From positions 1 to 51,702 of the forward strand of contig CAZLNV010000001.1 of NCBI GenBank assembly GCA_964561095.1: DNA of 51,702 bases. Reading direction: 5' to 3'. Shown in pieces: positions 1 to 51,702 of this stretch. This stretch comes from an uncultured Muribaculaceae bacterium (GTDB lineage Bacteria > Bacillota_I > Bacilli_A > RF39 > UBA660). The translations under genes and the position numbers were made by a program. Each line of letters opens with the position of its first letter. The stretch's first letter is position 1. The notes under the pieces were generated by a model. That model ran no database searches and had not been told where the DNA came from. It saw only the letters and a program-made list of their open reading frames with translations.

Positions 1-123
1 ACAATTTTATTGCATTTTATCTTATTAACTATATCTTTTCAAATTCCTTTAAAGAACAATAAAAAAGTCACATTGACTAATAATAACTCAAGAGATGTGA
101 CTACATCCATGTGGTAACCAAAT

Positions 124-139
124 TTAACTCCCTATAAGA
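124..139. repeat. Left copy of a perfect 16-bp inverted repeat (ttaactccctataaga)
   Basis: Exact reverse complement of 703-718. The copies are separated by 563 bp. Confidence 0.85.
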
Positions 140-153
140 AAAAAACTACAATT

Positions 154-178
154 GAAGAATTATGCTTCTTCTTTTTTT
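154..178 (+). terminator. Weak rho-independent terminator-like hairpin inside the IR-bounded segment
   Basis: gaagaa-ttatgc-ttcttc stem-loop followed by a T7 run. The stem is only 6 bp. Confidence 0.35.
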
Positions 179-702
179 CATGCAATGTATAATTGTAAAT
201 GATGTGATACCAAAAAGATAATAAAAATAATAACGGTATGATAAGATAAAATTGTTAATTAGAAATAGTTAGCAATTTTCTTTGCTGAAGAGGAGAAAGC
301 CAGTTAAGGGATTGAGTAGGAATGGAGTTAGAACGAAAAAGATATCTTTTCATTTGAAGTAAGAGGTCATCATAATAATAAAAGAAATAATAATAAAATA
401 ATAGATTATGATACTGATGGTGTTATGTTATGGAATGGAGTTAGATGTGAAAGTAAACCTTGTAGTAAAATTGAACTTGATGAGTTAAATTCACTATTAG
501 CAGAATTTAAAGGTGATAGTGATGTATAACGCTAATATTAGAATCATAAATTTTATTATGAATAAAAATAATAATTTATCAGATGATAAACAAAAAATAT
601 TTAAAGAGTTGATTATAAAATACTTATTAAAAAAAATAGTAGGTGAAAACTTAAATGGAACATGATTTGTGTATTGAAAAAAACTATGTTAATATTGATT
701 TA

Positions 703-718
703 TCTTATAGGGAGTTAA
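703..718. repeat. Right copy of the perfect 16-bp inverted repeat (tcttatagggagttaa)
   Basis: Exact reverse complement of 124-139. It ends 21 nt before the recombinase ATG. Confidence 0.85.
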
Positions 719-739
719 GTGCTATTAGAGGAGGAGTAA

Positions 740-2395
740 ATGAACAATAGCTACTTAACAAATATAATGTATAATGCAGGAATATATATAAGATTATCCC
801 AAGAAGATAAAGATAAAAAATATGAATCAGATAGTGAAAGTGTTTTAAATCAACGACAAATACTTACTGAATATGCTAATAATCAAGGCTTTAATTTAAT
901 AGATGAATATATTGATGATGGGTATTCTGGCACAACATTTGATAGACCTGGATTTGAAAAAATGATAAATGATATTGTGAAGAAGAAAATTAATTTAGTA
1001 ATCGTAAAAGATTTATCAAGATTAGGTAGAGATCATGTTAAAACAGGATACTATATAGAAACATATTTTCCAGAAAATAAAGTAAGATTTATTTCAATAA
1101 TGGAAAGTTATGACAGCATAAAAAATCAAGCGAGTAATGATTCATCAACTTTTATAATTGCATGTAATGATTATTATAGTAAACAGAACTCTTTAAAAAT
1201 TAGAAATGTTTTAGATGACAAAAGAAAAAATGGAAAGTTTATTGGTAGTGCACCATGCTATGGGTATATTAGAGATACTAACGATAAAGGACATTTAATT
1301 CCAGATCCAGAAACAGCACCAATAGTTAAACAAATATTTGAATGGCGACTAAATGATATAGGAGTATCCGAAATTGCTTCAAAATTAACTAAAATGGGTA
1401 TTAAGACACCTGCTGGGTATAAAAATATAAAATATTCTTCAAAATTAAAAGAAAGAGATATTTGGACTATTCATTCTGTTATTAAAATATTATCCAATAG
1501 AATGTACACTGGCGATATGATTCAGCATAAACAAACAAAAGTAAATTATAAGTCTAAAAAGAAAATAGCATTAGATGAAAAACTATGGTTAGTTGTTGAA
1601 AATACACATGAACCATTAGTTGATAAAGAAACATTTAAAATAATTCATAATAAAAAAGTTTCTAATAACAGAAGTATAAGAATAAAAACTAATAGAAGTA
1701 AAAGATTGCTTGAAGGATTATTATATTGCAAAGAGTGTGGAAATAGACTTGGAGTTTTACATAGAAAAAATAAAAATTACTGGACTATTAATTGCAATAA
1801 GTATGCAAGAGATCCAATAAGAAAAAGATGTTATCCTCATTTCTTTCCATATGATTATTTTGAATCTCAAGTATTAAGTAATTTATATAGTTATGTAAGA
1901 GGACTATTTAGTGCATTAGATATAGAAGAATTGAATAAGGAAATTATCAAAAGAACCGAATCTGAAACTACTGATACAAAAAATAATATTAAGAATCTGG
2001 AAAATGAAAAGAAGAAATTATTAACTAGTCTTGAAACTTTATACAATGATAGAATTGTTGGAAACATATCAATTGATACTTATAAGCAGATAGCAATTTC
2101 TTATGAAAATAAAGTGTCTTTAATTAATTCTAGAATTGAAGAACTAAATGGTTTAATTACAAATAAAACTATAATAAAAAATATTCCTAATTATACAAAT
2201 AAAATAAGAAACCTTCTAAATATTAAGAATCCCAATAGAGAATTATTATTTACAATAATCGAAAAAATAGAAGTGGACAAAAACAGAATGATAACAATAA
2301 TATTTAGATACAAGATACTAGATAATTTATCTTTTAAATATCAAGAAATGAATATAATAAGAAATCCATATGGTAGAAAGGGCAAAAACAAATAA
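740..2395 (+). CDS. Large serine recombinase (integrase/excisionase type)
   Basis: N-terminal resolvase-type catalytic domain (IYIRLSQED with the nucleophile Ser, DGYSGTTFDRPGF, VKDLSRLGR). This is followed by a central recombinase domain, a Cys-rich zinc-ribbon region (CKECGNRL...CNKYARDPIRKRC) and a C-terminal coiled coil. A GAGGAGG RBS lies just upstream of the ATG. Confidence 0.9.
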   Translation: MNNSYLTNIMYNAGIYIRLSQEDKDKKYESDSESVLNQRQILTEYANNQGFNLIDEYIDDGYSGTTFDRPGFEKMINDIVKKKINLVIVKDLSRLGRDHVKTGYYIETYFPENKVRFISIMESYDSIKNQASNDSSTFIIACNDYYSKQNSLKIRNVLDDKRKNGKFIGSAPCYGYIRDTNDKGHLIPDPETAPIVKQIFEWRLNDIGVSEIASKLTKMGIKTPAGYKNIKYSSKLKERDIWTIHSVIKILSNRMYTGDMIQHKQTKVNYKSKKKIALDEKLWLVVENTHEPLVDKETFKIIHNKKVSNNRSIRIKTNRSKRLLEGLLYCKECGNRLGVLHRKNKNYWTINCNKYARDPIRKRCYPHFFPYDYFESQVLSNLYSYVRGLFSALDIEELNKEIIKRTESETTDTKNNIKNLENEKKKLLTSLETLYNDRIVGNISIDTYKQIAISYENKVSLINSRIEELNGLITNKTIIKNIPNYTNKIRNLLNIKNPNRELLFTIIEKIEVDKNRMITIIFRYKILDNLSFKYQEMNIIRNPYGRKGKNK

Positions 2396-2412
2396 CAAAT
2401 CACCACTAGTAA

Positions 2413-3564
2413 CCATTCGCAGGCGGTGACGGTGCTGAAGTGATTTATGCTCTTAGGAATACATCAGCTTTATCAAAAGATATACTAGATGAAATTGAAA
2501 AAGAAGGGCAGAATGTAAGAAAATATTATCAGCAAAGATTGCCAAGTAATCCTATTAAAGATTATTATTTTATGCATAGGAATACTCCAAATACAGAAGC
2601 TGTTATAGTGGAATATGGGTTTTTGGATAGTACTGGGGATGATGTAAATCAACTTAAAAATAATTACAAAGAATTTGCTGAAGCAGTAGTTAGAGGTGTT
2701 TCTAAATATAAAAGCATTCCATATGTGGCTCCAGCTGGTAGTGGATATTATACAGTTAAAAAAGGAGATTCACTTTGGAGTATAGCTACTTCTGCAGGTT
2801 TAACAGTTGAAGAATTAAAAAAATTAAATAATTTATCGACTAATACATTAAGTGTAGGTCAAACTTTAAAAATAGCGCAATCCGCTAGTGAAAAAATACC
2901 AGAAGATTATTTGATTTATAGCGTAAAATCTGGAGATAGTTTGTATTCAATAGCCAATAAATATAATACAACAGTTAATACTTTAATGAGCGTCAATAAT
3001 TTAACGTCTTCAAATTTGAAAATTAATCAACAATTATTAATACCTAAAAGTGAAGAAGTTGAAATAGAAATCAAACCAGGAGCTGGAACTGAATATATTG
3101 TAGTTAGTGGAGATAGTCTATATTCAATAGCCAAAAAATATAATGTAACGGTAGATCAGATAAAAAACGCTAATAATTTAGAGAGTAATTTACTTAGCGT
3201 AGGTCAAAAATTATTAATTCCTACCGGAGAAGCTACAATTGAAAAAGAAGAAACTCCATCTGTTGGAGGAATTAATTATGTAGTTCAAAAAGGGGATAAT
3301 TTATATTCAATAGCAAATAAATATGGAATTACTATAGAACAGTTAAAAAATGCTAACAATTTAACAACTAATTTATTACAGGTAGGTCAAATTTTACTAA
3401 TACCAGGTACAACTAATTATGCTACTTATACTGTTGAAAAAGGAGATTCATTATGGAAAATAGCTAATACTTATGGAATTACTGTTGAAAAATTAAAAGC
3501 AACAAATAATTTAACTTCAAGTTTGTTAACTGTGGGCCAGGAATTATTAATACCTACAAATTAA
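2413..3564 (+). pseudogene. 3' portion of an N-acetylmuramoyl-L-alanine amidase (Amidase_3) gene with five C-terminal LysM repeats. The 5' half is displaced, so the gene is split by the element or truncated.
   Basis: The open frame begins PFAGGDGAEVIYALRN..., which is the region right after the SIHxN motif of Amidase_3, and continues through EAVIVEYGFLDS. There is no signal peptide, no N-terminal Zn ligands and no plausible RBS. It ends in five repeats of the LysM pattern Y.V..GDSL(W/Y)SIA......(V/I)..L...NNL....L.(V/I)(G/N)Q.L.IP. Confidence 0.8.
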
Positions 3565-3596
3565 AAGAGAGATATGCTAATACATATTTCTCTTTT
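3565..3596. terminator. Bidirectional hairpin between the convergent amidase fragment and the AbiEi-like gene
   Basis: aagagagatatg / catatttctctt, a 12-bp stem with one G-U pair and a 6-nt loop, flanked by A/T runs on both sides. Confidence 0.6.
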
Positions 3597-3604
3597 ATAA
3601 TAGT

Positions 3605-4246
3605 TTATTTTTTTAACATTTCTATTACTTTATTACCTATACCCATCTTTTCTGCATATAATAAAAGATTATCAATATTTTTATTTTCACTAGCAATATA
3701 CTTTCTAATACATTTATTTACTAGTTCTTTACTAAATCTTTTATCTGACCTTATCATATCACAAATAGTTCTTTCTAAATCATATATTTTAATCTGATAT
3801 CCCATTTTATCTGTAAATTCCATAATACCCAAATTAAACCATTCTTTTTTTACATAAAATATATCATGCTTTTTAAAACCTTCACAAAATACATTATTTA
3901 TACATGTAGCCTGAATGTTGTCTGGTTCATTTACTAGTTTATGAAAATATAAAGCAGTTAAATGTGAGTAAACTGTTTTAGGAAATCTCAATTGAAAGGT
4001 ATAATATATATCTTCTTTTGTTTTTCTAGATATATAGATACCACGTTCTACATTTATAATTTCACCATAATCTACTAAAAATGTTAAATAGTCTCTAGCA
4101 ATTCTATTTTGTGTCAATTCCTTTGTAGTTAAATAGCCATTGTTTTTATTTAGCAAATACTTTATTTTTTCAGTATTTGAAAATAATCTAGTTTTTCTAG
4201 TTAATTTTTTCTTAACACTTAGTATATATTTATTATTATCATTCAT
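3605..4246 (-). CDS. AbiEi-like (type IV toxin-antitoxin antitoxin family) DNA-binding protein, without a partner gene
   Basis: N-terminal wHTH-like segment GYLTTKELTQNRIARDYLTFLVDYGEIINVERGIYI and a C-terminal ERTICDMIR motif, both typical of the AbiEi_4 family. The start is moved to the ATG (MNDNNKY) preceded by a GAGGT RBS. Confidence 0.5.
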   Translation of the reverse strand: MNDNNKYILSVKKKLTRKTRLFSNTEKIKYLLNKNNGYLTTKELTQNRIARDYLTFLVDYGEIINVERGIYISRKTKEDIYYTFQLRFPKTVYSHLTALYFHKLVNEPDNIQATCINNVFCEGFKKHDIFYVKKEWFNLGIMEFTDKMGYQIKIYDLERTICDMIRSDKRFSKELVNKCIRKYIASENKNIDNLLLYAEKMGIGNKVIEMLKK

Positions 4247-4287
4247 ATAAACCTCAATTATAATATACATCATATCATAGAGTTTGT

Positions 4288-4308
4288 CAAATTAATTAAT
4301 TTAATTTG
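4288..4308. promoter_or_regulatory. Candidate operator in the divergent promoter region between the AbiEi-like and PH-domain genes
   Basis: caaattaa-ttaat-ttaatttg, perfect 8-bp arms. The sequence is entirely A/T-rich, so statistical support is weak. Confidence 0.25.
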
Positions 4309-4350
4309 CATATTTATAATTAATGGTATATAATTTTATTGGTGAATAAA

Positions 4351-4773
4351 ATGTCAAATGTTTATAAAATGTTAAGCGATTTTAAAAAGAACTATCCAAA
4401 AACTATAGCTTGGAGACTAGAAAAGCATTCAAGAGTTATTGATGATTATATTGATGCAGATGAAAAGGTAGTTTATGCTTTTTGTGGACAAAAGAATGAC
4501 TGCTGGTATGACATTACATCAAGTTGCGCAGTTGTGCTTACTAATAAAAGACTATTAATAGGTCAGCAATTATTTTTTGGGAGGAAGTTATATACTCAAG
4601 TTACTCCAGACATGTATAATGATTTAAAAGTTTATCACGGAATATTGTATGGAAAAATCACAATAGATACTATAAAAGAAGTAATAATATTAACTAATCT
4701 AGATAATAGATCTTTAGATGAAATAGAAACGAACATATCCAGTTTTATGTTAGAAGCTAAAAAGCAAAAATAA
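4351..4773 (+). CDS. Bacterial PH-domain (YokE-like) protein
   Basis: Pattern EKVVYAFCGQ...AVVLTNKRLLIGQQ...KITIDTIKEV, typical of bacterial pleckstrin-homology-like domains. The ATG is preceded by a GGTGA RBS. Confidence 0.45.
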   Translation: MSNVYKMLSDFKKNYPKTIAWRLEKHSRVIDDYIDADEKVVYAFCGQKNDCWYDITSSCAVVLTNKRLLIGQQLFFGRKLYTQVTPDMYNDLKVYHGILYGKITIDTIKEVIILTNLDNRSLDEIETNISSFMLEAKKQK

Positions 4774-4794
4774 AAAACACAAATGTGTTTTTTT
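4773..4794. terminator. Bidirectional terminator between the PH-domain gene and asnB
   Basis: aaaaacac-aaat-gtgttttt hairpin with A and T runs on either side. Confidence 0.55.
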
Positions 4795-6610
4795 AATTTT
4801 CAAAAAATACTTGATACCATATTAGAAAAATATAAATTGTCCATGCTTTTTTATAATTATCAATTCTTCCTGTATAAGTTAGATCTAATAGTTTGTTAAT
4901 AGCATTGTTATCAAATAATTTTTTGCTAATATCACTATTAAAAGTTTTTTTCATTTTAGAATATACATCTTCTGTTTTGATCCATTCTTTTAAAGGAACC
5001 GGGAATCCTAATTTCTTTTTATTATATGACTCATTAGGAATAACTTTTCTAGCCGCTTCTCTTAAAGCAATTTTTGTTTTACTTTCAGAAAGCTTTACAT
5101 TTTGGGGTAAAGTTCTTGCTACTTCATAAACGTCTTTATCCAAGAATGGAACTCTAACTTCTATAGAATTTGCCATTGCCATTTTGTCCGATTTAAGAAG
5201 AATATCTTTTTGTAACCAATAAATGACATCTATTGTTTGCATCTTTGCTAAATTTGATTGATTTTTAATTTTAGAATAAACTGGTTTTGTAATGTCTTTA
5301 TTTTTTCTAGTTGTTTTATTTAATAATATTTCATTTCTTTCTTTTTCATTAAATACTTTGTTTACTCCAATGTATCCTTCTTCTAGAGTTTGACCTCTTC
5401 TAACTAAAAAGTTAATATATCTATGTGCTGGCAATACTGATGCTACTTTTGATATAACTTTTCTAATATTAAATGGAATCTTGTTATAAAAAGAATGATT
5501 AACTTCATCTAAATAATAATTATATCCTCCAAACAATTCATCTGCTCCTTCACCAGAAAGAACAACTTTTAAATCTTTAGATGCTAATTGTGCTAAAAAA
5601 TATAGTGCAATAGCAGAAGGATCAGCAAGAGGCTCATCTAGGTGATAAACAACTTTTTCTAAAGAATCAAAATATTCTTTTTTAGATATTATTTTATATT
5701 TATTTTTAATATTTAATCTTTTTGCTAAATCTTGAGCATAATTAAGCTCGCTAAAACCTTTTTCTTTATATCCAATTGTGAAAGTTAAGTTAGGTTTAGA
5801 TAAACTTACAATATAACTTGAATCTACGCCACTGCTTAGAAAAGAACCGACTTGGACATCGCTAATATTATGATGTATAACCGAATCTTCCATAACATTT
5901 CCAATTTTATTAACAGCCTCATCAAACTCAATATTCTCTTCATCAAATTTAAAATCAAAGTAAGATTCGATTTTAAATTTATTGTTTTTATAAGTAAAAA
6001 AATGTCCAGGTGCTAATTTATAAACATCTTTAAAAAATGTTTCTTCATTAGGAACAAAGTTAAATGATAAATATTCGGGTAATACATTTTCATTCAATTC
6101 TTTTTTAAAAAGAGGATGAGATAAAAAAGCTTTAATCTCAGAAGAAAACATAAAAGTGTCATTAGTTTTATAGTAATATAAAGGCTTAATACCAAAATAA
6201 TCTCTAGCACCAAATAATGTATCCTTTTTTTTATCATAAATTACAAAAGCAAACATTCCTCTAAATTTTGATAAACATTTTTCCCCATATTCAATATAAG
6301 AATTTAATAAAACTTCAGTGTCACTGTTATTGTTAAATTTATATCCTTTTGTGATTAATTCTTTTTTTAATTCTTGGTAGTTATACATTTCCCCATTATA
6401 AATAATACTGTAATTATTATCAGCTGAAAACATAGGCTGACTACCAGTAGCTAAATCTATAATAGAAAGTCTTACGTGCCCTAAAGCAGTATCATTATTA
6501 ATATAAAATCCATTTTCATCAGGGCCTCTATGTTTAATTCTTTCAATCATGGATTTAATAATTTTTTCTTTGTTCTTACTTTTATCAACAAATCCTACTA
6601 TTCCACACAT
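4793..6610 (-). CDS. asnB: Asparagine synthetase (glutamine-hydrolysing)
   Basis: MCGIVG N-terminal nucleophile Cys, a GATase class-II domain, a SSGVDSS PP-loop in the synthetase domain, 605 aa. An AGGAG RBS is present. Confidence 0.9.
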   Translation of the reverse strand: MCGIVGFVDKSKNKEKIIKSMIERIKHRGPDENGFYINNDTALGHVRLSIIDLATGSQPMFSADNNYSIIYNGEMYNYQELKKELITKGYKFNNNSDTEVLLNSYIEYGEKCLSKFRGMFAFVIYDKKKDTLFGARDYFGIKPLYYYKTNDTFMFSSEIKAFLSHPLFKKELNENVLPEYLSFNFVPNEETFFKDVYKLAPGHFFTYKNNKFKIESYFDFKFDEENIEFDEAVNKIGNVMEDSVIHHNISDVQVGSFLSSGVDSSYIVSLSKPNLTFTIGYKEKGFSELNYAQDLAKRLNIKNKYKIISKKEYFDSLEKVVYHLDEPLADPSAIALYFLAQLASKDLKVVLSGEGADELFGGYNYYLDEVNHSFYNKIPFNIRKVISKVASVLPAHRYINFLVRRGQTLEEGYIGVNKVFNEKERNEILLNKTTRKNKDITKPVYSKIKNQSNLAKMQTIDVIYWLQKDILLKSDKMAMANSIEVRVPFLDKDVYEVARTLPQNVKLSESKTKIALREAARKVIPNESYNKKKLGFPVPLKEWIKTEDVYSKMKKTFNSDISKKLFDNNAINKLLDLTYTGRIDNYKKAWTIYIFLIWYQVFFEN

Positions 6611-6630
6611 ATTTTCTCCTATAAATAAAA

Positions 6631-6658
6631 AATAAAAATTTCACTTGGAATTTTTATT
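6631..6658 (-). terminator. All-A/T hairpin downstream of tRNA-Trp, a weak terminator or attenuator-like element
   Basis: aataaaaatt / aatttttatt, a 10-bp stem with an 8-nt loop, followed on the minus strand by a T-rich run. It lies only about 20 nt upstream of the asnB ATG. Confidence 0.3.
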
Positions 6659-6670
6659 TATATTACAAAT

Positions 6671-6744
6671 TGGCAGGAGTAGTAGGAATTGAACCCACAT
6701 AAACGGTTTTGGAGACCGTCATTCTACCTTTAAATTATACTCCT
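6671..6744 (-). tRNA. tRNA-Trp (anticodon CCA)
   Basis: Manual cloverleaf fold: acceptor AGGAGTA/TACTCCT, anticodon stem ACGGT/ACCGT with loop CTCCAAA, T-loop GGTTCAATTCC, encoded 3' GCCA. Confidence 0.9.
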
Positions 6745-6767
6745 ATAAAAATCCTTTTGTGTAATTT

Positions 6768-6796
6768 ATTATAACATATGAATTACTTTATTTCAA
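6768..6796 (-). promoter_or_regulatory. Sigma-A type promoter for tRNA-Trp
   Basis: On the minus strand, TTGAAA, a 17-nt spacer, then TGtTATAAT (extended -10). It sits 23 nt upstream of the mature tRNA 5' end. Confidence 0.6.
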
Positions 6797-6827
6797 CAAA
6801 ACTCATATAATATTTTAGGTGATTTAT

Positions 6828-7253
6828 ATGCTTTTAGCGTATACTACAAAGGAATTAGATTTATGTGCAAGACTTATGAGAGCTGAAGCGTTAGCTGAGG
6901 GTGACCTTGGCATGCTTATGGTTGGCAATGTAATTGTTAATAGAGCAATTGCTAATTGTTTGGATTTTAAAAATATTAGAACTATAACTGACGTTGTGTA
7001 TCAATCTCCCGGAGGTTTTACCGGGAAAAACAGTTCATTATTTAGTGGAAGTGCAACTACAAAAGAAAAAGAACTTGCAAAAAGAGTATTAAAGGGTGAA
7101 TATTATCATCCTGCCACTAATGCATTATGGTTTTACGCTCCTTCAGCCGGAAGCAGTTGCAAAAGCACTTGGTTTAATCAAAGAAATTCAGGAAAATATA
7201 AAAGTCATTGTTTTTATGTTCCGGATCCAGGAATATGTGAACAACTATATTAA
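6828..7253 (+). CDS. cwlJ: CwlJ/SleB-family spore cortex-lytic cell wall hydrolase (Hydrolase_2 domain)
   Basis: LCARLMRAEALAEGDLGMLMVGNVIVNRA closely follows the CwlJ/SleB catalytic-domain N-terminus, and the roughly 141-aa size matches CwlJ. The start is moved to the ATG behind an AGGTGA RBS. A CATATAAT motif upstream resembles a sigma-E -10 element. Confidence 0.75.
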   Translation: MLLAYTTKELDLCARLMRAEALAEGDLGMLMVGNVIVNRAIANCLDFKNIRTITDVVYQSPGGFTGKNSSLFSGSATTKEKELAKRVLKGEYYHPATNALWFYAPSAGSSCKSTWFNQRNSGKYKSHCFYVPDPGICEQLY

Positions 7254-7276
7254 AAAATCACTTTTAAAGTGATTTT
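7254..7276. terminator. Bidirectional terminator between cwlJ-like and prs
   Basis: aaaatcactt / aagtgatttt hairpin with flanking A/T runs. Confidence 0.55.
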
Positions 7277-8372
7277 ATCTTTTTAATTTTCTTGTCATTA
7301 CTTCATCTAATAGTTCTGGCTTTATATTTGTAATAGACTTTATAGATTTGTGAGTATTTAGATTATTAATTATTTCGGCCATCTGGTAAGAGCAATCTAC
7401 TGCTTTAAACCAAGGTTTTCCTAATGCTTTAGTGTATCCATAAGTTAAATTAGTTGAATATATTTTATTAAATAATTTTTCATCATATTTTTCTTGTAAT
7501 TTATCTATTCCTTCAGTAAATAGCGAGAATGTTGCGAATAAATATATATTATTTGCACCTTTTTCTCTAAGCAATCTTGCAGTATCTAAAATTGAACTAC
7601 CTGAAGAAATCATATCATCTATTATTACCACATCTTTACCTTTTGCATCTGGACCAATATAAATATGTTCTAATATTGGATATTTCCCGTTTACTAAATT
7701 CCCAGTTAAATCTCTAGATTTATAGCACATTCCCATATTGCATCTAAATACTCCAGCATAGTATTTTGCTCTTTTAGTAGCACCTTCATCAGGAGCGATA
7801 ACTAACATATTATTTAAATTAATATCCTCATTATCTAAAAAATCTTTCATAATATAGTTAGTTGCAAATATATTTTGAAATTCTGTGTTTGTGCCGGCTA
7901 AAGCATGCTTAACACCCGGACTATGAACATCATATGTAATTATCTTTTTCACTCTGTCATTTGATAAATCTTTTAAGGCATCAGCACAATCATTTGATTC
8001 ATAATTAACCGCACTATGTTGTCTACTTGCATAAAGAAATGGGGTAAACACCGAATAATTATTTGTGTGTCCCGAAACTGCTGATACAACTCTTCTAATA
8101 TCTGCGTAATGATCATCTGGACTTTTATAATTTGTGTGTCCATACATCTTATAAGTACATTCCGGATTTTCGGGATCTGACAAAATATACAAATCTTTGT
8201 CTCTGACTGATGATTTTATTACTGTTTTAGCACACCCATCATTAAATCTTGGCTCTTCAATTTTTGTTATATAATTAGTATTATTTTTTCTAATAATATT
8301 TAAATTTTTTTGTACTTTTTCCCCTAGCTCTTTGCAATTGTTTAATACAATTAGACTTAAATTATCTTCCAT
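7275..8372 (-). CDS. prs: Ribose-phosphate pyrophosphokinase (PRPP synthetase), long form
   Basis: PRPP-binding loop VVIIDDMISSGSS, an N-terminal Pribosyltran_N-like domain, 365 aa. A GAGG RBS is present. Confidence 0.75.
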   Translation of the reverse strand: MEDNLSLIVLNNCKELGEKVQKNLNIIRKNNTNYITKIEEPRFNDGCAKTVIKSSVRDKDLYILSDPENPECTYKMYGHTNYKSPDDHYADIRRVVSAVSGHTNNYSVFTPFLYASRQHSAVNYESNDCADALKDLSNDRVKKIITYDVHSPGVKHALAGTNTEFQNIFATNYIMKDFLDNEDINLNNMLVIAPDEGATKRAKYYAGVFRCNMGMCYKSRDLTGNLVNGKYPILEHIYIGPDAKGKDVVIIDDMISSGSSILDTARLLREKGANNIYLFATFSLFTEGIDKLQEKYDEKLFNKIYSTNLTYGYTKALGKPWFKAVDCSYQMAEIINNLNTHKSIKSITNIKPELLDEVMTRKLKR

Positions 8373-8429
8373 AAAACCTCGCTACCATATTATTATAAAT
8401 CTAAAAAAAATATTAATCAATCAAATAAC

Positions 8430-8458
8430 TTGATTTTTAGCTTAAATTGTAGTATTAT
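8430..8458 (+). promoter_or_regulatory. Sigma-A type promoter for typA
   Basis: TTGATT, a 17-nt spacer, then TATTAT, about 20 nt upstream of the start codon. Confidence 0.5.
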
Positions 8459-8478
8459 CATTTGGTATTTAAAAGGGG

Positions 8479-10293
8479 ATGAAGCAAGTGGAAAAAATCA
8501 TAAACTTTGCGGTAGTAGCGCACGTTGATGCTGGAAAAAGCACATTAGTTGACGCATTATTAAAACAAAACAATGTATTTAGGGATAACGAAGAAGTTGT
8601 AGATTGTGTGATGGACAGCGGAGACTTAGAGCGTGAAAGAGGCATCACTATCACAGCTAAAAATTGTTCTATAAGATATAAAGATTATAAAATGAATATA
8701 GTAGATACTCCCGGTCATGCTGATTTTTCAAGTGAAATTGAAAGAATTATTAAAACAGTTGATACTGTTGTTCTTTTGGTTGACTCAGCTGAAGGACCAA
8801 TGCCCCAAACTAGATTTGTATTAAAAGAAGCATTAAAGAATAACTTAAGACCTATTTTATTTATAAATAAAATAGATAAAAAAGATGCTAGAGTTGATGA
8901 AGTTATCAATATGACCTTTGATTTGTTTTGTGAATTAGGAGCTACCGATGAACAACTAGATTTTCCAATTATTTATGGAACTGCGAGAGAAGGAATTGCT
9001 AAATATGAGATGGAAGATGAAAGCAATTCAATTGAACCTTTACTTGAAACAATTTTAAAACAGGTTGAACCTTATAAAGGTAGCGAATCTGATAATTTGC
9101 AGTTACAAATTTCTTCGCTTGATTATGACCCGTTCATTGGTAGACTTGGAATTGGAAGAGTAACAAAAGGCGCAATAAAAAATAATGAAATGGTAACCTT
9201 AGTCAAAAACAATGGTACTATTGAGAGTTTTAGGGTGACTAAAATATATGTATATGAAGGAATTAAAAGAAAAGAAACAAATATTGCATATTATGGAGAC
9301 ATAGTTGTATTATCAGGATGTCCCGATATCTCAATTGGCGACACTATTTGCACAAAAGATATAATTGATCCGCTTCCTAGAATTGAAATAGAAAAACCTA
9401 CAATGAGCATGAATGTTCTTGTCAATAATTCTCCTTTTGCTGGTAAAAGTGGTAAATATGTAACTAGCAGACATTTAAGAGATAGATTACTTGCTGAACT
9501 TGAACGTAATGTTGGACTTGAAGTTGAAGATTTACCTGATGGTGATGGCTTTAAAGTATCTGGTAGAGGTGAATTACATTTATCTATATTACTTGAAAAT
9601 ATGAGAAGAGAAGGTTATGAAATGGGTGTTTCAAAACCTGAAGTTATATTTATTGAAAAAGATGGAATTAAGACTGAACCATATGAGAGAGTAATTGTTA
9701 GTTTACCGGATGAATTTTCTGGAACAATTATAAATGATATGAATGAAAGGAAAGCCTCATTAGAGTTAATATGCCCTGATTCAGATGGTTATACTAAATT
9801 AGAATTTTTAGCTCCTACTCGTAGTTTAATTGGTTATAGAAACACATTTATAACAAATACTAAAGGTATGGGAACGATGGTAAAGAGTTTTGATTCATAC
9901 AAACCTTATGCAGGAGCTTTATCAAAACGTAAAAATGGTGTTCTTGTTTCTATGGAAAATGGTACTACATTTGCATATTCATTATGGAATCTTGGCGATA
10001 GAGGAATTATGATAGTGAAACCTGCTACAGAGGTTTATAAAGGAATGATAATTGGTATAAACAATAGAGATAATGATTTGGATGTTAATCCTTGTAAAAA
10101 TAAAGAAATGTCAAATACAAGAAGTAGTGGAGCTGATGAAGCTTTGACTTTAACGCCGCCAAAAACCTTTACTTTAGAAGAAGCATTGGAGTTTATTGAA
10201 GAAGATGAGTTAGTGGAAATAACTCCAGATGACATTAGACTTAGAAAAAAAATATTGGATTCAAAAGAAAGGTTTAGACATTATAATAAATAG
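8479..10293 (+). CDS. typA: Translational GTPase TypA/BipA
   Basis: G motifs [18 protein letters not shown] and NKIDK, with EF-G-like domains and the characteristic BipA C-terminal domain. The GTG at 8488 is an alternative start. Confidence 0.92.
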
Positions 10294-10302
10294 TGGGTAT
10301 TT

Positions 10303-11307
10303 ATGAAAAGAAAAGTATTGAATGAGGTAATTGTAATAGTTGCGACTGGAGTAATATTATATTTCTTGTTAAGAGATAATTTTCATGCATCTCTTTTAGT
10401 TATAAAAAATATTAATATTTTATTATTTGCTTTAGCAATATTACTTTATATAGCAGTGTTTTCACTAGAAGCTCTTGTTTCTATGAAACTTGTAAAAGAG
10501 TATAAAAAAGATTATTCTTTTAAAGAAGCATTTAAGTTATCTTTGATTACAAGATTTTTTAATGGAATAACTCCTTTTTCAACGGGCGGAAGACCACTGC
10601 AAGTTTATGAACTTAAAAAAAATGGTGTTAGAATACTTGATGGAACTAATGTAATTGTTCAAAATTTTATGATATTTCAAATATCTTTAATATTATTTTC
10701 TACATTAACATTTATAATAAATGCTATATTTGGTTTTTTTTCTCTAGATGGTTTTTTATATAAAATGACAATATTAGGATTTGTTATAAATGTTATTATT
10801 TTAGTTGTAGCTTTAATCTTTAGTATTAGTAAAAATATAAATAAAAAGATAATTAATGGTATTATTAATGCCGGAGTTAAAATTAGATTAATAAAGGACA
10901 AAGAAAAATATTACAAAAAATATGATGCTTTATGTAATGACTATTATAATGCTTTTAATGATTTTAAACATAAAGATAAATTAATATTATCTACGATTGG
11001 AATTCAATTAATATCACTTGTTGTATTTTATTCAATAGTGATATGTGTGTTTGCTTCTTTAAAAGCACCTATTCATAATATAATTCCTATGATAATAGGT
11101 TCAAACTTTGTGTTTTTAGCAGGATCTTATGTACCTATTCCCGGAGGAACTGGAGGAATCGAATATGCCTTTTTAGGATATTTTGGTTCATTTGTAAGCG
11201 GAGGATTATTATCTTCAATATTAATTATATGGAGATTTGCAACTTATTATTTTCCAACGCTTGCTGGAGGAATTGCCTTCAACATTAGAAGAAAAAAAGA
11301 AAAATAA
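10303..11307 (+). CDS. Flippase-like membrane protein (UPF0104 / LPG_synthase_TM family)
   Basis: About 8 predicted TM helices and the family motif PIPGGTGGIEYAF. It is tightly packed between typA and metG. Confidence 0.65.
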   Translation: MKRKVLNEVIVIVATGVILYFLLRDNFHASLLVIKNINILLFALAILLYIAVFSLEALVSMKLVKEYKKDYSFKEAFKLSLITRFFNGITPFSTGGRPLQVYELKKNGVRILDGTNVIVQNFMIFQISLILFSTLTFIINAIFGFFSLDGFLYKMTILGFVINVIILVVALIFSISKNINKKIINGIINAGVKIRLIKDKEKYYKKYDALCNDYYNAFNDFKHKDKLILSTIGIQLISLVVFYSIVICVFASLKAPIHNIIPMIIGSNFVFLAGSYVPIPGGTGGIEYAFLGYFGSFVSGGLLSSILIIWRFATYYFPTLAGGIAFNIRRKKEK

Positions 11308-11335
11308 ATGATATAATAAAAAAGAGGTGAATAAA

Positions 11336-12907
11336 ATGAATAAGAAGTTTTATATAACTACACCAATATACTATCCAAGCGGAAAGTTTCATATTGGCAC
11401 AGCTTATACCACTATTTTAGCTGATGCATTGGCCAGATATTATCGTCTTCAATCATACGATGTTAGATTTTTAACTGGATTAGATGAACATGGTCAAAAA
11501 ATACAAATAAAAGCGGAAGCAGCTGGTATTAGTCCTCAACAATACGTTGATAAGATTTCACGCGATGCAAAAAAATTGTGGAAAGATTTGAATATAACAA
11601 ACGATAATTTTATTAGAACTACCGATAAAAGGCATATTGATTCCGTTCTAAGGGCATATAACATTTTATTTGAAAATGGAGACATTTATAAAGGAAAATA
11701 TGCAGGAAAATATTGCATCCCGTGTGAAACTTTTTTTACTGAGAGTCAAATTATTGATGGTAAGTGCCCTAATTGTGGTAGAGAACTAAATGAAGTGGAA
11801 GAAGAAGCGTACTTTTTCAATATGAAAAAGTATGAAAATAGATTAAAAGATTTTTATAAAAATAATCCAAATTTTTTACAACCGGAGTCAAAGAAAAATG
11901 AAATTATGGGCAGTTTTTTAAATGAGGGATTAGAAGATTTATGCATTTCAAGGACAACATTTGAATGGGGAATAAAAGTACCTAATGATCCAAAACACGT
12001 AATGTATGTGTGGTTAGATGCTTTACTTAATTATGTTACAGCATTAGGATATTTATCTGATGACGAAACTTTATTGAAAACTTATTGGCCAGCAGATATT
12101 CAAATTATAGGAAAAGATATTTTAAGATTTCACGCTATTTATTGGCCTATATTTTTAATGGCATTAGGTTTAGAACTTCCTAAAAAAATATTTGTTCACG
12201 ATTTTATAATGATGAAAGACGGGAAAATGAGCAAATCAAAAGGGAATGTGATATACCCTGATATACTTTCTGATGTTTATGGAGTAGATGCTGTTAGATA
12301 TTGTATTTTGAGGGCTCTTCCATATGGACAAGACGGAGAGTTTACACCAGAATATTTTGTTGAAAAATATAATGGCGATTTATGCAATGATTTAGGCAAT
12401 CTTTTAAATAGAACAATTGCTATGATAAATAAATACCATAATGGATATATTGAAATTAGTGAATGCGAAACTTTAATTGATAAAGAACTAAAATCAAATG
12501 TAAAAGAAGAAATTTCTAATTATGAAAAGGCGATGGAAAATATAAATATACAAAGCGCTTTGTCTAGCATAATGAGTATAGTTTCTAAAAGCAATAAGTA
12601 TATTGATGATACAACACCTTGGAGTTTATATAGCAATGAGAAAACAGAAGAATTAAAAACTGTTATGTATAATTTATATAATAATTTAAGAATAGTTGGC
12701 ATACTATTTAGTCCGTTTATACCAGAAACTTCCGATGAAATATTTAGACAATTGAATTTATCAAAAGATCAAATAAAGTATGAAACTTTATATAGTAAAA
12801 TAAATATAGAAGGAAATAAGGTAATTGAAAAAGGAATCCCTTTATTTAATAGACTTGATGCTACTATAGAAATACCAAAGTTACAAGAACTAATGAAAAC
12901 CAAATAA
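11336..12907 (+). CDS. metG: Methionyl-tRNA synthetase, short form without the C-terminal tRNA-binding appendix
   Basis: HIGH motif (FHIGTAYT), KMSKS motif, and a CPxC...CPNC zinc knuckle. The start is moved to the ATG behind an AGAGG RBS. Confidence 0.92.
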   Translation: MNKKFYITTPIYYPSGKFHIGTAYTTILADALARYYRLQSYDVRFLTGLDEHGQKIQIKAEAAGISPQQYVDKISRDAKKLWKDLNITNDNFIRTTDKRHIDSVLRAYNILFENGDIYKGKYAGKYCIPCETFFTESQIIDGKCPNCGRELNEVEEEAYFFNMKKYENRLKDFYKNNPNFLQPESKKNEIMGSFLNEGLEDLCISRTTFEWGIKVPNDPKHVMYVWLDALLNYVTALGYLSDDETLLKTYWPADIQIIGKDILRFHAIYWPIFLMALGLELPKKIFVHDFIMMKDGKMSKSKGNVIYPDILSDVYGVDAVRYCILRALPYGQDGEFTPEYFVEKYNGDLCNDLGNLLNRTIAMINKYHNGYIEISECETLIDKELKSNVKEEISNYEKAMENINIQSALSSIMSIVSKSNKYIDDTTPWSLYSNEKTEELKTVMYNLYNNLRIVGILFSPFIPETSDEIFRQLNLSKDQIKYETLYSKINIEGNKVIEKGIPLFNRLDATIEIPKLQELMKTK

Positions 12908-12919
12908 TTTTATTTGGTT
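12898..12919. terminator. Bidirectional hairpin overlapping the convergent stop codons of metG and the YgjV-like gene
   Basis: aaccaaata / tatttggtt stem with a 4-nt loop, and a T-run on the plus strand. Confidence 0.45.
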
Positions 12920-13437
12920 TTTCTATATCTAAAAATTGATACTATACCAGAAGATAATTCAAATATATTTCCTAAAAGAGATGCATACGCGCCAACTGAA
13001 AAATTATAAATCATCCAAAGAAGTGCTGAAACGGTAAATACATATCTAATTACTTTCATGTTATTCTTCCAAGTTGAAAATGTATATAATAAAGTAATTG
13101 CGATAGGAATTAGATTAATAAATATTGCCAAAGCACCAATAACGTTTTTATCAAATCTTGATAAACCAACCGCTAATATTAGAATTGTAAATATTATCAA
13201 TGAATAAACCGGAATATTTTTATCATTTTTATTATATCTATAAAATGTTGTAAGTCTTGCTACAGAAACAAAATTCATTAAAGCTGCAACATAAACACCC
13301 AAAAGCATATATTGTACAGCGTAAAATATATTGGCTATTATTTGAAATTTTAATAATTTTTCTTTATTACTTTGTTGAACACTTAATATATAAAAAATAA
13401 AAGCAATAATTCCAACAACAAAAGCTACGATTTTCAT
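12910..13437 (-). CDS. Small polytopic inner-membrane protein, YgjV-like
   Basis: 175 aa with about 5 TM helices. Its size and pattern are reminiscent of the YgjV family. The family assignment is from memory only. Confidence 0.4.
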   Translation of the reverse strand: MKIVAFVVGIIAFIFYILSVQQSNKEKLLKFQIIANIFYAVQYMLLGVYVAALMNFVSVARLTTFYRYNKNDKNIPVYSLIIFTILILAVGLSRFDKNVIGALAIFINLIPIAITLLYTFSTWKNNMKVIRYVFTVSALLWMIYNFSVGAYASLLGNIFELSSGIVSIFRYRKTK

Positions 13438-13500
13438 ATATTCACCTATAATGATTATATAACATTTTTTAAAATAATAAATAATAAAAAATTATAATGT

Positions 13501-13527
13501 AAAGAAAAAAGTTGCTTAACGCAACTT
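13501..13527 (-). terminator. Rho-independent terminator of hsp20
   Basis: On the minus strand, aagttgc-gttaa-gcaactt followed by a T-run, directly after the stop codon. Confidence 0.65.
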
Positions 13528-13918
13528 ATTCTATTTCTATTTTTCTTTTAGTATTTTTTTCTTCAAGAACTGGTACAGTAACTTTTAAAACGCCGTTGTT
13601 AAATTCAGCTTTTACATTGCTTTCATCAACATTTCCAACATAAAATTGTCTTCTTACTTTACCATAAGTTCTTTCTTTTCGAATGTATTTCTTTTCTTTT
13701 TCTTCGGTTTTACTATCTTTTTGTGCTTCAATAGTTAAATAACCATTTTCACATTCAATAGAAATATCTTTTTTATCAAAGCCAGGAACGTCCATTTCAA
13801 CATGATATTTACCATTATCTTCATAAATGTCACATTTCATCATTCCAAAGTTATTATCTTCTTTGATAAAATCATCGAAAAAATTGTCTAAATAGAATTT
13901 ACTTGGTAATAAACTCAT
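13526..13918 (-). CDS. Small heat-shock protein, Hsp20/alpha-crystallin family
   Basis: Alpha-crystallin domain (DIYEDNGKYHVEMDVPGFDKKDISIE...GVLKVTVPV). The start is moved to MSLLPSKF, behind an AGGAGGG RBS. Confidence 0.88.
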   Translation of the reverse strand: MSLLPSKFYLDNFFDDFIKEDNNFGMMKCDIYEDNGKYHVEMDVPGFDKKDISIECENGYLTIEAQKDSKTEEKEKKYIRKERTYGKVRRQFYVGNVDESNVKAEFNNGVLKVTVPVLEEKNTKRKIEIE

Positions 13919-13940
13919 TTCACATCCCTCCTTCATTATT

Positions 13941-13969
13941 AATATATCGCAATTTTTAGCACTTGTCAA
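13941..13969 (-). promoter_or_regulatory. Sigma-A promoter of hsp20 overlapping the CIRCE operator
   Basis: On the minus strand, TTGACA (13969-13964), a 17-nt spacer, then TATATT (13946-13941). The -35 element lies in the CIRCE spacer. Confidence 0.55.
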
Positions 13970-13982
13970 TAGAGAGTGCTAA
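13956..13982. promoter_or_regulatory. CIRCE element (HrcA operator)
   Basis: TTAGCACTT-N9-GAGTGCTAA against the consensus TTAGCACTC-N9-GAGTGCTAA, matching 17 of 18 arm positions with exact 9-nt spacing. Confidence 0.8.
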
Positions 13983-13987
13983 AATAA

Positions 13988-14224
13988 TTAAAATTTTAAA
14001 AATTCAGTTATATCTACTTCTAAAATGTCAGCGATTAAAGCTAGCGTCTCAATTGAAATTGAAGCTTCCACATTCTTTGCTTCTAAATTTTTAAGATACC
14101 CATAAGATAAGTTACATTTTTGTGCTAACTCAAGACCGGTAAGACCTTTTTCTTTTCTTATCCTTTTTATATTTTGCCCAATTACTGAATAAATATTAGT
14201 TTTCTTTTTTTTATTATTTTCCAT
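13988..14224 (-). CDS. XRE-family helix-turn-helix transcriptional regulator
   Basis: 78 aa with an HTH_3 pattern, IKRIRKEKGLTGLELAQKCNLSYGYLKNLE. Confidence 0.8.
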   Translation of the reverse strand: MENNKKKKTNIYSVIGQNIKRIRKEKGLTGLELAQKCNLSYGYLKNLEAKNVEASISIETLALIADILEVDITEFLKF

Positions 14225-14268
14225 ATATACCTACTATTTTTATTTTCTCACAAAACACGTTTAATAAA

Positions 14269-14287
14269 AGTCATACAATGTATGACT
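14269..14287. promoter_or_regulatory. Perfect 19-bp palindrome, a candidate operator of the XRE regulator
   Basis: agtcataca-a-tgtatgact, located 45 nt upstream of the XRE start in the divergent intergenic region. Confidence 0.4.
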
Positions 14288-14345
14288 AAATATAGTTAAA
14301 AATTATAATATAAAATAGTGAAATTTATTTAAAATAAACAATAAA

Positions 14346-14374
14346 TTGACATTATTAAACTTTAAGTGTATCAT
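14346..14374 (+). promoter_or_regulatory. Sigma-A type promoter for the 14406 membrane-protein gene
   Basis: TTGACA, a 17-nt spacer, then TATCAT, about 30 nt upstream of the GGAGGTG RBS. Confidence 0.5.
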
Positions 14375-14405
14375 TTAAGTGACAAATGCTTGGAGGTGAT
14401 TTTTG

Positions 14406-15500
14406 ATGTCTAAAAAGGATAAGTATTTAAATGATCTTAATAATACTTTGGATAATTATAAATACAAAAAAGACATTGTAGATAAATATGACTCCTTAAT
14501 AGAAAAAAAATTATCTGAAGGGCAAAAGATTACTGAAATAATTAAAGAGTTAGGTAGTGCAAAAGACATTCGCAATAAAGAAGTCACTACTTACAGGGTT
14601 ACAGAAAAAATTAAAAATATAAAAAATAAAATAAAAGATAAAAGTAAAAAAGTACTAACTTCTACTAAGAAATTTTTAAGAAACAGAAGTAAAAAAATAG
14701 AATTTAAAAATAAATTAAATAAGTTTAAAAATAAATTTAAATTTAAAAAGAATAAGAAAAAACCAGTTAAAAAGAATAGAGATAATATTCTTAATAAAAC
14801 TAAAAAAGTGGTATTAGCAAAAAAGGTAAAGTCTAAATATAGCTTATTAATTTTTATTGTTCAAGTATTACTATTTATACTTTTATTTTATGTTTTAGTA
14901 ATTTTTATGGCTTCTTTATTTGCTATTCTAGATGGTATAAAATTTTACGGTTTATCTATATTTTTATTCGGGTTATCTTTATTTATATATTTAATATTAA
15001 GTTATTTGGATAGGAAAAAATATTGTATAGATGTTAATTCTAGATTTTATTTTATATCATTTGTATTAACTTTATTAATATTAGCTTTAGGAGTTGGATA
15101 TACAACTTATAATTATTTTGATGTAGATTATGTATCCGATTTGAGTGAAAAATATTCTTTTGTGACCCAAATATTAGAATATAGGGTTTCTAATGAAAAA
15201 GATTTGCATATTTATTTTAATAGTTGGTATAAAAATTATTATTTAATACAAATAGATGATAGATTAGATGATAAAGTAAAAGTAGAAATAAAGTATTATG
15301 AGGCATTTTATGATTTACATCATAAAATTGAAAATGGAAATATGTATATATCTCTTTCTTGTGATTCAAAAGATATAGTAAGTCTATATCTAAATAATTT
15401 AAAAGAAAATAAAATTTATAATGAAAAAGAGCTTAGCAGATATTTAATAAGAATTTATGTTAGTGAAAAGAATGCAAAAAAACTAATTATTCATAATTAG
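14406..15500 (+). CDS. Membrane protein with an N-terminal DUF1700/HAAS-like helical domain, a Lys-rich linker, TM helices and an extracytoplasmic domain
   Basis: The N-terminus, KYLNDLNNTLDNY...IVDKYDSLIEKKLSEGQKITEIIKELGSAKDI, follows the DUF1700 pattern. It is followed by a roughly 80-aa K/N-rich low-complexity region and then 4 TM segments. Confidence 0.5.
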   Translation: MSKKDKYLNDLNNTLDNYKYKKDIVDKYDSLIEKKLSEGQKITEIIKELGSAKDIRNKEVTTYRVTEKIKNIKNKIKDKSKKVLTSTKKFLRNRSKKIEFKNKLNKFKNKFKFKKNKKKPVKKNRDNILNKTKKVVLAKKVKSKYSLLIFIVQVLLFILLFYVLVIFMASLFAILDGIKFYGLSIFLFGLSLFIYLILSYLDRKKYCIDVNSRFYFISFVLTLLILALGVGYTTYNYFDVDYVSDLSEKYSFVTQILEYRVSNEKDLHIYFNSWYKNYYLIQIDDRLDDKVKVEIKYYEAFYDLHHKIENGNMYISLSCDSKDIVSLYLNNLKENKIYNEKELSRYLIRIYVSEKNAKKLIIHN

Positions 15501-15868
15501 TTTTTTAATTTGTTAATTTCTTCATTTATTTTAGAAAAAGATTTATTAAATAAATTTATGCATTCTTTGTATGAACTAGGGTTTGTAGACTTTAACACTT
15601 CCATTAAAGTTTTGATATCATAAACAAGCGGGTTATAAATGGATTTTACTTCTTTAGAATTTATATTAATAATAGGTGGATTTGTTCTACTTTGAATAAT
15701 ATTTTGACTAGTAGCATTTGTTACCAATTCTTGCGCTATTAACATAAGCCAATTCCCAAGAGCCATTTGTTCTTGGGATGTTAAATCTCCAACCAATGCA
15801 ATTCCTATTATTGAGCATATAGTTGTAGAAACAATAGGATTGGTTTGAAATAAATCTTTTTCCTTCAT
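15497..15868 (-). CDS. Hypothetical small protein
   Basis: 123-aa ORF with a weak RBS and coding-like composition. I could not assign a confident family. Confidence 0.4.
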   Translation of the reverse strand: MKEKDLFQTNPIVSTTICSIIGIALVGDLTSQEQMALGNWLMLIAQELVTNATSQNIIQSRTNPPIININSKEVKSIYNPLVYDIKTLMEVLKSTNPSSYKECINLFNKSFSKINEEINKLKN

Positions 15869-15948
15869 AATAAAATTTTATGTAAATCATTACTTTTTTA
15901 TAAAGAAATAATTAAATATGTTGTATAATAGTATTTAAGGAGGACAAT

Positions 15949-16488
15949 ATGGAGTTAAAAGGAAGTAAAACGGAGGCTAATCTACTTGCGGCATTTGCTG
16001 GGGAATCTCAAGCAAGGAACAAATATGATTATTATGCTAGCAAAGCAAGAAAAGATGGTTATGAACAAATCGGTTCAATATTTGAACAGACAGCATTAAA
16101 TGAAAAAGAGCACGCTAAATTATGGTTTAAGTGGCTTCATGATGGTGACGTTCCTTCAACAGAAGTTAATTTGTTAGACGCCGCTAATGGTGAAAACTAT
16201 GAATGGACTGAAATGTATAGAGGATTTGCAAAAACTGCTAAAGAAGAAGGATTTGATGAAATAGCTAAATTATTTGAAGGAGTGGCCAACATAGAAAAAG
16301 AGCATGAAGAAAGATATGTAACTCTTTTAAATAAAGTAAAGAATAGTTTGGTTTTCGTAAGTGAAGAAGAGACTATATGGATATGCAGAAATTGTGGACA
16401 TGTATATAGAGCAAAAGAAGCTTTAGAAATTTGTCCAGTATGTGCTCATCCTAAATCGTTTATGGAAAGAAAAGCAAGAAATTATTAA
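15949..16488 (+). CDS. rbr: Rubrerythrin
   Basis: N-terminal ferritin-like diiron domain ([25 protein letters not shown]) plus a C-terminal rubredoxin-type CRNCGH...CPVCAHP. An AAGGAGG RBS is present. Confidence 0.92.
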
Positions 16489-16495
16489 ACAAAAA

Positions 16496-16523
16496 AAGTC
16501 ATTTTATTCAAATGACTTTTTTT
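16496..16523 (+). terminator. Rho-independent terminator of rbr
   Basis: aagtcattt / aaatgactt stem followed by a T7 run. Confidence 0.7.
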
Positions 16524-16621
16524 AGTGTTTTGAAAACACTTGCGAATATTTATCCCTTACGGGATATAAGTATTATATGCTAAAATTCAAAAATAGTAAA
16601 GAAAAATAGTGTATTTTAAAT

Positions 16622-16648
16622 TTAAAATAAAAAACCCTAAAAGGGTTT
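16622..16648 (-). terminator. Terminator downstream of tRNA-Asn
   Basis: aaaccct / agggttt hairpin followed by a T-rich run on the minus strand. Confidence 0.55.
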
Positions 16649-16658
16649 AATATACTAA

Positions 16659-16734
16659 TGGCGCCTGATATACGACTCGAACGTACGACCCAACGGTTAA
16701 CAGCCGTTTGCTCTACCGACTGAGCTAATCAGGC
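16659..16734 (-). tRNA. tRNA-Asn (anticodon GTT)
   Basis: Manual fold: acceptor GCCTGAT/ATCAGGC, D-arm GCTC-AGTCGGTA-GAGC, anticodon stem AACGG/CCGTT with loop CTGTTAA, T-loop TTCGAGT, encoded GCCA. Confidence 0.9.
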
Positions 16735-16746
16735 ACTTCAGATAGT

Positions 16747-16775
16747 ATTATAGTAAAAGTAGTTGATTTTGTCAA
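16747..16775 (-). promoter_or_regulatory. Consensus sigma-A promoter for tRNA-Asn
   Basis: On the minus strand, TTGACA, a 17-nt spacer, then TATAAT, which matches the consensus at 12 of 12 positions. It ends 12 nt before the mature 5' end. Confidence 0.7.
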
Positions 16776-16794
16776 CCAAAATTACAAAAAAACT

Positions 16795-16823
16795 TTTACA
16801 ATAAGATTGTTAAATGCTATAAT
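16795..16823 (+). promoter_or_regulatory. Sigma-A promoter for the Clp-D1-like gene
   Basis: TTTACA, a 17-nt spacer, then TATAAT with an extended -10 TG (TGcTATAAT). Confidence 0.6.
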
Positions 16824-16851
16824 TTATATGTAATAAAATAAAGAGGGAAAT

Positions 16852-17802
16852 ATGAATGAAGAGATTGAAATATTAGATATTCCTAAGAAGGTAAGTATTC
16901 TTGATACATATGGTGAAAATCTTTCTAGAAAAGAATATATAACAAATCCCGCAATAGGAAGAGATAAGGAAATAGAAGAAACTCTATTAATTTTATTAAC
17001 TCCTGAAAAAAGTGCCTTATTAGTTGGTAAACCTGGTATTGGTAAAACAGCTATAGTTGAAGGTATTGGATATCAAATGCAACATGGCGTTATGCCGGAT
17101 GCATTAAAAAATTTTGAATTAATTAAAATAAATATTTCTAGTTTGTTAGGTACCTCTGTTAGTGAAGGACAAAATGAAAATAGATTACAACTTTTAGTTG
17201 ATGAGTTAAAAGAAAAGAAAAATATTATTCTATTTATAGATGAAGTACATCTACTTGTAAGTAGAAACACTAGCAATTTAAATGTAGACTTTGCTAATAT
17301 GTTAAAACCGGGCCTTGATAGAGGTGAAATTAAGATGATAGGTGCAACCACTACGGAAGAATATGAAGCATATATTTTAAGAGATAGGGCATTTTTAAGA
17401 AGATTTCAAAGAGTAGATGTTAATGAACCTTCGATAGAAGATACTGTTAAAATACTTTTTGGTACTTGCCCAAAATTTGAAAAGAAAACAGGAGTAAAAG
17501 TACCATATACGGATTTCCAAAAAGAAAAAATATTTAGATTCTTAGTAAATATGACGGATGAGTATAAAAGAGTATATGAAATAGGTAATAGATATCCCGA
17601 CATTGCTTTAACCCTTTTAACGAATGCATTTTCTATGGCTTTATTTGAAAATTCTAAAGAGTTAAGAATTAAACATATCTATAAAGCAATTTGTAGAACC
17701 AAAGCTGTATATGATGACTCGAAAATAAAAGAAATAGAAATATTTAGAGAACAATTTAAAGATTTAATTAATGAAGAAAATTTAGATTTAAATGATAGAT
17801 AG
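16852..17802 (+). CDS. Stand-alone AAA+ ATPase homologous to the D1 (NBD1) module of ClpA/ClpB/ClpC
   Basis: Collinear with Clp D1: LDTYGENLS...NPAIGRDKEIEE, Walker A GKPGIGKTAIVEG, Walker B ILFIDEVH, KPGLDRGEIKMIGATT, and RRFQRVDVNEPS. There is no N-domain, M-domain or D2. Confidence 0.8.
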   Translation: MNEEIEILDIPKKVSILDTYGENLSRKEYITNPAIGRDKEIEETLLILLTPEKSALLVGKPGIGKTAIVEGIGYQMQHGVMPDALKNFELIKINISSLLGTSVSEGQNENRLQLLVDELKEKKNIILFIDEVHLLVSRNTSNLNVDFANMLKPGLDRGEIKMIGATTTEEYEAYILRDRAFLRRFQRVDVNEPSIEDTVKILFGTCPKFEKKTGVKVPYTDFQKEKIFRFLVNMTDEYKRVYEIGNRYPDIALTLLTNAFSMALFENSKELRIKHIYKAICRTKAVYDDSKIKEIEIFREQFKDLINEENLDLNDR

Positions 17803-17817
17803 AATCTATCATTTTTT
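17793..17817 (+). terminator. Rho-independent terminator of the Clp-D1-like gene
   Basis: tgatagat-aga-atctatca followed by a T6 run, overlapping the stop codon. Confidence 0.7.
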
Positions 17818-17993
17818 ATTAGATAAATAAAAATTTTATTATTTTATATAAGATTGAATTTTGCAGATAGTTTAGTAAGTTTAAAATTTAATATTTGGTC
17901 TTATCAGAAATTTAATTTTATATGACTAAAATTAAATTTTACTCATTTGCGACCATTTTTAGAGTGTGTTAATATGCTTTAAAAGGAGAAATT

Positions 17994-18863
17994 ATGAGCA
18001 AAGTTTTAGAAGTTAAAAATCTAACAAAAGTTATTGGAAAAAAGAAAATATTGGATGACATTACATTTGATTTAGAAGAAGGCAAAATTCTTGGAATTAT
18101 TGGTAGAAATGGTGCTGGAAAGTCAATGCTATTAAAAACAATTGTTGGATTGTGTCATTTTACTAATGGGACTATTAAACTAAATGGATATGATATTAGT
18201 AAAGAGTATGAAAATGCAATAAGAAGTGTTTGGTGTGTTATAGAAGTTCCTGCAATGTACGAAAACTTAAGTGGTAAAGAAAATTTAGAAATTTTTAGAA
18301 TGATGTTTAAAAATGTTTCTGATAAAAAAATTCATGAAATAATTAAATTGGTTTCTCTAGAAGATAGTCAATATAAAAAATTAAAAATTTATTCGCTTGG
18401 TATGAGGCAAAAGCTTGGTATTGCGGTGGCACTTATTAACAATCCAAAATTATTGATACTCGATGAACCAACCAGCAGTTTAGATTCCATTGATATATTA
18501 GACTTGAAAAAATTTTTAAAATCTTTAAAAAAAACAAGCGTAATTATATCTTCTAATATGTTAAATCAAATAGAGTCAGTTTGTGATGAAGTTATATTTA
18601 TGAATGAAGGAAAAATTATTAATAGAAAAGAAATTAGTAAAATAAAAAAGTGTAAATTCTCTGTAGATGATGGAGAAAAAGCAAAAAAAATATTATCAAA
18701 TTGCAATTTTAATACTGAATTAGAAGTGAGTAAGGATGAAGTTTCTATCATAAATAAAATATTAGTAAAAAATAATGTAAAAGTATTTAAAATAAGTGAA
18801 GATACATGCAACTATAATTTAGAAAAAGAATTTTTATCTTTACTAGAGGATGAATGTGAGTAA
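17994..18863 (+). CDS. ABC transporter ATP-binding protein (ABC-2 exporter type)
   Basis: Walker A GRNGAGKS, signature SLGMRQKL, Walker B LLILDEPTSSLD. Confidence 0.88.
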   Translation: MSKVLEVKNLTKVIGKKKILDDITFDLEEGKILGIIGRNGAGKSMLLKTIVGLCHFTNGTIKLNGYDISKEYENAIRSVWCVIEVPAMYENLSGKENLEIFRMMFKNVSDKKIHEIIKLVSLEDSQYKKLKIYSLGMRQKLGIAVALINNPKLLILDEPTSSLDSIDILDLKKFLKSLKKTSVIISSNMLNQIESVCDEVIFMNEGKIINRKEISKIKKCKFSVDDGEKAKKILSNCNFNTELEVSKDEVSIINKILVKNNVKVFKISEDTCNYNLEKEFLSLLEDECE

Positions 18864-19779
18864 ATTAATAAATTTAGAATTAACTAAATTATTTAAAAGT
18901 AATGGAATCAAAGTGCTATTTATTATTTTAGCTGCTACATGTTTCTTTACAATTTACTTTTCAAATAAAAAAGAAAATTATACTATTAATAGTTATAATT
19001 TAGTTGAAGATGCTACCGAAAAATCAAAAATCTATAACGACAAAGTCAATGATTACATTAAAATTTATAATTATTATAAAGAAAATAATTTTGACATGAA
19101 TTTAAAAATAAAAGGAATTATTGATACTGGTATAAATGTAATTATATTTTTATCAATTGCAGTCATTATTATATCTTCATCAAGTATAAATGAAGATATA
19201 AATAGAGAAAATATTAAAGAGTTATTAACAAAGCCACATAAAAGATGGAAAATATTACTATCTAAAACAATAAGCGTTTTTATAATTATTTTCTTACTAT
19301 CTATGTTTACATATGCGTCGTATACATTATTTGTAAGCATAATAACCAACACTAATATATTTTATATTAAAGAAATAATTATACGAAACGGCAATATAAA
19401 AATAAGTTACTATTATTTAACATTTTTAAAAGAAATATTCATAAATTCAATACCATTATATTTTATTAGTATAATGACCATATTCTTATCCCTTATTATA
19501 AATAATTCTAAGGTGGTAAATGCAATTATGATATCTATAGTATTAATGAGTACTTTAATATTTCAATTCTTATTAAGTATTAATTTAAATTTAATAGAAT
19601 ATACATTTTTACCTTATTTAGATTTAACTATATATAAAGATATTTATAATTTGTATTTAATAAATATAAGGTATGATATTAATTTATCTATAAAAAAAGG
19701 AATAATAATCCTTTGCATTTATTTAATAATCTTTAATTTAGGAAGTATATTCTTATTCAATAAAAAAGATATTATGTAA
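18850..19779 (+). CDS. ABC-2 type transporter permease
   Basis: Overlaps the ATPase stop. It has one N-terminal TM, a large loop, then about 5 TM helices, the typical ABC-2 topology. The GTG at 18856 is an alternative start. Confidence 0.55.
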   Translation: MNVSKLINLELTKLFKSNGIKVLFIILAATCFFTIYFSNKKENYTINSYNLVEDATEKSKIYNDKVNDYIKIYNYYKENNFDMNLKIKGIIDTGINVIIFLSIAVIIISSSSINEDINRENIKELLTKPHKRWKILLSKTISVFIIIFLLSMFTYASYTLFVSIITNTNIFYIKEIIIRNGNIKISYYYLTFLKEIFINSIPLYFISIMTIFLSLIINNSKVVNAIMISIVLMSTLIFQFLLSINLNLIEYTFLPYLDLTIYKDIYNLYLINIRYDINLSIKKGIIILCIYLIIFNLGSIFLFNKKDIM

Positions 19780-19783
19780 ATAT

Positions 19784-20692
19784 CTATTTTAAAAATCCTT
19801 CTAGTATTTTTGTTTCGGCTTGGCTTTCATCTAAACCAAGTGTCATTAATTTTTTAATTTGATCACTTGCTATTTTACCTATTATTGCTTCGTGAGACAT
19901 CTCTGCTTCGGAAGAGAGTGCAACGATTTCTGGGGTAGAACTAACCTTAGCCTTATCCATTATGATTGCATCGCATGAAACATGTGCAAAACATTTAGTG
20001 TCTCCTTCTGTTTTTGAATAAAATCTTTGACTAGAATTTTTTCTGGCTACTGATTTTGATGATATATCGGCACTACTATTTTTACCTTGTAATTTAATAT
20101 TAAATCTGGTTTCTATAGATTCATTATTATCAGACATAAGGGTTTCTTTAATATTTAAAGAACTGTTATTATTTAATACAGCTTCTGTGCTACGCACTGA
20201 ATTATCAATTCCGCTTATTTGTGCGGTTTCCATATCAAATGATGTATTTTCATTTTGATTAATAACAGTTGTTGTGTTTATATATTTATTATTTTCCATC
20301 TTACCTTCAGCATAATGTTTCTCAATATATTTAACACTAGAACCTTTTTCAATATGAAAAGTATGTATGCCATTATGAGTTGATTTTGTTTCACAATCAT
20401 TATGGATGCCACACCCTGCAACTATTGTTACATTACAATTTTTCCCAATGTAAAAGTCATTGTATACTGTTTCTTCATAATTGGTCGTGTCAATAATAAC
20501 TGGGATGTGAACAAATTCATCAATTGTATTATCAGCAATATAAATATCAATTCCTTGTTTATCTTTTTTTGAATTTATTTTAATATTATCTGTTTCAAAT
20601 CTACTTATAGATTCACCATTAGCTCTGATGTTGTGCGCTACATCAGAATTAATTTCATAATCAGTAATTTTATTCAGCAAATCTTTATTCAT
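19784..20692 (-). CDS. SufB/SufD-family Fe-S cluster assembly protein, short form
   Basis: Beta-helix-like repeats and the C-terminal motif SHEAIIGKIASDQIKKLMTLGLDESQAETKILEGFL, typical of SufB/SufD. The start is moved to MNKDLL behind an AGGTG RBS. It overlaps the sufC stop. Confidence 0.78.
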   Translation of the reverse strand: MNKDLLNKITDYEINSDVAHNIRANGESISRFETDNIKINSKKDKQGIDIYIADNTIDEFVHIPVIIDTTNYEETVYNDFYIGKNCNVTIVAGCGIHNDCETKSTHNGIHTFHIEKGSSVKYIEKHYAEGKMENNKYINTTTVINQNENTSFDMETAQISGIDNSVRSTEAVLNNNSSLNIKETLMSDNNESIETRFNIKLQGKNSSADISSKSVARKNSSQRFYSKTEGDTKCFAHVSCDAIIMDKAKVSSTPEIVALSSEAEMSHEAIIGKIASDQIKKLMTLGLDESQAETKILEGFLK

Positions 20693-21398
20693 TATTAACA
20701 CACCTACAATCTTTGCATTTATTAGATTTAATTTTTTTTATAATTTGTCTTCTTTTCCCATACATTTTAATAATTCCATTATCTAATATTAAAATGTTAT
20801 CAGCAATATTTAATATTTTTTCTTGATGTGAAACTATAATCATACTTAAGCTATTCTTAGATTTAATAGCATTAATAGTGTGAACTAAGCTATCAAAACT
20901 CCATAAATCGATTCCAGCTTCTGGTTCATCTAACATTAAAAATTTACCTTTTTTGATTAATGCAGTAGCAAGTTCAATTCTTTTGAGTTCTCCACCTGAT
21001 AAAGAAGAATTAATTTCTCTATCAATATATTCTCTTGCACATAAACCAACTCCACCTAAGCATTCTTTCATTTCCATATAGGTTGGGTAATCTTTATTAG
21101 CAATTAAAAGTAAATCAAAAACAGAAATACCCTTAAAAGTAATAGGCGTTTGAAAAGTAAAAGTCAAGCCTAAATCAGCTCTTTCATTAATTTTTAAATT
21201 TGTAATATCTTTTCCATCAAGAAGTATTTTTCCACTTGTAGGTTTGATTAATCCCATAATTATTTTTAATAAAGTAGATTTACCACTACCATTAGTACCA
21301 GTTATAACTAGTGTTTCCTTTGTACTGACATTAAAATTTATCTTATTTAATATAACTTTATCTTTTATAATGTAACTAATATCTATTAATTCTAACAT
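20685..21398 (-). CDS. sufC: SufC-like Fe-S assembly ATPase
   Basis: Walker A GTNGSGKST, signature LSGGELKR, Walker B FLMLDEPEAGID. Its position upstream of sufBD supports the call. The C-terminal tail is CKDCRC. Confidence 0.82.
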   Translation of the reverse strand: MLELIDISYIIKDKVILNKINFNVSTKETLVITGTNGSGKSTLLKIIMGLIKPTSGKILLDGKDITNLKINERADLGLTFTFQTPITFKGISVFDLLLIANKDYPTYMEMKECLGGVGLCAREYIDREINSSLSGGELKRIELATALIKKGKFLMLDEPEAGIDLWSFDSLVHTINAIKSKNSLSMIIVSHQEKILNIADNILILDNGIIKMYGKRRQIIKKIKSNKCKDCRCVNNE

Positions 21399-21457
21399 AT
21401 AATTCACCTTTTCATTTGTTATTATATAATTATTTTTATAATTTATAAAGGGTTTAT

Positions 21458-21487
21458 TATAAAAACTCTAATGTTACCATTAGAGTT
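21458..21487 (-). terminator. Terminator of the cotJ operon
   Basis: aactctaatg-ttac-cattagagtt, a 10-bp stem followed by a T-rich run on the minus strand. Confidence 0.6.
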
Positions 21488-21493
21488 TTGTTA

Positions 21494-22063
21494 CTAATTA
21501 TTTTTATTATTATAAGATTTTTTGTATTCGTCATGAAGCTCTTTAAATCTGTGGAAGTGAACAACTTCTCTTTGTCTCAAAAAACTAAGCGGCGCTAAAA
21601 TATCTTCATCTTTTGTCAAATCCATCAAATTTTCATATGTCGCTCTTGCTTTTTCTTCGGCTGCCATATCTTCTTGTAAGTCAACTATTGGATCTCCAGT
21701 TGATTGGATATAAGCTGCAGTAAATGGAATTCCATTTTGATCCATTGGAAATATTCCCTTTTTATGAGATACGTACCAACCACTCAAACCAGCGTCTTTT
21801 AATTCTTCAATTGAAGCACTACTAATTAATTGCTCAATCATAGTGCTAATCATTTCTACATGGCCTAATTCTTCAGTACCTATATCTGACAATAATGCTT
21901 TTCCTTTGTCATCTGGCATTGTAAATCTTTGAGACAAGTATCTTAAAGAAGCACCAAGTTCTCCATCAGATCCGCCCAACTGAGCTGAAAGAAGTTTTGC
22001 CATTTTTAAATCTTTTTTTCTAATGTTAATAGGATATTCTAACATTTTTTCATATTTAAACAT
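21494..22063 (-). CDS. cotJC: Spore coat protein CotJC (manganese-catalase family)
   Basis: Ferritin-like/Mn-catalase motifs (GELGASLRYLSQ, EELGHVEM, EVVHFHRF). The start overlaps the stop of the CotJB-containing ORF. A GGGGG RBS is present. Confidence 0.88.
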   Translation of the reverse strand: MFKYEKMLEYPINIRKKDLKMAKLLSAQLGGSDGELGASLRYLSQRFTMPDDKGKALLSDIGTEELGHVEMISTMIEQLISSASIEELKDAGLSGWYVSHKKGIFPMDQNGIPFTAAYIQSTGDPIVDLQEDMAAEEKARATYENLMDLTKDEDILAPLSFLRQREVVHFHRFKELHDEYKKSYNNKNN

Positions 22064-22559
22064 AAGAACCCCCTTTGTTATCCCATGGCCAAGGACTATT
22101 TACCCAATCAAAATAGTTTTTATTAACGTTATGTGCTGATAAAGCGGAATATTCTTTATCATATAGTTCCTTTAATTTTTTTAACTCTACATTGTAAGAC
22201 TTGAATGTATCCAAAGTTTTAGTGTTGTTAGGATATAAATCTAAATACAAATTTAAATCTTTACATGCAAAAGTTAATTCTTGAATTTTTAAAAGTAATT
22301 CTTCTCTTTTTCCTTTAACAACTACTTTATACATATAATTTTTATAGGGATCATATAAATTTTTAAACATATTTCCTTTATTTAATCCTTCTTCCGGTGT
22401 AAATAAAGAAACATCTCTATAATTATTATAATTTACATTAACATTATTAAATTTTATTTCATTATACATATCATAATTCTTAGAATTATCAAAATTTATA
22501 TGTTCTTTATTTATTTCATTATTATATTCAAAGTAATTGTTACTTTCGTCATAATACAT
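22056..22559 (-). CDS. cotJB: Fused CotJA-CotJB spore coat-associated protein
   Basis: The N-terminal part carries the CotJA-like motif FTPEEGLNKGNMFKNLYDPYKNY. The C-terminal part is collinear with CotJB (LLLKIQELTFACKDLNLYLDLYPNN...SPWPWDN). It is a single 167-codon ORF. Confidence 0.72.
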   Translation of the reverse strand: MYYDESNNYFEYNNEINKEHINFDNSKNYDMYNEIKFNNVNVNYNNYRDVSLFTPEEGLNKGNMFKNLYDPYKNYMYKVVVKGKREELLLKIQELTFACKDLNLYLDLYPNNTKTLDTFKSYNVELKKLKELYDKEYSALSAHNVNKNYFDWVNSPWPWDNKGGSYV

Positions 22560-22577
22560 TTTACCCTCCTCTAGATT

Positions 22578-22585
22578 ATTGTATG
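22578..22585 (-). promoter_or_regulatory. Sigma-E-like -10 element upstream of the cotJ operon
   Basis: The minus strand reads CATACAAT (sigma-E -10 consensus CATACA-T) about 18 nt upstream of the cotJAB ATG. I could not define a convincing -35 element. Confidence 0.3.
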
Positions 22586-22698
22586 AGGTATAAAAGTTTA
22601 AGTATAGTTAAATGACTAAACAAAAAATGTCAAATTTTACAAAAGGTATTGTATTAAATTATAAGCATTTGATACAATGAATTTAAGGTGATTAAAAA

Positions 22699-23148
22699 AT
22701 GTATAAAATAACAACTTCTTCAGAAGAAGAAACTATTGAATTAGCGGAAAATATTGAGTCAGAAAGATTTCCAAATATGGTTATCTGCTTAGAAGGAGAC
22801 CTAGGTAGCGGTAAAACTTTATTTACAAAAGGATTTGCTTCATCTATGGGAATAAAAGAAAATATTACTTCTCCAACTTTTAATATAATCAAAGAATATC
22901 AAGGAGAAGAATGCAAACTATATCACATGGATGTATATAGATTATCTGATGTAAAAGAAGATTTAGGAATAGAAGACTATTTTAAGAAAAAAGGTGTTAC
23001 CATAATAGAGTGGTCTGATCTGATACCTGAATTGCTTCCTAAAAATAGGTTAACGATTAAAATTAAGGTTATAGATGAAAATACTAGGGTGTTTTTAATA
23101 GAACCAAGTGGCGAAAAATATGTAGACTTGTGTGAGAGGGCTTTATAA
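22699..23148 (+). CDS. tsaE: tRNA t6A37 biosynthesis ATPase TsaE
   Basis: P-loop GDLGSGKT with SPTFNI and LYHMDVYRL motifs, 149 aa. Confidence 0.88.
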   Translation: MYKITTSSEEETIELAENIESERFPNMVICLEGDLGSGKTLFTKGFASSMGIKENITSPTFNIIKEYQGEECKLYHMDVYRLSDVKEDLGIEDYFKKKGVTIIEWSDLIPELLPKNRLTIKIKVIDENTRVFLIEPSGEKYVDLCERAL

Positions 23149-23170
23149 AAGTGCATTTATGCACTTTTTT
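23148..23170 (+). terminator. Hairpin plus T-run between tsaE and tsaB
   Basis: aaagtgcat-tt-atgcacttt followed by a T run. Confidence 0.5.
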
Positions 23171-23191
23171 ACTGATTTTATAGAGGCTTTG

Positions 23192-23200
23192 TGATATAAT
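23192..23200 (+). promoter_or_regulatory. Extended -10 promoter element in front of tsaB
   Basis: TGaTATAAT, 25 nt upstream of the tsaB ATG. Confidence 0.45.
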
Positions 23201-23224
23201 ACATATGAAAAAAAGGTGAAAAGT

Positions 23225-23755
23225 ATGTATACATTATTTTTAGATACGCATGACAAATTAGTAACAATTGCTTTTTTAGATGGTAATAATTTATTTACTA
23301 ATACTGTGGAAAGTGAATCACATTCTGTTCATTTTTTACCGTTGCTTGATAAAATGATGAATGAAAGAAAGATAGAGTTTACTGACATTAAAAATATAGT
23401 TGTAATAAATGGCCCTGGCAGTTTTACAGGAGTAAGAATAGGACTTACAGTTGCTAAAACTATAGCTTATTCTATGAATATTCCAATTTATGCGATAAGT
23501 AGTTTAAAAGCTTATTTAGTTTCAAGCGATATGGATGCAAATAAAATTTCTGTAATAGAAGACTCTAAAGGTTTTTATGTTGGCATGATTGATAATGAAA
23601 TTTATACAGATTCATTAAATAATTATAAAAATAAAACTATTGTAAAAAATGAGTTGGATATTAAAAAAGTAGTTGATTACGCATTGAAAAGTCAGCCAAG
23701 TAATGTTCATGGTATTAAAGCTAACTATGTTAAGGTTATAGAGGCATTAAAATGA
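23225..23755 (+). CDS. tsaB: tRNA t6A37 biosynthesis protein TsaB
   Basis: GPGSFTGVRIGLTVAKTIA motif. The start is moved to the ATG behind an AAGGTG RBS. The stop overlaps the next ORF (ATGA). Confidence 0.85.
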   Translation: MYTLFLDTHDKLVTIAFLDGNNLFTNTVESESHSVHFLPLLDKMMNERKIEFTDIKNIVVINGPGSFTGVRIGLTVAKTIAYSMNIPIYAISSLKAYLVSSDMDANKISVIEDSKGFYVGMIDNEIYTDSLNNYKNKTIVKNELDIKKVVDYALKSQPSNVHGIKANYVKVIEALK

Positions 23756-25071
23756 TAGAAATAGAAAAATTAAATGAATATGATATAAAATATTTTATAG
23801 TTGGTATTGGTTATGTTATTGTAAGAAATTTATATGAACATACAGATATAACAGACGTATTTATTGAAGAAGAAAAAAGAAGACAAGGTTATGCTAAAAA
23901 AATATTAAGTTATATAATTAATTTATATAAAGGTTCTAAAATAATGTTAGAAGTTAACATTGAGAATGTGCCAGCTATTAAATTATATGAATCTTTAGGA
24001 TTTAAAAAAATAAGTGAAAGAAAGAATTATTATAAAGATAAAACTGCTTTAATTATGGAATATAAAAAAGATATTTATATTTTAGCTATTGAATCATCTT
24101 GCGATGAAACGAGCGTTAGCGTAGTAAAAAATGGAAATGAAGATATCGCAACTATTATTAATTCTCAAATAGATATTCATAAAAATTATGGTGGTGTTGT
24201 ACCGGAAATTGCTTCTCGTAAGCATATGGAAAACATTACTATAGTGCTTAGCGAATGTTTAGAGAAAGCCAATATGAAATTTGAAGATATGGATGCTTTT
24301 GCTTGTACATATGCTCCTGGTCTTACTGGAAGTCTTCTTGTAGGGTTGGAATGCACTAAAACTTTGTCTATGATTTATAAAAAGCCATTTATTAAAGTAA
24401 ATCATATGCTAGGTCATATATCCGCCAATAAAATTAATAATGAATTAAAATATCCATTAATTTCTCTTATCATAAGTGGTGGACATACAGATTTGATTTT
24501 AATGAGTGATGAAAATAAAGCAAAATATTTAGGACAAACTTTGGATGATGCAATAGGTGAAGCATTTGATAAAGTTGCAAAAATATTGGGGTTAGAATAT
24601 CCTGGAGGTCCTAACGTAGAAAGACTAGCAAAGCAAGGAAAAGATAATTACAACATGCCTATTATTTTAAATGATGAATCGTATAATTTTAGCTTTAGTG
24701 GAATAAAAAGTCATATCAGTAATTTAGTTCATAATGAAAATCAAAGACATAATGAGGTAAATAAAGAAGATTTATGCTGCTCATTTCAGAATGCTGTAAC
24801 AAATTTATTGGTTACTAAAACTAAAAAAGCTTTACTAGATAATAATATAAAATATTTATTAATATCTGGCGGAGTAGCAAGTAATTCCTTTATAAGGGAA
24901 GCATTAACTAAAATGTGTGAAGATAATAATATTAAAATACACATTCCAGAAAAGAAGTATTGTACTGATAATGCAACTATGATAGGTGCTGCTGCTTATT
25001 CTTTGTTTTTAAAAAATGATTTTGCTTCTCTAGACACAAATGTTAAATCAAATGAAAATATTCAAATATAA
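23752..25071 (+). CDS. tsaD: Fusion of a short RimI-like GNAT acetyltransferase module and tRNA N6-adenosine threonylcarbamoyltransferase TsaD
   Basis: Residues 1-105 form a GNAT core (EEEKRRQGYAKKIL, AIKLYESLGFKKI). From about residue 108 the sequence is full-length TsaD (ILAIESSCDETSVSVV, HMLGHI, ISGGHT, GGVASN). There is no stop codon between the two parts. Confidence 0.88.
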   Translation: MIEIEKLNEYDIKYFIVGIGYVIVRNLYEHTDITDVFIEEEKRRQGYAKKILSYIINLYKGSKIMLEVNIENVPAIKLYESLGFKKISERKNYYKDKTALIMEYKKDIYILAIESSCDETSVSVVKNGNEDIATIINSQIDIHKNYGGVVPEIASRKHMENITIVLSECLEKANMKFEDMDAFACTYAPGLTGSLLVGLECTKTLSMIYKKPFIKVNHMLGHISANKINNELKYPLISLIISGGHTDLILMSDENKAKYLGQTLDDAIGEAFDKVAKILGLEYPGGPNVERLAKQGKDNYNMPIILNDESYNFSFSGIKSHISNLVHNENQRHNEVNKEDLCCSFQNAVTNLLVTKTKKALLDNNIKYLLISGGVASNSFIREALTKMCEDNNIKIHIPEKKYCTDNATMIGAAAYSLFLKNDFASLDTNVKSNENIQI

Positions 25072-25096
25072 AAGGATTGAAAAAACAATCCTTTTA
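25072..25096 (+). terminator. Rho-independent terminator of tsaD
   Basis: aaggattg-aaaaaa-caatcctt followed by a T run. Confidence 0.7.
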
Positions 25097-25134
25097 TTAT
25101 ATAATTTAAATATAATGGCAAAGTGAAGGTAGGA

Positions 25135-27648
25135 ATGAAAAGATTATTTGAAAAGATTAAAAATAATAAAAGTTTTATATTACCATGGATAGTATTAGGA
25201 ATCTCAATAATTATATTTGCGTCTGGCTTAACATACGCATATTTTGATTATGTGATTAATTCAGAAGACGAATCTTCTCTTAGAACAGTAGCAACCGATC
25301 TTGTTATTACAATTGGTGGAACAACGGTGGATGTTAATAATTTATATCCAATATATGATGATTATAAGGATACCGAAGCTTATTCATTTCCATTTACTGT
25401 CGCAAATGAAAGTAGAAAAATGTCTGCTTGCTATTCCGTGAAATTAAATATTGAAAGTATATCAGAGTCACTTAGAACAGCAGATTTTAAGTGGGAACTA
25501 ATAAACAATACTACCGGAAGTACTACAAATGGCAATTTTTTGAATGAAGATGACAATGAGATAATATTTAGTTCAAATCAGACAATAGTAAAAGATACTA
25601 GTGTTAGTTATACATTAAAAGTTTGGCTATCAAATTCTACAACAGTTAATCAAAGCAACACTAAAAACGCTAGTATGTCTTCAAAAATAGTAGTTAAATC
25701 AGTAGGTAATGCTTGCTTCAGTGAAGTAGTAACAAACTATTCATATACCGGTTCTTATCAAACATTCACAGCACCATCTTCAGGCATGTATCAAATAGAA
25801 GCATGGGGAGCAAGTGGTGGAGATGAAAGTAGCGTATATACTGGAGGTTTGGGTGGATTTACATTTGGAAAAATATATTTAAATCAAGGCGAAACAATAT
25901 ATATATATGTTGGTGGCAGTGCAGCATCTGGTGGTTATAATGGTGGAAGCAGTAACACAACATATACTGGTGGTGGTGGAGCAAGTGATGTAAGATATTT
26001 TGGAAGCACTACTCCAAATGCTTCAACTTTACTTTGGAACAATTCAACTGGATTAAATTCAAGAATAATGGTAGCTGCAGGCGGAGGAGGAGCTTCAGGA
26101 TTAAGTGCTGGTACTGATGGAGGATTGCTTTTTGGCTCTAGTGGAGTTGTTTTCGCCAGTAGTGCCTACACATTATCAACTGGCGGAACCCAGATTTCGG
26201 GAGGAACGGGTGCTACGACTGCCAATTATACAGGTGGAGCTGGCACATTTGGCATTGGAGGAATATTATCTGGCAATAATGCAGGCGGTGGCGCAGGCTA
26301 TTATGGTGGCGGAGGCGGAATATCAGCAGACCAAGACGAACAAGTAACAATTTCTGGCGCGAGTGGCTCATCATATATAAGCGGATACGCAGGAGTTAAT
26401 TCTATAAAGGAAGGCGACATCAGAAATCCAAGGGTACATTTAAATACAACTAACCATTATAGTGGTAAATACTTCTTAGATGGTAAGATGGAGTCTGGAG
26501 CAAATAGTGGCAATGGAAGAGTAAAAATAACTTCATTGGGTAAAAAATTTCTTGATAGGATTAACACTTCACTAAATAGTGTAAGATATATAAAAGATTG
26601 TTTAAACGGAAGTACTTTAAATGCATATTATCGTTGGGTGGAATTGCAAGCAATATATAATGGTGAAAATATAGCTAAAGGTAAAATTGCAACCGGAATA
26701 GCTAATAATTCAACATATCCATTATCTAGAATAACAGATGGTGATATAACGAGCACGAATTATGCTGGGGTATTAATTGGCAATGCATGTATAACAATTG
26801 ACTTGGGTAGCGAATATAATTTAGATGAAATAGCTGTATGGCATTATTGGGCAGATAGTAGAACATATTATAATAACGTAACGAGTGTATCAAGCGATGG
26901 TAGTACATGGACAACAGTCATGAATGAAACAATACCAGAAAGTGGCGAAGGCAAGAGAGTAAACGCGTATGAAGATCCATTAAATGGTTATATACAAAAT
27001 GGATTAGCAGTTTGGTATGATGGAATAAACAATACTAGCACTACACATTCAACAAATACAGCAACTTGGAGAGATTTAAGTGGCAGCAATTACAATGGGA
27101 CAGTAAATGGCGCAAGTTGGGGAAACAATTATTTATCATTTGACGGATTAAATGATTGGGTTTCCATAAGAGAACTTAATTATGCAAATCCGACGGTAGA
27201 AGTAGTTTATGAAATTAGTGGTAACGGAGCAGCTTCAACACAATACTTGGTATCCAATCATGAAACGGGTGGTTACGGATTATATACCAATCAAACTGGT
27301 ACTATTCTTTATACTCTTACTTACATATCTGAAAATTCAGCTTATTCTAATATAACAACTTCGGTTGTAAAAAATATAAAGTATTCAATATCGACAACTT
27401 ATGATGGCTCTTATTTAAAATTGTATAAAGCAGGAAGTATGTGGGACTTTAAAAACGTGGTGGGTAGCATTGTAAATCCTACAAGTAGTACAATAGTGGC
27501 GCTGGGTACTAATCCATCAGGAAGCGTGGCTGCCGGCTCTTATTTAAAGGGCAAAATATATTCGGTTAGAATATACAACCGTGCATTAACTTCACATGAA
27601 GTTGAGCACAATTACAAAATAGACAAAGTAAGATTTGGATTAGATTAG
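25135..27648 (+). CDS. Large secreted multidomain protein with a SipW-type signal peptide, a TasA/camelysin-like module, a glycine-rich domain, an F5/8 type C (discoidin) domain and a LamG/ConA-like lectin domain
   Basis: Signal-anchor ending in GLTYAYFDY (SipW-cognate TxAxF type). Gly-rich signature YSYTGSYQTFTAPSSGMYQIEAWGASGG...VGGSAASGG...AAGGGGASG. Discoidin pattern ITDGDITS...IDLGSEYNLDEIAVWHYW...SSDGSTWTTV. LamG-type tail KGKIYSVRIYNRALTSHEVEHNY. The GTG at 25123 is an alternative start. Confidence 0.75.
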   Translation: MKRLFEKIKNNKSFILPWIVLGISIIIFASGLTYAYFDYVINSEDESSLRTVATDLVITIGGTTVDVNNLYPIYDDYKDTEAYSFPFTVANESRKMSACYSVKLNIESISESLRTADFKWELINNTTGSTTNGNFLNEDDNEIIFSSNQTIVKDTSVSYTLKVWLSNSTTVNQSNTKNASMSSKIVVKSVGNACFSEVVTNYSYTGSYQTFTAPSSGMYQIEAWGASGGDESSVYTGGLGGFTFGKIYLNQGETIYIYVGGSAASGGYNGGSSNTTYTGGGGASDVRYFGSTTPNASTLLWNNSTGLNSRIMVAAGGGGASGLSAGTDGGLLFGSSGVVFASSAYTLSTGGTQISGGTGATTANYTGGAGTFGIGGILSGNNAGGGAGYYGGGGGISADQDEQVTISGASGSSYISGYAGVNSIKEGDIRNPRVHLNTTNHYSGKYFLDGKMESGANSGNGRVKITSLGKKFLDRINTSLNSVRYIKDCLNGSTLNAYYRWVELQAIYNGENIAKGKIATGIANNSTYPLSRITDGDITSTNYAGVLIGNACITIDLGSEYNLDEIAVWHYWADSRTYYNNVTSVSSDGSTWTTVMNETIPESGEGKRVNAYEDPLNGYIQNGLAVWYDGINNTSTTHSTNTATWRDLSGSNYNGTVNGASWGNNYLSFDGLNDWVSIRELNYANPTVEVVYEISGNGAASTQYLVSNHETGGYGLYTNQTGTILYTLTYISENSAYSNITTSVVKNIKYSISTTYDGSYLKLYKAGSMWDFKNVVGSIVNPTSSTIVALGTNPSGSVAAGSYLKGKIYSVRIYNRALTSHEVEHNYKIDKVRFGLD

Positions 27649-27673
27649 AAATCATAATTTTGATTTCTTTTTT
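27648..27673 (+). terminator. Rho-independent terminator of the 25135 gene
   Basis: gaaatca-taattt-tgatttc followed by a T6 run. Confidence 0.65.
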
Positions 27674-27680
27674 AATTAAT

Positions 27681-27703
27681 AAAAAAAGACTTTATAAAAG
27701 TCT
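27681..27703 (-). terminator. Terminator of the GT2 gene
   Basis: On the minus strand, agacttt-tat-aaagtct followed by a T7 run, overlapping the stop codon. Confidence 0.55.
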
Positions 27704-28628
27704 ATAATATTTCATCATCAAAACCTATTTTTTCTTTTTCTATATATAAAGGTCTGTTTTTGGTTTCTATATATGTTTTTGATATATATTCACCTAATAT
27801 TCCAATGCAGAGAAGTTGAATGCCTCCAATAAATAATATTAAGCATATTGTTGAAGCATATCCGGGTATGTCCTTACCGATTATTAAAGTTTTAATAATT
27901 ATGACTAGTAAGTATATAAAGGCGGCTACACTAGTTAATATTCCTGAATATGTTGCTATCTTGAGTGGTGAAGTAGAAAAACCTACAAATCCATCTAATG
28001 CATAATTTATTAAATTAGGTAAATTCCATTTTGATCTTCCTTTTTTTCTCTTTTTTACTTTATAAGGCAAATATTTTGTATTAAAACCAACCCATGAAAA
28101 TATGCCTTTTGAAAATCTATTTTTTTCACTTAATAATAAAATACTTTTAACTACATATTTTTTAAACATTCTAAAATCAGATGCCCCATCAACAAAAGTT
28201 GTTTTAGATACTTTGTTAATAAGTTTATAAAATCTTTTTTGAAAAAATCTATTTTTTCTTTGTGTTTGAATCATGCATACTGAATCAATATTTTTATTTT
28301 TTTCAAGTTCATCCAGCATTGTTAATAAATACTTTGGGTCTTGCTGAAGATCAGCATCTATAATAGTCGTATATTCTGAATTGGAATTTTTTAATCCTGC
28401 ATATATTGCTGATTCTTTACCAAAATTTCTCGAAAATGATAATATTTTTATTTTGTCATTATCTTTTTCATATAAAAATTTTAATATATCTAATGATTTG
28501 TCAGTCGAACCATCATCTATAAATAGTAACTTATAATCAATGTCTTTCAATGAATTTGTTAGTTCATTATATAAATCTTTTAAATTTTCCTCTTCATTAT
28601 AAATGGGTATTATTACATTTAACTTCAT
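27702..28628 (-). CDS. Family-2 glycosyltransferase, polyprenyl-phosphate sugar transferase type (GtrB/CsbB/ArnC-like)
   Basis: VIIPIYNEEENL, FIDDGSTDKS and DADLQ motifs, plus two C-terminal TM helices, as in GtrB-like enzymes. Confidence 0.85.
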   Translation of the reverse strand: MKLNVIIPIYNEEENLKDLYNELTNSLKDIDYKLLFIDDGSTDKSLDILKFLYEKDNDKIKILSFSRNFGKESAIYAGLKNSNSEYTTIIDADLQQDPKYLLTMLDELEKNKNIDSVCMIQTQRKNRFFQKRFYKLINKVSKTTFVDGASDFRMFKKYVVKSILLLSEKNRFSKGIFSWVGFNTKYLPYKVKKRKKGRSKWNLPNLINYALDGFVGFSTSPLKIATYSGILTSVAAFIYLLVIIIKTLIIGKDIPGYASTICLILFIGGIQLLCIGILGEYISKTYIETKNRPLYIEKEKIGFDDEIL

Positions 28629-28718
28629 ATTTTTACCTCTATTAATATTTTATCATTTTTTAACTATTAAAAAAAGAATAATTCTAAAAACACTTTTAAG
28701 TGAGTAAAATTTTATGAG

Positions 28719-31298
28719 GTGGATACTATCGAACCAGGGTTAAACAATAAGGAAGTTATTGAATCTAGAAAAATGTATGGGAGTAATACTTTAACTAATA
28801 AAAAGAAAAACACCTTTTTAAGTCTTTTAATTGAATCTTTAAATGATCCGATTATAAAGATATTATTAATTGCTCTTGCTATAAAAATAGTATTCTTATT
28901 TAAAGAAACTAATATATATGAAACTATTGGAATAGTTGTCGCTATATTTTTAGCTTCTTTTATATCAACTATATCAGAATATGGAAGTGAAAAAGCATTT
29001 GAGAGACTTCAAAGTGAAGCTTCAATTATCAAATGCAGGGTTAGAAGAAATAGTAAAAAAGAAGAAATAAATATAAGTGATATAGTAGTGGGTGATTTAA
29101 TTTATTTAAATTCTGGAGATAAAATACCGGCTGATGGGATACTTATAAGTGGAAATCTAAGCGTGGATGAGTCATCTCTTACAGGTGAGGCAAAAGAAAA
29201 AAATAAAAATATAGAAGATATATTATATATGGGATCGATAGTATTAAATGACAATGGAATGATGAAGGTAACTTCTGTAGGTGATAAAACATATTATGGT
29301 GGGATTGCTTCGGAACTACAAGAATTTTCACCAGAAAGTCCATTAAAATTAAGATTAAGAGGTCTTGCTAAAATAATAAGTAAAATTGGTTATATAAGTG
29401 CATTTTTGGTTTTTGCTTCTTACTTAATAAATGTAATTATAATAAAAAATAATTTCGATTTAGTAAGCATTAGTAATTTATTGAGTAATGCGGGTGAAGT
29501 GATGCCCCATATTTTTTATGCTTTAACACTAGCTGTTACTATTATAGTAGTCGCAGTGCCAGAAGGACTTCCGATGATGATAACTTTGGTACTATCATCT
29601 AATATGAAACGAATGTTAAAAAATAATGTTCTAGTTAGAAAACTTGTGGGAATAGAAACAGCTGGTAGTTTAAATATTTTATTTACTGATAAAACAGGTA
29701 CTTTAACGGAAGGAAAATTGAAAGCAGTTGGGTTTAGAACATATGATGGAAATTATTATGATAAAATTAAAAATATTAATAGTTTTAAATTAAAAGAATT
29801 AGTATCACTTTCTCTTTTATATAATAATGAAAGTGAATATGTTGATGGTTCAATTATTGGAGGTAATTCCACAGATAAAGCTGTTTTGGAATATCTTGAT
29901 AATTATGAAAAAAAATATAATATAATTGATAAAAAAAATTTTGATAGTAAGGTAAAATATTCTAGTGTTACAATCGACTATAATAAAGAAACAACTTTTT
30001 TTAAAGGAGCATATGAGATACTTTTAAAAAAGTGCAATTATTATCTTGACGCTGATGGAAATAAAAAGCTGCTAAAAAATATTGAAGCTTTAATTGAGTC
30101 TATAAACTCAGAAGCAAAAAAGGGTGTTAGAATACTTTCGATTTGTACAAGCGAAACAAATAATATAAATTCATTAACATTAATTGGATTTGTATATTTA
30201 AAAGATAAAGTTAGAAAAGAAGCAATAAAAGGAATTGAATTAGTAAATTCAGCTGGTATAAAAACAGTTATGATTACAGGAGATTCAAAAGAAATCGCTA
30301 TTAGCGTTGCAAATGAACTTAATATGCTAGATGATACAAGCGTTGTACTTACAAGCAAAGAATTAAATAATTTATCAGATGAAAATTTAAAAAGTATATT
30401 GCCTAATTTGAAAATAGTTGCCAGGAGTCTTCCTCAAGATAAAAGCAGGTTGGTAACAATAAGCCAAGAATTAGGGCTGATAACAGGTATGACAGGAGAC
30501 GGAGTAAATGATGCGCCAGCTTTAAAAAAATCGGATGTAGGCTTTGCTATGGGAAGTGGGACAGAAGTTGCAAAAGAAGTATCAGATATAATAATTCTTG
30601 ATGATAATTTTTTATCTATTTCATCAGCCATTTTATTTGGTAGAACGGTTTTTAAAAGTATAAGAAAATTTATAATATTTCAATTAACAATAAATTTTTG
30701 CGCAGTATTTTTAAGTATAATTGGACCATATATTGGAGTACTTGCACCGATTACGGTAGTTCAAATGCTTTGGGTAAATATGGTTATGGATACTTTAGCT
30801 GCTTTAGCTTTTTCTTTCGAAGCTCCATTAGTTGAATATATGAAAGAACTTCCAAAGAAAAAAAATGAACCTATTATGAATAAATATATGATAAATCAAA
30901 TTCTATGGGATGGTGTGTATTGTTCAATTCTTTGTATTTTATTTTTAAAATTAAAATTTATAAATAATTTATTTAGAATAGGGAGTAATGATAAATACTT
31001 AATGACTGCTTTTTTTGGATTATTTATATTTTTAGCAATATTTAATTTATTTAATGCTAGGACTCACAGGATTAACATATTTGCTAATATTATAAGAAAT
31101 AAGATGTTTTTAATAATAATAGGTGTAATTGCAACTGTTCAAATAGTGCTTATATATTTTGGGGGAGAAATATTTAGGACTACGGGCCTTACATTTTTAG
31201 AATTTCAAATAATGATATTTTTAGCTTTTACAGTAATTCCAATGGATATGTTTAGAAAAATAATGCTCAAAACAAAGAAAAATAAAGCAGGAGTGTAA
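28719..31298 (+). CDS. P-type Ca2+-transporting ATPase (P2A/P2B-like)
   Basis: DKTGTLT phosphorylation site, PEGLP, TGDGVNDAPALK, and 10-TM topology. GTG start with a short N-terminus. Confidence 0.9.
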   Translation: MDTIEPGLNNKEVIESRKMYGSNTLTNKKKNTFLSLLIESLNDPIIKILLIALAIKIVFLFKETNIYETIGIVVAIFLASFISTISEYGSEKAFERLQSEASIIKCRVRRNSKKEEINISDIVVGDLIYLNSGDKIPADGILISGNLSVDESSLTGEAKEKNKNIEDILYMGSIVLNDNGMMKVTSVGDKTYYGGIASELQEFSPESPLKLRLRGLAKIISKIGYISAFLVFASYLINVIIIKNNFDLVSISNLLSNAGEVMPHIFYALTLAVTIIVVAVPEGLPMMITLVLSSNMKRMLKNNVLVRKLVGIETAGSLNILFTDKTGTLTEGKLKAVGFRTYDGNYYDKIKNINSFKLKELVSLSLLYNNESEYVDGSIIGGNSTDKAVLEYLDNYEKKYNIIDKKNFDSKVKYSSVTIDYNKETTFFKGAYEILLKKCNYYLDADGNKKLLKNIEALIESINSEAKKGVRILSICTSETNNINSLTLIGFVYLKDKVRKEAIKGIELVNSAGIKTVMITGDSKEIAISVANELNMLDDTSVVLTSKELNNLSDENLKSILPNLKIVARSLPQDKSRLVTISQELGLITGMTGDGVNDAPALKKSDVGFAMGSGTEVAKEVSDIIILDDNFLSISSAILFGRTVFKSIRKFIIFQLTINFCAVFLSIIGPYIGVLAPITVVQMLWVNMVMDTLAALAFSFEAPLVEYMKELPKKKNEPIMNKYMINQILWDGVYCSILCILFLKLKFINNLFRIGSNDKYLMTAFFGLFIFLAIFNLFNARTHRINIFANIIRNKMFLIIIGVIATVQIVLIYFGGEIFRTTGLTFLEFQIMIFLAFTVIPMDMFRKIMLKTKKNKAGV

Positions 31299-31299
31299 T

Positions 31300-31331
31300 A
31301 TAAGTTATTTTGATACATCAAAATAACTTAT
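31300..31331. repeat. Perfect palindrome (15-bp arms) directly after the ATPase stop, copy 1 of a duplicated motif
   Basis: ataagttattttgat-ac-atcaaaataacttat. Confidence 0.8.
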
Positions 31332-31343
31332 AAAAATATAATT

Positions 31344-31365
31344 TTATTTTGATGTATCAAAATAA
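31344..31365. repeat. Second copy of the same palindrome core (10-bp arms)
   Basis: ttattttgat-gt-atcaaaataa. The flank ...atcaaaataactt is identical to copy 1. It lies 47 nt upstream of the AAA ATPase start. Confidence 0.75.
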
Positions 31366-31411
31366 CTTTACAAGCAATAAAAACTATGTTACCATATTAA
31401 TGGAGGCAATT

Positions 31412-32614
31412 ATGTTAAAAAGAGAGCAATATTTGGAAAAGATAAGACCTTTCTACGATGAAAATAGTTTAATAAAAATTTTATATGGATTAAGGAGGAG
31501 CGGTAAATCAGTTATATTAACGCAAATTGTTAATGAACTAAAAGAAAATGGTACTAATGATTCTCATATTATATATATAAATTTTGAATCCATCAAATAT
31601 GAATTTATAAAAAATGCTAAAGATCTAAGCGACTATATCGAAGGCTTTGTAAAAGATAAAAAAACTTACTATGTATTTTTAGATGAAATACAAAAAGTAG
31701 AAAATTTTGAAAAAGGAGTGAATTCTCTTAGAATAGCTAATCAATTTAGTATCTTTATTACTGGTTCAAATAGTAGAATGACATTTATGGAATTATCTAC
31801 AGATTTGTCTGGAAGATATGTTAGTTTTAAAATAAATCCTTTGTCGTTCAAAGAAGCAGTAGAGTTAACTAAAACGAAAAAAGAAAATTATATGATTCTT
31901 TTGAAAGATATTTTTGAGTGGGGAAGTTTACCCCAAAGATTTTCATTTGATGATGAAAGCACAAAAAACAATTATATATCTGATATTTATGATTCAATAA
32001 TATTAAAAGATGTAGTTGATAGAATTGGTACAAAAAATATAACTTCGTTTAATAAAGTTTTTCAATATATATTAGAAACTGAAGGAAAAGAATTTTCTGC
32101 TAAGAGTATAACAAACTATTTAAAAAGTGAAAAGAGTGAAATATCTAGTCAAACTTTATATACATATTTAGAAGCTTTATGTTCCGTATTTATCATTAAT
32201 AAAGTATATAGATATGATATAAAAGGGAAAGAGTTATTAAAAACACTAAACAAATTTTATTCATCAGATTTAGGAATCAAGAAAATAAAAAATAGCAATA
32301 AAGAAATTAATGAATCTATTTCATTAGAAAGTATGGTATATAATGAACTTAGAATAAAAGATTATGAGGTATTTATCGGAAAAACTTCAAAAGGTGAAAT
32401 AGATTTTATTGTTAAAAAACATTCTAATTTAAAATACATTCAAGTTTCTACATATTTATCTACTGATGAAACTATTAATAGAGAATTTGGAGCATTTGAT
32501 GAAATTAAAGATAATTATGAAAAATATGTTATATCTTTAGATAAAGAAAATTTTTCAAGAAATGGAATTAAGCATATAAATGCATTTGATTTTTTTATGA
32601 ACGATGAATTTTAA
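31412..32614 (+). CDS. AAA-family ATPase with a C-terminal DUF4143-like / PD-(D/E)xK-like domain
   Basis: Walker A GLRRSGKS, Walker B YVFLDEIQ, and a C-terminal GEIDFIVKK nuclease-like motif. The start is moved to the ATG behind a GGAGG RBS. Confidence 0.75.
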   Translation: MLKREQYLEKIRPFYDENSLIKILYGLRRSGKSVILTQIVNELKENGTNDSHIIYINFESIKYEFIKNAKDLSDYIEGFVKDKKTYYVFLDEIQKVENFEKGVNSLRIANQFSIFITGSNSRMTFMELSTDLSGRYVSFKINPLSFKEAVELTKTKKENYMILLKDIFEWGSLPQRFSFDDESTKNNYISDIYDSIILKDVVDRIGTKNITSFNKVFQYILETEGKEFSAKSITNYLKSEKSEISSQTLYTYLEALCSVFIINKVYRYDIKGKELLKTLNKFYSSDLGIKKIKNSNKEINESISLESMVYNELRIKDYEVFIGKTSKGEIDFIVKKHSNLKYIQVSTYLSTDETINREFGAFDEIKDNYEKYVISLDKENFSRNGIKHINAFDFFMNDEF

Positions 32615-32684
32615 AATTATTCTAATAATGAATAATTTCTTTATAAAATAATATACTCGGTTCATACTAATAATGGGTGAATTT

Positions 32685-33464
32685 ATGAATATTTTAATAA
32701 CCGGGGGAACAAGTGGAATAGCGTTAAAAGTAGCAAAAAGAGTTAGCGATAATAATAAAGTTTATTTAGGCATTCACACTATTAAACAATTAAATAATAT
32801 AAAGTTAAAATTAAAAGAATATAAAAATATAATTCCAATAAAGTTAGATGTTACAAGTGACTACGATATTAAAAAATTAAAAAGATATAATATAAATGTT
32901 TTATACCTTCATGCTGGTGTTGGCATTGGTGGAAGTGTGTTAGACGTACCGATCAATAAGATTAAAGAAAATTATGATGTTAATATTTTTGGAAGTATAA
33001 ATGTGCTAAAAGTTATTTATAAATATATGTATGAGATAGGTAGTGGAAGAATTGTTATAATGTCTTCTCTTTTAGGAATTATTCCATTTAAATTTCTAGG
33101 AATATACTCATCAACCAAATCAGCACTTATATCTCTTTCAATTGCATTAAAAAAAGAGTTAACAATGATTAATAAGAATATTAAGATTTGTTTAATAGAA
33201 CCGGGAGCTTACAAAACTGGGTTTAATGAAGTAATGTTGGAAAACAAATATGATTATATTAAAAAAAGTGTTTATTTTAAACACAGAAAAAGTAGTATCA
33301 GGAAAAAAGAATCTAGGTTATTTAAATTAATTGAAAAGAAAAATTTAAACTCTATAGTGGAAAAAATAGAAGACGCTATCACCTCAAAAAATCCAAGATT
33401 CATTTATAGAGCACCTTTTTTACAGTCTCTTTTAGTCAAATTTATATATTTTTTATTTTATTAA
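32685..33464 (+). CDS. Short-chain dehydrogenase/reductase (SDR) family oxidoreductase
   Basis: TGGTSGIA cofactor motif and catalytic YSSTK. Confidence 0.85.
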   Translation: MNILITGGTSGIALKVAKRVSDNNKVYLGIHTIKQLNNIKLKLKEYKNIIPIKLDVTSDYDIKKLKRYNINVLYLHAGVGIGGSVLDVPINKIKENYDVNIFGSINVLKVIYKYMYEIGSGRIVIMSSLLGIIPFKFLGIYSSTKSALISLSIALKKELTMINKNIKICLIEPGAYKTGFNEVMLENKYDYIKKSVYFKHRKSSIRKKESRLFKLIEKKNLNSIVEKIEDAITSKNPRFIYRAPFLQSLLVKFIYFLFY

Positions 33465-33878
33465 TCTTCTCGTATAAGCCTCTTTTATCAATGGCTTATT
33501 GTTTCCGTTGAAATCTGAGCAATGTTCTTTTTCAAAGATAATCAATCCAGAATCAATTCTTGTTAATTGTCTTGATGTTGGCAAATACCTTTGGTCGTTT
33601 ACTTCTATTAAAATTTTTGTTAAGTATTTAAACAAATCTTTATCTATTTTTTCTATAATGTGCAAATAATCATGTGATGTTGCTCTCCAAAGTATTGAGC
33701 CATTATTAACGCTAACATTACCACCCTTACACCTAGCAATTTTAGTGTGATGATAGCTTAAACCATCAGATAAATTATTGGTATCTCTATAAAATCCCAT
33801 AAAATCAGTATCGTTCACGCCCCAGCGCTCTATCATATAAGCAACAATTTCTTTTTTTGTACGTTGATCTTTTGGCAT
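33453..33878 (-). CDS. Small HNH-like nuclease-family protein
   Basis: LSYHHTKIARCKGGNVSVNNGSILWRATSHDYLH fits a His-His...Asn...His HNH spacing. Its 3' end overlaps the SDR gene convergently by 12 nt. Confidence 0.45.
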   Translation of the reverse strand: MPKDQRTKKEIVAYMIERWGVNDTDFMGFYRDTNNLSDGLSYHHTKIARCKGGNVSVNNGSILWRATSHDYLHIIEKIDKDLFKYLTKILIEVNDQRYLPTSRQLTRIDSGLIIFEKEHCSDFNGNNKPLIKEAYTRRLIK

Positions 33879-33977
33879 AAGCACCTCTTATAAAAATAAT
33901 ATAACATTATTTAAAATTAAAAGAAAGTATCTTTATAAAAAAAGTTAAACATTGTATAATAATACATATAAAGGTGA

Positions 33978-35951
<1,974 letters not shown>

Positions 35952-36012
35952 AATATTAAGTTTTATGGAAAAAGCAGATATTTTATAGTATAATTGAATA
36001 ACTGGAGGCAGT

Positions 36013-36480
36013 ATGAAAAAATTAAAAAATAATAAAGTTCTTTTGGCTCTTGCATTAATATTAATAGTTTGTTTTGGTTTAATAATTTTTGCGCTTTTTA
36101 AATATTTTTACAGAGGAGATAACACAAATAATTATGGAGATAGGTTAGAAAACATTAAATCTCATCCTATTCACGAAAATTTAGAAAGTGAAATTAAGTC
36201 AATATATACTAACAATGAAATAGATAAAGTTGAAATTAAAAATAAAGGAAGAATTATATATGTTATTCTTAACTTATCTGAAATAAAAAAATTAAGTGAC
36301 GCTAAGAGTTTGGCAATTAAATCTTTAGAGAAGTTTACTGAAGACGAAAAAGGGTATTATGATATCCAGTTTGTCATAACATGTGATAAAGAAGAAGCAT
36401 CTTCAACATCAACAAATTTATATCCAACGATGGGATATAAAAATGCTGTTTCTTCCGTTGTCGTTTGGATAGAAGGTTAA
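36013..36480 (+). CDS. Hypothetical N-terminally anchored protein
   Basis: GGAGG RBS, signal-anchor helix, 155 aa. Translationally coupled to the next gene by a 3-nt gap. Confidence 0.55.
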   Translation: MKKLKNNKVLLALALILIVCFGLIIFALFKYFYRGDNTNNYGDRLENIKSHPIHENLESEIKSIYTNNEIDKVEIKNKGRIIYVILNLSEIKKLSDAKSLAIKSLEKFTEDEKGYYDIQFVITCDKEEASSTSTNLYPTMGYKNAVSSVVVWIEG

Positions 36481-36483
36481 TTT

Positions 36484-38511
36484 ATGAGAAAAAATAAAAA
36501 GAGAAAAATATTATATATAATACTTTCGTTAGTAGTAACCTTAGCGTTAATAACTACTGGTGTATTTTTCTTATTAAAAAATAATAGAAGTTATACATTC
36601 GCAGAGAAAAAATGGATAAGTGATAATACAAATAACTTAATAGATATTTATGTGCAAAGTGATTTGCCAGTATTTTCAAATTCCGGAGTTGGAGTTTTTT
36701 ATGACTATATTTCCGCTTTAGAGAAAGATACAAATATTTCATTTAATATCATATATGAAAATAATGCTAAGTATTCTATGACATTAAAAGGGGATGAAAA
36801 CAATTCAATAACTTTTTATAAAGACCACTATGTAGTAATAAGCCAAGAAAATAGAAATATTGCTTCTTTAGATACGTTAAGAGGTGCAAATGTTGGCATA
36901 CTTAATTCGGATTTATCAATTGTAAAACAATATTTAAGTGATTATTCAATTAATTACAAAGGGTTTGAAACATTTGACACTTTGAAAACTGGTTTTGCTT
37001 CACAAAGTATTGATGTTGCAATAGTTCCTTTATATTTAGCAATTAGTGATATTATAAAGGAAAATTATATTATCAATTATCATATAGATGGTGTTAATGC
37101 CTATTATAGTTTAAATTTATCTGATAATACTGAACTTAATGGTATTATGAGTAAATTTTATGATAGATGGAGTGAAAAATCTATCGAAAAGAAGAATGAG
37201 CATTTAGCGGATTTATATTATAGTGCTAAAAAATTTAGTGAATTAGAAAAAAGTGAAATTATAAATGATGACTATATTGTAGGATATTTAAATAATCTTC
37301 CTTTTGAAGGTATTGTTAATAGTACATTTACCGGTTTAACTAGTGCCTATTTAAATGAATTTTCTAACTTATCAGGGGCAACTTTTAAATATGTAAATTA
37401 TAAAAGTGTCGATGATTTAGTATTGGCGTTAAATAGCGGGAAAGTTGATATAGTTGCTAATTATTATAATATAGGGGCAACTAATTATACAAATTCTATA
37501 AGTTTTAATACAGGTGATTATGTAATTTTAACTCATGCAAATAATCCAATTACTTTGGAGACGCTTAGTACATTATCTGGTTCAACTGTTGAAATGGTTA
37601 GCAGGATGAATTTGACTAACACTATTAAATCTAAAGGAATATTTAATGTAGTTGAATATAAAAATGCTAAAGAATTATTTAAAAAAATAGATAAAGAATC
37701 TATTGTTATGGTAGATAAAGAATTTTATGATTACTATAAAAATGGACAATTTAAAAATTATGCTGTTAAATATAGTAATTCAACTGATATAAAAAATAAT
37801 TTCTTATTAAAAAATGATAACACTGCTTTTAACAAATTATTCAATTTTTACTTAACTTTAAATAGTGATGATGTAATGAAAAGTTTAAGTACACAAAAAT
37901 TATATAGTGATGCTAGAAACAACATTATTTTGAGTTTTGTGTTAAGAAATATAGTATATATAATATTAGGAATAAGTGCTTTAGCTTTTATAATTCATAA
38001 ACTAAATCATAGAATTAGATTAAGTAAGAAGATAAAAAAAGAAGATAAACTTTTATATATTGATGTAATGACCAATTTAAAAAATAGAAATTATTTGAAT
38101 GATAATATTGAATATTGGTCAGAAAATAAAGTTTATCCTCAAACTATTTTGGTTGTTGATTTAAATAAAATAAAAGAAATTAATGATAAATTTGGGCATG
38201 AAGAAGGAGACAAGCAAATTAGAATGGCTGCGAATTCTCTTATAAAGACTCAAAGAGAGAACTCTGAAATAATGAGAACTAATGGAAGTGAATTTATGAT
38301 TTATTTAGTTGGATATGAAGAAAAGATGATCTTATCTTATATTCATAAATTAACTAGGGAACTAAATAGTTCACTACCTTATAAAGAATTTGGTGTTGCT
38401 TTGGGCTATGCTATGATAGAAAGTGAGCTTAGCACTATAGATGATGCCATTAATGATGCAACTAAGAGAATGAGAGAAAATAAGGGAGTAAAGAGTGAAA
38501 AGCAAGCTTAA
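36484..38511 (+). CDS. Membrane receptor with two extracytoplasmic SBP_bac_3-like domains and a cytoplasmic degenerate GGDEF domain
   Basis: N-terminal TM, then two periplasmic-binding-protein-like repeats (second one ...LNSGKVDIVANYY...), a TM, and a GGDEF fold (TNLKNRNYL, VVDLNKIKEINDKFGHEEGD, GVALGY). The active-site motif reads RTNGSEF instead of RxGG(D/E)EF. Confidence 0.78.
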   Translation: MRKNKKRKILYIILSLVVTLALITTGVFFLLKNNRSYTFAEKKWISDNTNNLIDIYVQSDLPVFSNSGVGVFYDYISALEKDTNISFNIIYENNAKYSMTLKGDENNSITFYKDHYVVISQENRNIASLDTLRGANVGILNSDLSIVKQYLSDYSINYKGFETFDTLKTGFASQSIDVAIVPLYLAISDIIKENYIINYHIDGVNAYYSLNLSDNTELNGIMSKFYDRWSEKSIEKKNEHLADLYYSAKKFSELEKSEIINDDYIVGYLNNLPFEGIVNSTFTGLTSAYLNEFSNLSGATFKYVNYKSVDDLVLALNSGKVDIVANYYNIGATNYTNSISFNTGDYVILTHANNPITLETLSTLSGSTVEMVSRMNLTNTIKSKGIFNVVEYKNAKELFKKIDKESIVMVDKEFYDYYKNGQFKNYAVKYSNSTDIKNNFLLKNDNTAFNKLFNFYLTLNSDDVMKSLSTQKLYSDARNNIILSFVLRNIVYIILGISALAFIIHKLNHRIRLSKKIKKEDKLLYIDVMTNLKNRNYLNDNIEYWSENKVYPQTILVVDLNKIKEINDKFGHEEGDKQIRMAANSLIKTQRENSEIMRTNGSEFMIYLVGYEEKMILSYIHKLTRELNSSLPYKEFGVALGYAMIESELSTIDDAINDATKRMRENKGVKSEKQA

Positions 38512-39376
38512 TAAATTCTGGAAAGAATTTTTAGAAATAATTACAAAGAAAGAAATGAGCATTTTACCTGGTCATTTAGCTTACTATTTCATTATTTCTA
38601 CTATTCCGGCATTTACTTTGGTTTTTTATATTGCTTCATCCTTTAATTTACCTATTGATACAATATCAAACTTTATATCATCCGTATTTTCTGATAGTGT
38701 AACTAGTATGTTGATGAATACCGTAAGTAAAACATCACTTAATTTAAAAAATATATTTTTCTTATTGTTAGCTTTTTATGTAACTAGTAATGGAGCTAGA
38801 TCAATTATAACTGCGTCTAATACGGTTTTTAATATTAAAGAACCTACTTTAATTAGAAAAAGAATTAAATCATTTATATTAACAATATTTATTATACTTT
38901 TAATTACATTTATCTTAGTTGTACCTTTATTTGGTAACACTATATTGAAATTTTTCGCTACTATTGGAATAGACAATCAGATAACAAATATATTGAATGT
39001 TATATATCCTGTTTTAAAGTGGCCTTTAACGTTATTTGTTATATTTTTGTTTATTAAGCTTATATATACTATGGCACCTGATGAAAAAATACCTAGTTCA
39101 TATGTTAATAAAGGAGCAATATTTACTACAATCGCGTGGTCTATAGTAACAGGAATATATTCAATATATATAAACAATGTAGCAAATTATACATTACTTT
39201 ATGGTGCTCTTTCAAATATAGTTATTCTTATGCTATGGTTTTGGTTAATATCATATATTTTTGTAATTGGACTAGCTCTAAACTATAAAAATATAGAAGA
39301 AGAAAATGAAAAAACAAATACAATTAAGTTAAAAGAAATACAGGATAGAATAAGAGAGACTAAGAAAGATAAATAA
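38495..39376 (+). CDS. YihY/BrkB-family membrane protein
   Basis: About 6 TM helices. The N-terminus, ...LPGHLAYYFIISTIPAF, and the overall pattern are typical of the YihY family. GTG start behind a GGGAG RBS, overlapping the preceding stop. Confidence 0.7.
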   Translation: MKSKLNKFWKEFLEIITKKEMSILPGHLAYYFIISTIPAFTLVFYIASSFNLPIDTISNFISSVFSDSVTSMLMNTVSKTSLNLKNIFFLLLAFYVTSNGARSIITASNTVFNIKEPTLIRKRIKSFILTIFIILLITFILVVPLFGNTILKFFATIGIDNQITNILNVIYPVLKWPLTLFVIFLFIKLIYTMAPDEKIPSSYVNKGAIFTTIAWSIVTGIYSIYINNVANYTLLYGALSNIVILMLWFWLISYIFVIGLALNYKNIEEENEKTNTIKLKEIQDRIRETKKDK

Positions 39377-39428
39377 TTGAAATAATAGACTTATTTTGAT
39401 ATAATTATTTATGATAAGAAGGGTTGAA

Positions 39429-41474
39429 ATGAAAGACAAAATAAAAAAAATATATAAGTCTTTTAATTTGAAATCTAAAAAATATTTTTCTACAAATATT
39501 TTGTTTTCATCATATGTTATATTAACTATTTTAATTAGTTTAACTCTAAGAATAATGACCAATGGGTTTAGTATATCTATTAAACCTATTTTATGTGATT
39601 TATTAATTGCTCTTTTGTTCGGTGCTTTTGGATATTGGTTTAAACCTAAGAATCAATTTAAATATTTTTTCACTTTATTATTAATATCAACTTTTTTAGC
39701 TATTGCCAATAGTATTTATTATACTTTTTATAAATCATTTTTATCTCTTAGTTTAATAGAATCTGCTAGTATGCTTAGTGATGTTAAATCTTCTATATTT
39801 GATAAATTGAAAATAATAGACTTATTGTTTTTAATATTTCCAGGTATTTTTGTTATAATTCATAGCAAATTAAGTAAAAGAAAATATTATTATGAAATAG
39901 AAAAAACCGAGGTATCTTCAAGAATGTTCAAAGGTACTTTACTAGGTTCATTAGTAGTTCTTCTTTTTGTTGGTATAACTTTAACTAATAGTGATTTAAG
40001 TAGGTTTTCTAGACAATGGAATAGGGAATATGTGTTTCAAAGATTTGGACTTTATACATATACTATAAATGACTTTATTCAATCTCTTCAACCTAAAATA
40101 AATACTATGTTTGGTTATGATACAGCTGCACGTGAATTTAGGGAATTTTATAAAGAACAAAATAGTAGCAAAAAAGCAACTGTGAATGAATATACAAATG
40201 TTTTTGAAGGTAAAAATTTATTAGTAATACATGCAGAAAGTATTCAAAATTTTTTAATAGGTCTAGAAATAAATGGAGAAGAAATAACACCTAATTTGAA
40301 TAAGCTTAGTAATAATAGTTTATACTTTACCAAATTTTATCCTCAAATAACTGCTGGTACAAGTTCTGATACTGAATTTACTTTTGAAACAGGTTTACTC
40401 CCTTCTACAAGCGGTATCACTTTTGTAAGCTATTTTGATAGAGAATATGAGACATTATCTAAAAAATTAAAGCAAAAAGGTTATTATAATTTTGTAATGC
40501 ACGCTAATAACGGAGATTATTGGAATAGAAACATCATGTATGCTAATCTTGGATACGATAAATACTATTCAAAAGATTCCTATATTGTAACTGATGATAC
40601 TTCTATAGGGCTGGGGCTTTCTGATAAAGAATTCTTTAGACAATCAACAAATATATTGGAAAGTATAAAATATTATAATGAACCTTTTTATGGAAAAATA
40701 ATAACTCTTACTAATCATTCCCCGTTTGATCAAATTGATAAATATGGTGCTTTAGATTTAACGCTTGATTATACATATTTAGATGAAGCATTTGAGGAAA
40801 AAACAGCTACTCGTAATTATTTAGAAGGCACTGAGATGGGTAACTATTTAAAATCTGCACATTATGCTGATGCAGCTTTGGGTGATTTTTTAGAAGCGTT
40901 AAATGACAAAGGAATTTTAAAAAATACTATTATTGTATTATATGGTGATCATGAAGCTAAAATATCTAAAAGTCAATTTGATTATATGTATAATTATGAC
41001 CCTGCAACTGATCAAATTAAAAATGATACTGACGAAGGTTATATTAGCTTTGAAAATTATAAATATGAATTAATGAAAAATACCCCACTTATTATTTGGG
41101 ACCCAAATAGTGAAAATTATGTTGACAAAATCGATGATGTAATGGGTGTGTATGACTTAATGCCTACTTTAGCTAATATGTTTAATTTTAAGTATGAATA
41201 TGCCATGGGTAATGATATATTTAGCGATAATGAAAAAATAGTGGTATTTCCTAATGGAAATTTCTTAACAAATAAAGTATACTATAATAGTTTAAAGGGT
41301 GATTATGTAATTTTAACAGATACGCCTTTAGAAGAGGGATATATTGAAAGATTAAAAAAATATTCTGATATTAGATTAAGCGTATCAAACAATTTAATAA
41401 TTCATGATCTAATCAAAAATGAAAAATATAATTTGGAGGAGGAAATTAAAAATGAAAAGCAAAAGACTAAATAA
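39429..41474 (+). CDS. ltaS: LtaS-family lipoteichoic acid synthase / phosphoglycerol transferase (sulfatase superfamily)
   Basis: Five N-terminal TM helices and an extracellular sulfatase domain (LLVIHAESIQNF, GTSSDTEFTFETGLLPS, LYGDHEA). Confidence 0.85.
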   Translation: MKDKIKKIYKSFNLKSKKYFSTNILFSSYVILTILISLTLRIMTNGFSISIKPILCDLLIALLFGAFGYWFKPKNQFKYFFTLLLISTFLAIANSIYYTFYKSFLSLSLIESASMLSDVKSSIFDKLKIIDLLFLIFPGIFVIIHSKLSKRKYYYEIEKTEVSSRMFKGTLLGSLVVLLFVGITLTNSDLSRFSRQWNREYVFQRFGLYTYTINDFIQSLQPKINTMFGYDTAAREFREFYKEQNSSKKATVNEYTNVFEGKNLLVIHAESIQNFLIGLEINGEEITPNLNKLSNNSLYFTKFYPQITAGTSSDTEFTFETGLLPSTSGITFVSYFDREYETLSKKLKQKGYYNFVMHANNGDYWNRNIMYANLGYDKYYSKDSYIVTDDTSIGLGLSDKEFFRQSTNILESIKYYNEPFYGKIITLTNHSPFDQIDKYGALDLTLDYTYLDEAFEEKTATRNYLEGTEMGNYLKSAHYADAALGDFLEALNDKGILKNTIIVLYGDHEAKISKSQFDYMYNYDPATDQIKNDTDEGYISFENYKYELMKNTPLIIWDPNSENYVDKIDDVMGVYDLMPTLANMFNFKYEYAMGNDIFSDNEKIVVFPNGNFLTNKVYYNSLKGDYVILTDTPLEEGYIERLKKYSDIRLSVSNNLIIHDLIKNEKYNLEEEIKNEKQKTK

Positions 41475-42081
41475 GGATAAATTAATTACATTTATGTTCA
41501 TATTAATTGGGATAGTTATATTTTCAGTAATTGGGTATAAAGTGTATATGGACTTTTTTAATAAAGATAATATAGATAAATCAAAACCTTTAGAAAAGCT
41601 TGATTTATATGGTTATACTTTAGAAAAAAGCGATACTGACGCTTATAAAAAAGTATTTAATCAATTAGAAAAAACTTTAAATGAAGATGAAGTTGATATG
41701 GAAAAATATGCAGAACTATTAGGAGATTTATTTATAATTGATTTTTACACATTAACAAATAAAGTTTCCAGTACAGATGTTGGTTCTTTAGAATTTATAT
41801 TACCTAGCATGGAAAGTAATTTTAAATTAAAAGCATCTGACACAATATATAAATATATAGAGACTAATTTTGATGGTAAAAGAGTTCAAAGTTTATCGGA
41901 AGTTAACGAAATTACTATGGAAACTATTGAAGAAATAGTTTACACTATTGGAAAAGAAGAATATAGTGGATACAAAATAAAATATAATTGGACATATATT
42001 GAAGATTTGGGATATGAAAAAAGTGCAACTATCAAAATAGTTAAAGATGGTAGCAAATTATATGTAGTGGAGAGCGATTAA
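41452..42081 (+). CDS. Hypothetical N-terminally anchored protein
   Basis: GGAGGAGG RBS, signal-anchor helix. It overlaps the ltaS 3' end by 23 nt. Confidence 0.55.
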   Translation: MKSKRLNKDKLITFMFILIGIVIFSVIGYKVYMDFFNKDNIDKSKPLEKLDLYGYTLEKSDTDAYKKVFNQLEKTLNEDEVDMEKYAELLGDLFIIDFYTLTNKVSSTDVGSLEFILPSMESNFKLKASDTIYKYIETNFDGKRVQSLSEVNEITMETIEEIVYTIGKEEYSGYKIKYNWTYIEDLGYEKSATIKIVKDGSKLYVVESD

Positions 42082-42082
42082 G

Positions 42083-42982
42083 ATGAAAAAATTATTATCA
42101 ATAATCGGAGGTATAATTAGTTTTGTAATATGCATTGCTCTTTTATGTATGCAAATGAGTTTTTTAACATTTTTAAGTTTTAAGACTTTGCTAACCGAAA
42201 AGACAATGTATAAAATGTTTGAGCAAGTAAACATAGTTTCACTAATTAATGAAAGCGCAGACCCAAAAACTAAAGAAGAAATATACAAAGTATCTGGTTC
42301 TTTAGGGTTAACGATAGATGAGACTAATAAAATATTAGAAACCGATTCATTTAAATCATTCGCAGCAAAGTATATTTCTAATAATATTAAGGCTATAAAT
42401 AGTAATTCTAAAATAGTCATGAGTGCCGAGGATATAAAAACTTTAATTAGCGATGTAGAAAAAGAAGCTGATATTACAATAGGCAATAAAAATAAATTAT
42501 TGGAAATGATTAATGAAAATTCTACTGAAATTGAAAAAGCATTAAATATTTCTAGTAATATTAAAACACAAATGAATGACGAAACTTTAACAATTGTTAA
42601 AGGATTATTCAATAACACTATGTATATTGGATTTACGATTGTATTTGTATTATTATTTTTATTACTAGCATTATTTAGGTGGTCAATGTATAAACCATTT
42701 ATATGGTATGGTATTACATCTATTATTACCGGATTATTATTTCTTTTACCAAGTATTTCGTTAAAAACAGTATTACCATATATGGTAAATCTGGATTTAA
42801 AAAAATATGAAGCATATGATAATGTCATAAAAGTTATTCAATCAAAAGCAACTTTATTTTCTATTTTGACTATAATAGCGGGAATATTTATGATTATAGT
42901 TTACGCATTAATAAAGAAGAATGTAAAAAAAGAAAAGCAAGATTTTAAAGTGCTAAACAGTGACAATGCTGCTTCAGTATAG
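42083..42982 (+). CDS. Hypothetical membrane protein with an N-terminal TM, a soluble loop and 3-4 C-terminal TM helices
   Basis: GGAGAG RBS, 1-nt gap to the upstream gene, coding-like composition. The 256-aa antisense ORF was rejected. Confidence 0.6.
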   Translation: MKKLLSIIGGIISFVICIALLCMQMSFLTFLSFKTLLTEKTMYKMFEQVNIVSLINESADPKTKEEIYKVSGSLGLTIDETNKILETDSFKSFAAKYISNNIKAINSNSKIVMSAEDIKTLISDVEKEADITIGNKNKLLEMINENSTEIEKALNISSNIKTQMNDETLTIVKGLFNNTMYIGFTIVFVLLFLLLALFRWSMYKPFIWYGITSIITGLLFLLPSISLKTVLPYMVNLDLKKYEAYDNVIKVIQSKATLFSILTIIAGIFMIIVYALIKKNVKKEKQDFKVLNSDNAASV

Positions 42983-43011
42983 ATAATTAGTAAACAAGAA
43001 ATATATAAGCT

Positions 43012-43040
43012 AAAAAAATACAATTAATTTGTATTTTTTT
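43012..43040 (+). terminator. Rho-independent terminator of the ltaS cluster
   Basis: aaaaaatacaa-ttaa-tttgtatttttt. Confidence 0.6.
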
Positions 43041-43068
43041 ACTTACTTTATGTTAAAATAAATATGTT

Positions 43069-45165
43069 ATGAAAAAAAAATGCAGTTTAAATTTAAATAA
43101 AGAACAGTTGGAAGCAGTAAGCCATAAAAGTGGTCCCTGCTTGGTTTTGGCAGGCGCTGGTAGCGGTAAAACAAGGGTTTTAACTGAAAGAATCGTTAAC
43201 TTAATTGATGAAGGGATGAGGCCTCAAGAAATATTAGCCATTACATTTACCAATAAGGCAGCTAGAGAGATGAGAGAAAGAGTAAGAATTAGATTAGGTG
43301 AAGTAGCTAATAGTATATTTATAGGTACTTTTCACTCTCTTGGGCTAAAGATAATTAGAGAAAACTATGAAGTTTTAGGATATAAAAAAAATATAACTAT
43401 TTTAGATAGAGATGATGTTAATACACTAATTAAAAAGCTTATTAAAGAACTGGGTTTAGAAAATGAGTCATATGATTATAGATATGTTATAGATAAGATA
43501 AGTTCCGCTAAGAATGATGAGGTAAGTCCAGAGGAATTTAGCAAATTGTTTTTATCTACATATGATTATGGTATTGATTCTATTTATAAAAAGTATGAAA
43601 CATTATTAAAAAATAACAATAGTGTAGATTTTGATGATTTACTTGTTTTGCCATTAAGGATATTTAATAAAAATAAAGATGTGTTAGATCATTATCAAGA
43701 ACACTTTAAATATATCTTAGTAGATGAATATCAGGATACTAATAAAATTCAATATAAATTATGCAAATTATTAGCAAGTAAATATAAAAACATATTTGTT
43801 GTAGGTGATATTGATCAGTCAATTTTTTCTTGGCGAAAAGCTGATTATGAAAATATTCTTTTATTTGAAGAAGATTACCTAGATACTAAGACAATATTTT
43901 TAGAAGAAAATTATAGAAGTACTAATAATATTTTAAAAGTAGCTAATAGCGTTATTAAAAATAATACTATGAGAAAAGAAAAAAATTTATGGAGTACTAA
44001 AAGTGATGGAGAGAAAGTTACTTACTATAGATGCGATAATGAGTTTGAAGAGGCAAAAAAAGTATGCACCAAGATAAAAGAATTATTAGATAAAGATTAT
44101 AATTATAGTGATTTTGCTGTTCTTTACAGGACTAATGCACAAAGCAGAAAAATAGAAGAAGAACTTTTAAAGGAAAATATTCCATATAAAGTATTCGGAA
44201 GTTACTTTTTTTACGGCAGGCGAGAAATAAAAGATTTAATTTGTTATTTAAATTTAATATATAATTCAGATGATACAATTAGTTTGGAAAGAGTAATAAA
44301 TGTTCCAAAAAGAGGAATTGGTTCAAAAACGATTGAGAAATTAAAAGAGAAAGCTTTTTTAGAAAATAAACCTATTTTGGAGGTAATTAATTCTGGAAAA
44401 GAATTGGATTTTAAAAATATAGTTTTAGGTTTAATTCAAGATTCCAAAAGCGTGTCACTAACTGATTTGGTAGAAGATATATTAGTAAAAACTGGTATGA
44501 GAAAGTCTTTAGAAGACAGCAAAACTTTAGAGGATGAAATAAGACTTGAAAATCTAGAAGAGTTTAAGAGTATTACTGCCGCTTCAGAAGAAAAAGGAAT
44601 ATATAATTTGGAAGAATTTTTAGAGAATATCGCATTAGTGTCTGATATAGGTCAATATAACACTAATGATGATGCGGTTACTTTGATGACACTCCATTCT
44701 TCTAAAGGATTAGAATTTAGGGTAGTTTTTATAGTTGGAATGGAAGAAGGAATTTTTCCTCATATGAGAAGTTTAGGTGATATAAAAGAACTTGAAGAAG
44801 AAAGAAGACTTTGCTATGTTGGAATAACTAGAGCGGAGGAAAAACTATATTTATTAAATGCAAAAAGAAGGATGCTGTTTGGTAAAACTACAGAGAATTT
44901 AGAAAGTAGATTTATTGGTGAAATAGAAAGTGAACTTCTTGAAGTATCAAGTGAAATTTCAAATGGTATAATAACTAAAAAATTATTTAATATGTATAAA
45001 GAAAACCATAATGAAGGTTTAACAATCGGGGATAAGGTATATCATGATATTTATAAAGAAGGAGTGGTCATTAATATAAACAAGGATTTAGCAACTATAG
45101 CTTTTTCTAAGAATGTTGGTATTAAAATCTTAAAATCCAATCATATCAGTTTAAAAAAGATATAA
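43069..45165 (+). CDS. pcrA: ATP-dependent DNA helicase PcrA (UvrD/Rep family)
   Basis: LNKEQLEAV, AGAGSGKT and VDEYQDTN motifs, further helicase motifs through YVGITRAEE, and a C-terminal Tudor-like tail. A TGtTAAAAT extended -10 element lies at 43051-43059. Confidence 0.93.
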   Translation: MKKKCSLNLNKEQLEAVSHKSGPCLVLAGAGSGKTRVLTERIVNLIDEGMRPQEILAITFTNKAAREMRERVRIRLGEVANSIFIGTFHSLGLKIIRENYEVLGYKKNITILDRDDVNTLIKKLIKELGLENESYDYRYVIDKISSAKNDEVSPEEFSKLFLSTYDYGIDSIYKKYETLLKNNNSVDFDDLLVLPLRIFNKNKDVLDHYQEHFKYILVDEYQDTNKIQYKLCKLLASKYKNIFVVGDIDQSIFSWRKADYENILLFEEDYLDTKTIFLEENYRSTNNILKVANSVIKNNTMRKEKNLWSTKSDGEKVTYYRCDNEFEEAKKVCTKIKELLDKDYNYSDFAVLYRTNAQSRKIEEELLKENIPYKVFGSYFFYGRREIKDLICYLNLIYNSDDTISLERVINVPKRGIGSKTIEKLKEKAFLENKPILEVINSGKELDFKNIVLGLIQDSKSVSLTDLVEDILVKTGMRKSLEDSKTLEDEIRLENLEEFKSITAASEEKGIYNLEEFLENIALVSDIGQYNTNDDAVTLMTLHSSKGLEFRVVFIVGMEEGIFPHMRSLGDIKELEEERRLCYVGITRAEEKLYLLNAKRRMLFGKTTENLESRFIGEIESELLEVSSEISNGIITKKLFNMYKENHNEGLTIGDKVYHDIYKEGVVININKDLATIAFSKNVGIKILKSNHISLKKI

Positions 45166-45184
45166 ATATCACATTTATATCTTT
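45159..45184 (+). terminator. Weak A/T-rich hairpin overlapping the pcrA stop
   Basis: gatataaa / tttatatc, an 8-bp stem followed by a T-rich run. Confidence 0.35.
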
Positions 45185-45233
45185 ATTTATTGTAAAACTT
45201 TAAAATTCTTATAGTTTTTGGTAAAATATATAT

Positions 45234-46007
45234 ATGGAAGATATAGTAAAATTGATAACAAAATTTTTATCAAGATATAAAGCCGATGAAATAGAAGGCG
45301 TTTTATTGTATGGCAGTGCTGTGAGTGGCAGATTAAATAAAAAATCTGACATTGATATAATAGTGGCCGTAAATACTGACTCTTATACAGAAAAAGTTGG
45401 GTGTTCAAAGATTGATGGAGTAAAAATAGAATATTTTGTACATAATATTGATAATTTGTATGAACTAGCTTTGAAACAAATTGAATTAAATGATCCATCA
45501 AGATTAACTAAATATATTACATCCAAGATTATATATGATAAGAGTGGAAAATTTAAAACAGAGATTGATAAAATAAAAAAATTATATGATTTACCTATTA
45601 GAAAAAAGCATGATAATTATATAAAAAAGTCTATTTTTCACATTAAGAATAGAATTGATGATTTATATTCTTTAATAGAAGCTGATAGTTTCTATATTGT
45701 TTATTTTGATATTTTAAATAAAATACGAGAATTAGATACTTTAATCAATGGATACATAATAATACCATTATCAAAATCTGAAAAATTATTTAAAGATAGT
45801 AACTATATGTCCAAATATATAGATAGTGATGTTCATAAAACATCAGATGATGTTTTTATTAAAAAGTATTTAGAATGTTTGAAAATAAAAGATAGATTTA
45901 AAATGATTAAAGATTTAGAAGATTTATATGAATACGTTTTTAGAAATGAAAAATTTAATTCCGATGAATTTGAATTGGTTTTTGAGAAAGGTAGTATAGG
46001 TGTATGA
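45234..46007 (+). CDS. Pol-beta-superfamily nucleotidyltransferase-domain protein with a helical C-terminal domain (KNTase-like architecture)
   Basis: The motif LLYGSAVSGRLNKKSDIDIIV matches the GS-x9-11-(D/E)x(D/E) minimal NTase signature. The substrate is not inferable from the sequence. Confidence 0.6.
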   Translation: MEDIVKLITKFLSRYKADEIEGVLLYGSAVSGRLNKKSDIDIIVAVNTDSYTEKVGCSKIDGVKIEYFVHNIDNLYELALKQIELNDPSRLTKYITSKIIYDKSGKFKTEIDKIKKLYDLPIRKKHDNYIKKSIFHIKNRIDDLYSLIEADSFYIVYFDILNKIRELDTLINGYIIIPLSKSEKLFKDSNYMSKYIDSDVHKTSDDVFIKKYLECLKIKDRFKMIKDLEDLYEYVFRNEKFNSDEFELVFEKGSIGV

Positions 46008-46393
46008 AAAAAATCTATTTTGGCTATGATTTAACTTATTTAGTAATATTTATTATAGAATTTGTTTATTATTTAAGGTTTAATTCAACATTATTTGGGC
46101 TAATCTACATAGTATTGAATTTATTGGTTTTGTCTCTACTAATGCTAAGTTTAATTAATTATAAAAATGATAATGTTAAAATAAGGATAAGTAAAAATAT
46201 CTTTTTAATTGTTATTATTTTCTTTTTATCATTCATACTTCCTAAATTAAATTTTATAGATGAAAGTAAAATATTTATAGATAGCATAAAATCATTTATA
46301 GGTATAATAGATCCTTTATTAATACTAGTTTTAGCTATTGTTAGTTTTTTAGATTTTAAGTTTAATAATAAGAGAAATTATAAAATCAATTAA
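46004..46393 (+). CDS. Small polytopic membrane protein
   Basis: Its ATG overlaps the NTase stop (GTATGA). It has four hydrophobic helices. Its 3' end overlaps the convergent gene by 45 nt. Confidence 0.45.
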   Translation: MKKIYFGYDLTYLVIFIIEFVYYLRFNSTLFGLIYIVLNLLVLSLLMLSLINYKNDNVKIRISKNIFLIVIIFFLSFILPKLNFIDESKIFIDSIKSFIGIIDPLLILVLAIVSFLDFKFNNKRNYKIN

Positions 46394-46897
46394 CATAACC
46401 ACTCCAAGAATAGCAATTATTATTTTTGGAGTTTTTGCATATAATTTATCTGTTAAAGGTTTTATAAAATAATATAGTAAAATAACAGTCATACTCCAAA
46501 AAAATGATGTAGGTATACTTATGTATTTGCCAATATTTAATGGATAATTTGTATAATTCCAATAAACCAGATTAAAAAGTTTTTCTAATAAGATACCAGT
46601 AATCCATTCAATTGTAGTAATTATTATGAAAGATAATATAAAAAACATTAATACTTTTCTTATATTTGAACCAATTTTAATTCTTTCAAATATAAAAAAC
46701 ATTAAGGTAATGCATAATCCATATAAAAAAGTGTATGGTCCATACATGATACCGCTGTCGTAATTAAATGAAAAAATTATTTTGAGTATGGTTTCATATA
46801 TAAAACCAAATATTGAGTAAAAAATTAGATTAAATAAACATGTCATAAATATAGCATTTACTAAAATGTTATCAAATATTCTATTAATATTTGACAA
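46349..46897 (-). CDS. Putative ABC-transporter type IV (CmpB/PF06541-like) membrane protein
   Basis: FGFIYETILK...GIMYGPYTFLYGL follows the pattern I recall for this family. It has about 5 TM helices. Confidence 0.5.
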   Translation of the reverse strand: MSNINRIFDNILVNAIFMTCLFNLIFYSIFGFIYETILKIIFSFNYDSGIMYGPYTFLYGLCITLMFFIFERIKIGSNIRKVLMFFILSFIIITTIEWITGILLEKLFNLVYWNYTNYPLNIGKYISIPTSFFWSMTVILLYYFIKPLTDKLYAKTPKIIIAILGVVMLIDFIISLIIKLKI

Positions 46898-46950
46898 TAA
46901 AATACAAAAGTGGTATAATACAAAGCATATTTATTAAGGGGGTATGAAAT

Positions 46951-48213
46951 ATGACAAAAAAGGATTTGTTATTACAAATAAGAACAATAGATATGAGAAT
47001 CAGAAACATAAAGAGTTCATTAAATGAACTGTATGCAAAATTTGATAAATTAAGTGAGGATGAGCTAAAACTAGAATCAAAACTTTTAATGGAAGTTGCA
47101 AGCTTAAGAAAAATTAGAAGAGAGTATGTTTCTATGGAACCAAGTTTAGAAAATGAACTTTTACCATCATCTGCTAAAAAAGCGGAGTTAAAAGTATCTA
47201 ATAAAGAAAAAGACAAAAACGCAAAAGATAAGGATGCTTTTAGCGGTAAGAATTTGTTTATTGGTTCTGTTGCATTATTAACAGTAATGGCTATAGCGGC
47301 TTTATGCGCAAAGAACTGTAAAAAAGGAAAAGAAACAGCAAATTTAAATACACCAGCAGCAATTGAGATAACCGTTCCTTATTCTCCTACGTTTACTTCC
47401 GAGGCTATGCCTACGGTTACACCAGAAATAAAAGCAATGTTTAGTGATGTGACAAGTGAAGAAGAATTAATTGAGAGAGCAAAATTAATTTATGATATTG
47501 ATTTAAAACCAATATTAGATGAATTAGGTAATGAACAATTAAATAATTATATAACAGAAGAAAGATTAATTGATATGTTGAGATTGGAACTAGGAGAATT
47601 ACCATTGCATTCAGAATATGATGATAATTCAATTGATGAGATGTATCAATTTAGAACAGAAGTATTTGGTAACTTAGGCTCAGATCCTAATTTAACTAAA
47701 TTATATCCAGCACATTATGCTTTACAAGCTCCTGATAATAGCGAATTAAGCGAGTATATGGCATCGTATGATGAGCTATATAATAATATTGCCGAAGCTA
47801 GAAATAATGGTGATATGGAAAGTGCTATAAAGAATATTGAGGCATTAGGTAAAAAGCATTATAACGAATTTGTTTTAGCGGGCTTATATGGAGATTTTAA
47901 CCCATATTTATTAGATAGCGAATATAGGCAGTTAGCTTTTGCAGCTGCTGATGAAAGATATGCTTCATATGTATTAGAATATATATTAGATAATAATTTA
48001 ACTATATGTGTACCAGCATGTTATGATCCAGTTACTGGAGAATTTAAAGATATAAATGTAGTTGATATAGAAGAAGCACTTGTACTTGGAACTAGTATGA
48101 ATGGAAAAGTTTCATTATCGTATTATGGAAATGCACAAGATGTAAATTTGCCAAGAGAATTTTATTACAATTTAGCAAAAAAATTAGATGGTAAAGTATT
48201 AAAGAGGGGGTAA
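46951..48213 (+). CDS. Hypothetical bitopic protein with an N-terminal cytoplasmic coiled coil, one TM and a roughly 290-aa extracytoplasmic domain
   Basis: GGGGG RBS. Heptad-like N-terminus (residues 1-70), a K-rich linker, and the TM LFIGSVALLTVMAIAALCA. I did not recognise a family. Confidence 0.6.
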   Translation: MTKKDLLLQIRTIDMRIRNIKSSLNELYAKFDKLSEDELKLESKLLMEVASLRKIRREYVSMEPSLENELLPSSAKKAELKVSNKEKDKNAKDKDAFSGKNLFIGSVALLTVMAIAALCAKNCKKGKETANLNTPAAIEITVPYSPTFTSEAMPTVTPEIKAMFSDVTSEEELIERAKLIYDIDLKPILDELGNEQLNNYITEERLIDMLRLELGELPLHSEYDDNSIDEMYQFRTEVFGNLGSDPNLTKLYPAHYALQAPDNSELSEYMASYDELYNNIAEARNNGDMESAIKNIEALGKKHYNEFVLAGLYGDFNPYLLDSEYRQLAFAAADERYASYVLEYILDNNLTICVPACYDPVTGEFKDINVVDIEEALVLGTSMNGKVSLSYYGNAQDVNLPREFYYNLAKKLDGKVLKRG

Positions 48214-48219
48214 ATAGTT

Positions 48220-49533
48220 ATGTATAGTAATGATAGAGGTTTTGGCCTTAAAGATTTAATTATTAAGATTATATTCTTAGCATTGTTTGTTTTATTAATG
48301 GTATGGTTATTCCGTACATACACTCCGAATATGAAACCGTTTTATAGTAATGTGTTTAGAGAAAACATTTCATATATGCAAGATTCAGCTAAAAATTATT
48401 TTACAACTGACAAATTACCTGCTGAAATAGGTCAAAGTACTAAATTGACATTAAAAGAAATGCAGGAGAAAAAGTTGTTATTAGCTTTTGTTGATAAAGA
48501 TGGAAATTCTTGTAATATGTATGAATCTTACGCTGAAGTTACAAAAGAAGAAAATGGTTATATATTAAAGACAAATCTAGAATGCAATACTGAAAAAGAT
48601 TATGTTATAGAAATATTGGGGTGCTATGATTATGGATGCGACAAAGGTTGCAATCTAAAAGAAACCGCTTTAGAATATCAATTTACTAAAAGATTTTCTA
48701 AAACAGTAACAAATCTTACATGTCCTAAAGGATATAAAAGAGATGGAAACTATTGCTATAAGACAGTTGGAAACGAAACGGTAGGAGCAACTAAGAATTA
48801 TACAGATGCTTATGTAATAGCAACGGGAGTTTTATATACAGTTGGTGCTAATCAAGAAATTGAATTAAAAGCAAATTGTACAACTACAACAACTCAAACT
48901 AAAGTATATAAAGACGCAATTGCTACTACAGTCACTAATGGAACATGTAAAGATATTCAAATTAAAGATCCGAATTGTACTGTTCAATGCAAAATGGTTT
49001 GGGATAGTAATTCTAAAACATATGTTAAGAAATGTAATACTTGTGGTTATATAACTACAAAAGATTGTTCAGAAGTAACAACTACAACAAATTATTCTTG
49101 CCCTGAAGGATATAACGATGGTTATGTTGGAGAAGGAGCAAATAAAAAATGCTATAAGTTAGTAAGCACTAAGACAACTAATTGTACTTGCCCGGTAGGA
49201 ACAGATAAAGAAACCGGAAGTGGCGAAAACAAGAAATGTTATGATATAGTGTCCGGTGCTAAGACTCCATATTGTGAAAATAAGGATGCTAAGTATGATA
49301 GTAAAACTAATAAGTGTTTGTTAACTGTGGGGGGTAATTTTTCACACTATAGTTGCCCTTCCAATAAGTACTCTTTAGATAAAGAAAAGGGAACATGTAC
49401 TTTGTCAATAGTTGATAAGATTAAAGCAACTAAGAATGTAAGTACAAAGACTTGGACTCAAACTAAATGGAGTAGAAGTAAAACATTAAAAGGATGGACA
49501 GCTACAGGCAAAACAAGAATAGTCGAACTATAA
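48220..49533 (+). CDS. Cys-rich extracytoplasmic repeat protein with a pilin-like N-terminus
   Basis: 6-nt gap from the upstream gene and a GGGGG RBS. The N-terminus RGFGLKDLIIKIIFLALFVLLMVWLF resembles a class III (prepilin) signal. There are 23 Cys after the TM and five repeats of type (S/T)CPxG..x(8-14)..KC(Y)x(L/I/T)V. Confidence 0.6.
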   Translation: MYSNDRGFGLKDLIIKIIFLALFVLLMVWLFRTYTPNMKPFYSNVFRENISYMQDSAKNYFTTDKLPAEIGQSTKLTLKEMQEKKLLLAFVDKDGNSCNMYESYAEVTKEENGYILKTNLECNTEKDYVIEILGCYDYGCDKGCNLKETALEYQFTKRFSKTVTNLTCPKGYKRDGNYCYKTVGNETVGATKNYTDAYVIATGVLYTVGANQEIELKANCTTTTTQTKVYKDAIATTVTNGTCKDIQIKDPNCTVQCKMVWDSNSKTYVKKCNTCGYITTKDCSEVTTTTNYSCPEGYNDGYVGEGANKKCYKLVSTKTTNCTCPVGTDKETGSGENKKCYDIVSGAKTPYCENKDAKYDSKTNKCLLTVGGNFSHYSCPSNKYSLDKEKGTCTLSIVDKIKATKNVSTKTWTQTKWSRSKTLKGWTATGKTRIVEL

Positions 49534-49538
49534 ATATA

Positions 49539-49569
49539 AAGATGAAATTGAAGAAATTTCATCTTTTTT
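49539..49569 (+). terminator. Rho-independent terminator after the Cys-rich protein gene
   Basis: aagatgaaatt-gaaga-aatttcatctt, an 11-bp stem followed by a T run. Confidence 0.75.
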
Positions 49570-49618
49570 GTTGAATTTTTTTCATTTATCATCTATTATA
49601 AATATAGAGGTGAAAAAA

Positions 49619-50071
49619 ATGAAAAAATTTTGGAAAAAGTATAAGGTATTAGTTATAGTTGCTTTATTAGTGGTAGCTTTTGTGGCATTATCGTTTTTAG
49701 TAGAAGGAAATAAACCTGCAGCAAAAGAACCTAGTTCAAGTGTTAGTGAATGGGTAGAAGCTGTTAAAGAAGATAAAAATGTTATTACAGTAATTGCGCT
49801 ATCATATTGTAGCCATTGTAAAGATTATAAACCTGTAATTACTGAAATAGCTACTAAATATTCTATACCGCTTTATTGGTTCGAAATAGACACAGTGTCT
49901 GAAGCAGATGCAAATACAATTAGTTCAACATATGCTTTTAGTGAGTACGAAGGTGCTTCTCCATACACAGCAATTACTAAAAAAGGTGCAGTAATAGCTC
50001 AGTATGCAAATGGTTATATGTCTAATGAACAAGCATTAAGCTTTTTGAAAGATAATGGAGTAATTAAATAA
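49619..50071 (+). CDS. Membrane-anchored thioredoxin-fold thiol-disulfide oxidoreductase (CxxC = CSHC)
   Basis: Signal-anchor KVLVIVALLVVAFVALSFLV, then a thioredoxin-like VIALSYCSHCKDYKP motif. The start is moved to the ATG behind an AGAGGTGA RBS. Confidence 0.72.
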   Translation: MKKFWKKYKVLVIVALLVVAFVALSFLVEGNKPAAKEPSSSVSEWVEAVKEDKNVITVIALSYCSHCKDYKPVITEIATKYSIPLYWFEIDTVSEADANTISSTYAFSEYEGASPYTAITKKGAVIAQYANGYMSNEQALSFLKDNGVIK

Positions 50072-50100
50072 AAAACTTTAAAAACTTTAAAGTTTTTTTT
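50072..50100 (+). terminator. Rho-independent terminator of the thioredoxin-like gene
   Basis: aaaactttaaa / tttaaagtttt hairpin followed by a T8 run. Confidence 0.6.
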
Positions 50101-50123
50101 ATAATATATATATGGTGGTTAAT

Positions 50124-51215
50124 ATGAAAAAATATATTGGTATTTTATTTTTATCATTAATAGTAGTAATGTTTATTAAATATTTTAATGCTGAGTACAA
50201 AATTAAGTATAATCTTGATGATCATAGTATAATAGCTAAATATGAAAATGGAAGGTATTATGTAGAAATAGATGGTAAATATAATTTTGATATTTATAAA
50301 TCAAGAGGCTTAAAAAAATTAAAAATAAAACAAATAAAAGTTATAGATGATAATGAGTTATATTGTATTATTCCAATAATTGATGGAATTAATACTTACC
50401 CGCTATGCTACTTGAATGAAGAATATATTGATTATAATTTAGTGGACAATGAAGAAATTAATGAATATAAAAATACATACACGGATCACTTAAAAGGTAA
50501 TTTTTCTTTTAATAATAATTTGAATAAAAAAGAATACATTCTTTTATGGAATTACAAAGGATTTTATAGAATGAATGGTGAAGATATAAATACAATTAAT
50601 TTATTTAAAGAAGGCAAGTATGACAATAATTTAATGTGTCAGATAAATAATGAACTTTTATTTCCAGATTATAAAGAAGAATATAATTTTAAAGTTTTCT
50701 ATTTATTGGATATTGGAAATGGCAATAAGAAAACAATAGAAAGTAAGTATGAATTTAGTTATGACGGATACATAGTAGGGAATATTAATAATAAGATATA
50801 TTTTTATGATAATAAAAATTCTAAGTTATATGAAATTAATATTAAAAAATCAGAAATAAAACTAATTGGTTCAGAAGAATTAGGATATATAAAATATATT
50901 AATAAAAAACAAGTTGTGGCTAAAAAAAGTGAATATAAAAATCAAGAAATTAATTATATTAATGAAAAATCAAATTATAAATACTCAGTAGAAAATAATA
51001 ATTTATATAAAGTTATAAACGATAATGAGAATATCAAGATTAAAATATTTAATGGTGAAAAAATTAAGGTAATAAAAGAAAACAATAATGATTTATATTT
51101 TATTTCAAATGATATTATGTATAAATACAATCCATCTATTGGATATATTAAAATATTTAATTATTTTGAACTTAATTTTAATACAAATAATATTATTTAT
51201 ATATATAATAAATAA
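50124..51215 (+). CDS. Hypothetical N-terminally anchored protein with an N/K/Y-rich, beta-strand-like ectodomain
   Basis: Signal-anchor IGILFLSLIVVMFIKYF and a long uninterrupted ORF. I did not recognise a family. Confidence 0.55.
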   Translation: MKKYIGILFLSLIVVMFIKYFNAEYKIKYNLDDHSIIAKYENGRYYVEIDGKYNFDIYKSRGLKKLKIKQIKVIDDNELYCIIPIIDGINTYPLCYLNEEYIDYNLVDNEEINEYKNTYTDHLKGNFSFNNNLNKKEYILLWNYKGFYRMNGEDINTINLFKEGKYDNNLMCQINNELLFPDYKEEYNFKVFYLLDIGNGNKKTIESKYEFSYDGYIVGNINNKIYFYDNKNSKLYEINIKKSEIKLIGSEELGYIKYINKKQVVAKKSEYKNQEINYINEKSNYKYSVENNNLYKVINDNENIKIKIFNGEKIKVIKENNNDLYFISNDIMYKYNPSIGYIKIFNYFELNFNTNNIIYIYNK

Positions 51216-51256
51216 CAAAATTATACTTTTATCATAGAATATTTTAGGTGATGAAA

Positions 51257-51595
51257 ATGATAAATAATTCTAGTGATAAAAGTTTGGATACTCCTTTTTA
51301 TAGTTATTATGCAATTAAAAGTGGCGATACTCTTTACAAAATTGCCAAAGAGTTTGATATGAATCCTAAGTTAATAGCTGAGCTTAATGGTTTAAAGTTA
51401 GAGGATTATATTTACCCTAATGAAACTTTAAAGATACCTAAAAAGGGAGTTCAATATTACATAACAAAAGAAACAGATACTTTAAAAGAGGTAAGTAAAA
51501 TATTTGGGAAGCCTATTAATGAATTAGTAAGCCAAAATGAAACAATATATTTATTACCCGAACAGATGATATTTTATAAAGAGGGTGGCATATAA
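51257..51595 (+). CDS. Small protein with two LysM domains
   Basis: YYAIKSGDTLYKIAKEFDMNPKLIAELNGL......NETLKIP and YYITKETDTLKEVSKIFGKPINELVSQN. The start sits behind an AGGTGA RBS. Confidence 0.8.
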   Translation: MINNSSDKSLDTPFYSYYAIKSGDTLYKIAKEFDMNPKLIAELNGLKLEDYIYPNETLKIPKKGVQYYITKETDTLKEVSKIFGKPINELVSQNETIYLLPEQMIFYKEGGI

Positions 51596-51596
51596 A

Positions 51597-51619
51597 AGCA
51601 ACTAAATAGTTGTTTTTTT
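51597..51619 (+). terminator. Terminator of the LysM gene
   Basis: gcaacta-aa-tagttgt (one G-U pair) followed by a T7 run. Confidence 0.5.
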
Positions 51620-51638
51620 ACTATGACTTTGATATAAT
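51610..51638 (+). promoter_or_regulatory. Promoter for tRNA-Cys
   Basis: TTGTTT, a 17-nt spacer, then TATAAT with an extended -10 TG (TGaTATAAT). It ends 11 nt before the tRNA 5' end. Confidence 0.5.
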
Positions 51639-51649
51639 ACAACATGAAT

Positions 51650-51702
51650 GGACCTATAGCCAAGTGGTAAGGCGTGGGACTGCAACTCCCTGATCGTTGG
51701 TT
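51650..51702 (+). tRNA. tRNA-Cys (anticodon GCA), 5' portion; the window ends inside the T-arm
   Basis: GGACCTA acceptor half, D-arm GCC-AAGTGGTAA-GGC, anticodon stem (T)GGGA/TCCC(T) with loop CTGCAAC, then GTTGGTT starting the T-arm. Confidence 0.8.

Follow-up and report, generated by a model that had tools for sequence, protein, structure and literature searches.

A large serine recombinase island splits a putative sporulation amidase gene in uncultured Bacilli and may be excised in the mother cell

At the left end of the window (the whole 51,702-nucleotide stretch analysed, from an uncultured bacterium of the GTDB lineage RF39), an intact gene for a large serine recombinase (LSR) of 551 residues is followed on the same strand by the 3' part of an amidase gene (Table 1). 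The LSR exceeds the Pfam cut-offs for Resolvase (PF00239), Recombinase (PF07508) and Zn_ribbon_recom (PF13408), arranged from N- to C-terminus in the order resolvase catalytic domain, recombinase and zinc ribbon that characterises LSRs/serine integrases, and its predicted catalytic serine is residue 20 (motif IYIRLSQED). TnpX, the TP901-1 integrase and SPbeta SprA are its closest solved relatives, SprA being a distant one (phmmer E about 4e-15); the top NCBIfam match is XisF, far under the cut-off (81 versus 375 bits), and CcrB is among the top partial NCBIfam matches. An exact look-up of the protein returned no record, and homologues with 45-98% identity lie upstream of the equivalent amidase junction in other species. 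The amidase frame (PFAGGDGAEV...) opens at 2413, directly after the in-frame stops TAG TAA (2407-2412), and runs to 3564; as a sequence-only reading of this DNA had noted, no start codon or ribosome-binding site (RBS) precedes it. Of the 174 positions in the Amidase_3 profile, this frame matches only 85-173; it also contains five LysM repeats, and the 3' 80% of the Amidase_3/5xLysM gene lies to the right of the attachment site attR.

Table 1. Coordinates of the island and amidase features at the left end of the window.
Feature	Start	End	Strand	Basis
Left flank, not amidase	1	95	+	Sequence read
Second, internal copy of the island left end: P'-type half-site (96-~121, TGTGACTACATCCATGTGGTAACC), then IR-L (124-143, TTAACTCCCTATAAGAAAAA)	96	143	+	Similarity, pairing
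Terminator-like hairpin GAAGAA-TTATGC-TTCTTC then T7, directly after the left-end copy	154	178	+	RNAfold
Decayed remnant (C-terminal ~50 codons, without usable start) of a 160-170-aa gene	332	529	+	tblastx
Micro-ORF, 47 aa, motif FKELIIKYLL, directly 5' of the recombinase	522	665	+	Conserved ORFs in other islands
IR-R (TTTATCTTATAGGGAGTTAA) in the recombinase mRNA leader, reverse complement of IR-L	699	718	+	19/20 complementary
Predicted leader hairpin with recombinase RBS and ATG in the loop; upstream arm overlaps the IR-R 3' end	714	759	+	Predicted fold
Large serine recombinase, 551 aa	740	2395	+	Pfam domains; homologues at the same junction elsewhere
attR: P arm 2396-2421, crossover GG 2422-2423, B' arm 2424-2446	2396	2446	+	attL, attR and intact attB compared
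Amidase 3' part, residues 90-469 (C-terminal half of Amidase_3 and five LysM), stop codon included	2422	3564	+	Domain match, intact orthologues, join

The same reading had proposed that an LSR element splits the amidase gene and that a matching 5' half resides elsewhere in the genome, next to the other element end. We found this half as a 96-residue stub with its promoter (P0122), adjoining the element end on other contigs of the same species (L007-L016, L098) and coming from the same samples as the 3' part. Joining the halves at GG gives a continuous frame of 1410 nt and 469 residues with zero stops and no internal gaps relative to intact 467-residue orthologues, placing the insertion in codon 90 of 469; the proposed split by an LSR element was thereby borne out down to an exact join. 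The 90 N-terminal residues absent from the window carry no signal peptide, contrary to what had been expected of them, and intact orthologues begin MALKGIVIDPGHGG. In this species the site was occupied in all 10 contigs with an amidase 5' end, and no intact allele was detected among the protein matches. The 5' stubs and 3' parts that we examined show no disabling mutation. Decay has affected a neighbouring island gene, but neither the recombinase nor the two halves of the amidase gene. The promoter and the 5' 90 codons remain beside the island's far (left) end; its right end (740-2446) holds the recombinase and attR, and beyond it come the 3' 380 codons, which have no promoter. Judged from the sequence, recombination between attL and attR at GG would restore the amidase gene to the base, and excision carried out in silico does restore the open reading frame precisely.

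Comparison with the attL next to the 5' half and with intact orthologues mapped the crossover to AGG at 2421-2423, most likely to the GG at 2422-2423. This GG is 26 nt past the stop codon of the recombinase, so that the island carries its own LSR next to the attachment site as gene-intervening elements do, and the earlier placement of the break at 2413, 17 nt past that stop, was not upheld. The dyad pointed out before (2400-2406/2422-2429) exists, but its centre is about 8 nt too far left, and AAATCAC (2397-2403)/GTGATTT (2440-2446), centred at 2421-2422, is the better one. Only AGG is common to attL, attR and attB, and the rebuilt attP (...CCATTCGCA-GG-TGCGACTATATCC...) has the core TCGCA-GG-TGCGA, a perfect inverted repeat about GG, with a like geometry in L037, L040, L043 and L063. 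The window site is thus built of imperfect inverted repeats about a non-palindromic central dinucleotide, with no long direct repeats. The predicted circular attP junction reads CCATTCGCAGG-TGCGACTATATCC (also written ACCATTCGCAGG-TGCGACTATATCC) and the predicted attB junction AATGCTGGAGG-CGGTGACGG (also written AATGCTGGAGG-CGGTGACGGTGC); exact searches of IMG/VR with both returned zero matches, and a JGI metagenome scan for the P' arm found only another attL, in a different host, and no free attP. We conclude that the window begins inside a mobile island that was inserted by the LSR (attP x attB) into the NAGGGDG-motif codons of a chromosomal amidase gene.

The outermost 95 nt of the window hold a frame that is open from the contig start to a stop at 60-62 and does not encode amidase; they show no convincing similarity to the amidase 5' half, the P arm or any of the loci compared and probably represent the end of another island segment, arranged in tandem to the left. 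After their amidase 5' stubs, L015 and L007-L016 have a 94% identical counterpart of the adjoining left-end copy, as does L097 from a different host species, in which the P' arm is identical. Hairpins similar to the terminator-like one of the window (which is under the GC threshold of our terminator scan) occur downstream of the left end in L015 and L023. Full versions of the decayed gene were found by tblastx in other islands (L036, 139-654; L019, 2346-2810; L069, 7612-8097), and its counterpart in L103 encodes an HTH_36 protein. Homologues of the micro-ORF, 27-61 residues long and mostly equipped with an RBS, lie upstream of the LSR in 10 other islands (11 with the window). The micro-ORF has no family match and, in the five islands searched, no sporulation promoter, and we regard it as a candidate recombination directionality factor or regulator.

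The pairing between IR-L, at the island left end, and IR-R, in the leader of the recombinase mRNA, is island-specific and co-varies across islands. This complementarity is present and co-varying in seven of eight independent islands, among them islands that belong to a second LSR family and occupy a second site (see below), and IR-L is found at a fixed distance from the junction on the host-promoter side, wherever the recombinase lies. The topology of the predicted leader hairpin recurs in L037, L040, L043, L069 and L103, and L063 has neither hairpin nor inverted repeat. An Rfam scan of positions 1-4000 matched no family, and a search of five islands for sigma-E or sigma-K promoters, before the recombinase or micro-ORF or elsewhere, revealed nothing consistent. 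One sigma-K-like motif on the minus strand of the window (428-402) is within chance expectation.

In relatives, the amidase gene is either intact or shows the same break, with an LSR upstream wherever there is sufficient upstream sequence, in line with what the sequence-only reading had anticipated. Among the best 80 species-representative loci, at least 14 are split at the GGG-codon site (break at residues 82-90); in 4, an LSR from a distant family has split the gene at a second site (GHGG). An LSR homologue was found upstream in 10 of the at least 14, the remainder having too little upstream sequence or a matching P arm only. The two LSR families are about 31-36% identical and are aimed at two motifs of one sigma-K-type gene. 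In a protein search with the N-terminal part, 117 of 120 matches were stubs ending at most 45 residues past NHxNAG, with 70 different tails; this search is length-biased, and the ratio of stubs to intact genes was therefore taken from the genome scan. The break and the LSR occur together on single long contigs of other species (L037, L040, L043, L063, L103). Island sizes range from 2.3 to >10 kb, complete ones at this site in relatives measuring 5.7-9.7 kb, and the recombinase DNA of L062 is 96.6% identical to that of the window at only 67% identity of the amidase. The 2.3 kb visible in the window are without cargo, the left part of this genome's island and its cargo being located outside the window; related islands are defence islands that carry Gabija genes (GajA, 8.7e-140; GajB, 3.2e-110), type IIG and type I restriction-modification genes, HsdRMS, AAA_13, Abi_2, HipA and MazE, and in L103 3.2 kb of cargo lie between recombinase and attR. 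Nearly all island genes are co-oriented. Phage structure, packaging or lysis genes were absent from the visible island of the window, from the five islands followed end to end (L037, L040, L043, L063, L103) and from the first 10 kb of the larger ones; the prophage- or skin-like size implied earlier does not fit the related islands seen in full, which are small. These data show that the amidase gene is a recurrent target of an island family that moves between species with anti-phage defence cargo.

Directly 5' of the amidase RBS, the sigma-K-type motif AC-N16/17-CATAnnnTA is present in 37 of 63 distinct upstream regions and its -10 box alone in 53 of 63, against backgrounds of 0.073 and 0.71 per kb, respectively. 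The same motif lies directly 5' of the cotJ operon, of a cwlJ/sleB-like gene and of a LysM gene in the window. The amidase matches no NCBIfam equivalog, the best amidase model being CwlD, far under its cut-off. CwlC of Bacillus subtilis is a sigma-K-dependent mother-cell lysis amidase; like CwlC, the rebuilt protein lacks a signal peptide, begins with Amidase_3 at residue 1 and has wall-binding repeats in its C-terminal part, and its gene is preceded by a sigma-K-type promoter, although its repeats are LysM rather than SPOR and the function here is a predicted one. Architecture and promoter motif are thus in line with the CwlC type, and because the protein lacks a signal peptide, has LysM repeats and is preceded by a conserved sigma-K-type promoter, in a window whose cotJ and cwlJ-like genes share that promoter type, it is most likely a CwlC-like late mother-cell lytic enzyme. 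The earlier guess of a mother-cell gene gains support from the same promoters, and motif conservation together with insertion in codon 90 places the island inside the coding region of this predicted mother-cell gene. Speaking against a sporulation role, some related orders include members that do not sporulate (PMC10868615), and for this uncultured lineage sporulation is only a prediction.

We consider it probable that the recombinase island splits a sporulation amidase gene and is excised in the mother cell to rebuild the amidase. LSR-dependent rebuilding is known for sigK, spsM, spoVFB, gerE and yabG (PMC4191935, PMC5595907, PMC5025042, PMC10747680), and excision during sporulation, as for skin, SPbeta and gin, is the best reading of our analysis. 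Most likely, the island would be excised in the terminally differentiated mother cell, as are skin, SPbeta, vfbin, gin and yin; the amidase would be rebuilt there, and the forespore genome would keep the island. Excision probably needs a directionality factor, for which the micro-ORF is the candidate, and it may be triggered through the co-varying complementarity of the recombinase leader to the island left end, which the amidase promoter would transcribe. Such a left-end complement of an LSR mRNA leader is new and may couple the host promoter to recombinase translation. That the amidase's own sigma-K-type promoter triggers the excision that rebuilds the amidase is, in this specific form, a rather doubtful proposal. 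It would have the transcript run from the amidase promoter through the 5' stub and attL into the island left end, where IR-L, 12-30 nt long, would pair with IR-R of the recombinase mRNA leader and open the hairpin around RBS and start codon, such that translation of the recombinase would be confined to the late mother cell. The shared orientation of nearly all island genes had led us to consider that the amidase promoter drives the whole island by plain read-through, but this was set aside in view of the terminator-like hairpins after the left end. Pairing between the 5' and 3' ends of a recombinase mRNA made from the excised circle is less likely given the cargo between recombinase and attR in L103. 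A DNA-binding regulator acting on both repeats is disfavoured, as the repeats co-vary freely and the window has kept an intact repeat although its neighbouring HTH-type gene is decayed.

Excision in the mother cell has to be weighed against a possible, though less favoured, account in which the island is an ordinary integrative defence island whose recombinase family happens to find its attB in a highly conserved, G-rich part of a gene that the host can do without. The amidase would then be inactive for as long as the island stays, and excision would be rare, serve horizontal transfer and be unlinked to sporulation. The islands do move between species, and intact gene halves could therefore merely reflect recent insertion; defence and toxin-antitoxin cargo is typical of integrative islands, and conserved motifs often serve as attB, since any new host will contain them. 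A mother-cell lysis amidase is perhaps dispensable, so that permanent inactivation might be tolerated, and in one species an IS110 element adjoins the same stub with no 3' amidase part in the next ~2 kb. The recombinase, moreover, has no sporulation promoter in front of it in the five islands searched, and neither an intact allele of this species among the protein matches nor the predicted attP and attB in IMG/VR came to light. Against this account, two unrelated LSR families have settled on two motifs of one sigma-K-type gene, the stubs and 3' parts examined are undamaged even beside a decayed island gene, every contig with the 5' end in this species is occupied, and the co-varying leader complement keeps a fixed distance from the host-promoter side of the junction.

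Far less probable is that the window shows the end of a prophage serving as a phage regulatory switch (active lysogeny, as for SPbeta), with the remainder off the left window end: LSRs are common phage integrases and only the right island end is in the window, but complete relative islands of 5.7-9.7 kb have no phage structural genes, and in larger ones the 10 kb seen contain defence and toxin-antitoxin genes only. This reading was dropped, as blastn of window positions 1-2420 against phage records gave no match and tblastn against 50,697 phage records retrieved only LSRs, at most 36% identical to the window recombinase. A decayed pseudogene or assembly chimera without a partner, suggested by the window alone with its truncated gene and a contig that begins 740 nt upstream of the recombinase, is already refuted by the 5' half and the exact joined frame, by the same junction in independent assemblies from several samples (L003, L005) and by the break and LSR on single long contigs of other species.

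Excision during sporulation, which we favour, would place the island beside several known elements. The gin element in gerE of Bacillus cereus ATCC 10987 (GirC and GirX) is likewise a small non-phage LSR island and interrupts, as predicted here, the coding sequence of a gene expressed late in the mother cell; it has att sites of imperfect inverted repeats about a central dinucleotide, is possibly composite and, judged by its near-identical copies in different strains, has been transferred horizontally (PMC5595907). Its excision during sporulation has been demonstrated (PMC5595907), whereas we infer it here, and the window-type islands differ in having an amidase target instead of gerE, uncultured low-GC gut Bacilli as hosts, anti-phage cargo and dozens of different islands at the site in many species. 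In skin (SpoIVCA, sigK), SPbeta (SprA/SprB, spsM) and skinCd of C. difficile, an LSR also interrupts a gene of the mother cell, and the frame is regained once attL and attR recombine precisely (PMC4191935, PMC5499854, PMC5025042). These systems need a small directionality factor, for which the conserved micro-ORF next to the recombinase is our candidate. Skin and SPbeta are (defective) prophages of 48-134 kb, and their control by sigma-E/sigma-K or SpoIIID is known; the window-type islands, by contrast, are 2.3 to >10 kb, free of phage genes and devoid of a recognisable sporulation promoter on the recombinase side. The SCC elements of staphylococci (CcrAB, orfX/rlmH) resemble these islands as non-phage LSR cassettes with variable cargo in one conserved gene end and in stacking in tandem with repeated ends, which the second left-end copy suggests here too, but they leave orfX active, being inserted at its 3' end, use paired ccrA/ccrB, have no link to sporulation and carry mainly resistance cargo. 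In heterocysts of Anabaena, which are terminally differentiated, the LSR XisF cuts the fdxN element out of a gene, as proposed here for the mother cell, but in a cyanobacterium with another target gene and developmental programme, with a need for XisH/XisI and without close homology.

Beside sigK, spsM, spoVFB, spoVR, gerE and yabG, the amidase gene would be the seventh split sporulation gene and the first that encodes a cell-wall hydrolase, and it would extend the phenomenon from cultured Bacillus and Clostridium to uncultured Bacilli with reduced genomes from human and animal guts, where it is apparently common (at least 18 of the best 80 species representatives are affected). The many natural attB/attP pairs with matched recombinases represent a ready orthogonal integrase set, and the left-end/leader complementarity offers a testable, so far undescribed route by which a mobile element may read a host promoter. 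Our findings suggest that exchangeable anti-phage cargo finds a safe harbour in a gene that is required solely in the disposable mother cell.

As the sequence-only reading of this DNA had it, a 551-aa large serine recombinase (LSR), which is intact, lies ahead of the amidase frame, and the frame itself is indeed truncated before its five LysM repeats: a profile search matched Amidase_3 at positions 85-173 only, of 174, and the window sequence offers neither a start codon nor a ribosome-binding site (RBS) for it. With the truncated frame as query, a protein search returned uninterrupted orthologues of 467 aa at 80-87% identity; these have ...VVISNHINAGGGDGAEVIYALRN... at the point where ..PFAGGDGAEVIYALRN stands in the window, and relative to them the window copy is short by only ~90 residues. 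Since the orthologues start with MALKGIVIDPGHGG, their catalytic domain begins at residue 1 with no signal peptide ahead of it, contrary to the supposition that one was among the missing parts.

Using the N-terminal 86 residues as query, we recovered the predicted 5' half as a 96-aa stub (P0122, a protein-collection match) beside the other island end, 93% identical to the query and ending in ...ISNHINAGG-ATISMW (stop). Ten contigs from ten samples carry the stub, preceded by pheS-pheT and a gene of 359 aa; several of these samples contain the window's 3' half as well, and an ENA assembly has the stub too. All P0122 contigs read ...AATGCTGGAGG / TGCGACTATATCCATGTGGTAACCAAATTTAACTCCCTA at the junction and the window reads ...ACCACTAGTAACCATTCGCAGG / CGGTGACGGTGC, with AGG as the sole sequence common to both junctions and the intact gene. 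When the site of the island circle (attP) is rebuilt in silico, CCATTCGCA-GG-TGCGACTATATCC forms a perfect inverted repeat around GG, which is the geometry expected of a serine integrase site. The shared AGG and this symmetry, obtained by comparing the left end (attL), the right end (attR) and the intact gene, place the crossover most likely at 2422-2423 and not at 2413, where the break had been put. In-silico fusion of the stub, up to and including GCTGGAGG, with window sequence starting at 2424 restores the frame, as had been anticipated: the product of 1410 nt and 469 aa contains no stop and aligns to intact orthologues without an internal gap. The comparison shows LSR-type integration into an amidase gene that is, on paper, exactly reversible.

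Features of the window and micro-ORFs of related islands (L numbers denote genome or contig loci)
Feature	Sequence	Coordinates	Strand	Remark
Unrelated sequence	window	1-95		contig start
Second copy of island left end	window	96-143		P'-type half-site (P' arm, an island half of an att site) plus 25 further conserved bases; 94% identical
Terminator-like hairpin	window	after 96-143
Complementary pair	window	124-143 and 699-718		19/20 complementary
Decayed gene tail	window	332-529		160-170-aa gene, intact in other islands; HTH_36 in L103
Micro-ORF	window	522-665		conserved; directly upstream of recombinase
LSR	window	740-2395	+	Resolvase, Recombinase, zinc ribbon domains
In-frame stops TAG TAA	window	2407-2412	+	downstream of LSR stop codon
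Truncated amidase frame	window	2413-3564	+	Amidase_3 part, then LysM repeats
Sigma-K-type motif	window	6785-6811		before RBS of cwlJ/sleB-like hydrolase 6819-7253
Sigma-K-type motif	window	22603-22577	-	before RBS of cotJA/B-cotJC operon, 22559 down to 21494
Sigma-K-type motif	window	51215-51241		before RBS of small two-LysM protein 51257-51595
Micro-ORF	L037	7108-7191
Micro-ORF	L040	7800-7901
Micro-ORF	L035	204-305
Micro-ORF	L036	710-805
Micro-ORF	L044	3502-3594
Micro-ORF	L083	137-262
Micro-ORF	L034	6262-6363
Micro-ORF	L063	8175-8330
Micro-ORF	L043	8212-8397
Micro-ORF	L103	14951-15049

The 80 best-matching loci of one scan of species-representative genomes come from uncultured low-GC gut MAGs, with titles including Bacilli, Mollicutes, Tenericutes, Clostridium sp. 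CAG:628 and CAG:524, and Candidatus Coprosoma; a number of the submitter labels are evidently wrong. L017, L018, L032-L034 and others carry a low-GC Bacillota-type locus under the title 'uncultured Muribaculaceae bacterium', a label that looks like a taxonomic error. The relatives, among which intact orthologues exist, agree with the split read from the window: the amidase is broken at residues 82-90 in at least 14 of the 80 loci, and a same-strand LSR (45-98% identical to the window's) lies upstream of the junction in 10 of these, the remainder having upstream sequence that is too short or that matches the P arm (the other island half) alone. The crossover always falls within GGN GGN GGN codons, despite differing element arms. 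In the window species, at least four different sequences adjoin the same amidase 3' half, and the site is occupied on all ten 5' contigs. Stubs ending no more than 45 residues after NHxNAG, with 70 different tails, make up 117 of the 120 best N-terminal protein hits, a list that favours short proteins and is thus no measure of frequency. At L116-L118, from one species, the amidase stub (P0131) continues for a few more bases, through GGGD, and is followed by an opposite-strand IS110-family transposase and then trmD; the amidase 3' part is absent from the ~2 kb after the stub, and the arrangement may reflect a deletion or another element inserted almost at this motif.

A second break point in the gene, at the GHGG motif (residues 11-14), is seen in L019, L023, L052 and L069 (junction at locus position ~10001; left junctions at ~860 in L023 and ~4540 in L069) and in proteins that include P0004, P0009, P0039 and P0060. 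The LSR at this site is only 31-36% identical to the window's, and the promoter and first 11-14 codons of the amidase remain at the left junction.

Islands with both ends on one contig measure 5.7 kb (L063), 8.2 kb (L037), 9.1 kb (L040), 9.6 kb (L043) and 9.7 kb (L103), those at GHGG ~5.4 and ~9.1 kb, and further islands exceed 10 kb. Almost all island genes share the strand of the amidase. As cargo the islands carry Gabija (GajA 8.7e-140, GajB 3.2e-110), type IIG and type I restriction-modification, C5 methylase, Abi_2, AAA_13, HipA, MazE and Fic; no phage structural genes were seen in the islands examined, and LSRs in known phage records are at most 36% identical to the window's. A large island at the site in L111 carries, at 17956-20288, type I restriction-modification in which two hsdS genes of opposite orientation lie on either side of a tyrosine recombinase, arranged as in a phase-variable specificity shufflon. 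In L102 (1272-3257), a 661-aa called gene with Resolvase, LysM and zinc-ribbon hits adjoins conjugation genes; it could be a fusion of an LSR with another LysM gene, or an LSR insertion in such a gene. The recombinase of L062 matches the window's at 96.6% DNA identity versus 67% protein identity between the amidases, and in a JGI metagenome the P' arm of the window species follows a different amidase allele without any change; these comparisons show transfer of the islands between species.

On the 5' side, assembly breaks coincide with the repeated left end. The simplest reading of the repeat and these breaks suggests that the window island is a composite, possibly of two tandem units with the left one off the window: a minimal unit of ~2.3 kb, made up of left end, remnant, micro-ORF, recombinase and right end, would have another stretch of cargo ahead of it that extends to attL, as in stacked SCC cassettes. 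The micro-ORF (27-61 aa in eleven islands including the window, with an RBS in most copies) encodes an FK[DE]LILKYLIEEI-like helix, amphipathic and FKDLILKYLIEEI-like; it matched no family and is the evident candidate directionality factor.

Directly 5' of the RBS in the stub and in intact orthologues lies AC-N16-CATAnnnTA, which we take to be the sigma-K consensus, as for Bacillus and Clostridium. Of 63 distinct upstream regions in the amidase family, the full motif is present in 37 and the -10 box in 53, versus ~0.01 and ~0.1 expected per region from backgrounds of 0.073 and 0.71 per kb per strand, in keeping with the proposal that the amidase is a mother-cell gene. B. subtilis CwlC is likewise an Amidase_3 enzyme without signal peptide, with wall-binding repeats and a sigma-K promoter, a likeness at the level of architecture and promoter motif. 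The window holds seven full motifs, three of them immediately 5' of an RBS; those before the cwlJ/sleB-like, cotJ and two-LysM genes indicate that the organism has spore genes using such promoters and are evidence, at the level of motifs, of sporulation. A minus-strand full motif (428-402) lies inside the island, upstream of a 32-aa ORF (353-255); a single hit of this kind is compatible with chance (~0.35 expected). RF39, RFN20 and ML615J-28, all related uncultured orders, are predicted from published genome surveys to have sporulating members (PMC10868615).

In seven of the eight islands with both ends known (the window, L037, L040, L043, L103, L023 and L069), a 12-30-nt left-end sequence, 26-33 nt inside the island, is the reverse complement of a leader sequence whose end lies 2-28 nt ahead of the recombinase start codon. 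These sequences are wholly different between islands and matched inside each: alignment scores are 12-18 within islands versus a mean of 7.0 (sd 1.2, max 10) for 42 cross-island pairs, and predicted duplex energies -22.6 to -36.6 kcal/mol for cognate versus -13.7 (sd 4.0) for non-cognate pairs. The most stable predicted duplex is that between the true attL end of the window species and the window leader. The 3' end of the leader copy is the upstream arm of a predicted hairpin enclosing RBS and ATG in the window, L037, L040, L043, L069 and L103; in L023 the predicted hairpin and the repeat do not overlap, and L063, the only one of the eight with no repeat, has no such hairpin either. Taken singly, the hairpins have modest z-scores (-1.1 to -2.7), and an RNA family search found no known family. 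The left-end copy lies just past the stub stop codon, on the strand transcribed from the amidase promoter. Given this co-varying complement, the RBS-enclosing hairpin and the position of the left-end copy, we hypothesize an RNA switch in which sigma-K activation would produce a stub transcript including the left-end copy, and this transcript would open the leader and unlock recombinase translation.

We infer that the island would be excised, and the amidase rebuilt, in the mother cell. This reading is favoured by the precedent of LSR elements that lie in mother-cell genes and are excised there (PMC4191935, PMC5595907, PMC5025042, PMC10747680), by the targeting of one amidase gene by two unrelated LSR families, and by the integrity of both amidase halves in every case examined, even beside a decayed island gene. 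Against it count a promoter motif search that found no sporulation promoter near the recombinase and the absence of excision junctions from the collections searched.

Among described systems, gin in gerE of B. cereus, a small LSR element that is not a phage, comes nearest, followed by skin, SPbeta, vfbin, vrin and yin; in stacking and variable cargo the islands are like SCC cassettes. The literature searched already describes split sigK, spsM, spoVFB, spoVR, gerE and yabG, and within it we found no split amidase or account of this island family, although journals beyond that search might hold one. By its in-silico features the split amidase island would belong with the gene-intervening elements, their defining sporulation-specific excision being here only inferred, and among these it is unusual in its defence cargo, very wide recurrence, two hot spots within a single gene and co-varying RNA complementarity.

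Follow-up and report, generated by a model that had tools for sequence, protein, structure and literature searches.

Do five envelope genes that stand side by side in a genome-reduced bacterium form one dedicated system? We asked this of positions 46951-51595 of a 51,702-nt stretch of DNA (the window; contig CAZLNV010000001.1 of assembly GCA_964561095.1). Here a preliminary description had seen five consecutive + strand genes, all for anchored or wall-binding proteins, and had suggested that a thiol-disulfide oxidoreductase placed directly after a Cys-rich protein acts on it as enzyme on substrate. The host is an uncultured gut bacterium of a genome-reduced Bacilli order (0.6-1.6 Mb), most members of which hold sporulation genes. 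The ORF list confirmed all five genes, which we call A to E. As described, A, B, C and D carry a hydrophobic N-terminal or TM segment; E has neither a signal peptide nor a TM segment and is therefore wall-binding at most, not anchored. The statement that three of the five belong to no recognised family also held: A, B and D matched nothing in Pfam or NCBIfam and no PDB family by sequence profile. On balance, we favour the reading that the run consists of two separately conserved envelope modules, juxtaposed only in the sub-lineage of the host, rather than of one dedicated system.

The spacing of the genes among relatives carries this reading. In a genus-balanced sample of 151 genomes of the order, where species-rich genera with the joined form may be under-represented, C and D lay within 1.5 kb of each other in 43 of 57 genomes, whereas B and C did so in 2 of 88 and B and D in 2 of 79. 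Co-conservation, the proposed test of a single block, thus fails at order level. C and D, in many cases separated by a bPH_3 gene, remain paired across at least 40 genera-level lineages, and C-bPH-D is the core in the wider set. Where the cluster is split, U-(CmpB)-C-D-E-F occupies one site and pre-A-B another (loci L083 and L095 in genome G098). U (46004-46393, + strand), a four-helix membrane protein of 129 aa with no Pfam match, was found by tblastn ahead of the cluster in the majority of related loci and stayed with C-D after the split (L082, L083), as a conserved upstream partner of the C-D module. The A-B pairing, for its part, is nearly constant among relatives; the gene of ~276 aa that normally precedes it is kept in the host genome (C15, 6561-7391), with A-B not beside it. 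The joined order U-A-B-C-D-E(-F), including B-C-D-E, was found in 36 of 73 related loci. Since B is only 33-58% identical there and the flanks differ, selection may have kept A-B close to C.

Genes A (46951-48213, + strand; 420 aa) and B (48220-49533, + strand; 437 aa) are 6 nt apart, as first reported, and the median gap across related loci is 20 nt. Ahead of them, at 46891-46919 on the + strand, TTGACA-17 nt-TATAAT with a TG upstream agrees with the consensus at 12/12 positions, and in almost every related locus TTGACA-17-TGnTATAAT with a conserved leader precedes gene A. We read this element as a conserved and perfect sigma-A promoter, and A-B as probably vegetative and core. B was found in 141 of the 151 order genomes; a class-level search confined it to the host's own family, save one weak match. 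Protein A has an N-terminal heptad-like region, a single hydrophobic segment (residues ~100-120) and, beyond a linker rich in Pro and Thr, a conserved ectodomain that contains CxPxC (alignment A3). It is predicted to be bitopic with a cytoplasmic, coiled-coil-like N-terminus, and its only matches in the PDB profile search were weak ones to coiled-coil proteins. Protein B has an N-terminal hydrophobic helix and 23 Cys, ~20 of which are conserved, as are, to a high degree, its first 135 residues (alignments A1 and A6). In its AlphaFold model (pLDDT 82.8), the part after residue 135 appears as a disulfide-rich beta-hairpin stalk, and a Foldseek comparison of the model with PDB folds returned nothing below E = 0.1.

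Gene C (49619-50071, + strand) encodes an N-terminally anchored thioredoxin fold that matched PF00085 at 27 bits (cut-off 23.5). The CSHC site, fold and anchor stood as described; the start was corrected from TTG 49568 (167 aa) to ATG 49619 (150 aa) by orthologue comparison and a AGAGGTGA ribosome site. The N-terminus is positively charged and is followed by one TM segment, and C is predicted to face outward. In some orthologues a Zn-ribbon or K-rich region is added at the N-terminus, together with a PLDc_N-like hydrophobic segment; should the latter be a complete TM helix, their thioredoxin domain would be cytoplasmic. Alignment A4 showed CxxC, two Pro, one Gly and just a few other residues to be invariant, and the cis-Pro is invariant; the third CxxC position is His or Tyr in most orthologues (CSHC, CPHC, CGHC, CxYC). 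A His here is shared with PDI and is the DsbA signature, with CPHC in several orthologues, and C is like DsbA/BdbD also in its proposed role, the oxidative folding of exported proteins. However, C is without the helical insertion domain, DsbA chains align with it over ~30 residues around CxxC, and a search of the host genome found no CcdA and no DsbB or VKOR for re-oxidation of C in the manner of DsbB/BdbC or VKOR systems.

The best NCBIfam matches of C orthologues, and consistent ones, were TrbB (TIGR02738; 26/26 members) and PedC/BrcD (TIGR01295; 23/26), both, like C, plain thioredoxin folds of small size that carry CxxC and are exported or anchored by the N-terminus; 1zma, a bacteriocin (transport) accessory protein, appeared with plain thioredoxins among the PDB profile matches. 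These family matches are weak, at 24-28 bits against cut-offs of 120-132. The surroundings also differ, with neither a bacteriocin ABC transporter nor genes of conjugation close by and a beta-propeller-like membrane protein as the constant neighbour. The weak likeness of C to exported disulfide isomerases only, together with its predicted outward face, agrees with the earlier call of an exported thiol-disulfide oxidoreductase, and we class it from its sequence as an oxidase/isomerase type. Among the family matches (Redoxin weakly in 2/26 members, DsbE in 1/26), we saw no resemblance to StoA/ResA-type reductants or to proteins of cytochrome c maturation, which had been named as a possible contrary affiliation. 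StoA (SpoIVH) and ResA of Bacillus subtilis, to which C had been compared, are likewise membrane-anchored extracytoplasmic thioredoxin folds of a lineage with sporulation genes; but both belong to the TlpA/Redoxin-type reductants, carry CPPC or CEPC and are fed by CcdA, whereas C is a plain PF00085 fold with CSHC in a genome lacking CcdA.

Could C nevertheless be the dedicated oxidoreductase of B, and the five genes one functional block? C directly follows B in the window and in the 36 joined loci, the conserved extracytoplasmic cysteines of B require an oxidant, and the CxHC of C is oxidase/isomerase-like and without a CcdA partner. We nonetheless consider this unlikely. Besides the rarity of B-C adjacency, B and C showed no association in presence or absence, and 44 genomes hold B without a C-type thioredoxin; these counts hinge on E-value cut-offs (1e-10 for C) and ignore phylogeny. 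Two related loci (L015, L026) have a 25-Cys B followed directly by D, with no C gene, and here as in G051 (L091) B retained its cysteines without an adjacent or detectable C gene. When the block splits, C goes with U, D, E and F, at odds with the pairing suggested by its position after B. The interval between the two genes holds a conserved terminator and a promoter of its own for C, and the genome encodes a second CSHC paralogue, a lipoprotein (C16, 101-601), and other Cys-rich exported ORFs with 35, 21, 17 and 14 Cys. As B ranks first in Cys among ORFs of the window and second among exported-looking ORFs genome-wide, it is a likely client of C, though not a private one. A substrate-enzyme pairing of C and B is possible, but the evidence does not point to it specifically.

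Gene D (50124-51215, + strand) encodes a protein of 363 aa with an N-terminal anchor, a mean column identity of 62% (alignment A5) and two invariant cysteines, C81 and C95; none of its 42 members has a Pfam family. Its AlphaFold model (pLDDT 91.5, pTM 0.87) appears all-beta and beta-propeller-like. The best Foldseek matches were propeller domains (probability 1.0, E ~1e-6), including those of prolyl oligopeptidase, oligopeptidase B and LDLR/LRP YWTD proteins, with which D shares repeated four-stranded units. The TM-scores are low (0.2-0.33), however, identity is 7-12%, and D has neither a catalytic domain nor a Pfam propeller repeat.

The intergenic elements bear on a further reading, that the neighbours are functionally unrelated and their order reflects descent in a slowly rearranging sub-clade. 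Hairpins with U-runs follow B (hairpin 49538-49566, element to 49571, + strand; 12 bp, -11.5 kcal/mol, z -4.5) and C (50070-50098, element to 50105, + strand; 13 bp, -7.8 kcal/mol, z -2.6), the latter with A-U pairs throughout save one G-C. Both had been called strong terminators. They are real, with hairpin and T-run at both positions in ~40 related loci, but energetically weak, and a consensus scan detected neither. A third, weak hairpin with a T-run follows E (51596-51623, + strand; -5.6 kcal/mol, z -2.0), and the E-F interval of related loci has a clear terminator. Directly behind the first hairpin lies a promoter-like element for C, TTGAAT-17 nt-TATTAT (49571-49599, + strand; 9/12 positions in the scan), with a counterpart in the same place in related loci (TTGTAA-17-TAAACT). 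The scan also placed a TATAAT for D at 50100-50105 (+ strand), overlapped by the second terminator element in an arrangement conserved in related loci. With a conserved promoter-like element for each of A-B, C, D and E, transcription units exceed the minimum of three described; the five genes are separate units (five by our tally) of at least two promoter classes. As each gene has its own promoter and terminator, synteny alone neither proves nor disproves a functional link. These separate signals, the absence of any pairwise presence/absence association among B, C and D and the dispersal of the genes in most order genomes fit unrelated neighbours. We find this reading improbable given the persistence of the C-D and A-B pairings and the envelope nature of all the products.

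Gene E (51257-51595, + strand; 112 aa, likely start ATG 51257) had been described as a double-LysM protein; one canonical LysM (PF01476, 61 bits) was confirmed, and the other half is a degenerate LysM-like one. Upstream, at 51212-51241 on the + strand, lies ATAAC-16 nt-CATAGAATA, a promoter-like element of sigma-K/sigma-E type. ATA[AG]C-N16-CATAnnnTA occurs there in 42/42 loci, the spacing invariant and the spacer sequence variable, and matches the published sigma-K consensus MWCM-16-CATANNNTD (PMC9562818), the spacing differing by no more than 1 nt. In the host genome and in L060, L078 and L080, spoVIF too has this motif in front of it. Strict copies in the genome number 3, against ~2 expected by chance, and the element can also be read as sigma-A (ATAACA, 17 nt, TATAAT).

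E raises the question of whether the whole block is a spore-envelope module (cortex, coat or engulfment) of a minimal sporulator, with C StoA-like and E a SafA/SpoVID-like coat anchor. The sigma-K-type promoter and missing signal peptide of E recall these mother-cell LysM proteins; SpoIVA is present in 130 of the 151 order genomes, and the host encodes SpoIIGA, SigE, SigG, SpoIVA and SpoVIF. In addition, spoIIGA-sigE-sigG follows B within one gene in L028, L047, L074 and L075, L080 and L078 have spoVIF close to D-E, and the presence of D shows a weak association with that of SpoIVA (odds ratio 3.2, p = 0.018, uncorrected for phylogeny). We doubt this reading: the A-B promoter is of perfect sigma-A type, the 21 SpoIVA-negative genomes hold B in 19, C in 17 and D in 7 cases, and C is not of TlpA/ResA/StoA type, nor does the genome have CcdA. 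E has LysM repeats only, no coat-assembly region, and scored 24.6 bits against the SafA cut-off of 67.85; E-D adjacency does not follow SpoIVA (1/7 against 7/16, not significant).

It is very improbable that B is a type IV pilin-like (pseudopilin) subunit, processed by a prepilin peptidase and polymerised, with C like TrbB, a pilin-assembly disulfide isomerase: B does carry F-x-x-x-D at its N-terminal end (acidic in fifth place from the Phe) and a hydrophobic helix followed by a helix and small beta-sheet domain, the genome encodes a Peptidase_A24, and TrbB matches every C orthologue weakly, but position -1 is G, S, N or R instead of a conserved Gly, Asp stands at +5 where pilins are defined by Glu, more distant B proteins have neither the -1 Gly nor the +5 acidic residue, a Lys sits inside the helix and a 300-residue Cys-rich stalk follows, true pilins of these genomes read KGFTLVELL, no pilin was among the Foldseek matches of B, the neighbourhood has no genes for a pilus ATPase or platform, and C scored 24 bits against the TrbB cut-off of 132.

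Overall, our analyses favour two modules with distinct tasks. In the first, A and B would be co-produced from their consensus sigma-A promoter, A spanning the membrane between an inner coiled coil and an outer helical domain, and B held by an uncleaved N-terminal anchor from which the long, disulfide-stapled beta-hairpin stalk projects. The two may form a constitutive surface complex or fibril in bacteria whose surface proteins would have to be anchored via TM segments. The second module would comprise U, C, D and E, plus F and the bPH_3 protein in relatives, with D as the most constant neighbour of C. E, lacking an export signal and preceded by a sigma-K-type promoter, is probably made in the sporulating mother cell. 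C would be a membrane-tethered thioredoxin that forms or shuffles disulfides outside the cytoplasm, and because the modules are adjacent only in this sub-lineage, it more probably helps exported proteins in general than B alone, with several that contain Cys, among them D, A and B, as probable clients.

The five consecutive + strand genes at 46951-51595 of the window (G+C about 25%), here A to E, are present as the preliminary description had them, with small corrections. The 420-aa product of A begins with a heptad-like region, followed by one hydrophobic segment and a C-terminal part of 300 residues; B, which starts 6 nt past A, encodes a 437-aa protein with 23 cysteines. C encodes a 150-aa protein with a CSHC motif in a thioredoxin fold, and its start was placed at 49619 from orthologues and the ribosome site, while D encodes a 363-aa protein with an N-terminal anchor. 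E had been described as an anchored or wall-binding protein with two LysM domains. One of these is canonical (residues 18-61, PF01476, 61 bits against a Pfam cut-off of 20.9); the second is degenerate, this half of the protein reaching only 15.5 bits against the LysM3 model, and the export signal is absent. E also did not reach the cut-off for SafA/ExsA spore coat assembly proteins (TIGR02899; 24.6 bits vs 67.85). We found no family for A, B or D in Pfam or NCBIfam and no sequence match in the PDB, and sequence-profile searches of the PDB with these proteins returned nothing useful. The PHROGs and PADLOC libraries gave no match except LysM, and a phage or defence reading was rejected on that silence. 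Throughout, we infer the functions of A to E. Close to the window end, a tRNA gene starts at 51650-51702 and is truncated; it is probably tRNA-Cys (GCA), given its anticodon loop CTGCAAC, and ARAGORN did not report it because it is incomplete.

The preliminary description treated the five genes as one block; we found instead two modules and five transcription units. At least 353 unnamed relatives of B occur in the protein collection, and the 73 genomic loci with a B relative all came from uncultured "Bacilli", "Mollicutes", "Tenericutes" or "Clostridium sp. CAG:1000/524/628" genomes. The order B-C-D-E was kept in 36 of these 73 loci, usually with A and U, a small membrane protein gene (46004-46393), before it, and with F, which encodes a 535-aa polytopic protein with a DUF4352-like domain, after it. 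In the loci with this order, B shares only 33-58% identity with its counterpart in the window, and the flanking regions are different. Taken alone, the order in related loci resembles a conserved block, but the order-wide sample (151 genus-balanced genomes of 0.6-1.6 Mb) contradicts this. C and D were close (within 1.5 kb) in 43 of 57 genomes, B and C (within 3 kb) in 2 of 88, namely the window's own genome and one from another genus, and B and D (within 3 kb) in 2 of 79. Split genomes carry U-(CmpB)-C-D-E-F in one location and A-B, preceded by a ~276-aa gene, in a different one, as in genome G098 at loci L083 and L095. The commonest core order in the wider set was C, bPH_3 protein, D, with the bPH_3 protein between the thioredoxin and D in most genomes of the order; its orthologue in the window (PF14470; 4339-4773, + strand, 144 aa) lies 45 kb from C and D. 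In the window's own genome, the ~276-aa gene that normally precedes A-B is found at C15:6561-7391 without A-B beside it. The split genomes and this orphan gene suggest that, in this sub-lineage, A-B relocated to the gap preceding C.

At 45234-46393, U and a Pol-beta-type nucleotidyltransferase gene overlap at the stop codon of the latter, and the same arrangement occurs in loci L006, L007 and L056. Most other loci give U an extended -10 promoter of its own and lack the nucleotidyltransferase neighbour. In some genomes, the D-E-F module has very large proteins nearby (393, 472 and 1391 aa; L079:8561-13998 and L024:675-2093) whose N-termini, KGFTLVELL and KNGFTIAELL, are canonical for type IV pilins.

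Alignment of upstream regions from about 40 loci resolved the five units. A TTGACA-17-TGnTATAAT element and a conserved leader precede A in nearly all aligned loci, the window matching the consensus at 12/12 positions, and A and B are spaced by 6-25 nt. The hairpins previously noted after B and C are real though A-U rich (-11.5 and -7.8 kcal/mol): a conserved hairpin and T-run come after B, then a weaker TTGTAA-17-TAAACT element for C, and after C come a second conserved terminator and a TATAAT for D.

A promoter of another type lies upstream of E, where all 42 of 42 loci share ATA[AG]C, exactly 16 variable bases and CATAnnnTA. The ATAAC is retained even inside the coding sequence of D, and C1, A2, T3, A4, T8 and A9 of the -10 are invariant in the 42 loci. 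The window's element, ATAACA-15/16-CATAGAATA, matches the Bacillus sigma-K consensus MWCM-16-CATANNNTD (PMC9562818), the E motif agreeing with the published form within one base of spacing. The -10 element of sigma-E is nearly the same as that of sigma-K (PMC9562818; PMC517825). Upstream of spoIVA, we observed the CATAAGAT -10 without the ATAAC -35, so the two sigma factors could not be told apart. The full E motif also stands upstream of the SpoVIF gene (identified by PF14069, 57.6 bits) in the window's own genome and in three other lineages. In B. subtilis, spoVIF was reportedly found to be sigma-K-dependent by Kuwana et al. in 2003. A weak sigma-A promoter is another reading of the E motif. 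In a genome-wide scan the motif was not enriched (3 strict copies vs about 2 expected), and the case for it is built on conservation across genomes and presence at spoVIF rather than on counts. Judged from its sequence, the promoter of E is likely of sigma-K (or sigma-E) type, with transcription in the mother cell; the grade stays at likely because of the sigma-A reading and the lack of enrichment.

Sporulation has been predicted in the uncultured orders RF39, RFN20 and ML615J-28 (PMC10868615). The window's own assembly (839 kb, 94% complete) encodes SpoIIGA, SigE, SigG, SpoIVA, SpoVIF and a prepilin peptidase; its sporulation loci lie at C3:2663-3373, C9:5428-12355 and on contig C5 (- strand, SpoVIF ORF) and include a SigK-like sigma factor. 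Both this genome and the 0.6-1.6 Mb genomes of the order would be unusually small for endospore formers. In the order sample, B was present in 141 of the 151 genomes, SpoIVA in 130, a C-type thioredoxin in 105 and D in 87; class-wide, B was confined to this family, one weak match aside. In four distant loci B is followed by one unknown gene and then spoIIGA-sigE-sigG, and spoVIF lies near D-E in two loci. The association of D with SpoIVA was weak (odds ratio 3.2, p = 0.018, without phylogenetic correction). Among the 21 SpoIVA-negative genomes, 19 retained B, 17 C and 7 D, and any restriction of E beside D to SpoIVA-positive genomes was not significant (1/7 vs 7/16). Given that nearly all genomes lacking SpoIVA retain B (19 of 21) and that A has a textbook vegetative promoter, A-B is not sporulation-specific; E probably is.

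Of the 151 genomes, 11 have a split SpoIVA ATPase domain, with the break near profile position 120-124 in 10 of them and at about 112 in G120. What separates the parts is an insertion of 2.6 kb or 10 kb (G038, C2:72632-73000 and 75621-75980; G149, C12:3849-4217 and 14407-14760) or a contig break (contig-end splits in G012, G015, G027, G034, G047, G058 and G131), a pattern that points to an intervening (skin-like) or mobile element with a fixed site in spoIVA. Small ORFs with 15-17 cysteines occur at C31:818-1243 of the window's own genome and at L085:5434-5940, the latter two genes from D-E-C; by eye, their N-terminal pattern resembles that of the spore-coat proteins CotY/CotZ/ExsY.

We then considered the proposal that C is an exported thiol-disulfide enzyme dedicated to the cysteine-rich B. 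C matched PF00085 at 27.1-27.3 bits (cut-off 23.5), as did 22 of 26 orthologues; across the 26, C64, C67 and P115 are invariant, and the shared residues are the CxxC, the cis-Pro and few others. The dipeptide within the CxxC is SH, PH, GH, DH, PA, QY, SY, HY or PN. DsbA (CPHC) and PDI (CGHC) have such a His or Tyr in the third position of the CxxC; thioredoxin, ResA and StoA do not follow this pattern. Profile matches of C in the PDB were plain thioredoxins and 1zma, a bacteriocin accessory protein. DsbA chains align with C only over profile positions 55-84, around the active site, and the helical insertion domain of DsbA/BdbD was not found in C; nor does the window's own genome encode a DsbB or VKOR partner (PF02600, PF07884). 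Two isomerase families were matched weakly and far under their cut-offs: PedC/BrcD of bacteriocin maturation by 23 of the orthologues (TIGR01295; C at 27.6 bits vs 120) and TrbB of pilin assembly by all 26 (TIGR02738; 23.8 bits vs 132), with no transfer genes near C and so no conjugation context for TrbB. A Redoxin/AhpC-TSA-type fold was hit only weakly, PF08534 in 2 of 26 orthologues and DsbE in 1 of 26, and searches of the 94%-complete genome, positive for their controls, found no CcdA/DsbD (PF02683). A StoA/ResA reading of C, as a TlpA-like, CcdA-dependent reductant, is ruled out by fold type, CxxC motif and the lack of CcdA. C also lies outside any cytochrome-c-maturation clade, membership of which would, by the preliminary description, have counted against its proposal.

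The proposal is supported in part: C is a predicted exported thioredoxin of oxidase/isomerase-like type, with B as a plausible client. The dedicated pairing did not hold up in any comparative test: adjacency was rare, no presence/absence association was significant for any pair among B, C and D in the order sample, and B stood without a C-type thioredoxin in 44 of its genomes (C threshold E ≤ 1e-10). The window's own genome also has several other Cys-rich exported-looking ORFs. The most Cys-rich of these, at C20:8737-10737 (666 aa, 35 cysteines, N-terminal hydrophobic segment), is unlinked to either C or a second exported thioredoxin, a paralogue of C with the same CSHC at C16:101-601 (- strand), which is of lipoprotein type with a signal ending in LTGC and adjoins no Cys-rich gene. 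Nine C orthologues (L003:8717-9493, L034:7842-8495 and 7 others) have an added N-terminal Zn-ribbon or Lys-rich tail and a PLDc_N-like LPPVGxxLY hydrophobic segment, additions that make their topology uncertain.

Predicted structures were examined for B and D. The B model (pLDDT 82.8, good local confidence) has a TM helix at residues 10-33, a helix at 39-60, a small sheet domain to residue 135, followed by an extended run of beta-hairpins. Foldseek with the whole model against the PDB gave nothing below E = 0.1 and no pilin among the matches, so the earlier idea of a pilin-like B is unconfirmed. The likeness at its N-terminus is superficial: the class III signal of type IV pilins is lacking, as the -1 residue is G, S, N or R and +5 is Asp, not Glu, and distant B proteins retain neither feature. 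The true pilins of these genomes have KGFTLVELL. The D model (pLDDT 91.5, pTM 0.87, high confidence) is all-beta after a TM helix. Its top 50 Foldseek matches were mostly propeller-containing proteins (E 1e-6 to 1e-4), named as prolyl oligopeptidase, oligopeptidase B, LRP/LDLR family (LRP6/LDLR) and IFT-A, with TM-scores of only 0.2-0.33, and we describe the modelled D as propeller-like and no more than that. Because it has two invariant cysteines, D could also be a client of C.

Taken jointly, A-B would be the order's main surface structure, a new TM-anchored, disulfide-stapled beta-hairpin fibril with a bitopic coiled-coil partner, and C a stand-alone extracytoplasmic disulfide catalyst of an anaerobe, operating with none of DsbB, VKOR and CcdA. 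C would be coupled to D as a new propeller protein, to the bPH protein and to a sigma-K-controlled LysM protein, and together they would serve to construct or remodel the envelopes of spores and vegetative cells, in genomes that rank among the smallest bearing sporulation genes. We consider this combined reading rather unlikely as a whole. The significance of B, the C family and the E promoter is likewise something we infer.

To our knowledge, the order is known solely from metagenomes; it is common in animal and human guts. A gene kept in more than 90% of its genomes is likely important, since these genomes are just 0.6-1.6 Mb, and B is such a gene, with no recognisable relatives outside the family save one weak match. 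Its product is a good candidate for the role of main surface or host-contact protein in this order. The C family, exported thioredoxins that lack a known redox partner in an anaerobe, bears on extracytoplasmic disulfide formation in Gram-positive anaerobes, and the sigma-K-type motif shared by E and spoVIF could be used for charting the late mother-cell regulon in minimal predicted sporulators.
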